From NCBI GenBank assembly GCA_964016885.1, contig CAXHJY010000565.1:124001-188000 (forward strand): 64,000 bases of DNA, in the 5' to 3' direction. This DNA comes from Eledone cirrhosa (lineage: Eukaryota). Below are positions 1 to 64,000 of this stretch, one piece after another. The notes beneath the pieces are model-generated. The model was given only the letters and a program-made list of their open reading frames with translations, made no database searches and had not been told where the DNA came from. The translations under genes were made by a program, and so were the position numbers. Positions within the stretch are counted from its first letter, which is position 1. Every line of letters starts with the position of its first letter.

Positions 1-47
<47 letters not shown>

Positions 48-103
48 TTATTATTATTATTAGTAGTAGTAGTAGTAGTAGTAGTAGTTGTTGTTGTTGT
101 TGT

Positions 104-151
<48 letters not shown>

Positions 152-155
152 CAGT

Positions 156-200
<45 letters not shown>

Positions 201-204
201 CAGT

Positions 205-270
<66 letters not shown>

Positions 271-289
271 CAGCAGTAGTAGTAGCAGT

Positions 290-349
<60 letters not shown>

Positions 350-353
350 CAGT

Positions 354-401
<48 letters not shown>

Positions 402-414
402 CAGTAGTAGCAGT

Positions 415-452
<38 letters not shown>
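1..452. repeat. (TAG)n microsatellite
   Basis: Nearly pure agt/tag triplet run. Confidence 0.95.
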
Positions 453-453
<1 letters not shown>

Positions 454-565
454 GTCGCCTGTGAGGCACAAAACCTTGAACTTAAATTGTTTCACTGGTG
501 CACTTTAACTGGAGTTGTAGACGCCATTGTTGTCTAAATGTAATAGTCAATAAACACACTACAGT

Positions 566-577
566 AAACACACTACA

Positions 578-612
<35 letters not shown>

Positions 613-790
613 CACTACTACTACCACCACTACTACTACTACCACCACTACTGCTACCACTATTACGCACCGACTACTAATATTCACAACGATTACAATT
701 ACTACTACAACAACAAATTTACTACTACTACTTCTACTACTACTATTACTACTACTACTACTTCTACTACTACTACTACTACTACAATAA
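566..790. repeat. (CTA)n/(CCA)n microsatellite
   Basis: ctactacta run; reverse complement of the upstream (TAG)n. Confidence 0.9.
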
Positions 791-869
791 CTGTAACAAC
801 AACAGAAATAAACAATAAACTACTATGATGTAAACAAACCATATATGATATGAAAATATTGGAACCGCA

Positions 870-1520
870 TTATATAATACTGTATACCATACTATACTAC
901 ATTACATTACACTATTCTATACTACACTATTCTATACTACACTATACTAAACTATACTATGCTATATTATACTACACTACACGATACTATATTATTCTAT
1001 TCTATACTACACTATACTATGCTATGCTATACTTCACTACACGATACTATACTATTCTATTCTATACTACACTACTAAATACTTTACTATGCTGTGCTAT
1101 ACTATACTATACTATACTACAAGATACTATACTATACTATACTATACTATGCTATACTATACTATTCTATACTACACTACACGATACTACACGATACTAT
1201 ACTATACTATACTATGCCATACTATACTATACCATACTATACTACACTATATACTACACGATATTCTACTATACTATACTATACTATACTATACTATACT
1301 ATACTATACTATACTATACTATATTATACTATGCTGTGCTATAATATACTATGCCATACTATACTATACTATTCCATACTATACTATTTTATACTATACT
1401 ATACCATACTATACTATACTACACTATATTACACTATTCTATACTGCACTATACTATACTACACTACACTATACATCACTTTATTATGCTATACTATACT
1501 ATGCTATAGCATACTATGTA
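870..1520. repeat. Degenerate (ACTAT)n pentanucleotide satellite
   Basis: actatactatactat with variants; produces the spurious YYTIL ORFs. Confidence 0.9.
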
Positions 1521-1574
1521 TGTATCTACCCGTAACTCATGGGGTATCATATGGACGTCCTAGTGACAAACGGC

Positions 1575-1825
1575 ACTCATCTCTTCTCCAGGTCTGAACA
1601 CAGTCGATTCCTCCAGAGAAGGATAGAGAGTGGTAGAGAGGACGCGAGAAAAAGATATAGAGGAAGAATCGACCCCAGTACTTGACTAGCTCTTTTTTTA
1701 TCGACCTTGAAAGGATGAAAAGCAAAGTTGGCTATGGCGGGATTTGAACTCAGAGCGCAGAGAGCCAAAACGAATATTCCAAGCATTCTAGTCGACGTTC
1801 TAATAACTCAGTCAATTTGCTGCCC
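1575..1825 (-). mobile_element. tRNA-derived SINE
   Basis: Minus-strand B-box GAGTTCAAATCCC followed by ctttgcttttcatcct...gtcgataaaa...gtactggggtcgat; same family as 22.1-22.5 kb. Confidence 0.7.
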
Positions 1826-2316
1826 GCCATATTTTTTACTATACTATATTTCACTACGCTATACGACGCAATATGGCACTATGCTACATTATACTACACT
1901 ACACTGTAACATTAAATTTCAATTCAGCAGACGTTGTTTTCCCCATTCATTCTGTGAAGTTACAGAACCGCACTGTGATGATTCACAAAAATCCTATGTA
2001 TTTCTCTAGACATTCTAAGATCTGCAGTAATAGTGTCAACCCTCTGAAACAATCGTAGAAAAATCCTTAATGCTTATGTTGGTAGTGAATTATGTAATGT
2101 ATTAAATTGTTCACTAAACAACCGAAGTATACCGTAAATATATATCTGTAAATATACAGTGCAGTGTTTAATTGAGACAGCGTAAATGTGCATATATATA
2201 TATATATGTTGGTAGTGAATTATATAATGTATTAAATTGTTCATTAAACAGCCGAAGTATACGGTAAATATATATCTGTATACAGTACAGTGTTTAACTC
2301 AGACAGCGTAAATGTG

Positions 2317-2349
<33 letters not shown>

Positions 2350-2621
2350 TGAGTATAAAAATATATAAACATGTCAAATATACGTATTTCTCCGTAAATG
2401 CTTTTAAATGATTGTTTTTAATCGATGTTTTCCCTAAATATGTGGGTCCACATCAGAGAATATGAAAATCAAACATACCAAAAGAAATACGTAATCCGTG
2501 CCCTCTGAAGCACAACTTTATATATATATATATATATAAATGAGATGAGCGGACACAAGCAAGCATTAAATAGTCTTTTAAATAAATTAAAATACGATTT
2601 AAATATTAACCTGTCCAAAAT

Positions 2622-2700
2622 GCTATTACCGACGGTTTCGCTTCACAAAAGATTGGAAATTCAGAGAATTTCCAACGGAAAGATCAGCTCTTCAGACAGC
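2622..2700 (-). ncRNA. Type I hammerhead ribozyme with extended stem II
   Basis: Minus strand: gctgt CTGAAGA gc...(ttggaaattc tct gaatttccaa)...gc GAAAC CGTCG GTA atagc. Confidence 0.75.
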
Positions 2701-2865
2701 TATTTCCATTCTATAGGGCATAAAGCCGCACAGTTTGTAAATATATCGCTACAAAATTTTTTTCTAAGCACAAAATGTAGACACCATCCCGAGGCCGAGG
2801 TATTCCGTACTTCTCTGTACTGTTATATATATAGTAATAATAATAAACTTTAATCTGTTATTTTA

Positions 2866-2943
<78 letters not shown>

Positions 2944-2947
<4 letters not shown>

Positions 2948-4660
2948 TCATCATCATCATCATCACCGTTTTACGTCCGTTCTTCCACGCTAGCATGGGT
3001 TAGACGGGTTGTCCTGTTGTGGGCAGTGTCTGGTCGGCTGACCATGCCTTGCTCATACAGGAACTGATCTGGCTTGATTTCTACAGCTGGATGCCCTTCC
3101 TAACACCAACCTCATTTACAGTGAGTGCTGGGTGCTTTTTCGTGGCGCCTACACGTCCACTTTACAGTGTGGGCTGGGTGCTTTTTTGCCGTGGCACCTC
3201 CACGACCACCTTGCGGTGGGGGGAGTGGGGGCATATTGTTTATATGCTTCAGCATGTACCCATGGGAGGTCGGGTACCCTGTATTACTGCGTGACGCCAG
3301 AAGTCACGGTCGTGTGTCATTGACTTTGAGAGGTGTAGTTGGGTAAGGTCGGCTTTTATCACCTCATCCCAAGTCATCTTGGGTCTCCCCACTCCGCGGT
3401 TTCCATCAACTTCTAGTGCTCTGCACCTTTTTATGCAGCTGTCATACCAGCGTAACCGCCTCTCCTGCACGCAGCATTTGATTCCTCTTATGCTCAGTCT
3501 CTCTCTCAATTCCTTTATGCTTTGTCGTTCACGTATATTACTGTTACACATCCATCGGAGCATGCAGGCTTCGTTTCTCTCTAATCTACGTAAGTCTTCC
3601 ACCTTCAGCGCCCAGGTCTCACTACCATGCAACATCGCTGTTCGGATACACGCATCATACAGTCTGCCTTTCATTCTGAGGGAGAAGCCTTTTGCAGCTA
3701 GCAGTGGTAGTAGTTCCCTAAACTTCTTCCATCCCGTTCTTACCCTAGTTATTGTACTTTCTGAGCACCCACCTCCGTTGCTAATTCGGTCACCTAGGTA
3801 GCAGAAGCTGTCTACTGTTTCTACAGGGCCCTCCCAGAGATTGGTGGTACTTGTTTCCTGTGGCTGTTTGCTTGCTGTTTCAGCACAGCTGCTGCATGTG
3901 AATCCTACATTCTTAATTAAGCTTCCTGAGATCCCGCTACATCTCTTGTGTACCCATTGTTTGCATTTGGGGCAGAGAATGGAGTTCCTACCTACACCTT
4001 TCCTACATACTGAGCAAGGCCATTTCCCTGAGGGGATCTGGGTTCTGTTTTCTCGTCTACTTATAAGGACCTTAGTCTTTGTCATGTTGACTTTGAGGCC
4101 CTTTCTCTCTAGTCCCTGCTTCCAGGTTTGGAATTTATTCTCTAGTTCTACCATAGATTCAGCTATGAGTGCGAGGTCATCAGCATACAGGAGTTCCCAT
4201 GGGCATCCGGTCTTAAACTCCTCCGTTATTGCCTGCAGGACTATGATGAACAGGAGAGGGCTAAGAACAGAGCCCTGGTGGACCCCAACCTGTACGCTAA
4301 ATTCGTCGCTATACTCATTGCTAATCCTAACTTTGCTGACTGCTCCCCTATACATGGCTTGTACCGCTTTCACAAGCCATTCATCTACTCCTAGTTTTCT
4401 AAGAGCCCACCAGATTACTGCACGTGGAACTCTGTCAAAGGCTTTCTCAAGGTCGACAAATGCCAAGTAGAGTGGCTTACTTTTAGCTAGGTACTTTTCC
4501 TGTAATTGCCTCACAAGAAAGAGGGCATCAGTGGTGCCTTTCCCTGGTACAAACCCAAATTGCATCTCGTCTATATTCACCCGGTCCCTAATCAGCTGGG
4601 CTATAACTCTTTCTGTTACTTTCATGACCTGGTCCATCAACTTTATACCTCTATAGTTTC
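2944..4660 (-). mobile_element. 5'-truncated RTE-clade LINE (RT with inserted PHD-type Cys cluster)
   Basis: ORF 3249-4660: QFGFVPGKGTTD, FVDLEKAFDRV, GVHQGSVLSPLLF, LLYADD, CSVC..CPKC..HKRC..CSSC, LHGSETW; (TGA)n tail at 2944-2964. Confidence 0.92.
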
Positions 4661-4957
4661 CATATATATATATATTCGTGTACAGTTTCCATATATATAT
4701 ATATTCGTGTACAGATATTTTTGCACACAATAACAAAATATAAGCAAACGTATTTATTTTACGAGCCTCGATAAGGATAAATATATATCATTTTTGCATA
4801 CACAATAACAAAATATAAACATAAGCATTTCACGATAAAGTATTGATTTTCTTCGCTCGGAAAAAACCCTGTTAATCTACGACGAATTTTCTTTATAAGC
4901 ACTAAATGTAGACACCATCCTGAGGCCGAGGTATTCCGTACTTCTCTCTACTGTTAT

Positions 4958-5660
4958 GTGAACCTTGATCCCGAGAATCTACCGCATCCCAGGATTTTAC
5001 TCAGCATTCCACCACATCTTTTTACGGAATTACCTTTAAGACTCACCCCAGACACACACACAAAAAAAAAAATTTTTCCACACGCCACCTACATGCACAA
5101 CACGCATAAACACCACACACACACACGTGCGTACTACCACATATTTACACATTCAGCCTCCGGAATCCTCTCCCCCCACCCCTCTATCCACACACGCACA
5201 CACACTCCGACCTACACCCCACCCCACACACACCCCTTCCTGAACATGCAACCCCGTTCTTCCCCCAACCCTTGCTTTCACATACACACACACACACACC
5301 ACCTTCAGCCCTCCCCGCTCGGACACCCCGTCTCCCTCTCCCCACTCCACCCGCCACCCCACCCCCTACACGCCCCAAACCCTTCCACCACCTGTTTTAC
5401 TTCATGTTTATTTTTATTTTGATCATGCCTTTATTTTTAATTTCATTTGCACCGTTTCCTCTCACCCCCTTTTTGCTATATGTCTCTCCACCACTCCCCT
5501 ACACACCCTTTGAACTCTCTTCCCACACACTTTTCACCTGAAGAAGAGCTTATGCCCGAAACGTCGTTCCCCACCACCACCCCACTCTCAAGAGCGTGAA
5601 ATTAATAAACCTTTGTTCGTACTGCCTCTCTGTTTTGTTCCTGTTCAATTTTTCACTATA
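4958..5660 (+). mobile_element. PLE-like 3' fragment with degenerate minimal hammerhead
   Basis: C-rich UTR, then CTGAAGA agagcttatgccc GAAAC GTC at 5538-5565, AATAAA, ending in (TA)n; stem I pairing is poor. Confidence 0.55.
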
Positions 5661-5676
5661 TATATATATATACAAT

Positions 5677-5810
5677 TTAGAAAGTGAGGTTTTTTTTACA
5701 AAATGAAAAATAACCGAGGTGTCCTACACGAATGAAAGTATAAAGAAAAAAAGATTTTTTAAAATAAGATTCCAGTTGCATTTTCGATTTCATCTTTTTT
5801 TCTTTTCTAT
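5677..5810. repeat. Short fold-back remnant of the U3:A8-hammerhead PLE family
   Basis: Same terminal sequence as 24735, 27584 and 30884 (ttagaaagtgagg...aaccgaggtgtcctacacg) joined to an inverted piece. Confidence 0.75.
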
Positions 5811-5829
5811 ATATATATATATATAATTA

Positions 5830-6082
5830 TATATTCGCGTACAGATATTTGTGCACACAATAACAAAATATAAACAAACGTATTTATTTCACGAGGCTCG
5901 ATAAGGATAAATATATATCATTTTTGCATACACAATAACAAAATATAAACAAAAGCATTTATTTCGCGATAAAGTGTTGATTTTCTTCGCTCGGAAAAAA
6001 AACCCTGTTAATCTACGACGAATTTTTTTCATAAGCACTAAATGTAGACAGCATCCCGAGGCCGAGATATTCCGTACTTCTT

Positions 6083-6120
<38 letters not shown>

Positions 6121-6266
6121 TATATTCGTGTACAGATATTTTTGCATACACAATAACAAAATATATACAAACTTATTTATTTCACGAGGCTCGATAAGGA
6201 TAAATATATATCAAATATATAAGAACCCTAGAGCAAATCCCGAGCAACGCTGGGACATTCTGCTAG
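5830..6266 (+). mobile_element. Non-autonomous Helitron 3' part
   Basis: Terminal hairpin cccgagcaacgctggg then CTAG|T; related segments at 4675-4955, 2760-2830 and 15950-16098. Confidence 0.7.
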
Positions 6267-6275
6267 TATATATAT

Positions 6276-6530
6276 ATATTATTCAAAATATTAATAAATG
6301 AAAAATATTCTCATAACCAAAATATATATTTTATTATATATATTTCAAAGGTAGAATGCTGTTTCATTTGAAATATGTATAATAAAATATATATTTTGGT
6401 TATGAGAATATTTTTCATTTATTAATATTTTGAATAATATTAAATACTCCAGATAAAAACTGTGGAGTGCTTCTAATCTATTGGAAAATTGTATTCGTTG
6501 AATAATCAACGAACCATATAAACTTTTGGT
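6276..6530. repeat. Fold-back of a truncated PLE-type terminal repeat
   Basis: Arms about 6276-6350 and 6368-6440 are reverse complements; each keeps only the GAAAT-ATRT-ATA 3' half of a hammerhead; flanked by (TA)n. Confidence 0.65.
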
Positions 6531-6582
6531 TTTATATATATATACATACATACATACATACATACATACATACATACATACA

Positions 6583-6645
<63 letters not shown>

Positions 6646-6938
6646 TCTCAGGTCTTGAATAATCACTCCTCCTTCTTCTGCTTATTATTTTTTCAGATAT
6701 TAACTTTGCCTTTCATCCTTACGGGGTCGATAAAATAAAGTACCAGTAATGTACTAGAATAATTGCTGGCCTTGTGCCAAAAGTAGAAACAATTATTTTT
6801 TCAGATATTTGTCCAACCTATCTCGTTTATTAATTTTTGCTAATCTATCTCCGGTGAAATTTTATTGTAAGTGATTTATAGATACAGTAGCTGGAGAATC
6901 TAATAATTGTTTTATTTTACATTTAAAAATATTATATA

Positions 6939-7857
6939 CTAGCAGTGGTACCCGGCGTTGCACGGTATAAGGTATTTTGGAACGCGGGCCGCCAACAGAC
7001 CTAATCGTGGAAAAACTGCATGCCTGGACAATATGTAAAGAAAATAAACCGAATACTCTGATGGCTGGATAATCTTTAACATTTTCGTCGATGAAGCAGG
7101 AAAAATGCAGGTTTTCACCTAATGCGGGCCCTAGAGGATGAAGAAAATGAATTTTTTTATGTGCATAATATGCCTTGAAATTTCGGGAAAATCGGCTAGA
7201 TGTAACGCCTCCAAAAAGACCTAAAAAGCTGAAAAAATGAAGTTTTTCACCTAATGCGGGCCCTAGGCCATAAAAAAGTAGGATTTTCTTTGCTCACGGT
7301 ATGAAGAAGAGACTGACTAATACATAGTTACAATTTCAAGGAAATCGGTCTGATGTAACGCCTCAAAAAACCCATAAAAACCTTAAAAACGCAGTTTTTC
7401 ACCTAATGCGGGACCTAGGAGATTAAAGAGTTGAATTTTTTATGTGTATAACACTCCCTGAAACATAAGTAATACACATGTAAAGTTTGAAAAGAATCGG
7501 TTGGGTACTTCTCGAGTTTTAGGGATACAAACTCACAGACACACACAGACAGACATCCTCAGGGAAGTGTCGTAATGCAGACAGCCAGACATACAGACAG
7601 ATATTATAAGGGCGCGACGTTATATGTATGTATCTATCTAAAAAGAGAAAGACTAAGAATTATAGAGAGAGATCGCTAAATCGCCTAATGCGGTCCCTAG
7701 GGCATTGAAAATTTGACATTTTTTTTTGCTGAGAACACGCACTGAAAGATAAGTATTACATGTGTAAAGTTTGAAAATAGTCGGTTGGGTGGTTCTCGAG
7801 TTTTAGGGATTCAAACTCACGCACACAGAGACAGACATCCTCAGTTATATATATAGA
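6939..7857 (-). mobile_element. Non-autonomous Helitron
   Basis: Minus strand starts TC and ends ccgtgcaacgccggg hairpin + CTAG; A|T target; internal subrepeats cctaatgcgg..cctag. Confidence 0.88.
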
Positions 7858-8084
7858 TTACAAAAAAAAAGAATATTACAAGAAATCCCATATTTACCAA
7901 TCTACCACCTACCACCACCACCTTCCGTTTAGTCCACATATCCCACCCACCCCAACACTCACTTATAAGAGTTTAACTAAATGCCCAACCCCCTCCCCCC
8001 ATTATTTGAGACCCGAGAGTATATATATGTTTGTCTGTCTGTTTCTGTCTATATATTTACCTGTCCGCCTGTCTTTATCTACCT

Positions 8085-8962
8085 CTGTCAAGCGGCCACA
8101 GCAATCAGTGGAGACTCCACTTCGACATTCTATAGAGGATTAGTACGTCACAAAAGCGACGACGTGCTCGGAAAGACTCTGGGCGTCGAAGACGACGAGC
8201 TCACCAGTCTATTTGGTAGGACTTTCCACCCGGGACCTATGTACAACTTCCAGAGGTCCCTGGCCTGGCAGTGCTACCGAGGAGCTCTACCAGTTCGAGA
8301 TAAGATCTACAGGCACGGACGCCTCGGCATGAATCCTTCCAAGAAGACGCGTCCAAGATGCGAGCAGGACATTGAAACCGTCTTGCACGCAATTGTACAC
8401 TGCCCGGGCGTAACTGACGTGTGGAACTACGCAGAACAACTGCTGTCACGTATGGGACAAATCCAGTTGACTGCCGAGTCCATAGTAAGGATCAAACCGC
8501 CAACCTCTTTCAAAAACGAAAGAGAGGCGGTTTTCCTCTGTATGGTGGCTATGGTGAAAGAGATTATATGGTGGACGAGATTGAGAGGACTGAGGACAGA
8601 TGCCTTTCTCTCCGGACAACAATTGATTCCCTTCTTTAATTATCACTTCATAAGAAGAATCAGAGTGGAGAGAGAGACACTGCTCCCAGTAAATTTACTG
8701 AAAGGTGGGTGAATGTAGCAAAAATGGCCCGAGTGATTGGGCCTTCTCTGATTATAAGCCTGTAGGTTGAAGAAGAGAGCAAAAGGAAGAAAAGAGCACT
8801 TGCACAACACGCTCCTGAAGTTGAAGGTTCTTCTATCGACGGGGTATTAAACAACCCATTGTTTGTTTCAATATTTTTACATGACTGTATGTAAAATCCC
8901 CGGCATGTGTCTTTGTATTGTTCCCTTTTCTTGTGCGCCCTTGCGGCAAATAAAGAAATATA
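8085..8962 (+). mobile_element. Tx1-like LINE 3' fragment
   Basis: WQCYRGALPVRD...RC..ETVLHAIVHC zinc-binding domain homologous to 13.9-14.4 kb; tail gcaaataaagaaatatatcta. Confidence 0.88.
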
Positions 8963-9258
8963 TCTATATACCCGTCTGTCTGTGTGTCTGTCCGTTTCGC
9001 TCTATCTATTTACCTGTCTGTCTGTCTTTCTCTAACTATATCTATCTATCTATCTATTTGTCTGCCTGTCTGCCTGTCTGTCTTTGATAGTAGACGTCTT
9101 ACACATCTGTTCTTCGATTTTGAATCATTACTTGGTTATTTGTGAGTGTATTATTTAAATTGTTTTACTATTGTTGACTCTAACCCCTCGTCTGGGACTG
9201 TAGACGTAGGGTAAATATATTTTCGCCCCTTTTGGGCTGAAAAAATATTTAATTCAAA

Positions 9259-11018
9259 ATGTTTATCGATATCGTTGAAAACGAGGAAGCCATTTTGCAA
9301 GCTAACGCCACGCCCACCAAAAAAAGCGAGAAAGAGGCAACAACAATTCAAACTGTTGAACAACCCCTCCTCTCGAATGGAAAAAAGACTGTTAATACGA
9401 GTGAAAACCTAAATTTTGAAAAAAATAACAAGGAAAATAAAAATACCACAAAAGATGAAACAAACAACATTGCAACAACAAGCAACAATGAACGAAGCGA
9501 AAGCAACAAAGACAACAAAGTTTCTTTTGCCCAAACGGTCAGGAAAGCTATTGAATACAAGCCCATAGACATTACAAACGCTAAGCAGAACTTGCTAAAT
9601 GCCAGAAAATACGTATCTTTTGGGGAGGATGGTTCTTTTACGATCAACTCCCCAGAAGAAGTTCGTCAACAGGTATATAGGAATACCATAACCTTCAGGA
9701 CTATATCCAACACAACAAGAAAGCCAGCTCAATTGACAGAAAGTCAAATTGAGCTGGTTCTGAAAGACATAAAAAAGACATACTCTTTATTGAAAGAGGA
9801 AAGCTGTATGCCAGCATTATGGTCCGAATGAGGGACGAAATGCTGGCTCAAAAATGCTCGGTAGCACCTATAGTGTCACCACAATACACCTTCTTCCCCA
9901 CATATAAAGGAAGAAGAACACAAAGACTAAGAATGTGGAGCTCAACGCCAGAAGTAAACATCTGGTCCGTCCTGACAGGATTCACAGACCTAGAAAAGGA
10001 CATCCTAATATCAGCAGGTGAGTCCACCAGTGGACTGTTCGGGGGTAAAAGTCTGGAGGTTCTCTTACAGATGACACCTGAGAGAATCGCCGGAATACCC
10101 GACCAAGTCCTACTGGATGGTCGAACCTTTATTAATATTACGGTGGAAAGCAGGAGGCCCTCATGTTACCACTGCGCTGGCAGAGGTCACCTGGGGACTG
10201 CCTGCCCTCTACTAACAACAAAAAAACCACTGCTACAAACACCACAACAACAAAAACAACAAAATACACTACCATCACCACCACAACGACAACAAAAACC
10301 AACAACACCACCTCCACCACCACCACAACAACAACAACAACATCAACAACAGCTCAAGAAAACAACCCAAAACACGGTCCCACCCAGCCCCTCCCCACAG
10401 AACACAAATACAAAAACACACGCAGTTCATACACAACCTGGAAATATACCCCTCCCCTCCAATACGGGAGAGTAGCTCATATCCTCTGAAGACGAGGGGG
10501 CTCCCTTCCAAAAAGTGAAAAGGAAAAAACGTACACACACCACACAAACAAAAATAACACCACCTGACAACACAACACAGACAACAAAACGCAAGCTCAC
10601 TCAAGAACAACAAGCAAAAACAAACACAACACAAAAACTCTACACATACATAAACAAAAATAATAAAAACTTAACAGAAAAAATAGACAACAACCCTTCG
10701 GTACAAACCGAAGGGCCGAATTTTGCAATGGCAATGGGACACCCTAACCTGAAAATGGTGAAAGTCCCACTTGACATTTTCAAAACATTGAAAAACATTT
10801 ACCCTGAGGACGTGGGGCCACCCTGCACCAGGCCACTCAACCGTGTCCTCCTGAAAGGTTTTCCCCTCCCCTCCTCAAACACCCACACAATTCCAAACAC
10901 CCCAACCCCTCCACACACTAATACCCCCACACCACCACAAACCACCACCCCACCCAACAACCCCTCCACCAGCCCCATGGAAACTGAGCAGCCCGGACCC
11001 CGGGACGCAGAGAGGTAA
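9259..11018 (+). pseudogene. Tx1 ORF1 (gag-like), disrupted
   Basis: SFAQTVR motif, CYHCAGRGHLGTAC knuckle and P/Q/T-rich linker; split across three ORFs. Confidence 0.8.
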
Positions 11019-11041
11019 GTGCCTCTTTCTTTACCACCAAC

Positions 11042-14000
11042 ATGGCTGTGTTAAGAGTAGGTTGTCTAAATGCGCGTGGCCTGGGCTCACGTTGGAAGCA
11101 AGCTAAACTTCTAAATGACCTCAGGTCACAATGTATAAATGTGATGGTTATTTGCGAGGCCCGGATCAGCAGCGTGCGACAGCTGGCCCCCACCTTTGAT
11201 GACTTTGAGATGCACGCATCTCTCTGCCAGCCCGGAGGTGGGGGTGGGGTTGTCGTTCTGCTGCAAAAACATCTGGGTCTCGCTACACAGACAGTACACT
11301 TGGACCCGGAGGGTCGACTCGTGGTTCTGGACCTTGGCAGTAGTGAAGGCAAAGTTTTTAGGCTTGTCGCCGTATACGCCCCTTTTGGGGCAATGCGGTC
11401 GGACTTCTTCCATCGTCTGGAGACTTTTCTAGGGACGTCCCGCTCCTTGCTTTTAGTGGGGAACTGGAATGGTATCCTAGATGCACGTTGGGACTATGTA
11501 GGGGCATGTCCCGATAGAGGGGGGTGTAACAGCCTCAAAGGGTTAATCGGCCGATTTGACCTGGCCGATAAATATCGACTAGATTTTCCGACTGTGCCAC
11601 CTGGACTTGGTCAAATAACAGTGGTCAATCTAGATCGTACCTAGATAGGTTCTTAGTTAGAATTAAAGATAGGGACTTTTTAAGTTGTCCAGAAATGCTC
11701 ATGGTGGGCTATTCAGACCACAAGTTAGTGACCTGCGTAGTCCACCTTGATAGAACGCATAGGCAGGGACCCGGTTACTGGAAGCTCAACTTGTCCTTAC
11801 CGGCAAGTAGAGCTTACAGGGACAGGATTAGAACCTTAGTTAAGGAGCGGTTGACGGGCGCCATCGTCAACAGCAGGTGGTGGGGCTCTCTAAAAAGAGA
11901 GATTAGAGTAGTTTCAATAGGAGTTAGTAAGGAGTTAGCCTCAGATAGAAATAGGAAGGAAAGGGAGTTGGTAGTTAATGTTGAAGAAGCAATGAGAAGC
12001 GGCAACGTGGCCAGAGTGCAAGCGTCGAGAACGGCCTTGAGCCAATTCTTCGACGCGAAACGCGAAAGCTGCGTTGTCCGAAGCAAAATACGTGCTCTGG
12101 GAAATGAGGGGACCAAAGCTGTTAGCTGGGCCCGTGTGACAGAAGCGAAAAGTGGGATTAGATCCACTATCCGGTCTTTGCGAGACCAGGATGGACGGGT
12201 GATCCTTGAACCTAAGCAAATGTGCGAGGCCTTTCAAAGGCACTTTGCCCGATTGTTCGGGAGGGGCGGGGGGCCGGTTGGAGATGTGGATTTCGGTCCA
12301 TACCTCGACGGCCTGCCGCGTCTTTCGGACAAGGAGGCGAGGTCCTGAGCGGGCCGATCTCAGCTGCTGAAATAGGGGACGTGCTGAGCCTATGCGGCAA
12401 ACGCAAATCTCCAGGTCTCGATGGTCTGCCCTACGAACTATATATTAATATGCCGGACTTGTTCCCCGATCTCCTCGAGGCGGTCTACTGCAACTGGCAA
12501 CAGAACGGGAGAATTCCCTGTTCTGTGGCCAAGGGCGTAGTCTCGCTAGTGAGGAAAGACGAGAACAAGGGAGATGACATTAGTAATTTTAGGCCCATAA
12601 CTCTGCTAAATGCAGAGTTAAAGATTTTGGCCAAGGTGTTAGCAAAGAGGTTGGCGCTTGTCGTGGGGGGCCTGGTGGGAGATGCGCAGACATGCGCTAT
12701 CCCGTCCAGGTCCATCCACGACAACCTCCACCTCATGCGATACATCATAGAGAGGGTTGGGAACGAACCCGGCTTTGGTGGGGCCCTGATAAATTTAGAT
12801 CAGTCTAAAGCGTTCGATAGGGTGGACCATGGTTACCTGGATGCGGTGCTAGCGGCGGCTGGGTTCGAACACGTTTTCAGGGGCTGGATCACTGCCATGC
12901 ACAGCAGCCGCATCTGCTCTAGAGTCAAGGTGAACGGCTACCTCTCGGAGCCGTTCGAAATCACCCGCTCCATCCGACAGGGCTGCCCTCTCTCCTCCCT
13001 TCTGTATGTATTGGCTCTCGAGCCACTACTGAAGAAGTTGGAGTTGTTGCAGGGCATCCCTTTGGAACCGGGATTGCGCAAAGCGGTGTAGGCCTACGCC
13101 GATGACGTAACAGTAATGGTGTCGACCACCGCGGAAATCGAGGCAATCGGCACCTTACTGGAGGAGTACGAAAGGTTGACAGGGGTCAAGCTGAACCGGG
13201 ACAAGCCAGTCGCTTTGCAACTCGGCGAGTGGAGGGGCAAAACTATGTCGTCCGACGGTATCGTCGGTCGGTGGACGGAGGGCCCGGTAAAGTTGCTTGG
13301 GGTCTGGTGGAGAAAAACTGGGGTGAGGTGACGAATAGGGTTTTTGCACTGACACAGAAGTGGGCCGAGTGCAAACTATCCCTGAAAGGTCGGGCGGAGG
13401 TGGCGAACGCTTACATAGCGTCCGTCATCTATTACCGCTTGACTGTCGTGCCTTGCTCGGGTGAGATCCTCGCCAAAATGGAGCGCGCTCTCTTTTATTT
13501 CCTTTGGAAGAAGAGGTCTCCTCTGGTGAGGAGATCCATCTGCTGTCAACACCCTTTGAAAGGAGGGCTGGGGATGCCGTGGCTAAAAATGCGTAAACAC
13601 GCATTGAGGCTAAGTCACCTCCAGGTATTCCTCACCGGTCAACCGGTGTGGGCCCCGTTTGTGAGGCGAGCCTTCCCGAGGCTCGTCTCGCTCACCGAGC
13701 TGCAGTCCTGGGTGAAGCAAAGACCGAGAAAACTGGGCGACTGGCACACCGAGTGTGCCCAGGCGCTCACGGCTCTCTGGCAGGCGGACCCGGCTATCGG
13801 TGGAGACTCCACCTCGTCATTCTATAGAGGGCTGGTGGTTAGCAGGTGCGACGACGCTCTCGGAGAAACCCTAGGCATGGAGGAGGACGAACTGGCCAGC
13901 CTATTCAGTAGGACTTCGGCCCGGGACCTATGGACAACTTCCAGACGTCCTTGGCCTGGCAGTGCTACCGAGGGGCTCTTCCCGTTCGGGATAAGTTCTA

Positions 14001-14456
14001 CAGACACGGGCGCCCGGGTAGGGACCCCTCGAAAAAGATCTGTCCCAGATGCGTGCCCGACGAGGAAACCGTCGCGCACGCATTGGTGCACTGCCCGGGC
14101 GTTACCGATCTGTGGGGCTATTTCGAACAACTGCTGTCACGGGTGGGACCAATTAGGTTGACCACCGAGTCCATTGTAACGATCAAGCCGCCTCCCCCTT
14201 CAAAAATGAAGGAGATGCGGTCTTCCTCTGTGTAATAGCCATGGTAAAAGAGGTTGTGTGGTGGACGCGTCTAAAAGGGCTGAGATCGGACACCTTTCTT
14301 TCCGGCCAACAACTGGTCCTTTTCTTCCGATACCTTTTCGGAAGAAGGATCAGGATGGGGAGAGAGGTGCTCCACTCCAGCCAGTTTTATGAAAGGTGGG
14401 TGAAAGTTGCGAGAATGGCCCGTGTGAATGGGCCTTCTCTCTACCTCAGCCTGTAG
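11042..14456 (+). pseudogene. Tx1 ORF2 (APE endonuclease + reverse transcriptase), disrupted
   Basis: GCLNARGL, VYAP, SDH, YWKLN, KSPGLDGLP, FRPITLLN, LDQSKAFDRV, RQGCPLS, AYADD, CPRC..ETVAHALVHC; several frameshifts and stops. Confidence 0.92.
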
Positions 14457-15193
14457 GTGAAAAAGGAAGAAGGGAGCACCCTCTCTTTGTGCTCCCGTGG
14501 AGAAGGGTCGCACATTTTTTTCGGGGGTGTGTGTGACCCCAAAACGACCCCTCCCTATTGAGGACCTTCTTGTTACAATTTTATTTATTATATTTTTCTT
14601 ATTCGATTTATATGTAACCCCCTCCCCCATGTACATGTCCCTTTCTTTTGTGCCCTCGTGGCAAATAAACAGAAATTTGTCTGTCTGTCTGTCTATCTAT
14701 CCCTCTATCTAACTACCTATCTAGAAATATATCTATCTATCTATCTATCTGTCTGTCTATCTATATGTCTGTCTGCCTGTCCGTTTCTCCCTATCTATTT
14801 ACCTGCCTGTCTCCTATTTAATCCGTCTTCCGGTTTAACGCCACCTCCACCTCTAAACATTAGCTGTCTTTAACAAAGTCCACTCTTATTTCAAACATTC
14901 GGACCGGGTTTACAGCATGAGGAAACTTTTCTCCTGCTCCTCCTCCTTCTCTTCTACTCTCCAGCCTCGAAGTCCCTGAAAAGGGTCACGGGCACTGCCC
15001 CTCTCCCCACGCCCGAATAAACAGTAAAAAAAAAAAAGAAATGCAATTTGAAACGTATAATTGTAAATATCGAGAGTGTAGTGAGTGGAAACAGAAACAA
15101 TATAAATTATAATAGGAGTCCTTGATAACAGTAAATCACGTGGGTTTCATAGACTCCCCTGGGTACCTCCAGATTAACAATGTACAGACTTAT

Positions 15194-15219
15194 TCTATAT
15201 ATCTAAAACAGAGAATGCC

Positions 15220-15260
<41 letters not shown>

Positions 15261-15925
15261 GCATGTCTGTCTGCATATCTGTCTGTCTGTCTTACTCCCT
15301 AAAACTCGAGAGCCACCCAACCGACTTTTTTCAAACTTTACACATGTAATACTTATGGTCCTGTGAGTGTTTTGAGCAAAAAATATTTCAAATTTTCAAT
15401 GCCCTAGGGACCGCATTAGGCGATTTAGCGATCTCTTTCTGTAATTCTTAGTCTTTCTTTTTAGATAGATACATAGATATAACGTTCACCCTTATAATAT
15501 CTGTCTGTATGTCTGACTGTCTGCATTACGACATTATGACGTTATATGAATGTGTATATATGTATATATAGTGTGTGTATATATATCATTTTTATTTTCA
15601 TTTGGATTAAAACATATAACATTTTAACTAAAATATTCTACTATATAGTGTGTAACGTTTTTCGAAATATTTACTTCAGCGTTCACAGATTGATTTTTTT
15701 AGTTTCAGATCCCGTTAAGGGTGAAAGCATGTTATTTTAATATATACATATATATTGTTATACTTGGGGAGGGTCATATTTGTGTAATATTGCCAGAATT
15801 AATAACAGAACACACTCACTGTTTGGTTGGTTTTCGCTTCTGTGTCTTTTATATCGGTAATCTAATTTATTCGGTCCTCAATGTTGCCATTGACTGACAC
15901 GATTTCATATAAAAAAACCTCGCAA

Positions 15926-15959
<34 letters not shown>

Positions 15960-16098
15960 GTGTACAGATATTTTTGCATAAACAATAACAAAATATAAAG
16001 AAATGTAATTATTTCACGAGGCTCAATAAGGATAAATATATATCAAATATATAAGAACCCTAGAGCAAATCCCGAGCAACGCCGAGCCATTCTACTAG
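15194..16098 (+). mobile_element. Non-autonomous Helitron
   Basis: 5' TCtatatatc + (TCTG)n, shares 5' sequence with the 6.9 and 16.5 kb copies; 3' cccgagcaacgccgag...CTAG|T. Confidence 0.75.
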
Positions 16099-16526
16099 TA
16101 ACTTGCTAAATCCTACATAATGCCGTAACGTAGTCCAATCCCACGGCTAGCCTCCATTTTAACACTTGATTATCATTGTGCGTTGTTGTTGCTGTTGTTA
16201 TTGCTGTTATTATTATTATTGTTGTTGTTGCTGTTGTTGTTTAATTGTGTGTGTTTGATTGTTTGTTTTTTTTTGTTGTTGTTGATGTTGTTTTGTGTGT
16301 TCACTTATTTTGTTGTATTTGATCGCTTATGTTGTATGTTTTATCGCATGTTATATTGTCGTTGTTGTATTTGATCATTTGTGTTTGATCACTTGTTGTT
16401 GTGTTAGATTTCAGTCATAACATCACTTTTTCATAGTCAACCTATGAATTTTTTAGCTGACTCTCGTATTCTATAATAAATGCTAATTTCTGTGCGTATG
16501 TCGACATTGCTTTCTGATTTCTTCAA

Positions 16527-16555
16527 ATATATATATATATAAAACTGAGGATGTC

Positions 16556-16629
<74 letters not shown>

Positions 16630-17420
16630 TTTGAATCCCTAAAACTCGAGAACCACCCAACCGACTATTTTCAAACTTTACACATGTAATACTTATGTTT
16701 CAGGGAGTGTTCTGAGCAAAAACAATTTCAAATTGTCAATGCCCTAGGGCCCGCATTAGGCGATTTAGCGATCTCTCTCTATAATTCTTAGTCTTTCTCT
16801 TTTTACATAGATACATACATATAACGTCGCGCCTTTATAATATCTGTCTGTATGTCTGGCTGTCTGCATTACGTCACTTCCCTGAGGATATCTGTCTATG
16901 TGTGTGTATCTGTGAGTTTGAATCCCTAAAACTCGAGAAGTACCCAACCGATTTCTTTCAAACTTTACATGTGTATTACTTATGTTTCAGAGTCTTTAAG
17001 GTTTTTAGGCGTTACGTCTGACCGATTTCCTTGAAATTGTGACTACGTATTAGTCAGTCTCTTCTTCATACCGTGAGCAAAAAAAATCATACTTTTTTAT
17101 GGCCTAGGGCCCGCATTAGGTAAAAAACTTTCAGCTTTTTAGGTTTTTTTGGAGGCGTTACGTCTAGCCGATTTTCCAGAAATTTCAAAGCATATTATGC
17201 ACATAAAAAAATTCGTTTTCTTGATCACCTAGGGCCCGCATTAGGTGAAAACTTGCATTTTTCCTGCTTCATCGACGAAAATCTTAAAGATTATCCAGCC
17301 ATCAGAGTATTCGGTTTATTTTCTTTACATATTGTCCAGGCATGCAGTTTTTCCACGATTAGGTCTGTTGGCGGCCCGCGTTCCAAAATACCTTCTCCCG
17401 TGCAACGCCGGGTACCACTG

Positions 17421-17424
<4 letters not shown>
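16527..17424 (+). mobile_element. Non-autonomous Helitron, same family as 6939-7857
   Basis: Reverse-complement homologue of 6939-7857; ends cccgtgcaacgccggg..ctaa. Confidence 0.85.
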
Positions 17425-17481
<57 letters not shown>

Positions 17482-18579
17482 TAGGTAGTACGATGAAATA
17501 CTGGTGTTGGTACCATAACTCCTAGGGTTCACCTTGAGCCAATTCTCTGCGAAACGCGCGTAACAGGTCGATACGCAATAAATATTTTTCAAATGTAAAC
17601 AAAACTTCCGCGTTTTATATAAATATAATATATATATATAAATGAAGAATTAGAAATAGAAGCCAGGAATATCCGTCATCAGTGGTCTAATAGCCATCAT
17701 AGGTATTTCTTCGCATTACAGACCATATACCTCAAGCTAGGACGATACAATAACTAAATTGAGTTATTGGGATAAAAAGAGTTGGGTGGGGAAAGACAGA
17801 TAGGTAAACAAACACAAATGGTGAGGCAACGTAAAGAGAGGAAAAAATGAGAAAATCAAGTCAATAATTCATTTTGAACATCAGAACGTGCGAATATTGA
17901 CGAGAAGGCAAATACACATCTTGGCCGTACCAATGTGAGCTAGGAAAGAATCTCGTACGGTGTGGGACGATGGAGGAAGTAAGAGAGGGGGTGAGTAGCA
18001 GAAAGTGAGTGAGTGAATGTGTGAGGAAGAGGCTAGCCGCGAGAGGGTGACTAGCAGAGGGGGTGAGTGAAATAGAGAAGGAGAAGGAGAGAGAAGGAGG
18101 AGAGAGATAGAGGATAGCAGTAAGGGAAGATATATATATTGTGTTTAATTATCAAAGTAAATAAACCGCCAAATCAAATATGACTCTGACAGTTTTTTTT
18201 ATCGTATTCTCGTCCCAATAAAAAATCTTGCGTTCAAATCATTCGCTACAATGTGTGTACCTAGTATAGGGTATCCGATAGTCAACAAAGAATATCTTTT
18301 TCTAAAATCGATACAGGTTCGAATATTATCGAAGCTATTGTGCGGCGCAGCTTAAAGCTGTGTCATACCTGTTTTTATTACTGGTTATAAACTGGTCCTG
18401 GCAAGAATTCCAGAGATACGGACTTTGATTCTCCGTAGTGGCAGCTAGCTACTTTATTCTGTCTCTAAGAGTATTTTACCTAATCAACTGTTGCTACGGT
18501 TATTTTCTGTGTTTACTTTCCCACATTTCAAATTTTAAATCATCCAAGCGCCTCGATAAATCATATATATATATGATGC

Positions 18580-18646
<67 letters not shown>

Positions 18647-18714
18647 CAAGGTCTAGCAAATAGAGAAAAAGTTTTAAAATAAATTTTTAAAAATTCGCTG
18701 TACTTACTATATGT

Positions 18715-18796
18715 GCCTTTACCGCGGTTTCAAGTTCCAGAATAAACAGATAATCCAAGCGGACTTCTATTGAGAAGGGAACCATCTTCAGAAGGC
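18715..18796 (-). ncRNA. Type I hammerhead ribozyme
   Basis: Minus strand: gcctt CTGAAGA tggttcc...ggaactt GAAAC CGCG GTA aaggc. Confidence 0.85.
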
Positions 18797-18883
18797 TCTT
18801 CTCACTCGGAGAATATAAAATTCCCGAGTTCAAATCACAAACTGACGCCATACAAAATCATTCCCAGATGAGGTATGCATACT

Positions 18884-18914
<31 letters not shown>

Positions 18915-18921
18915 ATATATG

Positions 18922-19090
<169 letters not shown>

Positions 19091-19281
19091 GTGTGTCTGT
19101 GTGTGCATATATATATAATTGAATATAAAAGAGAGATAAATGCAGATATAAACATATGTGTTCAAATCGTAACGTACCAGATTCGCTAGGGTGAAAAAAA
19201 AATACTATTAACAATAGGGTTTGCCAGACTCAATTTAAAACAATAAATCAAGAAAAGAAATGCAAACCGATATTGGGCAAA

Positions 19282-19358
19282 ACACCCAGACACCTTTGGT
19301 AGATTGTTTCGCAATTTTAGCGAAAGGAATTACCAATTCTTTGCTCATCAGTGGGTGT
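19282..19358 (-). ncRNA. Type I hammerhead ribozyme inside a fold-back element (about 19113-19605)
   Basis: Minus strand: acaccca CTGATGA gcaa...ttgc GAAAC aatctaccaaaggt GTC tgggtgt; imperfect inverted arms about 19113-19180 and 19535-19605. Confidence 0.82.
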
Positions 19359-19729
19359 AAAATTAGTAAGCCCTTCACTTCTAAGTATCTCAGAAGACTG
19401 AATAGTGTTCGAATATAAAATAACGCAATGGCATCAGACCCTAGCGTGTGTCATAAACACACTACTATGAATAGCAGCCAAGTTTATAGGCCATTTAAAT
19501 TAGCATACAAAATTGATAGAGCCGACTATATCAAAGGTCCCTTACGAATTGAACACATATATATTTATATCTGTGTTAATCTCTCTTTTATATTCAATTA
19601 TATTACACGGTTCAGAAAAACCTCTTTCTTTGTGCTATTTAATTGTAAGAGACTTTTTTGAGTTTCTAACTCAATATATACCTTTGATATATACATACAT
19701 ATACATTTATATATACATACATATACATT

Positions 19730-19788
<59 letters not shown>

Positions 19789-19791
<3 letters not shown>

Positions 19792-20105
19792 TGTATGTAT
19801 AGTATATTTGGCAATATACCGTATGTTTAATTTAAAACATTTTAAAGACCTTGCGCTATCATTTTTAAAGTAGTGCTTTATTCGGCAAAAGAAGAGAGAG
19901 AACCTGACAGATTCTGTTTCACGCTGTTGGCGATCCTCAGAGAATTGCCGAAAATTATAGAGGTTGGATTCTTATAGAATCCCAGTAATAATCAGAAGCT
20001 GATTATACAGAGCGATTGCCGGTCCAGCAAAAGTTAAAAATTAGGATTGGTGCTCTGAAATAGCGATGTATACATGAATGTATGTATAGTATATTTGGCA
20101 ATATA
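19789..20105 (-). mobile_element. 287-bp retrozyme-like monomer with terminal redundancy (HHR 19901-19946)
   Basis: Direct repeat gaatgtatgtatagtatatttggcaatata at 19789 and 20076; CTGAGGA tcgccaacagcgt GAAAC agaatct GTC; homologous to the 310-bp unit. Confidence 0.8.
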
Positions 20106-20412
20106 TAGTATATTTGTACACAGATTCAACATGGTTCCTTGTTCCCTCCCCTTCTCTCTCTCCTTCTCTCTCTCTCACCCTTTCTCTCTTTCTCTCTTTC
20201 TCTCTCTCTCACTCTCTCTCTCTTCTTTTTCTTCTTTTTGATACGTTCAGAATCCATTTGGTTAGTCGTGTGTACATTGTTGTCATCTTAGTCATATATG
20301 TTCATGAACTGGCTTCTGATCTCCCGGTCACAGTACTGACTAGTTTGCAATATAGTTGATGTTTGAAATGTTCCGCTGTTATCTTGCATGTTATTCTATT
20401 TGTTTGATTAAA

Positions 20413-20443
<31 letters not shown>

Positions 20444-20561
20444 GTGTTGCTGGTGGTGGTGGTGGTGAGTGTACGTATGTGGGCATGTCTGAGTACATGT
20501 ATATGTGAGTGCTTATCTGTATGTATGTGTGTGTGTATGTGTGTGTGTGTGTATATATATA

Positions 20562-20592
<31 letters not shown>

Positions 20593-20622
20593 CTGTGTGT
20601 GTGTCTGTGTGTGTGGGGGGGG

Positions 20623-20739
<117 letters not shown>

Positions 20740-21449
20740 TTTGTTTGTTTGTTTGTTTTTATACACTTAGTGCATGTTTAATTCGTGATATAATTTCAAA
20801 GTGATTAAGTTACGTTTTTTGCATGTTTGACTCTGTCGCGGGAATTAATAAATGAAACCAGTAATAAAATCTATATTTTCTGTCGTTTTGTTTGTCTTCT
20901 TAGATTTATATTTCTTATGACAACCGATTTCTTCTGGTGCTGGTAAAGCTCTGAAATATTGATTAGTGAACGCGATGCTCCGTTACGGCCTTCTATGTTA
21001 AAGTTTAAACATACTAAATATCACATAAAAGAAATGAGTTCCTTGAAGCATCACATACTTTGGATTCATTAACAGTTTGTGCTTGTACTACCCTCTACAC
21101 CCAAATGACCCTTTCTATGTTGGATTTCTGTTAAATACTTCAGAACTATATTCCTTTGAAACTTATATTACTCTCCATATCATAATCCTTTGAAATAATA
21201 AATAGCTTTATATAATTTTCTATTAACGCCTCTTATTTATTCTTAAGTCTAGGTTTGAAAAGGCTCTGACCAGTACCTCGGCACCTCAGTCTAATGAACA
21301 GTAAATTATGTAAGTTGTATGCACCCTATATTTTTATGCACCCGATATTTGTTGGTTTTTATTTAGGCAGTAATTTAAAAAATTAAAATAAAATACCACA
21401 GCTCCGTACATTGCAGGCTTGTAGATTTTTTGTTGAATAACTGTTGTTG

Positions 21450-22066
21450 CGTATAAGATAAATCCGGCTATCGGGCGACTCTATTGAGATCACCCCGACG
21501 GTTCCTTTTAGTCGGGAAGGCGGGCAGTTATCACTTGTCTAGTGGCTATCGTGAGAGCGATTTTGTAGTGGACGAGACTGAAATGATTAAAGACACATAC
21601 ATTCTTCTTCGGTCAAGCACACATCGACGTCTGTAAGTTCCACTTGAAGTGTAAGACGTGTGTGAAAAGGAAAGTACTTCACCCCATCCCCTCCTTCAGT
21701 ATATTGTTTAAAAGGTGAATGAGTGTAGCCAGAATAAACCCGAGTGAATGAGCCTACTCCAAGTATGCACCTGTATGCTGAAAAATTGGAAAAACTGAAG
21801 AGGAGCCGTTGTAGATCAGGGTGAGTCAAGTTACAAGCACTGGATGTTACATGATTGGCCGTAGATAACTGTGCCCCTTACTAAGAACTTTTTATTTGGT
21901 TCTATTTTATGCTATTCTTAGTTATTTTTTACCTGACTACATGTAACCGTCTACCACCCCACTGTGCTTTGTATCTTGTTATTGTTCCGTCTTAATCATT
22001 TTATGGGATTGTGGCAGTCTTTGTATTTCCCCAATGTATTTAGCCCTTGTGACCAATAAAAGAAAT
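21450..22066 (+). mobile_element. Degenerate Tx1-like 3' fragment
   Basis: WTRLK..KTHTFF.GQ remnant; tail gcccttgtgaccaataaaagaaat like the other Tx1 tails. Confidence 0.65.
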
Positions 22067-22084
22067 CATTACAATTATAGTCAT

Positions 22085-22270
22085 CAGAGTGGTGGATTGG
22101 CAGAATAGAATACGGCCCTTTACGGTCTGAGTTCAAATCTCGCCGAGGTCAACTTTGCCTTTCATCCTTACGAGGTCGATAAAATTAAGTACCAGTCATG
22201 CACTGGGATCGATTTAATCGACTTTCTCCTCCCCAAAATTGTTGGCCTTGCGCCTAAATCAGAATCCATT
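22085..22270 (+). mobile_element. tRNA-derived SINE
   Basis: A-box-like ttggcagaat, B-box gagttcaaatctc, then actttgcctttcatcct..gtcgataaaa. Confidence 0.75.
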
Positions 22271-22319
22271 ATCATCATCATCGTCATCATCATCATCATT
22301 AGTAGTATTATCATTAGGA

Positions 22320-22520
22320 AGACGGATTGGCAGCATGGAACAAAATGCTTTGCGGTATTTAGTTACAACTTTCTACGTTCAAATCCCACCAAGGTTAACT
22401 TTGCCTTTCATCACCTCCGGGGTTAATAAAATAAAGTATTAGTAACGTACTGGGGTCGATTTGATCGACTTTTCCCTCTTCCCTTCAAATTGCTGGCCTT
22501 GTGCCAAAAGTAAAAACAAT
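22320..22520 (+). mobile_element. tRNA-derived SINE (second copy)
   Basis: gttcaaatccc...actttgcctttcatc...tactggggtcgat...ttgctggccttgtgccaaaa. Confidence 0.72.
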
Positions 22521-22766
22521 TATTATTACAACTATCATATTATGCCAACAACGGATATCATTTTTCATAACTTTAACTCTAAATCATCTACAACAAGCAA
22601 AACAGCTATTATATTGCTGTCGTTTTTCTTCATTTTTCTACATAGACGATGACCCCACCACCACCACAACCACCACCACCATCAACCCCGGTCCTATACC
22701 CCTTAAGCTGTATTCTACTACTATTACTACTATACCTACTACACCCCATATCATCATAAACACGCA

Positions 22767-22893
<127 letters not shown>

Positions 22894-23726
22894 CCTCACT
22901 TCTCCCCTCCACTTGTTTTGACGTGACATTACATTTGCTTTCATGGGATATTCTGGGTCTCCTCTGAAGATTGTTTTGATGTCTTCAGGGAATTTTTTTT
23001 TTTTTTGTATTCTTTTTGTTTCTTTAATTCATCTTTAGTACAACTAAACTTTCCTTCGAAAGATGTTTACATCATATGCATGACTGGTATTTTACAAGGT
23101 CACATCACACAACCTACTGTTTCATTGTTGTTGTTTTCTTCTGTTTACATTATTTTACCTACAATTACTTTCTGAATGAGGGTCGTTTGACAGAGGAGAA
23201 CCAATTGACTTCTTTCTACATAACGGGAAAGGAAGAGATAAAATACTTGTTTATCGCACAAGCACAGACTTGTGAATGGCCAACCGTGTAAGATGTTGTA
23301 TCAACACACTTGAACAAGGAGCTTGCCCTTCCTATCCAATGACCAATGACCGGCATTGCGTTCTTCGATCCAACCCATCTAAAGAGTTGCAGGTTATGAG
23401 GGTAGGGTTATTTATAGAGGCAGCCGGAGCACGTTTGTAGTTGATCTTCTTCTTAGATTTGAAATCCCGCCAAACTCGACATTGCCTTCCGGGGTCAATA
23501 CAATATCGAACCAGTCAACTATTGGGGTCAATTTAACTTAATCTTTCCCTTCCCCACAAATTGCTGTCCTTGTGTCTGAAGTAGAAATCATTATTACTAT
23601 TTTTCGTCTTCTACTCTTCCCCCTGCTCCTGCTCCTCCTTTAGCCACAGGTCAACTTCGATTGAGAAGACCTGTGACCTAATACAATCAAGCCGTGTCCC
23701 TCCGTTCTTATTCTCTTATTCTAGAC

Positions 23727-24018
23727 CAGGCATGGGCAGCCTTTTTCGAAAGACTGGCCGCAAGATATATGACTCATCGTCAGGCGGCCCGCAAGCGCTG
23801 ATTTACATTCGTGCCCACATTTAAAGAAAAGGGCAATAACTCAGGTTGTTTTGATTTGTTTCTTCAGAATCCGTACACGTTGTTTTCCTAGATCGTAAAA
23901 ATGCTAGAAAGATAAATTACAACTGAAATGTTGGGGTAAAAAAATTAGGAAGCTTTCACTTAGGTGACTGAGGCGAGCCATTGAGAAAGCTTCGCGGGCC
24001 GCAGGTTGCTCATGTCTG
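23727..24018. mobile_element. hAT (Charlie-like) MITE
   Basis: TIRs CAGGCATGGGCAGCCT / AGGTTGCTCATGTCTG; perfect 8-bp TSD TTCTAGAC. Confidence 0.88.
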
Positions 24019-24102
24019 TTCTAGACCTACATTAGTGGTCAAACCAGCGGCTAGCATGCCACATGTTGGATTATGTTGGATGAGCTCGTTATATATTTGC
24101 AG

Positions 24103-24185
<83 letters not shown>

Positions 24186-24384
24186 GGGATAACAAATTAT
24201 TGTTATAGGTAGTCCACTTAGGTGTAGTCCAGTTAGGGTACTCCGAGTAGTGGATAGTATTAACGCTTGGCTAAGTTTGACTCAACAAGACATTTCCATA
24301 GTGATGTTCCAAGTACGCAGTGATTTCTATGTAGTTTACACTTGGAGTAATGGTAAATCAAGAAAGAATAGTGACACGGTTTGC

Positions 24385-24653
24385 TATACAATAAGGGCTT
24401 TAATCACATTGCTGACAATTGTTTCTCTGAACTGGTAGGAATAGAGATCGCTACCCACCTGTTTTTGCGTCAATCGATCACCAATACTTTGTTATAACCT
24501 TCTGCTATAACATTCTCGCATGCTCTGAAGAATAGTCTGGTTATAACAAAGTATTGGTGATCGATTGACGCAAAAACAGGTGGGTAGCGATCTCTAGACC
24601 TACCAGTTCAGAGAAACAATTGTCAGCAATGTGATTAAAGCCCTTATTGTATA
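24385..24653. repeat. Fold-back (about 115-bp arms) with a + strand hammerhead at 24519-24631
   Basis: Arms 24385-24499 and 24539-24653; catgct CTGAAGA ...long stem II... GAAAC AATT GTC agcaatg. Confidence 0.75.
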
Positions 24654-24705
24654 CCATGTCATGTCACAACAAAGCACTTATTGTAAACCATATCACTTTT
24701 CTTTC

Positions 24706-24734
<29 letters not shown>

Positions 24735-24742
<8 letters not shown>

Positions 24743-25345
24743 GTGAGGTTTTTTTTACAAAATGAAAAATAACCGAGGTGTCCTACACGAGTGAAAGTAT
24801 AAAGAAAAAGAGATGAAATCGAAAATGCAACTGGAGTCTTATTTTTTTTTTAAATATATATATTTATTTGGTTCCTTTACCGGTTTCGCAGTTCTTCTGC
24901 TTTTCAAAAGGTGAGTTGAGATGGAGGGTCTGTGGTTTTTCTCACATCTGGTTGGTCTCTAAATGTTACTTGTTTTATATGGAAAAAGTGGCTCGAAATG
25001 CCAGGTTTTTCGAGAAGTAATTTGATTGGTTTGTCAATAATTATAATAAATTTCGAGCCAGTTCGCGTTACAATAGTTCTTCAAATAAGAGGGGGGGGTT
25101 GTCACAGGTTGTTTTTTCATATATGAGTGTTTGAATTTCTTTTTACTTGAAAAAAGGAGGCTCACGAAGGCTTTTTTTTTTGGTTGGTTATAAATGAAAT
25201 TTGGCTGTCACGTGAACAAGTTTTCATTACATTTTTGCGCCCTTATTTGGAAAACTATTCTGTAGTCTTTATAGTGAATGTTATGACAATGGAGAGATAG
25301 TGGTCAAGAGAAAAGGGATTGGGAGAAATGTTCTGGTTCAGTGAA
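24735..25345 (-). mobile_element. Inverted PLE terminal repeat carrying a U3:A8 hammerhead (24874-24911)
   Basis: Minus strand: cctt TTGAAAA gcag aagaa ctgc GAAAC CG GTA aagg; abuts a PLE RT fragment in opposite orientation. Confidence 0.72.
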
Positions 25346-25349
25346 TATG

Positions 25350-25600
25350 GTCAGCTCGGGGACTGCGATGGGTACAAAAGCCGCTCCAACTTATGCCAAC
25401 TTAGTCATGGCATACTTAGAAGTCCAGATATATGAACAGTCCAAATCAAAATACGGATTGAACTTCCACAAATATTTATCAGAGAATTGGAAACGCTACT
25501 TGGATGATTGCCTCATTCTTTGGTCCCACACACTCGACCAACTGAAGGATTTCAAAAACAATATATAACAGTTTTAACAACAATTTTAAATAGAACATTT
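25350..25600 (+). pseudogene. Penelope-like reverse transcriptase fragment
   Basis: GTAMGTKAAPTYANLVMAYLE...[12 protein letters not shown] (PLE RT motifs B'/C). Confidence 0.88.
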
Positions 25601-25939
25601 GCATATATATAAGTATATATATATATATATATAAGTATATATATATATAAGTATATATATATATATATATATAAGTATATATATATATATATATAAGTAT
25701 ATATATATATATAAACATATATAAGTATATATATATAAACATATATAAGTATATATATATATATAAGTATATATATAGATATATATATATAAGTATATAT
25801 ATAGATATATATATATATATATATATATATACTTATATATATATAATTATGTATATATCAATATATATACTTATATATATATCTATATATATATACTTAT
25901 ATATATATCTACATATATACTTATATATATATATATATA

Positions 25940-26053
<114 letters not shown>

Positions 26054-26155
26054 TATATATATATGAAGTATATATATATATATATAAGTATATATATATA
26101 AAGTATATATATATATATATATAAGTATATATATATATAAGTATATATATATAAA

Positions 26156-26206
<51 letters not shown>

Positions 26207-26480
26207 TATATATATATGAAGTATATATATATAAGTATATATATATAAAGTATATATATATATATAATTATATATATATAAAGTATATATATATATATAA
26301 AGTATATATATATATAAGTATATATATATAAAGTATATATATATATATAAGTATATATATATATATAAGTATATATATATAAAGTATATATATATATATA
26401 AGTATATATATATATATAAGTATATATATATATATATATATATATAAGTATAAATATATATATAAGTATATATATATATA

Positions 26481-27297
26481 GTGGGAAATGAAATATCGTT
26501 TCATTTTTTCCGTTTATCGTTTTCGGTGCACCCGGCCGATTAACCCACTCGATATGCAAATTGGGCTACTCAGCCGTTAATATGCATAAGGTAAGTATAT
26601 ACGTTCAACAATCTGGCAGGAAGGTATACGTTGCTGACGATAGCTAACAAGCTTGAAACTAGTACAGCGTTCCTTTGTCAGTGTTGAACAAACGAGCAAC
26701 GGTGGTTGCTAGACACTACGGCTTAATACGGGATGTTTGTTTACAAACACACCGAGCATTATAATAAATGTTCGGTGAATCCATGCGTGCATATATATAT
26801 GTGTGCATGTATGTATATATGTATATGCATACTACTGTACGTCGGTATACATATATGTATGTACGTGTACATACTTATATTTAAGTAACAGCCGTACTAA
26901 GAGTGGGAAATGAAATATCGTTTCATTTTTTCCGTCTATCGTTTTCGGTGCACCCTGCCGATTAACCCACTCGATATGCAAATTGGGTTATTCAGCCGTT
27001 AATATGCATAAGGTAAGTATATACGTTCAACAATCTGGCAGGAAAGTATACGTTGCTGACGATAGCTAACAAGCTTGAAATTAGTACAGCGTTCCTTTGT
27101 CAGTGTTGAACAAACGAGCAACGGTGGTTGCTAGACACTACGGCTTAATACGGGATGTTTGTTTACAAACACACCGAGCATTATAATAAATGTTCGGTGA
27201 ATCCATACGTGCATATATATATGTGTGCATGTATGTATATATGTATATGCATACTACTGTACGTCGGTATACATATATGTATGTACGTGTACATACT

Positions 27298-27300
<3 letters not shown>
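26481..27300 (+). mobile_element. Tandem dimer of a 422-bp retrozyme-like unit (HHRs 26628-26670 and 27050-27092)
   Basis: Units start at 26481 and 26903; acgttg CTGACGA tagct aaca agctt GAAAC TA GTA cagcgt (second copy GAAAT); embedded in (TA)n. Confidence 0.88.
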
Positions 27301-27377
<77 letters not shown>

Positions 27378-27380
27378 AAT

Positions 27381-28795
<1,415 letters not shown>

Positions 28796-28801
28796 ATATA
28801 A

Positions 28802-28866
<65 letters not shown>

Positions 28867-28914
28867 TATATAAATATATATATATATATAAGTATATAAA
28901 TATATATATATAAG

Positions 28915-28946
<32 letters not shown>

Positions 28947-28988
28947 AGTATATATATATATAAGTATATAAGTATATATATATATAAG

Positions 28989-29034
<46 letters not shown>

Positions 29035-29590
29035 TATGCAAAAGTTTTATTTAAGATTGTTGGGTTACAACGAGTAAATATTTATAACTGATATAAAAGC
29101 ACTAAACAGTTTCTAGAGTAGGTTTACGATATTAAACAAATGGAAACTATATTTATAAAACCATATTTATTTCGTTATATATATTTCTGGGATATCATAT
29201 TAAAAATATGTTATGCCTTCCTCAGACAAAATACAATACTTAAGCTGTTTTATAAATAATTAGTGACATACCTTGTGATAATGCAACTTCCTTTTAAAAA
29301 GTTGATTTGGTAGTGAAACTGTTATGATAGTTATATAGAAAGAAAACGAAGATGAGAAGAAGAAGATGAAGAGATGTATGCAAATAAAAAAAAAGAAGAA
29401 GATGAAGAGATGTATGCAAAGAATAACAACGGAGCGAGATAGAGAGACAAGGAGAGAGAGAAATACATTGATGGTGAAAAAAACATAGTAGGCTGCTTTT
29501 TGACAGATGATCATCGTATATGTGAGAGGTTAAGGGAAGGGATACAGTTAAATTAGTGTATAGGAGAAAAAGAAAGAAAGATGATATGTT
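29035..29590 (-). mobile_element. Solo terminal repeat of the GIY-YIG PLE family (HHR 29169-29232)
   Basis: Homologous to 60500-60971 and 57622-57710; attttgt CTGAGGA aggcat...atccca GAAAT ATAT ATA acgaaat. Confidence 0.82.
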
Positions 29591-29605
29591 TAAAATATAT
29601 TAAAA

Positions 29606-29638
<33 letters not shown>

Positions 29639-29909
29639 AGTATATAAATATATATATATAAGTATATATATATAAGTATATAAATATATATATATAAGTA
29701 TATAAATATATATATATAAGTATATAAATATATATATATAAGTATATAAATATATATATATAAGTATATAAATATATATATATAAGTATATAAATATATA
29801 TATATAAGTATATATTTTGAGTTTATGTTGGTTGTATACCAACACCTCAGTATGCAGGCTGGAGCACTCGACGAAGAGCGCAGGTTGGTTTGGTTACTCC
29901 GGAGTAGTG

Positions 29910-30163
29910 TAAAATAAAGTTAAATAAAAGTCAAATGATTAAAATTTAGCTTCGTTTATTACTGCTATATATATTTCAGTGACAGCCATCTTTGGCTGTG
30001 ACCTCTTCAGGCAGTTTAAATTAGTATGGTATAGACAAGTACATATGTTATTTTCCAAACTGCCTGAAGAGGTCACAGCCAAAGATGGCTGTCACTGAAA
30101 TATATATAGCAGTGATAAACGAAGTTAAATTTTAATCATTTGACTTTTATTTAACTTTATTTT
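29910..30163. repeat. Fold-back with two divergent hammerheads (- strand 29961-30015, + strand 30059-30113)
   Basis: actgc CTGAAGA ggtcacagcc aaaga tggctgtcact GAAAT ATAT ATA gcagt on both strands. Confidence 0.9.
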
Positions 30164-30526
30164 ATATATAAGTATATATATATAAGTATATAAATATATA
30201 TATATAAGTATATAAATATATATATATAAGTATATATATATAAGTATATAAATATATATATATAAGTATATATATATAAGTATATAAATATATATATATA
30301 AGTATATAAATATATATATATATATAAGTATATAAATATATATATATAAGTATATATATATATAAGTATATAAATATATATATATAAGTATATATATATA
30401 TAAGTATATAAATATATATATATAAGTATATATATATAAGTATATAAATATATATATATAAGTATATATATATAAGTATATAAATATATATATATATAAG
30501 TACATATATATAAATATATATATATA

Positions 30527-30886
30527 AGTATAAAGAAAAAGAGATGAAATCGAAAATGCAACGGGAGTCTTATTTTTTTTTTTAAATATATATATTTATT
30601 TGGTTCCTTTACCGGTTTCGCAGTTCTTCTGCTTTTCAAAAGTAGAGTTGAGATGGAGGGTCTGTGGTTTTTCTCACATCTGAGGAACCACAGACCCTCC
30701 ATCTCAACTCTACTTTTGAAAAGCAGAAGAACTGCGAAACCGGTAAAGGAACCAAATAAATATATATATTTTTTTTTAAAATAAGACTCCAGTTGCATTT
30801 TCGATTTCATCTCTTTTTCTTTATACTTTCACTCGTGTAGGACACTTCGGTTATTTTTCAATTTGTAAAAGAAATCTCACTTTCTA
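30527..30886. repeat. Fold-back with two U3:A8 hammerheads (- strand 30606-30642, + strand 30713-30749)
   Basis: About 140-bp inverted arms; ctt TTGAAAA gcagaagaactgc GAAACCGGTA aagg. Confidence 0.82.
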
Positions 30887-30911
30887 ATATATAAGTATAT
30901 ATATATAAATA

Positions 30912-31009
<98 letters not shown>

Positions 31010-31085
31010 TATATATATATAAATATATATATATATAAATATATATATATATAAATATATATATATAGATAAATATATATATATA

Positions 31086-33881
31086 TTGGAATAAATGCTC
31101 TGAAATAGCGATATATATGTGAATATAGACATAGAATATTCGAAAATATTCTGTATGTTTATAATAAACATTTTGAAGACCTAATCGCTATAGAATAGAA
31201 TACGTCACGTATTACAATTAGATTCTCGATAAAAGCAAGGGAAGTAATCTACGCGTTTCATTCTTGTTAGAAATCTTCAGGACTACATATCCAGTGCTTT
31301 TATCGAGAATGACACAGCTAGAGACTTATAGAATACTTAGCTGTGTACAGGAACTGGTTTGAAAGAGCGGTTGCCGGTCCGGCAGAAATTAGGAATTGGA
31401 ATAAATGCTCTGAAATAGCGATATATATGTGAATATAGACATAGAATATTCGAAAATATTCTGTATGTTTATAATAAACATTTTGAAGACCTAATCGCTA
31501 TAGAATAGAATACGTCACGTATTACAATTAGATTCTCGATAAAGGCAAGGGAAGTAATCTACGCGTTTCATTCTTGTTAGAAATCTTCAGGACTACATAT
31601 CCAGTGCTTTTATCGAGAATGACACAGCTAGAGACTTATAGAATACTTAGCTGTGTACAGGAACTGGTTTGAAAGAGCGGTTGCCGGTCCGGCAGAAATT
31701 AGAAATTGGAATAAATGCTCTGAAATAGCGATATATATGTGAATATAGACATAGAATATTCGAAAATATTCTGTATGTTTATAATAAACATTTTGAAGAC
31801 CTAATCGCTATAGAATAGAATACGTCACGTATTACAATTAGATTCTCGATAAAAGCAAGGGAAGTAATCTACGCGTTTCATTCTTGTTAGAAATCTTCAG
31901 GACTACATATCCAGTGCTTTTATCGAGAATGACACAGCTAGAGACTTATAGAATACTTAGCTGTGTACAGGAACTGGTTTGAAAGAGCGGTTGCCGGTCC
32001 GGCAGAAATTAGAAATTGGAATAAATGCTCTGAAATAGCGATATATATGTGAATATAGACATAGAATATTCGAAAATATTCTGTATGTTTATAATAAACA
32101 TTTTGAAGACCTAATCGCTATAGAATAGAATACGTCACGTATTACAATTAGATTCTCGATAAAAGCAAGGGAAGTAATCTACGCGTTTCATTCTTGTTAG
32201 AAATCTTCAGGACTACATATCCAGTGCTTTTATCGAGAATGACACAGCTAGAGACTATTCTATAGCGATTAGGTCTTCAAAATGTTTATTATAAACATAC
32301 AGAATATTTTCGAATATTCTATGTCTATATTCACATATATATCGCTATTTCAGAGCATTTATTCCAATTTCTAATTTCTGCCGGACCGGCAACCGCTCTT
32401 TCAAACCAGTTCCTGTACACAGCTAAGTATTCTATAAGTCTCTAGCTGTGTCATTCTCGATAAAAGCACTGGATATGTAGTCCTGAAGATTTCTAACAAG
32501 AATGAAACGCGTAGATTACTTCCCTTGCTTTTATCGAGAATCTAATTGTAATACGTGACGTATTCTATTCTATAGCGATTAGGTCTTCAAAATGTTTATT
32601 ATAAACATACAGAATATTTTCGAATATTCTATGTCTATATTCACATATATATCGCTATTTCAGAGCATTTATTCCAATTTCTAATTTCTGCCGGACCGGC
32701 AACCGCTCTTTCAAACCAGTTCCTGTACACAGCTAAGTATTCTATAAGTCTCTAGCTGTGTCATTCTCGATAAAAGCACTGGATATGTAGTCCTGAAGAT
32801 TTCTAACAAGAATGAAACGCGTAGATTACTTCCCTTGCTTTTATCGAGAATCTAATTGTAATACGTGACGTATTCTATTCTATAGCGATTAGGTCTTCAA
32901 AATGTTTATTATAAACATACAGAATATTTTCGAATATTCTATGTCTATATTCACATATATATCGCTATTTCAGAGCATTTATTCCAATTTCTAATTTCTG
33001 CCGGACCGGCAACCGCTCTTTCAAACCAGTTCCTGTACACAGCTAAGTATTCTATAAGTCTCTAGCTGTGTCATTCTCGATAAAAGCACTGGATATGTAG
33101 TCCTGAAGATTTCTAACAAGAATGAAACGCGTAGATTACTTCCCTTGCTTTTATCGAGAATCTAATTGTAATACGTGACGTATTCTATTCTGTAGCGATT
33201 AGGTCTTCAAAATGTTTATTATAAACATACAGAATATTTTCGAATATTCTATGTCTATATTCACATATATATCGCTATTTCAGAGCATTTATTCCAATTT
33301 CTAATTTCTGCCGGACCGGCAACCGCTCTTTCAAACCAGTTCCTGTACACAGCTAAGTATTCTATAAGTCTCTAGCTGTGTCATTCTCGATAAAAGCACT
33401 GGATATGTAGTCCTGAAGATTTCTAACAAGAATGAAACGCGTAGATTACTTCCCTTGCTTTTATCGAGAATCTAATTGTAATACGTGACGTATTCTATTC
33501 TATAGCGATTAGGTCTTCAAAATGTTTATTATAAACATACAGAATATTTTCGAATATTCTATGTCTATATTCACATATATATCGCTATTTCAGAGCATTT
33601 ATTCCAATTTCTAATTTCTGCCGGACCGGCAACCGCTCTTTCAAACCAGTTCCTGTACACAGCTAAGTATTCTATAAGTCTCTAGCTGTGTCATTCTCGA
33701 TAAAAGCACTGGATATGTAGTCCTGAAGATTTCTAACAAGAATGAAACGCGTAGATTACTTCCCTTGCTTTTATCGAGAATCTAATTGTAATACGTGACG
33801 TATTCTATTCTATAGCGATTAGGTCTTCAAAATGTTTATTATAAACATACAGAATATTTTCGAATATTCTATGTCTATATT

Positions 33882-33888
<7 letters not shown>
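31086..33888. repeat. Head-to-head concatemer of a 310-bp hammerhead unit (about 3.8 + 5.3 copies)
   Basis: Period 310 (tacgtcacgt at 31201/31511/31821/32131); inversion near 32256; HHR gtagtc CTGAAGA tttct aaca agaat GAAAC GC GTA gattac on - at 31244, 31554, 31864, 32174 and on + at 32477, 32787, 33097, 33407, 33717. Confidence 0.95.
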
Positions 33889-33937
<49 letters not shown>

Positions 33938-33987
33938 TATATAAATATATATATATAAGTATATATATATAAATATATATATATAAG

Positions 33988-34019
<32 letters not shown>

Positions 34020-34085
34020 AATATTTATATATATATATATATAAATATATCTATATATATAAGTATATAAATATATATATATAAG

Positions 34086-34117
<32 letters not shown>

Positions 34118-34221
34118 ACAATATAAATATATATATATATATATATAACAATATAAATATATATATATATAAGTATATAAATATATATATATATATATAT
34201 ATAAGTATATAAATATATATA

Positions 34222-37200
34222 TATAAAAACAAATAACGAAACGAAATTAAATTTCGTTTCGTTTGTAACTCACTTTTGTATGACTGACGCTTAAACAATT
34301 AAATTAAAAATGTACATCCACATATGTATACTGAAATACTAGTATGCATATGAATACACACACGTGTACATATGTAGATGTACCGAGTTTTTCACTGGAC
34401 ACTTTACTGTGAGTGTCCAGCTATTCTGTATGTAAACACACAGACAAACCGGTTTTTAGAGTCATACTGGTTTTCGAGGAAACACCTTTCCTCTATTCTC
34501 CAGAAAGCCAGACAAGGAATATTGGACTAGTTTCGATGTTGTTACATCTCATCAGCAATATTTACCTATCTTCCGGCCTTTCTAGAGAATCGTAAAAGCA
34601 CATATCGTTATATGCTTTTTCTATGAAAATTAGTAGTGGGCAGACTAATTTGCATAGAGCGTGAGTACGTACCGGTTCAGCGGAGACGATAAAAACAAAT
34701 AACGAAACGAAATTAAATTTCGTTTCGTTTGTAACTCACTTTTGTATGACTGACGCTTAAACAATTAAATTAAAAATGTACATCCACATATGTATACTGA
34801 AATACTAGTATGCATATGAATACACACACGTGTACATATGTAGATGTACCGAGTTTTTCACTGGACACTTTACTGTGAGTGTCCAGCTATTCTGTATGTA
34901 AACACACAGACAAACCGGTTTTTAGAGTCATACTGGTTTTCGAGGAAACACCTTTCCTCTATTCTCCAGAAAGCCAGACAAGGAATATTGGACTAGTTTC
35001 GATGTTGTTACATCTCATCAGCAATATTTACCTATCTTCCGGCCTTTCTAGAGAATCGTAAAAGCACATATCGTTATATGCTTTTTCTATGAAAATTAGT
35101 AGTGGGCAGACTAATTTGCATAGAGCGTGAGTACGTACCGGTTCAGCGGAGACGATAAAAACAAATAACGAAACGAAATTAAATTTCGTTTCGTTTGTAA
35201 CTCACTTTTGTATGACTGACGCTTAAACAATTAAATTAAAAATGTACATCCACATATGTATACTGAAATACTAGTATGCATATGAATACACACACGTGTA
35301 CATATGTAGATGTACCGAGTTTTTCACTGGACACTTTACTGTGAGTGTCCAGCTATTCTGTATGTAAACACACAGACAAACCGGTTTTTAGAGTCATACT
35401 GGTTTTCGAGGAAACACCTTTCCTCTATTCTCCAGAAAGCCAGACAAGGAATATTGGACTAGTTTCGATGTTGTTACATCTCATCAGCAATATTTACCTA
35501 TCTTCCGGCCTTTCTAGAGAATCGTAAAAGCACATATCGTTATATGCTTTTTCTATGAAAATTAGTAGTGGGCAGACTAATTTGCATAGAGCGTGAGTAC
35601 GTACCGGTTCAGCGGAGACGATAAAAACAAATAACGAAACGAAATTAAATTTCGTTTCGTTTGTAACTCACTTTTGTATGACTGACGCTTAAACAATTAA
35701 ATTAAAAATGTACATCCACATATGTATACTGAAATACTAGTATGCATATGAATACACACACGTGTACATATGTAGATGTACCGAGTTTTTCACTGGACAC
35801 TTTACTGTGAGTGTCCAGCTATTCTGTATGTAAACACACAGACAAACCGGTTTTTAGAGTCATACTGGTTTTCGAGGAAACACCTTTCCTCTATTCTCCA
35901 GAAAGCCAGACAAGGAATATTGGACTAGTTTCGATGTTGTTACATCTCATCAGCAATATTTACCTATCTTCCGGCCTTTCTAGAGAATCGTAAAAGCACA
36001 TATCGTTATATGCTTTTTCTATGAAAATTAGTAGTGGGCAGACTAATTTGCATAGAGCGTGAGTACGTACCGGTTCAGCGGAGACGATAAAAACAAATAA
36101 CGAAACGAAATTAAATTTCGTTTCGTTTGTAACTCACTTTTGTATGACTGACGCTTAAACAATTAAATTAAAAATGTACATCCACATATGTATACTGAAA
36201 TACTAGTATGCATATGAATACACACACGTGTACATATGTAGATGTACCGAGTTTTTCACTGGACACTTTACTGTGAGTGTCCAGCTATTCTGTATGTAAA
36301 CACACAGACAAACCGGTTTTTAGAGTCATACTGGTTTTCGAGGAAACACCTTTCCTCTATTCTCCAGAAAGCCAGACAAGGAATATTGGACTAGTTTCGA
36401 TGTTGTTACATCTCATCAGCAATATTTACCTATCTTCCGGCCTTTCTAGAGAATCGTAAAAGCACATATCGTTATATGCTTTTTCTATGAAAATTAGTAG
36501 TGGGCAGACTAATTTGCATAGAGCGTGAGTACGTACCGGTTCAGCGGAGACGATAAAAACAAATAACGAAACGAAATTAAATTTCGTTTCGTTTGTAACT
36601 CACTTTTGTATGACTGACGCTTAAACAATTAAATTAAAAATGTACATCCACATATGTATACTGAAATACTAGTATGCATATGAATACACACACGTGTACA
36701 TATGTAGATGTACCGAGTTTTTCACTGGACACTTTACTGTGAGTGTCCAGCTATTCTGTATGTAAACACACAGACAAACCGGTTTTTAGAGTCATACTGG
36801 TTTTCGAGGAAACACCTTTCCTCTATTCTCCAGAAAGCCAGACAAGGAATATTGGACTAGTTTCGATGTTGTTACATCTCATCAGCAATATTTACCTATC
36901 TTCCGGCCTTTCTAGAGAATCGTAAAAGCACATATCGTTATATGCTTTTTCTATGAAAATTAGTAGTGGGCAGACTAATTTGCATAGAGCGTGAGTACGT
37001 ACCGGTTCAGCGGAGACGATAAAAACAAATAACGAAACGAAATTAAATTTCGTTTCGTTTGTAACTCACTTTTGTATGACTGACGCTTAAACAATTAAAT
37101 TAAAAATGTACATCCACATATGTATACTGAAATACTAGTATGCATATGAATACACACACGTGTACATATGTAGATGTACCGAGTTTTTCACTGGACACTT

Positions 37201-40200
37201 TACTGTGAGTGTCCAGCTATTCTGTATGTAAACACACAGACAAACCGGTTTTTAGAGTCATACTGGTTTTCGAGGAAACACCTTTCCTCTATTCTCCAGA
37301 AAGCCAGACAAGGAATATTGGACTAGTTTCGATGTTGTTACATCTCATCAGCAATATTTACCTATCTTCCGGCCTTTCTAGAGAATCGTAAAAGCACATA
37401 TCGTTATATGCTTTTTCTATGAAAATTAGTAGTGGGCAGACTAATTTGCATAGAGCGTGAGTACGTACCGGTTCAGCGGAGACGATAAAAACAAATAACG
37501 AAACGAAATTAAATTTCGTTTCGTTTGTAACTCACTTTTGTATGACTGACGCTTAAACAATTAAATTAAAAATGTACATCCACATATGTATACTGAAATA
37601 CTAGTATGCATATGAATACACACACGTGTACATATGTAGATGTACCGAGTTTTTCACTGGACACTTTACTGTGAGTGTCCAGCTATTCTGTATGTAAACA
37701 CACAGACAAACCGGTTTTTAGAGTCATACTGGTTTTCGAGGAAACACCTTTCCTCTATTCTCCAGAAAGCCAGACAAGGAATATTGGACTAGTTTCGATG
37801 TTGTTACATCTCATCAGCAATATTTACCTATCTTCCGGCCTTTCTAGAGAATCGTAAAAGCACATATCGTTATATGCTTTTTCTATGAAAATTAGTAGTG
37901 GGCAGACTAATTTGCATAGAGCGTGAGTACGTACCGGTTCAGCGGAGACGATAAAAACAAATAACGAAACGAAATTAAATTTCGTTTCGTTTGTAACTCA
38001 CTTTTGTATGACTGACGCTTAAACAATTAAATTAAAAATGTACATCCACATATGTATACTGAAATACTAGTATGCATATGAATACACACACGTGTACATA
38101 TGTAGATGTACCGAGTTTTTCACTGGACACTTTACTGTGAGTGTCCAGCTATTCTGTATGTAAACACACAGACAAACCGGTTTTTAGAGTCATACTGGTT
38201 TTCGAGGAAACACCTTTCCTCTATTCTCCAGAAAGCCAGACAAGGAATATTGGACTAGTTTCGATGTTGTTACATCTCATCAGCAATATTTACCTATCTT
38301 CCGGCCTTTCTAGAGAATCGTAAAAGCACATATCGTTATATGCTTTTTCTATGAAAATTAGTAGTGGGCAGACTAATTTGCATAGAGCGTGAGTACGTAC
38401 CGGTTCAGCGGAGACGATAAAAACAAATAACGAAACGAAATTAAATTTCGTTTCGTTTGTAACTCACTTTTGTATGACTGACGCTTAAACAATTAAATTA
38501 AAAATGTGTGTTTACATACAGAATAGCTGGACACTCACAGTAAAGTGTCCAGTGAAAAACTCGGTACATCTACATATGTACACGTGTGTGTATTCATATG
38601 CATACTAGTATTTCAGTATACATATGTGGATGTACATTTTTAATTTAATTGTTTAAGCGTCAGTCATACAAAAGTGAGTTACAAACGAAACGAAATTTAA
38701 TTTCGTTTCGTTATTTGTTTTTATCGTCTCCGCTGAACCGGTACGTACTCACGCTCTATGCAAATTAGTCTGCCCACTACTAATTTTCATAGAAAAAGCA
38801 TATAACGATATGTGCTTTTACGATTCTCTAGAAAGGCCGGAAGATAGGTAAATATTGCTGATGAGATGTAACAACATCGAAACTAGTCCAATATTCCTTG
38901 TCTGGCTTTCTGGAGAATAGAGGAAAGGTGTTTCCTCGAAAACCAGTATGACTCTAAAAACCGGTTTGTCTGTGTGTTTACATACAGAATAGCTGGACAC
39001 TCACAGTAAAGTGTCCAGTGAAAAACTCGGTACATCTACATATGTACACGTGTGTGTATTCATATGCATACTAGTATTTCAGTATACATATGTGGATGTA
39101 CATTTTTAATTTAATTGTTTAAGCGTCAGTCATACAAAAGTGAGTTACAAACGAAACGAAATTTAATTTCGTTTCGTTATTTGTTTTTATCGTCTCCGCT
39201 GAACCGGTACGTACTCACGCTCTATGCAAATTAGTCTGCCCACTACTAATTTTCATAGAAAAAGCATATAACGATATGTGCTTTTACGATTCTCTAGAAA
39301 GGCCGGAAGATAGGTAAATATTGCTGATGAGATGTAACAACATCGAAACTAGTCCAATATTCCTTGTCTGGCTTTCTGGAGAATAGAGGAAAGGTGTTTC
39401 CTCGAAAACCAGTATGACTCTAAAAACCGGTTTGTCTGTGTGTTTACATACAGAATAGCTGGACACTCACAGTAAAGTGTCCAGTGAAAAACTCGGTACA
39501 TCTACATATGTACACGTGTGTGTATTCATATGCATACTAGTATTTCAGTATACATATGTGGATGTACATTTTTAATTTAATTGTTTAAGCGTCAGTCATA
39601 CAAAAGTGAGTTACAAACGAAACGAAATTTAATTTCGTTTCGTTATTTGTTTTTATCGTCTCCGCTGAACCGGTACGTACTCACGCTCTATGCAAATTAG
39701 TCTGCCCACTACTAATTTTCATAGAAAAAGCATATAACGATATGTGCTTTTACGATTCTCTAGAAAGGCCGGAAGATAGGTAAATATTGCTGATGAGATG
39801 TAACAACATCGAAACTAGTCCAATATTCCTTGTCTGGCTTTCTGGAGAATAGAGGAAAGGTGTTTCCTCGAAAACCAGTATGACTCTAAAAACCGGTTTG
39901 TCTGTGTGTTTACATACAGAATAGCTGGACACTCACAGTAAAGTGTCCAGTGAAAAACTCGGTACATCTACATATGTACACGTGTGTGTATTCATATGCA
40001 TACTAGTATTTCAGTATACATATGTGGATGTACATTTTTAATTTAATTGTTTAAGCGTCAGTCATACAAAAGTGAGTTACAAACGAAACGAAATTTAATT
40101 TCGTTTCGTTATTTGTTTTTATCGTCTCCGCTGAACCGGTACGTACTCACGCTCTATGCAAATTAGTCTGCCCACTACTAATTTTCATAGAAAAAGCATA

Positions 40201-41915
40201 TAACGATATGTGCTTTTACGATTCTCTAGAAAGGCCGGAAGATAGGTAAATATTGCTGATGAGATGTAACAACATCGAAACTAGTCCAATATTCCTTGTC
40301 TGGCTTTCTGGAGAATAGAGGAAAGGTGTTTCCTCGAAAACCAGTATGACTCTAAAAACCGGTTTGTCTGTGTGTTTACATACAGAATAGCTGGACACTC
40401 ACAGTAAAGTGTCCAGTGAAAAACTCGGTACATCTACATATGTACACGTGTGTGTATTCATATGCATACTAGTATTTCAGTATACATATGTGGATGTACA
40501 TTTTTAATTTAATTGTTTAAGCGTCAGTCATACAAAAGTGAGTTACAAACGAAACGAAATTTAATTTCGTTTCGTTATTTGTTTTTATCGTCTCCGCTGA
40601 ACCGGTACGTACTCACGCTCTATGCAAATTAGTCTGCCCACTACTAATTTTCATAGAAAAAGCATATAACGATATGTGCTTTTACGATTCTCTAGAAAGG
40701 CCGGAAGATAGGTAAATATTGCTGATGAGATGTAACAACATCGAAACTAGTCCAATATTCCTTGTCTGGCTTTCTGGAGAATAGAGGAAAGGTGTTTCCT
40801 CGAAAACCAGTATGACTCTAAAAACCGGTTTGTCTGTGTGTTTACATACAGAATAGCTGGACACTCACAGTAAAGTGTCCAGTGAAAAACTCGGTACATC
40901 TACATATGTACACGTGTGTGTATTCATATGCATACTAGTATTTCAGTATACATATGTGGATGTACATTTTTAATTTAATTGTTTAAGCGTCAGTCATACA
41001 AAAGTGAGTTACAAACGAAACGAAATTTAATTTCGTTTCGTTATTTGTTTTTATCGTCTCCGCTGAACCGGTACGTACTCACGCTCTATGCAAATTAGTC
41101 TGCCCACTACTAATTTTCATAGAAAAAGCATATAACGATATGTGCTTTTACGATTCTCTAGAAAGGCCGGAAGATAGGTAAATATTGCTGATGAGATGTA
41201 ACAACATCGAAACTAGTCCAATATTCCTTGTCTGGCTTTCTGGAGAATAGAGGAAAGGTGTTTCCTCGAAAACCAGTATGACTCTAAAAACCGGTTTGTC
41301 TGTGTGTTTACATACAGAATAGCTGGACACTCACAGTAAAGTGTCCAGTGAAAAACTCGGTACATCTACATATGTACACGTGTGTGTATTCATATGCATA
41401 CTAGTATTTCAGTATACATATGTGGATGTACATTTTTAATTTAATTGTTTAAGCGTCAGTCATACAAAAGTGAGTTACAAACGAAACGAAATTTAATTTC
41501 GTTTCGTTATTTGTTTTTATCGTCTCCGCTGAACCGGTACGTACTCACGCTCTATGCAAATTAGTCTGCCCACTACTAATTTTCATAGAAAAAGCATATA
41601 ACGATATGTGCTTTTACGATTCTCTAGAAAGGCCGGAAGATAGGTAAATATTGCTGATGAGATGTAACAACATCGAAACTAGTCCAATATTCCTTGTCTG
41701 GCTTTCTGGAGAATAGAGGAAAGGTGTTTCCTCGAAAACCAGTATGACTCTAAAAACCGGTTTGTCTGTGTGTTTACATACAGAATAGCTGGACACTCAC
41801 AGTAAAGTGTCCAGTGAAAAACTCGGTACATCTACATATGTACACGTGTGTGTATTCATATGCATACTAGTATTTCAGTATACATATGTGGATGTACATT
41901 TTTAATTTAATTGTT
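34222..41915. repeat. Head-to-head concatemer of a 466-bp hammerhead unit (about 9.2 + 7.3 copies)
   Basis: Period 466; inversion near 38507; HHR aatattg CTGATGA gatgt aaca acatc GAAAC TA GTC caatatt, 9 on - (first 34518-34562) and 7 on + (first 38851-38895). Confidence 0.96.
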
Positions 41916-41945
41916 TTTTAATTTAATTATATATATATATATAAG

Positions 41946-41993
<48 letters not shown>

Positions 41994-42045
41994 TATATAA
42001 ATATATATATATATATAAGTATATAAATATATATATATATATAAG

Positions 42046-42089
<44 letters not shown>

Positions 42090-42295
42090 TATATAAATAT
42101 ATATATATATAAGTATATAAATATATATATATATATAAGTATATAAATATATATATATATATATAAGTATATATATATAAGTATATATATATATAAGTAT
42201 ATATATATGAGTATATATATATATATAAGTATATATATATAAGTATATATATATACTTATATATATATATATATATATATACTTATATATATATA

Positions 42296-42331
<36 letters not shown>

Positions 42332-42450
42332 TATATATATATATATATATAAGTATATATATATAAGTATATATATATATATATAAGTATATATATATAT
42401 AAGTATATATATATATAAGTATATATATATATAAGTATATATATATATAA

Positions 42451-42551
<101 letters not shown>

Positions 42552-42563
42552 TATATATATATA

Positions 42564-42609
<46 letters not shown>

Positions 42610-42650
42610 ATATATATATTACATATATATATATATATATATATATATAA

Positions 42651-42741
<91 letters not shown>

Positions 42742-42800
42742 TATATATATATATATATATATATATATAAGTATATATATAAGTATATATATATATATAC

Positions 42801-43119
42801 ATTAATAAGAGGAATTCGAACTTTGTCTGATTTACTCGTTTTATTTACAATCCTTTAAAATATATAATGGTATTATAATGAAATAGTATGATAGAATATT
42901 AAATTCTAAGTGTTAATTGAACAAGTACTTTCATGCTTTCGCAATCTTCAGGTTCATAATATGTGGTGACAGTCAAGTTTGCAAATGCAAACTTGACTGT
43001 CAATTAACACTTAGAATTTAATATTCTATCATACTATTTCATTATAATACCATTATATATTTTAAAGGATTGTAAATAAAACGAGTAAATCAGACAAAGT
43101 TGGAATTCCTCTTATTAAT
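42801..43119. repeat. Fold-back (120-bp arms) with a - strand hammerhead at 42918-42956
   Basis: Minus strand: tgaac CTGAAGA t tgc gaaa gca t GAAAG TA CTT gttca; central hairpin 42967-43002. Confidence 0.85.
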
Positions 43120-43176
43120 ATAATCTTCTATACACAATCATACACACCCGTGTATATTTACCTATCTATCTATATA

Positions 43177-43835
43177 GGAAACCGTTGCACACGCATTGGT
43201 ACACTGCTCGGGCGTAGCCGATCTGTGGGGCTATGTCGAACAACTGCTGTCAAGGGTGGGACCGATCCGGTTGACCACCGAGTCTATTGTAATGATCAAG
43301 CCGCCTCCCCCCTTCAAAGATGAAGCAGAGGCGGTGTTTCTGTGCGTAATAGCCATGGCGAAACAGGTTGTATGGTGGACGCGTCTGAAAGGACTGAGGT
43401 CGGGCACCTTTCTCTCTGGCCAACAACTGGTCCGTTTCTTCCGATATCATTTCGGAAGAAGGATCAGGATGGAGAGAGAGGTGCTGCACCCCAGCCGTTT
43501 CTATGAAAGATGGGTGAAAGTGGCGAGAATGGCCCGTGTGAATGGGCCTTCACTCTACATCAGACTATAGGTGAGGAAGATGAAAGACCAAGGGAGCACC
43601 CCTTCTCTGTGCTCCTGAGGAGTAGGGTTGCACACTTTTTTCGGGGGTGTGTGCGACCCCCCAAGGCGCCTCCTCTCTATTGAGGATTTTGTTAAAAATT
43701 TTATTTTTTGTTATATCTTATTTTATTTTTATATTTTGTTATTGCCTCCTCCTTATTGAGGACGCCTTTTTGTGTAAACTCCCCCCTTTGTACTTGTCCC
43801 ACTTTTGATGCCCTAGTGGCAAATAAAAGAAATAT
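43177..43835 (+). mobile_element. Tx1-like LINE 3' fragment
   Basis: ETVAHALVHC...WWTRLKGLRS...WVKVARMARVNGP, close to 14.1-14.45 kb; tail gcaaataaaagaaatatatcta. Confidence 0.9.
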
Positions 43836-43836
43836 A

Positions 43837-43906
<70 letters not shown>

Positions 43907-44119
43907 TATATATATATATAAGTATATATATATATAAGTATATATATAAGTATATATATATAAGTATATATATATATAAGTATATATATATAAATATATA
44001 TATATAAGCATTTGAAATTACTATTTTATATTTTATGGCGGAGGGGGTGTTAAGTCTTTTAAATATATATTATATATATGTATAATTTGCATATTATTAG
44101 CGCTGTTGTTAGTAGTTAA

Positions 44120-44238
<119 letters not shown>

Positions 44239-44721
44239 GGATACTATTTATGGTTATGTATATACTAAAACTTTTTATAGTTATGTATATTTTAAACCCT
44301 AAACAGTGAAGGTCAGTAATTTATTACTACCTTATTACCAGTAAGGTAAATAGCTCAATGTAAGAACATCCGAAGCCTCCAAGCCTAGGTTTGGATGAAA
44401 CAATTGTAAGTGAATAAATGCTTTGAACATAGCTTTGATTCTTGTATATATATATATATATATATATTAAGTTGTGCGCTAAGCAGCCGAAGTATATGAT
44501 AAAGATATATCTGTATATATAAAGAATAGTGGTCGGCGAGAAAGTGTTACGTATTTCCTTGTGGTTGTTTAAATGCTATACCCACTCTCTGATGAGGAAC
44601 CCAACTAAGTTTTATTAAACGTATTTGTAGTCTTTTGTTTTCAATTTATTGCGTAAATTCATATAAACTTATATAAATATTTACATATTTGCTGCAGTTC
44701 AATCAGCTGTCAAAAATGAAT

Positions 44722-44911
44722 CAGACCTGCCAACTTCTAAAAAGCCCCAAACGGGGAGTACCATGAATAAAGGTGCCTCAAAATGAGGAGAAATGGGGCA
44801 AAATTGGGAGATTTTACATAAGGAAAGCTACATCATTTTCACAAGAGAAGACATTTCTCAATCACCCTAAAGTGGGTGGGAGATCTCGGACAGGGAGAGT
44901 TGACAGGTCTG
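44722..44911. mobile_element. Small DNA-transposon MITE
   Basis: TIRs CAGACCTGCCAACT / AGTTGACAGGTCTG; ATGAAT duplicated on both sides. Confidence 0.7.
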
Positions 44912-45144
44912 ATGAATTGTATCTCAATTGATTTATCAGTAATGTAGCCTTGTTATACATTCCTACAGCTGGACAGGAAAGATTAATTCGTAAGATTTGA
45001 ACATTTTATCTTTTAACATTATGTGTTTGTAGAGTGGTTTATGAAGAAGATCGCTCAAGTCTCAATAGTGTCTCTGTACTTTCTATACAAACAGTTGAAA
45101 CAACGTGTATGTGTTTCTGTGCACACACACACACGCGCGCACAT

Positions 45145-45209
<65 letters not shown>

Positions 45210-45315
45210 CTAATGTAATAATTATTGCACTTGAGTTTTTCAAAACCAAAATGCTTAAATTATTTTTTAAATTATATTATATACAATCAAAAACAAAAAA
45301 GAATCAATAGAGAAA

Positions 45316-45404
<89 letters not shown>

Positions 45405-45454
45405 TATATATTTTAATAAATACATATATATATATAAATTATATATATATATAT

Positions 45455-45501
<47 letters not shown>

Positions 45502-45779
45502 GGGGGGTATGACAAGGATGATAACTGACTGGGTGAAAATTCGAAATAGAGAACATACGATGTCAAACTTCGTCTGAGGACAATTCTTCTGTGTTTGTTT
45601 ATTCAGCTGAAGATGGTGGCATATTAGACAGTTTCTTGTGTACATCATATAACTAATATCTCTTATGTAAACAAACAACTGTTCTTTTCACCGGCATGGT
45701 CATTATTGGTTCCTAATGAGTAGTGTCAAGAATATATATACATATATATATATATATGTGTGTGTATAATATAGTTATA

Positions 45780-45823
<44 letters not shown>

Positions 45824-46449
45824 TATATATGCACATGTATATATGCACATGTATATATGCACATGTATATATGCACATATATAAAAAAACATGCATATTT
45901 GTATGCATATATATGTGCATATATATATATTCACATTTATATACAAATATATATACATACCCATAGATATTTGTTATTTTAGCTTGTGAAACTGCAGTAA
46001 GAGGGAAAAAATTCGTTAATCGCCATGTATTTCGCTTGACAATGAATTTTGCCTTTGGGATGATACACGTATAAGAGCCCTTTATTTAAAGATACTTTTA
46101 AGATACTTCCCTATAGTCAATTCTGAGCGTTATTTGATAGTTCAATATTTGTATTTATAAGCTTCTCTAGATTATATTCTAAGCGATATTATTCATAAAG
46201 ATGTAATGTATATTACTGAATAATTTTCAAATATATATATATAAATAAATATGAGTTTTCATACGTATGTATCAGCTGTGCTAAGGCGAGAAATAAAAGT
46301 AAACACTTGAGTCTGTTTAATCCGGGGTATACTTATAATCATGAAGTACATGTCAACGGGTTATAATCGCTGTTATATAATGGTTGTCACCGAAATATAT
46401 ATAACAGCGATTATGAACATATACATATATTTATGTGCATTTGTATGTA

Positions 46450-47030
46450 CGAGGTGTGTCAGAATAATTCCAGGACTGATGTCACAAAAGATTTATTTCA
46501 AACCCAAACTTCACACTAAGAGTTTTCTCCTTCAAAGTAATTCTCCTGGAGTATGTAACTGTAATTTTAGCTCTCTGCAGCGATCAAACTTTTTTCTACA
46601 TAATTTTATATACTTGTCCTCTGTTTCAGGTCGTCAAGCAATGAGCACAGAGCAACGAACAAACTTGAAAACTCCGTCAGAAACACTGGGATTGCTGCAG
46701 CAAGTGTATGGAGATATGACGATGTCACGCTCCCGTGTTTTTGAGTGGTGCAAGAGGTTTAAAGAAGGACGTGAGGACGTGGAAGATGACCCCAGGAGCG
46801 GAAGGCTCTCAACAACCAGGATTGAGGTCAACGTTGAGCGCATCAGGCAGATGATGCGTAGCGAATGTCGGCTGACTGTTCGACTGATGGCAAATGAACT
46901 GGGCATGAATCGGGACAGCGTCTGGAAGATTCTCACTGAAGATTTGGACATGCGGAAAGTCTGCGCGAAGATGGTGCCAAAACTGTTGAACGGTGACCAG
47001 AAGGGTCGACGCATGCAAGTGTGCCAGGAT
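46450..47030 (+). mobile_element. Truncated mariner transposon (5' TIR + HTH domain)
   Basis: TA|CGAGGTGTGTCAG end; LQQVYGD.TMSRSRVFEWCKRFKEGREDVEDDPRSGR...KVCAKMVPKLL. Confidence 0.88.
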
Positions 47031-47462
47031 ATATATATATACACATATACATATACATACATATATAAATATATGTGTACATTTTTGTACTCGATAGTAT
47101 AAATTAGACTCTGTAGTTTCGCTAAGGCAACCCGCGTAGGAGATGGAGCCCCCTTATTTCAAAGGCCTACGATTATAGTATCATGTGACATGTGGAATAC
47201 GGAACACCAGGACTTGATGTACTTCTGTAGAGAGTGTGCATTGTAAAGTAGAGAGAACTAACTACCTTAATCTAATCATGTTAGCAATTTTGTTCGGTAA
47301 ATCAACTGTGTACATCGGCATCTTGTGCGCCTCTCTCCCTCCCTTTTTTCCACAATCCACCTCTCCCTCATCCCCCCTCCTCTCTCTCCCTCACTCCATC
47401 CCTCCTCTCTCTCTCTCTCTTTCCTCTCTCTCTCTCTCTTTCTCTCTCTCTCTTTCTCTCTT

Positions 47463-47506
<44 letters not shown>

Positions 47507-48220
47507 TCTTTCTCTCACTCTCTCTTTCTCTCTTTCTCTCTCTCCCCCCTCTCTCTCTCTCTGATGGACACAGGTATGATTAGGCAAGAGCAACGGGTAG
47601 TAAAGTGACTTGCTCAAGAAAGCAACGTGTCAAATGTTCTATCCACTAAGCCAAGGGTCTTTGCAAATATTAATATATTTAACATAGAATAAACAAAAAA
47701 GTGTATTAACTGTAAATAAGAAATCGAGATAACTATCCTAAAAAATGTTCATATTTCAGAAACATAAAGTGTATTTTAAGTTTTTATGAAAGGAATGTAT
47801 GCATGTACGTATGTTAATAAAAACGTAAATAGCAGCAACCTATACCCCAACGATACAAGCCCGAACAGTGAGGGAAAAGACTTTCTGGCGTACAGAAAGA
47901 AACCCAGTCGCAAGCTGCCTCATGGTCACAGCGAACAACAAACTGGAAAAAACGTCAAGATGAAGTACAGCGATGGAGAGGCATTAAATTCGTACGCAAC
48001 AGTATTGGCACGGTTCTGACAAACTTTGTGAAAAATAAAAAAATAAAAATAGGTCATATCTATTAACCGTATTCAGTCAGTCAAATACTTAGACAGATGT
48101 TAATAATTTTGAAGGTGGTGTCTGAGCTTCAAGACCACCATGTCCACAGCTTAAACAATCTCCCGAAAGATTTTCATCCCATCCCAAGAGTAAAATTAAC
48201 AACAGCATGGAGACGGCAAC

Positions 48221-48292
<72 letters not shown>

Positions 48293-48340
48293 TATATATA
48301 TATATATATATTTTTTGATATATATATATATATATATTTT

Positions 48341-48420
<80 letters not shown>

Positions 48421-48434
48421 TTATATATATATAT

Positions 48435-48498
<64 letters not shown>

Positions 48499-48518
48499 GT
48501 ATATATTGTATATATGTA

Positions 48519-48552
<34 letters not shown>

Positions 48553-48628
48553 CATTTATATACATGCATGTATACATATATATATACGCACGTATACATA
48601 AATATATGTATGTATATAAGTATACATA

Positions 48629-48672
<44 letters not shown>

Positions 48673-48742
48673 TATACATATATATGAATATATATATAAG
48701 TATACATATATATGTATATATATATATATATAAGTATACATA

Positions 48743-48782
<40 letters not shown>

Positions 48783-48792
48783 TATACATATA

Positions 48793-48830
<38 letters not shown>

Positions 48831-48838
48831 TATACATA

Positions 48839-48924
<86 letters not shown>

Positions 48925-49024
48925 AATACATATATATATATATATATATTATATATATTGTATATATATATATATTATATATATATATATATATAATATA
49001 TATAATATATATATATATATATAT

Positions 49025-49055
<31 letters not shown>

Positions 49056-49202
49056 ATACATATATATATATATAATATAATATATATATATATATAATAT
49101 ATATATATATACAATATATATAATATATATATATATATAATATATATAATATATATATATAATATATATAATATATATATATATATATATAATATATATA
49201 TA

Positions 49203-51198
49203 ATCTACATCTAAGGCGGGTAAAATTCCCGAGATCCATGGACGAGTTCTCTCCAGCGGTCTCTGTCCCTCATTATCGCTGCCATATCCTGCATCTCCAA
49301 CAGACCAGTGTCTGTCCTTAGGGTATCAACATATGTTAACCTTGGTCTTCCTCTTCTAGTGTATCCATGTAGGGGCTCCCAAAGGAGCACTGAGTGCAAT
49401 GTCAACTCTGGATGTCGGTGAGCATGTCCAGCCAACCTCAGTCTCCTCTGTGTCACTTTTGAGCTGACTTCTTGGATGCTCCCATACAGCTCTGAGTTTT
49501 TCATCCTCAGTGTATACAGATTAATGTTCAGAGCCATCCTCAGCATTCTCGTGTAGCACCCATCCACCATCTGAGTGAGTTTCTTGGTCAGTGTCCAAGT
49601 CTCAGACCCATACAGCAACACAGACTCCACTACAGCAATGAAGGTCCGACTTCCACACCGATCTCAAGCTGTGGCACGCCGCCCAGGCCTTGCTCTTCCT
49701 CTCAACCACATCATCTTCCGTATTCCCAATCTTTGCTCCCAAATACAGGAAGTCCTCAACCAATTCCAGCGGCTTCCCGCCTACATTAGTGATCCCCTCT
49801 GGCTTCTCAACATTCTCTACCAGATATTTTGTTTTAGTCTCATTCATTCTCAGCCGCACACTCATCGACACAGTCTCAACCTCCCGCATCAAATCCTCTG
49901 CCTCCTTCACTGTATTTGTCACCAAAACTATGTCGTCGGCAAATTCAGCATCCGATACCTTTTTCGCCCTAACTCTCCTGCTCTGAGCCGGTGCTACAGT
50001 AAAGCCAGAGTCCTGGTGTTTCTCCAGTGCAAGGCGCATACAATAGTCCACTACGATGATAAAAAGGTAGGGAGCCAATGTATCTCCCTGGAGCACTCCA
50101 GCAAGTATCTCAAAGAACTCTGTCATCCCATCAGGTGTAATGACTTGGGCTTTGGTGTTGGTGTAGAGCAGTGATATCAGGTCCACTATCCTCTTGGGGA
50201 TTCCATAAGCCTGTAAGATCTTCATCAGGCAGTAACGGTCCACAGAATCAAAGGCCTTCCTAAAGTCAATGAAAACCATGACCGCAGGAAGGCACTTTGC
50301 TCTAGCTCCCTCTAATATCCTCCTCAGCATCAGGATGTGACTGGTGGTTGATCTACCCTCTCTGAAGCCGTTCTGGTTGTCCCTGAGCTTCTTTTCCATC
50401 TCAGGCTGGATCCTGTTAAGAATCATCCTGTTGAGGGTCTTTGCCACAAGTGACGTCAGTGAGATCCCCCGGTAGTTGTTGGTGTTAGAGAGATCTCCCT
50501 TCTTTGGCACTGGGACGATGTTACTGATCCTCCACTGATTCGGGGCAACTCCTTTCTCCAGTGCCCCGTTACAGAACCCCAGGATGATATCATCAAAATC
50601 ACACCTCTTCATCACCTCTGATGACACTCCATCTTCTCCATGAGCCTTGCCCTCCTTGATCTTCTTCTTGGCTCTCTGAAGCTCCTCACTGGTGAAGGGC
50701 TCTGTCTCAACATCCAGTTCCTCAAACAGCCGCCTGATCTCCCAGTGCTCTGGGCTGTGGAGGGTGGCTCTCCTAGTAGGGTCCTAAAATGGTCTAGCCA
50801 TTTCCTCTTCCTATCCTCGGGCCCCGTTCCCTGGATCTGACTCGAACACCTTCTCTTCCTCCCTGTGATCTCGTTGATTATCATCCAGCTCTCCTTACAT
50901 CCAGATCTGTCAACCGCTCTCTCCACACTTCTGATCTTCTCTATCAGTGCCTCCTCTCTGACCTCAGTGTAAGCGGTACAGAGCTCTTCCCTCATCACCT
51001 CCACAGTCTCCATCCTCACCTCCGTAGGATCAGAATAGAATTGGTCCCTGGCAGCTTTCAGGTGTTCTCTGGCTGCACACACTTTTGGGTCTGCAGAGCT
51101 GACGTGCTTCCCTTTGTTCTTTTTCCTCGGCACCAGGGTTTCACTTGCTTCCGCCACTGCATTGGTGAAGTGCCCGTACCTCCTCGTCACACTCTCCT
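49203..51198 (-). mobile_element. 5'-truncated RTE-clade LINE, frameshifted
   Basis: PVPKKGDL..NYRGISL, QNGFREGRST, FIDFRKAFD, GVLQGDTLAPYLF, FADD, LLYGSETW, RRGRP. Confidence 0.92.
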
Positions 51199-51250
51199 CA
51201 TAATATATATATATATATATATAATATATATATATAGATAATATATATAT

Positions 51251-51356
<106 letters not shown>

Positions 51357-51373
51357 AATATATATATATATAT

Positions 51374-51428
<55 letters not shown>

Positions 51429-51463
51429 ATAATATATATATATATATATAATATATATATATT

Positions 51464-51506
<43 letters not shown>

Positions 51507-51558
51507 ATATAATATATTATATATATATATATAATATATTATATATATATATAAATAT

Positions 51559-51606
<48 letters not shown>

Positions 51607-51611
51607 ATAAT

Positions 51612-51666
<55 letters not shown>

Positions 51667-51711
51667 TATATATATATAATATATATATATAATATATATA
51701 TATATATATAA

Positions 51712-51785
<74 letters not shown>

Positions 51786-51844
51786 TTATATAATATATAT
51801 ATATAATATATATATATAATATATAATATATATAATATATATAT

Positions 51845-51878
<34 letters not shown>

Positions 51879-51955
51879 ATATATATATATATATATAATA
51901 TATAATATATATAATATATATATATATATATATAATATATATATATATATATAAA

Positions 51956-52029
<74 letters not shown>

Positions 52030-52312
52030 TATATAATATATATATATAATATATATATAATATATATATATAATATATAATATATATAATATATATATAT
52101 ATATATATAATATATATATATAATATATATATATATATATAATATATAATATATATAAATAATATATATATATATAATATATATATAATATATATATATA
52201 TAATATATATATATAATATATATATATATATAATGATATATATATATAATATATATATATATAATATATATATATATAATATATATATATATAATATATA
52301 TATATATAATAT

Positions 52313-52382
<70 letters not shown>

Positions 52383-52385
<3 letters not shown>

Positions 52386-52664
52386 TAAACCGACGGTAGT
52401 CGGTTTAGTTATAGTAATATTGTTGTCTTAGTGATTTCGTTGGCAATCGTCTCTTTACAGCATTATTAGAATGTCTTCCGATTATCAAAATCACATGAAA
52501 GTTATATGAGCATGGAGAGTAAATCATTGCACATCTCTTAAGCTAAAAATCTCGAAATTTCGTTCAGCACAAAAAAAGTTATGATCAAAGTTTGCTGAAA
52601 AAAACTGTGTTCAAGTGAGTAAGTGAGTGAGTAAGGGTGACGCTCTGTTATATATATTTATATT

Positions 52665-52697
<33 letters not shown>

Positions 52698-52789
52698 ATA
52701 TTTATATATTTATATTTATATATATATATATTATATTTATATATATATATATTTATATATATATATTTATATATATATATCTATATATT

Positions 52790-52827
<38 letters not shown>

Positions 52828-52861
52828 TATATATATTTATATATATATTTATATATATATT

Positions 52862-52892
<31 letters not shown>

Positions 52893-52893
52893 T

Positions 52894-52988
<95 letters not shown>

Positions 52989-53593
52989 ATTTATATATAT
53001 ATATATTTATATATATATATATGTTTATTATATATATTTATATATATATATATGTTTATATATATTTATATATATATATATGTTTATATATATTTATATA
53101 TCCTAAACCGACGGTAGTCGGTTTAGTCCTAAACCGACGGTAGTCGGTTTAGTAATATTGTTGTCTTAGTGATTTCGTTGGCAATCGTCTCTTTTACAGC
53201 ATTATTAGAATGTCTTCCGATTATCAAAATCACATGAAAGTTATATGAGCATGGAGAGTAAATCATTGCACATCTCTTAAGCTAAAAATCTCGAAATTTC
53301 GTTCAGCACAAAAAAAGTTATGATCAAAGTTTGCTGAATATAGTAATATTGTTGTCTTAGTGATTTCGTTGGCAATCGTCTCTTTACAGCATTATTAGAA
53401 TGTCTTCCGATTATCAAAATCACATGAAAGTTATATGAGCATGGAGAGTAAATCATTGCACATCTCTTAAGCTAAAAATCTCGAAATTTCGTTCAGCACA
53501 AAAAAAGTTATGATCAAAGTTTGCTGAAAAAAACTGTGTTCAAGTGAGTAAGTGAGTGAGTAAGGGTGACGCTCTGTTATATATATTTATATT

Positions 53594-53626
<33 letters not shown>

Positions 53627-53719
53627 ATATTTATATATTTATATTTATATATATATATATTTATATTTATATATATATATATTTATATATATATATTTAT
53701 ATATATATATCTATATATT

Positions 53720-53757
<38 letters not shown>

Positions 53758-53791
53758 TATATATATTTATATATATATTTATATATATATT

Positions 53792-53822
<31 letters not shown>

Positions 53823-53823
53823 T

Positions 53824-53892
<69 letters not shown>

Positions 53893-54360
53893 ATATATTT
53901 ATAATATATTATATTTATATATATATATATTTATATATATATATATGTTTATTATATATATTTATATATATATATATGTTTATATATATTTATATATATA
54001 TATATGTTTATATATATTTATATATCCTAAACCGACGGTAGTCGGTTTAGTCCTAAACCGACGGTAGTCGGTTTATCCTAAACCGACGGTAGTCGGTTTA
54101 GTCCTAAACCGACGGTAGTCGGTTTAGTAATATTGTTGTCTTAGTGATTTCGTTGGCAATCGTCTCTTTTACAGCATTATTAGAATGTCTTCCGATTATC
54201 AAAATCACATGAAAGTTATATGAGCATGGAGAGTAAATCATTGCACATCTCTTAAGCTAAAAATCTCGAAATTTCGTTCAGCACAAAAAAAGTTATGATC
54301 AAAGTTTGCTGAAAAAAACTGTGTTCAAGTGAGTAAGTGAGTGAGTAAGGGTGACGCTCT
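52383..54360 (+). mobile_element. Tandemly reiterated Helentron/HINE-like end interleaved with AT-rich runs
   Basis: Four copies (52383, 53100, 53342, 54024) of an approx. 200-265-bp segment; palindrome ctaaaccgac-ggta-gtcggtttag at three of them; (AGTG)n. Confidence 0.6.
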
Positions 54361-54403
54361 GTGCATTTGATGCATCTCTTGGGACCGGTCAGAGGAGGAT
54401 AAG

Positions 54404-54972
54404 GGGTTATTCGGGGTGCGGCGCTTATTCGAACCCTCCCCCAGTGACTGCGATTATTCGGGGTGAGACGCTTATTCGAACCCCCCCCCCCCCCGCTTAT
54501 TCGAACCCTCCCCCCAGTGACTGCAATTATTCGGGGTGCGGCGCTTATTCGAACCCTTCCCCCAGTGACTGCGGTTATTCGGGGTGCGGCGCTTATTCGA
54601 ACCCTCCCCCCAGTGACTGCGATTATTCGGGGTGCGGCGCTTATTCGAACCCTCCCCCCAGTGACTGCGGTTATTCGGGGTGCGGCGCTTATTCGAACCC
54701 TCCCCCCAGTGACTGCGATTATTCGGGGTGAGGCGCTTATTCGAACCCCCCCCCCCCCCCACAGTGACTGCGGTTATTCGGGGTGCGGCGCTTATTCGAC
54801 CCCCCCCCCCCCACAGTGACTGCGATTAATCGGGGTGAGGCGCTTATTCGAACCCTCCCCCAGTGACTGCTGTTTATTTGGGGTGAGGGTCTTATTCGAA
54901 CCCCCCCTAGTGACTGCGGTTATTCGGGGTGCGGTGGTTATTTGAACCCCCCCCCCCCAGTGACTGCGGTTA
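54404..54972. repeat. 48-bp GC-rich minisatellite, about 12 copies
   Basis: cagtgactgcggttattcggggtgcggcgcttattcgaaccctccccc. Confidence 0.92.
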
Positions 54973-55544
54973 TTTTTTTGAATTTGAATTTTAAATGTTG
55001 ATACAATGTGGCAGTAAACATTAATCATTGAGCTAATTAGGAGCTATTATGTTCTCCTATCTCGCGATAAGTGGTCACACGTTGCAAACTAGTTGAGGTT
55101 GTCTTCTATTTATATTCAAATGAGTAAATCACTCACTGCATTGTTCTCTTTCAAAGCAGTCGCTGATTGATATACTAGAAATTCAGAAAATCATTTGGAT
55201 TTGTACTAATAGTTGTGAATAGTTGTGCTATTTTTTGTACCGATAGGTGCGAGTAGTGAACTCATTTGCGATAGGTGCGAATAGTGTGCTCATTTGACAT
55301 ATGAAAATGACGTCTCTCGGCTTTTTTATCGGCTTATTTATTTTGACTATTACAAATGAAAAATTTGTTTCCCTGCAAAAGTCTCGCCAAAATGGTCGCA
55401 AAAAAAATCGCAAAAGGTCACTTCATACGTTTCGCGGCTTTCGAAAAAAGTCACCATATACGTTTCGCGGCTTTTTTGATCGGCTTATTACTTTTTTGCC
55501 TGGCGCGAAAATGCAATACAGTTGTTTTTTGGACTATGAACACT

Positions 55545-55890
55545 CAAATGATGAAATCGACAAAAATGGCGTGTGAGAAGAAAATCAAAAAATTTGCATA
55601 TGAAAAATCGACAAAAAATGGCGCGCGTGAAGAAAATACAAAAATCCAAAAAAAAATTATCATGTGAAAAATTGACAAAAAATCGACAAAAATGGCGTGC
55701 GTGAAGAAAATCCCAAAAATCCAAAAAAAAAATTATCATGTGAAAAATTGACAAAAAATCGACAAAAATGGCGCGCGTGAAAAAAAATCAAAAAAACCCA
55801 AAAAAATTTGCATGTGAAAAATTGACAAAAAATCGACCAAAAATGGCGCGCGTGAAAAAAATCCCAAAAAAATTTGCATGTGAAAATTGA
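55545..55890. repeat. A-rich minisatellite (about 55-70 bp unit)
   Basis: aaatcgacaaaaatggcgcgcgtgaa...catgtgaaaaattgac reiterated about 5 times. Confidence 0.8.
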
Positions 55891-56356
55891 TATTTACCTT
55901 CTATTGCATTAGAATTTGTCATGTTTAATTAAAATGTTATTTTCAACTAAATGCAAATGGTGCAAATTTGCTCCATTTAGATTCAGTTGTTAATGCTCAC
56001 CTACTAATTTAAAAAAATTGTATTTTCTTAAATGACTCTTATTTATCATAAGTTAATATTTTTAAGATAGGTGAGTGCTCCACGATCTGACCTATGTCCC
56101 CGCCATGTGGAGTGGATGCTTGTACCAATTAGATAAATATCTCAACTTATTTCTGTGACTCCAATGCACAGGCTGACACTGTAGCTTGAATTAAATTCAA
56201 AATTGGTACAAGTAACTAAGAGGTCACAAAAGAATAGCTTCACTTTCACCTATAGTTTTCATTAACATCATTTTGGGGATTTTTTGATAGAAGTAACTAA
56301 AGTAATAACTATTTAATTAAGTAGTTGTTGTTTGCATTGCCTTGAAAAATAGGAAA

Positions 56357-57475
56357 CTAGCTAGAAAAATGCGTACAGCAAAAAAAAAGTAATATTGTTG
56401 GAACAAACCTTTAAAAATACAGGACAAGGAAGTAAGATAAACCTTTAAAAATACAGGACAAAGAACTAAGATAAAACTTTAAAAGAATAGGACAAGGAAT
56501 ATAAATTTTTACAATAATATTAGTGGCAAAAATTTTATTGGAAAAATAGATAATTGATCAAATAAAAGTGATTTATTTGAGTAACATGAAATTACTTAAT
56601 GAGAAATATCAATACAATGAAATTGATCCCTGTCTTGTGTTCCTCCTCCAAGTCCGAGTTGTACCAACTGGTTCATTGGTTCATGAGGAAGTGGGCCAGG
56701 AAAAATGTAGGAAAAGTCATCATGGTTCATTTCTGTTCTTCCCTTCTACTCGAGCCCCCTCAGCGCCTGCATCCCCCAGCTACAATGACTCCCAAATCAG
56801 CAGTCTGTTGCTCCTGCACCAACGCCTCCACCTCCTCCCCCCTCGTCGCCTGCTTCAACTTTCATCATTGCTGCGCCAACATGCCCAGTGCTGTCTGGAA
56901 GTGGTTCAACGAGTCCGGCGCCGGCTTCACCTGCTTTCAAGTGCTCTCCCAGGAAGAAGCACTCTGCCCTATCCACCTGCCCCTTCTACCACTGCCCATG
57001 AAGCCAGTCCGGAACCGTCAACCGTGCCTCAAAGTGTCATCGAGGACCAGCAGGATTCCGAGTCGAACACGGGCCCATTCACCTTGGTCACTCGCCGTCA
57101 TCGTCCCAGAGTCAAGACCCGTACCCCTCCCTCTCCCCCTCCAGTTCCTGCTCCGACCCAGTCCGAGTTGCGCCGGGTCATCCGCGAGGAGTTGGACCGG
57201 GAAAGATGACAGACAAGTGATCATGGTTGGAGTGGATGCATGCGGAACATCATAGTTGTAATTGGTGTAATGATGGAAACTCAATTTTTTACCAATTGAA
57301 TTTTGCCACTAATATTATTGTAAAAATTTATAATCCTTGTCCTATTCTTTTAAAGTTTTATCTTAGTTCTTTGTCCTGTATTTTTAAAGGTTTATCTTAC
57401 TTCCTTGTCCTGTATTTTTAAAGGTTTGTTCCAACAATATTACTTTTTTTTGCTGTACGCATTTTTCTAGCTAGT
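56357..57475. mobile_element. Fold-back element with approx. 175-bp inverted repeats around a GC-rich ORF fragment
   Basis: 56357-56530 is the reverse complement of 57301-57475; internal subrepeats aaacctttaaaaatacaggacaa. Confidence 0.7.
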
Positions 57476-57528
57476 ATATATATAATATATATATATATAT
57501 ATAATATATATATATATATATAATATAT

Positions 57529-57621
<93 letters not shown>

Positions 57622-57624
<3 letters not shown>

Positions 57625-60600
57625 GCAAAAGTTTTATTTAAAATTGTTGGGTTACAACGAGTAAATATTTTATAACTGATATAAAAGCACTCAACAAGTT
57701 TTGGAGTAGATTGATTGCATCATCAAAATCTGACCTGGGTAAACTTAGCAAAAACATTCTAGACAGGGTGATACAGCAAATTAAAAACTTGAATTGTTTA
57801 CCTAACTTGAGCTTGTGGAAGGGAACTGGAGAGGTCGTTGAGTGGTTTAAAGAAATTAAATATAACAATAATAATAAATTTATTCAACTAGATATTGCTA
57901 ACTACTATTCGTCTATTACCCCTAATCTACTAAATAAGGCACTAAATTACGCATTCAAACATACAGACCTAACTAGCAATGAAATGCACATTATATTATC
58001 GGCAAGGGAAAACATTGATAGAATTTAATAACCAACTATGGACTAGGGCAGATAGAGATAATAATTTCGACATTACTATGGGATCATCAGACTCAGCTCA
58101 GGTAACGGACCTTGTGGGCCTATTTATATAATTAATTCGCTGCATAGGAAAATACCCGGTGTTACCGGAGGATTATATCGAGATGACATGCTTTTACTTA
58201 TTGAAAATAATAACTCTGAACTAAATAGAAAAAGAAAACAAATTATACAATTTTTTAATTACCTTAATCTAAAAATAGAAATTGAGAATAACCAGTAGAA
58301 TAGTCAATTTCCTAGATGTAACATTAAATCTCAACACATGTCTTCACTATCCATTTCACAAGTTAAATGAAAACTTGAATTATGTCAGTTTTAGCTCTAA
58401 TCACCCCAGATCTGTCAAAAATACTATAGTGAACTCTGTTCAAAAACGTATCTCTAGAATCTCATCTAATAAAAATATTTTCGACGAAAAAGCCCAGTAT
58501 TACAATGAAGCGTTAGCTAGAGCAGGATATAGTGATAAAATTATGTACATCGATAATAGACAAACTACCCAAAAATAACAACAATTTTAATTACGGTAAC
58601 AACTTTAACAACTATAATAGAAAGCATTACAATAATTCCAAAAACCAGAAAAGGAATAGAACTAGAAATATAATATGGTTTGCCCCCCCCCCCCTTCTCA
58701 CTAAACATTAAAACCCACATCGCTAAACTATTTTTTAATGCTCTTGACAAACGCTTCCCTAGAACACATAAGTATCACTCAATTTTCAATAGACATACTA
58801 TAAAATTAACATACTCGTCCACCAAAAATTTAGCACAAAATATTAATAGAATAAATAATAGGAATCTAAAACCTAGCCAAAATACCGAAAATAGCCTAAA
58901 CAATATTCAAGTAAACAACTGTAACTGTAGAGATAGATCTAAATGTCCGCTAAATAACAATTGCTTAGTTAAAAATATAATATACAACTGTAATGTTAAA
59001 ACTGACTTAAATTCTTTTAATTATGTTGGTTCCACCTCGACAGAATTTAAACTTCGCTATAATAATCACAAGAATTCTTTCACGGATCCAAATAAAAAAT
59101 CTTCAACATCGCTGTCAGGGTTACTCTGGCAACTTAAGCATGATAAAATTGGATATTCGATGGTTTGGAATATAGTCTCAAAAGGGATTCCTTTTAATTC
59201 CTCTTCTGAGACATGTGACCTCTGCGCGGAGGAGATATTCTTTATACTAAAATCTAAAAATTCCATTAATTTACGGACCAATTTATTCAGCTGCTGCAGA
59301 CATAGATTGAACTCAACTTTTAAATATAAATATAAATTTAAAATGTAGTATATTTACTTAAGATATTTAACTATTTATGAAGCTTGGCGATAAATCTTTC
59401 GATTCCTTCAATTTTTTAAAACCTTCTTCATGAGTATATAATTAATGAGATTAATTAAACTACCCTAAAATGGTGATGCTCCCAATCTATTGAATAAATT
59501 TTTAAGCTAGATAAACTTCTATAATAAATATAAGAGCATTTGTAGAACAACTGGGTATCCATAAATTTTTTTTTGAATGATTTCTGCTAAATAAGTTTTG
59601 TTGAATAATTTTGGTTTTGTTTGCTTTTGATTCTGATTGCTTCTAATGAACTTGACAATATATTGTCAAATAAATTGGAAGGGTGGTTTTCTGTGGTTGA
59701 TATGCGTGGCATACTATGTTTTCTTACGTCCCTAGATACTCTGGGGAGTGATGAAAATATTCTTGGCGTTTTTAATATATTGATATCTGTTGTCTATTCT
59801 ATGCTTGAACGATAATCATGTAAGTGAGGGCAAGAATATTATTATTAATATTAATGTATATTTTATGTCTATATATATATGTATGTACATATATGTATGG
59901 TGGAATCTTTTGTAACGCAATGAAGATTTTCATGAAAAATAAGAAATTACAGAGCCGATCACGTAAATTCACATGTGTGTCTATAATTGTCAACTTGAAT
60001 TTGAGATAACCTTCTCTTTTCTCTTTTTCTTTTTTCATGAAAATACATATATACTTATGTATTTCAGTATTTTTGAAGTTTTATCTCAGATTTTGATTAT
60101 AAACCTAAGAATTTTTAAACTAAACATAGGGTCATTATTTTTTCATTTTTTCACACATTATTGATATGTGTCTCATTCATGAATATTGATATTTACATTA
60201 TAATACCTAATTCATTTGAATTGATAATTCAAATGGATGAAACATAATATTTTAAATCTATCATCTTTCTGAATATATCTATTTCTTCTCCTCTTCCCTC
60301 TCCACTTGACGAGATTTATGTATCGGCTGATTTAACTGTATCTCTCCCACCTCGTATGATAGATATTACTCGATCTACCTCTTTTCTCCCACCACCTATA
60401 TCTCTCTCTACCTCTCTTTATTTATTTTTACTTTTATTTTTATTTCTCTCCGTATCCTTAAGACTATAACTAAATAAATAAATAAATAAATAAATAATTA
60501 CAGTACCCCCTTCCCTCCTTAATCTCTCATTTGTACGTTGATCATCTGTGCCCAAGCTGCCTATCATTTTTCACTTCCTCAATATATTTCTCTCTCCCAT

Positions 60601-60971
60601 ATCTCTTTCTCTCTCTATCTCGCTCTGTTGTTTTTCTTTACATACATCTCTTCATCTTCTTCGTCTTCCTCTCTAACTGTCCTTAGCACTATACACTTTC
60701 TTTCTTCTTCTCTTCGTCCTTAGCACTATACACTTTCCTTCTTTTTTCTCTTCGTCTTTCTTTCTAACTGTCCTTAACATTTTCACTACCAAATCAACTT
60801 TTTAAATGGAAGTTGTAATGTTTAAGGTATGTCAAATTTATTTATAAAACGGTTTATATATTGTATTTTGTCTGAGGAAGGCATACCATATTTTTAATAT
60901 GTTATCCCTGAAATATATATAATGAAATAAATATGGTTTTATAAATATAGTTTCCATTTGTTTAATATCGT
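57622..60971 (+). mobile_element. 5'-truncated Penelope-like element (RT + zinc finger + GIY-YIG), with inverted terminal fragment at the 5' end and 3' HHR at 60865-60928
   Basis: FIQLDIANYYSSIT, FDITMGS, GLYRDD, VNFLDVTL, SNHP, CNCRDRSKCPLNNNC, IIY..YVGST...RYNNH, CDLC..E; frameshifted; CTGAGGA agg...cct GAAAT ATAT ATA. Confidence 0.93.
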
Positions 60972-61011
60972 ATATATATAATATATATATATATAATATA
61001 TATAATATATA

Positions 61012-61067
<56 letters not shown>

Positions 61068-61100
61068 TATATATATAATATATATATATATATAATATAT

Positions 61101-61132
<32 letters not shown>

Positions 61133-61138
61133 ATATAT

Positions 61139-61170
<32 letters not shown>

Positions 61171-61185
61171 ATATATATATATAAT

Positions 61186-61354
<169 letters not shown>

Positions 61355-61358
61355 TATA

Positions 61359-61406
<48 letters not shown>

Positions 61407-61434
61407 TATATAATATATATATATATATTATAAT

Positions 61435-61866
61435 ATTAAAATAAATGGAAAACTATATTTATAAAACCATATTTATTTCATATATATATTTCGGGATATC
61501 ATATAACCAATATGCTATGCCTTCCTCAGACAAAATACAATATAAACAGTTTTATAGATAAATAGATTCGACATACCGTTATAACACCGACTTCCATTTG
61601 AAGAGGTTTAAGCTGGCAGTGAAAAAATTTTACACAGAGAGAAAGAAAGAGAGAAAAAAGAAAGAAAGACAGAAAACGAAGAAAAGGAAGAAAAAGAAGA
61701 AATGCATGTAACAAAATAGAGAGATGGAAAGATAGATAAAGCGAAGAACTTCATGTAAAGAAACAGAAAGAGATATATATAGAGAGGAGAGAGGAGATAG
61801 ATACATATATATATAGAAAATTAGGTAGTGGGAGGGTCATTTTGAGTAAATGTATCAATGATACAT

Positions 61867-61897
<31 letters not shown>

Positions 61898-64000
61898 GCT
61901 CAAGTATTAATGTAAGGGAGATATATATAGAGAGAAAAAATATAGAGAGAGGAAAAAATAGCGAGAGAAAAAATTTTAAAATAGCCAGATATATTCGGAG
62001 GCGTAAAAACCCTATGTTTTAATGTATTAGTATTTATAAAACTTACACTATATTGTAAATATCAGTATTCCTGAATGAGACAAGTATCCATAGTGTGTGA
62101 AAATTAATTATCTTATGTTTAGTTTTAAAAAAATTCATATGTTTATGTGACAGCTACAAACATCCATGCGAATCCACATGATTCACTCTGCAAACTCTAG
62201 GTTCACGGAAAACATTCTCAATGTGGTATAAAAATTTGAGCATACATATATGTGTATTATTATTCCTGTCTTTACTCTACAAGATTATCTATCAAGCAGA
62301 AATAGAGAGCAGATTTCAATATACTAATAAAAATATATATCAGAAACAAAACTAAAAAAATAAAAAGATAACAATAATAATAATAAGTAAAAATAAGTAA
62401 TAATAAAATAGAAAGCTAAAAAAATATTACGAAAGAATATTACATAATAAAAATATTACATATTAAAAATATTACGTATTAAAAAATATTACGTATTAAA
62501 AATTTACATATTAAAGATATTAAAAATAAAAATAAAAAATAAAAAATAATTATAAAATACTACAATAATAAAAAATAAAAATAAAAATAAACCACAAAGA
62601 TCAACCCTTCAAAGTTAATTGACAATATATTGCCAAGTTCATTACAAGACAAAGCCAAAAATTATCTATCAAATTACATCTAGCAAAGATCATTTCAAAA
62701 AGTTTATGATGTCCAAATTGGTCTACATATGTTCTTATATTTAATATAGAAGTTTATCTAGTGTAAGGTTTATTCAAAAAATTTGGAGCATCAGCTTTTA
62801 GGGTAGCTTAATTTTTCATGGGGAATGTTTAAATAAAAATAAAATAAAAATAAAAATAAACAATAAAAAAAAGAATAAAAAGAAGGAATCAAAAATTTAG
62901 GAATCAAAAATTTATCGGCTAGTTTCCCATATAAATATAAATCAAACTAAATATACTACATTTTAAATTTAAATTTATATTTAAACGTTGAGTTTAATCT
63001 ATGTTTGCAACAACTGAATAAATTTGTCCGTAGGTTAACGGAATTTTTAGATTTTAGTATAAAGAATATCTCCTCTGCGCAGAGGTCACATGTCTCAGAG
63101 GATGAATTAAAAGGAATCCCTCTTGAGACTATATTCCAAGCCGTCGAATATCTAACGTTATCTAGCTTAAGTTGCCAGAGTACGCCTGATAGTGCCGTTG
63201 AAGATTTTTTACTTGGATCTGTGAAAGAATTCTTGTGGTTATTATAGCGAAGTTTAAATTCCGTCGATGTGGAACCGACGTAGTTAAAAGAATTAGAGTC
63301 AGTATTAACATTACAATTGTATACTATATTTTTAACTAAGCAGTTGTTATTTAACGGACATTTAGATCTATCTCTACAGTTACATTTGTTAACTTGTATA
63401 TTATTTATGCTATTATCACTAGGTTTTAAGTTCCTATTATTTATTCTATTAATATTTTGTGCTAAATTTTTGGTGGATGAGTAGGTTAATTTAATTGTAT
63501 GCCTATTGAAAATTGAGTGATACCTATGTGTTCTAGGGAAGCGATTATCAAGAGCTTTGAAAAATAATTTAGCGATGTGGGTTTTAATGTTTAGTGAGAA
63601 AGGGGGGGCAAACCAAATTATGTTCCTAGTTCTATTTCTTTTTTGGCCTTTGGAATTATTGTAATGCTTTCTATTATAGTTGTTAATGTTGTTGCCGTAA
63701 TTAAAAAAGTTGTTACTTTGTTTAGTTTGTCTATCATTATCTATGTACACAATCTTATCAGCATATCCTGCCCTAGCTAATGCTTCATTATAGTATTGGG
63801 CCTTTTCGTCGAAAATCTTTCTATTCGACGAGATCCTAGAGATACGTTTTTGAACTGAGTTTACTATAGTGTTTTTGACAGATCTGGGGTGGTTAGAGTT
63901 AAAGTTGACATAGTTTAAGTTTTCATTCAACTTGTGAAAAGGATAGTGGAGACATGTGTTGAGATTTAATGTTATATCTAGGAAATTGACTATTCTATGG
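61435..64000 (-). mobile_element. Second PLE of the same family, running off the window (HHR 61475-61536)
   Basis: Homologous to 58.3-61 kb; tail-to-tail across (TA)n. Confidence 0.92.
62956..64000 (-). CDS. PLE ORF C-terminus: RT thumb, CxCx5Cx5C finger, GIY-YIG endonuclease
   Basis: Open frame with NFLDITL, SNHP, IIWFAPPFS, CNCRDRSKCPLNNNC, IVY..YVGST..FKLRYNNH, CDLC..E. Confidence 0.88.
   Translation of the reverse strand, partial: HRIVNFLDITLNLNTCLHYPFHKLNENLNYVNFNSNHPRSVKNTIVNSVQKRISRISSNRKIFDEKAQYYNEALARAGYADKIVYIDNDRQTKQSNNFFNYGNNINNYNRKHYNNSKGQKRNRTRNIIWFAPPFSLNIKTHIAKLFFKALDNRFPRTHRYHSIFNRHTIKLTYSSTKNLAQNINRINNRNLKPSDNSINNIQVNKCNCRDRSKCPLNNNCLVKNIVYNCNVNTDSNSFNYVGSTSTEFKLRYNNHKNSFTDPSKKSSTALSGVLWQLKLDNVRYSTAWNIVSRGIPFNSSSETCDLCAEEIFFILKSKNSVNLRTNLFSCCKHRLNSTFKYKFKFKM

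Follow-up and report, generated by a model that had tools for sequence, protein, structure and literature searches.

A young two-armed retrozyme insertion in Eledone cirrhosa with the insertion footprint of Penelope-like elements

For the non-LTR retrozymes of metazoans, a circular RNA template and a helper from Penelope-like elements (PLEs) have been proposed (PMC7229834). Retrozymes have also been linked by phylogeny to the pLTRs of PLEs, with the mechanism left open, in a preprint whose available text reports that eight of nine Xenopus retrozymes tested did not cleave (Li et al., 10.64898/2026.07.22.740005). PLE insertions are described as tandems with an inverted, 5′-truncated copy, a tail of 30–40 bp at one end only and a bias for microsatellites (PMC8557442), and the same geometry has been reported with target duplications of 8–10 bp (PMC3846280). 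In vitro, the PLE protein PAc cuts and extends both strands of AT-rich DNA, and its cDNA starts at two adjacent internal sites that are not homologous to the target and whose spacing equals the tail; its main substrate was uncleaved RNA (PMC11167929). The return of retrozymes to the genome, and the inverted copies and one-sided tails of PLEs, are stated to be open in the available parts of this literature (PMC7229834, PMC8557442, 10.64898/2026.07.22.740005).

Here we describe a head-to-head array of a 310-bp hammerhead unit from Eledone cirrhosa. The window analysed is a stretch of 64,000 nucleotides (assembly GCA_964016885.1, contig CAXHJY010000565.1, positions 124,001 to 188,000, forward strand), and all window coordinates count from its first letter. 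The element proves to be a genuine and young insertion of a non-LTR retrozyme, and it bears the footprint of PLE insertion.

The two-armed element and its hammerhead

Tandem Repeats Finder resolves the element into two 310-bp arrays, of 3.8 copies (31085–32256) and 5.3 copies (32255–33892), each with 99% matches. The RNA 5′ ends of both arms meet at 32255–32256 (Table 1), and all nine copies together depart from the unit by three substitutions. The unit has a G+C content of 0.34, and no open reading frame (ORF) of 120 amino acids lies within either arm. The right end can be placed anywhere in the interval 33884–33892, since the AT run of the unit is matched by the flank over these bases. The original prediction, made from the letters of the window, had described a 310-nt unit with an antisense left arm and a sense right arm of unequal copy number, (TA)n flanks, a right end at 33888 that merges into the (TA)n at the AT run, and a gap of about 330 bp to a neighbouring 466-bp array. 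Each of these features was recovered: (TA)n-like runs occur at both ends, the predicted right end lies inside the placeable interval, and the 466-bp array begins at 34223, 330 bp past 33892.

Table 1. Features of the 310-bp element in the window. Unit positions (u) are counted from u1 = 32514, the first base after the predicted cleavage site.
Feature	Window position	Strand	Remarks
Left (TA)n-like target flank	30887..31084		
Left arm	31085..32256	-	3.78 units, antisense to the hammerhead; outer end (RNA 3′) at u165 = site B; inner end at u234
Further antisense-arm predicted cleavage sites	after 31870, 31560, 31250	-	
First antisense-arm hammerhead	32170..32219	-	core begins 32210; predicted cleavage after 32180
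Head-to-head junction of arms	32255..32256		2-nt overlap (microhomology)
Right arm	32255..33892	+	5.28 units, sense to the hammerhead; inner end at u52; outer end at site A, u131-139 (33884-33892)
16-bp clamp below stem I, 5′ strand	32453..32468	+	
First sense type I hammerhead	32474..32523	+	core from 32483; predicted cleavage after 32513
16-bp clamp, 3′ strand	32526..32541	+	
Conserved structured element just upstream of site A	32572..32658 (u59-145)	+	two hairpins inside a closing helix
35-nt tail between sites A (u130) and B (u165)	32643..32678	+	shown on the first full sense unit
Further sense predicted cleavage sites	after 32823, 33133, 33443, 33753	+	every 310 nt
Right (TA)n-like target flank	33893..34222		common to the element and the neighbouring 466-bp array

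The predicted hammerhead core (CUGAAGA...GAAAC-GC-GUA) is complete in all nine copies, five on the forward and four on the reverse strand. Its stem I has 6 bp, stem II begins with a U–U pair and stem III is a 2-bp palindrome. Stem I has a pair probability of 0.78–1.0 and stem II is weak (0.15–0.18); stem III pairs better between two molecules (−9.5 kcal/mol) and would need a dimer. The 101-nt hammerhead piece folds with z = −5.4 (0 of 200 shuffles equally good), and a core-like pattern arose in 1 of 1000 shuffles of the unit. The 16-bp stem that clamps the ribozyme, predicted to be perfect, is so in eight of the nine copies and carries one substitution, at 31544, in the other; an inverted repeat of this length appeared in none of 300 dinucleotide shuffles of the unit. 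Rfam did not call the 310-unit hammerhead at the gathering score, and at E ≤ 10 the best 150 of 213 matches included no hammerhead for this unit.

Several other elements lie in the same window. The 466-bp hammerhead array (34223–41916) is also head-to-head, with outer ends at its positions 302 and 232 (a 70-nt offset) and a 3-nt overlap at its junction (38505–38507); it matches Rfam Hammerhead_HH9 below the gathering score (E ≤ 10), the only such match among the best 150 of 213. Solo head-to-head pLTR inserts of an ORF-bearing PLE family (L142, L146) occupy 27586–27891 and 30533–30887, each with one short and one long end and with no canonical hammerhead seen. A solo head-to-head pLTR insert of a second PLE family (L144, L147) at 42799–43170 has a hammerhead at 42951 on the minus strand, with A7 and a U–U first pair in stem II. 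A 422-bp hammerhead unit, whose relationship to the 466 family is weak and which has relatives in L095, L152 and L153, occurs twice in (TA)n at 26480–27302, and a short inverted insert with unequal arms lies in (TA)n at 29814–30163. Three reverse transcriptase (RT) frames without GIY-YIG, a mariner-type HTH frame and a piece of PLE RT were found at 3249–4787, 12216–13091, 49602–50783, 46311–47102 and 25356–25559, the last being a 68-aa piece identical to the PLE RT of L142.

Outer ends and target across the genome

The 3.0-Gb assembly contains at least 9,610 hammerhead cores of the 310 family (exact pattern with two free places), a lower bound because several haplotypes escape the pattern. The B-end junction of the family occurs 1,004 times, which corresponds to about 1,000 or more insertions. 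Two sets of loci were analysed. The identity-picked set comprises 38 loci chosen for their identity to the window unit, after the scoring of 39 out of 169 candidates; 30 of these are two-armed in the window geometry, seven are one-armed and one is unclear. The end-picked set comprises 40 further loci on C1, chosen regardless of haplotype, of which 38 were usable. The unit is repeated up to 27 times per arm, and arms are 99.9% identical to the unit across chromosomes.

Every one of the 68 readable outer ends in the identity-picked loci and the window falls within one of two short intervals, u127–139 (site A, 37 ends) or u164–172 (site B, 31 ends), with modal positions u130 and u165, 35 nt apart. 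Each of the 30 two-armed identity-picked loci with both ends readable has one A end and one B end. An independent test on C1:1-170.7 Mb, for which 78 A ends and 63 B ends were listed, gave the same result: all 40 head-to-head end pairs were A–B, with no A–A or B–B pair (P about 8e-13). End-picked loci are A–B by construction and were excluded from this comparison. (TA)n-like DNA abuts 64 of the 68 outer ends. Target duplications of 9–12 bp were found at three loci (L031, L041 and L046) by a permissive search, most of whose rows are trivial; such duplications are not readable in pure (TA)n, the window included. The original prediction had favoured a mechanism over ordinary satellite drift, and this is supported: the family is scattered through the genome as short inserts of two arms, which lie in (TA)n and end at two fixed outer sites. 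Other copies might have been long head-to-tail satellites away from (TA)n; instead the sampled ones are mostly two-armed, with ends that mostly abut (TA)n-like DNA.

The same prediction had proposed, from the right end that merges into the (TA)n at the AT run, microhomology priming on the microsatellite, and here it was mostly not borne out. Twenty-three of the 37 A ends stop at u127–130, before the run, with a match of 0–2 nt to the flank, and the 31 B ends mostly match the flank by about 2 nt. Two copies of a sibling family that lack the AT run stop at the homologous place (read by eye). Ends that stop before the run, and sibling copies that end alike without it, therefore indicate that the ends are set by position. 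The presence of one A and one B end per locus is a direct observation; by analogy with the two cDNA start sites of PAc in vitro (PMC11167929), we take the outer ends to be position-defined start sites, whose placement the AT run may help in a minority of cases.

The sibling retrozyme family (L161–L190) is older and about 319 nt in length, with 3,665 motif places; it has u59–235 in common with the 310 unit at 75–80%, uses the same two end sites and carries variant hammerhead cores (for example, U3 with A8). The structured element just upstream of site A belongs to this common part, at 75–80%, and is likely a signal for enzyme binding. Within the shared part, three pairs are changed on both sides among 19 related sequences from about two or three lineages, a hairpin covariation that is suggestive only.

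At one locus, L060, the B arm is just 27 nt long and stops at the start of site A, as if blocked by the other primer acting on the same molecule; a 23-nt copy of this B arm sits in the flank.

The family was also seen in public data. Runs under 17 other organism labels contain 62–79% of the sampled words of window 31900–32900; as a cause, horizontal spread is less likely than contamination, prey or related species. In X12 and X4 the unit is assembled as a single closed contig of 340 bases that differs from the window copy by two letters, and a circle or a collapsed low-cover tandem array would fit this contig equally well. Run X20 contains a 280-base piece of the unit. None of the runs listed with the unit is on record as RNA.

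Template and origin of the two arms

PLE-type twin priming very probably wrote the insertion, and it is probable, if with less assurance, that it did so with a monomer RNA circle as the usual template. Inner ends are spread evenly over the unit (P 0.19), and 1 of 136 lies within 5 nt of the cleavage site, against 4.4 expected. Arms pass over the cleavage site 657 times with two variant calls; the enzyme thus neither halts nor stumbles at the cut site. Mapping of ends relative to the cleavage site, which had been put forward as a check of the original prediction, places the outer ends at A and B and leaves the inner ends indifferent to the cut. Where the two arms meet without an insert, 29 of 47 junctions overlap by at least 2 nt, compared with 19% by chance, and 20 of 67 junctions carry 1–14 extra bases; these overlap counts, and the reach counts below, omit L035 and L053 (assembly gaps), L108 (no alignment), L129 (internal deletion) and L101 (complex junction).

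The template of each insertion was approached through sequence variants. Six hammerhead haplotypes occur among the 38 usable end-picked loci, and both arms carry the identical haplotype in 34 of 35 testable loci (33 by script, L135 by eye), where chance would give agreement with a probability of 0.22 each. Seven variants that are private within the 38 sampled loci are fixed in every unit of both arms, in six loci. Such a variant can run through as many as 24 of 24 units, while other variants are found in a single unit. Non-fixed variants occur at 0.64 per kb of arm, so that 10–20% of single units bear one; six of 38 loci with fixed private variants is near the 0.1–0.2 expected, and fits each insertion copying one unit.

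Inherited and single-unit changes also differ in kind. In the hammerhead and clamp, all eight inherited substitutions fall on free bases or keep a pair, whereas 2 of the 23 single-unit substitutions do so (P 6e-6, or 4e-5 when indels are counted). Single-unit changes that coincide with family variants were left out of this test, which inflates the contrast. The exceptions among inherited changes are two insertions of 1 nt in stem I. This pattern suggests that inherited changes spare a ribozyme whose self-cleavage is a prediction. A>G accounts for 4 of the 10 rare inherited changes and for 2 of the 94 changes confined to one unit, an excess that would fit either an edited sense RNA or selection in favour of wobble pairs. 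Among single-unit changes, T>C outnumbers A>G on the sense strand by 20 to 2, and these strand-biased T>C changes are not shared between arms; they would fit RT errors made anew in each pass.

The same PLE twin priming at A and B could also have used as its usual template a long, linear, uncleaved multimer from an existing array, with the hammerhead incidental or only occasionally at work. We consider this unlikely, even though two loci speak for it. At L130 (G000:C1:136718998-136726382) the two outermost units of each arm carry one haplotype and the units that follow carry another, so that the arms agree in register when counted from their outer ends; at L121 the arms have one single-unit variant at the same register. 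No single monomer circle could produce these patterns, which need a multimeric template, a joint template switch or the copying of one arm from the other. A linear template would also agree with the weakness of stems II and III and with the uncleaved RNA that is the main substrate of PAc in vitro (PMC11167929). It accords poorly with the private variants fixed in all units of both arms, with inherited changes that spare the ribozyme, and with the number of shared variants: copying of long transcripts of present-day arrays would predict up to about 38 in-register variants shared between arms, whereas sharing of single-unit variants is seen at two loci, compared with 61 calls that are unshared. 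The haplotype switch of L130 has no second example in the assembly, which leaves that locus without a donor.

Such a donor would be unnecessary if one target-primed cDNA folded back to make the inverted arm, a self-priming of the kind proposed for Penelope (PMC3846280), with the second end set by endonuclease resolution. This would account for the in-register mosaic of L130, and B arms are indeed the longer in the end-picked set (median 1586 against 933 for A arms, P 0.011). We nevertheless regard it as quite improbable. At 27 of 67 loci, including that of the window, it is the A arm that reaches further, and the junctions show no palindromy (6 of 68 come within 10 nt, where 4.6 are expected). 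Arm-to-arm copying therefore does not hold as a general rule. In addition, the strand-biased T>C changes, likely RT errors, differ between arms, and six of the seven one-armed inserts end at site A.

Li et al. favour local satellite growth after insertion (10.64898/2026.07.22.740005); applied here, short solo pLTR pieces would have inserted and then grown by unequal exchange, their arms being homogenised by gene conversion. Growth of this kind is visible in duplicated blocks of 2–7 units inside arms at six loci (L033, L036, L050, L051, L054 and L111), and some arm length therefore arose after insertion or in assembly. As the origin of the arrays, however, it is very improbable, given private variants that are fixed across whole arms beside others confined to one unit, an L130 pattern that is in register from the outer ends and not from the junction, a mutation bias on the sense strand, and the 99.9% identity of arms to the unit across chromosomes. 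The 310-family data instead favour multimers made at insertion.

That the inversion is an artefact of assembly or library (fold-back reads) is barely credible: although none of the contig pieces listed from three public runs of one sample that hold the family spans junction 32256, contigs of those runs contain nine other head-to-head joints at a depth of 5–48, and A and B ends against TA, while in the assembly the arms are unequal, the flanks differ, each locus has a junction of its own, and the ends are always one A and one B.

Under PLE-type twin priming on a circle, insertion would proceed as follows. Transcripts of tandem copies would be cleaved by their hammerheads and circularised at a length of 310 nt. 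The hairpins upstream of u130 would be bound by a PLE protein, probably as a dimer, which would make a staggered cut in both strands of (TA)n, a stagger to which the 9–12 bp duplications at three loci point. One DNA end would start cDNA at A and the other at B, and each enzyme would travel round the putative circle a variable number of times, stopping anywhere, as the uniform inner ends suggest. The two cDNA ends would then be joined via 1–5 nt of microhomology or a short fill-in, which is the pattern seen at the junctions, and some arms would later have been altered in length by the block duplications observed. Besides L130 and L121, the seven one-armed loci, the weak stem II, the stem III that would need a dimer and the Xenopus retrozymes that did not cleave (10.64898/2026.07.22.740005) count against this scheme. 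In its most specific form, to which we give an even chance, a dimeric PLE enzyme loads one ribozyme-made, sometimes A-to-I edited, 310-nt circle, gives one start site to each cut end and runs both round, sometimes switching circle together (L130).

If true, such twin rolling-circle reverse transcription would supply the missing step of the retrozyme life cycle and, for PLEs, would explain tail and inversion as one event; it would also point to a natural enzyme that turns a small RNA circle into DNA arrays of several kilobases. The family is very young, and its roughly 1,000 or more near-identical inserts make both questions countable. A 310-nt RNA with two predicted start sites is, in turn, a defined substrate for in vitro work.

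Comparison with retrozymes, Penelope-like elements and L1

A helper would have to come from outside the element: an ORF with RT and GIY-YIG is absent from the 310 element and present elsewhere in the genome, which holds 10,597 GIY-YIG candidates. ORF-bearing RT + GIY-YIG elements at L141, L146 and L147 likewise lie head-to-head in (TA)n with unequal ends, and counting by hand gives them tails of about 38 to 65 nt. A CxxC motif before the nuclease suggests that these PLEs belong to the Neptune clade, as defined in the available text of PMC8557442. No ORF-bearing PLE sharing sequence with the 310 unit was found in 50 of the 10,597 candidates, and no ORF-linked homologue of the unit in 30 of the 3,665 sibling motif places. 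In the window, the three ORFs with an RT domain carry no GIY-YIG and are unmatched by PLE proteins, which match the short RT fragment at 25356–25559.

The element at L141 (G000:C1:83810000-83819999) is an apparently intact PLE, with a 1096-aa frame, direct pLTRs and an inverted 5′ piece. Its tail of about 38 nt ends in a site-B-like sequence; it is a candidate helper and has no sequence similarity to the 310 unit.

Like the metazoan non-LTR retrozymes, the 310 family consists of a tandem, non-coding unit of ~300 bp (criterion 150–450 bp) with low G+C (PMC7229834, PMC7761336), has one type I hammerhead per unit and no LTR, PBS or PPT, and is dispersed as non-autonomous dimers to multimers in a genome that also holds PLEs (PMC7229834). 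Retrozyme papers show circles and cleavage, whereas the 310 family is known from sequence alone (PMC7229834). Two-armed inverted inserts with two fixed ends and a (TA)n target, as found here, are not described in the available retrozyme texts (PMC7229834, 10.64898/2026.07.22.740005): the word 'inverted' is absent from the available text of the former, and in that of the latter it stands only within a reference title. Nor are two-armed retrozyme inserts described in the titles and abstracts listed by searches of the literature outside subscription journals.

The resemblance to EN+ PLEs (Neptune, Penelope/Poseidon and Naiad) is equally close. In both, a head-to-head, 5′-truncated inverted copy lies in an AT-rich or (TA)n target with short target duplications (PMC8557442, PMC3846280), and a hammerhead stands upstream of the 3′ end, with two adjacent start sites, putative in the 310 family, that lack homology to the target (PMC8557442, PMC11167929); the 35-nt offset between A and B falls in the PLE tail range of 30–40 bp (PMC8557442, PMC11167929). 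The strict rule of one A and one B end and the shared template of the two arms, counted here for the 310 family, are not stated for PLEs in the available text of PMC8557442 and PMC3846280. The element and the geometry are thus each of a known kind; the literature searched yielded neither the two in combination nor the template evidence. The array had originally been called independent of its 466-bp neighbour, which holds for its sequence (no BLAST similarity at E < 0.05) but not for its geometry, which is the known PLE pattern. Unlike EN+ PLEs, the 310 family has no ORF, and its whole insert is a pLTR-sized unit in repeats.

In L1 twin priming, both target ends prime cDNA on one RNA, giving a head-to-head inversion joined by microhomology. 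The 310 family has the same head-to-head arms and microhomology joint. L1 arms, however, are non-overlapping parts of a linear RNA, whereas both arms of the 310 family cover the same sequence many times; and the second L1 primer lands by homology, whereas both putative start sites of the 310 family are fixed.
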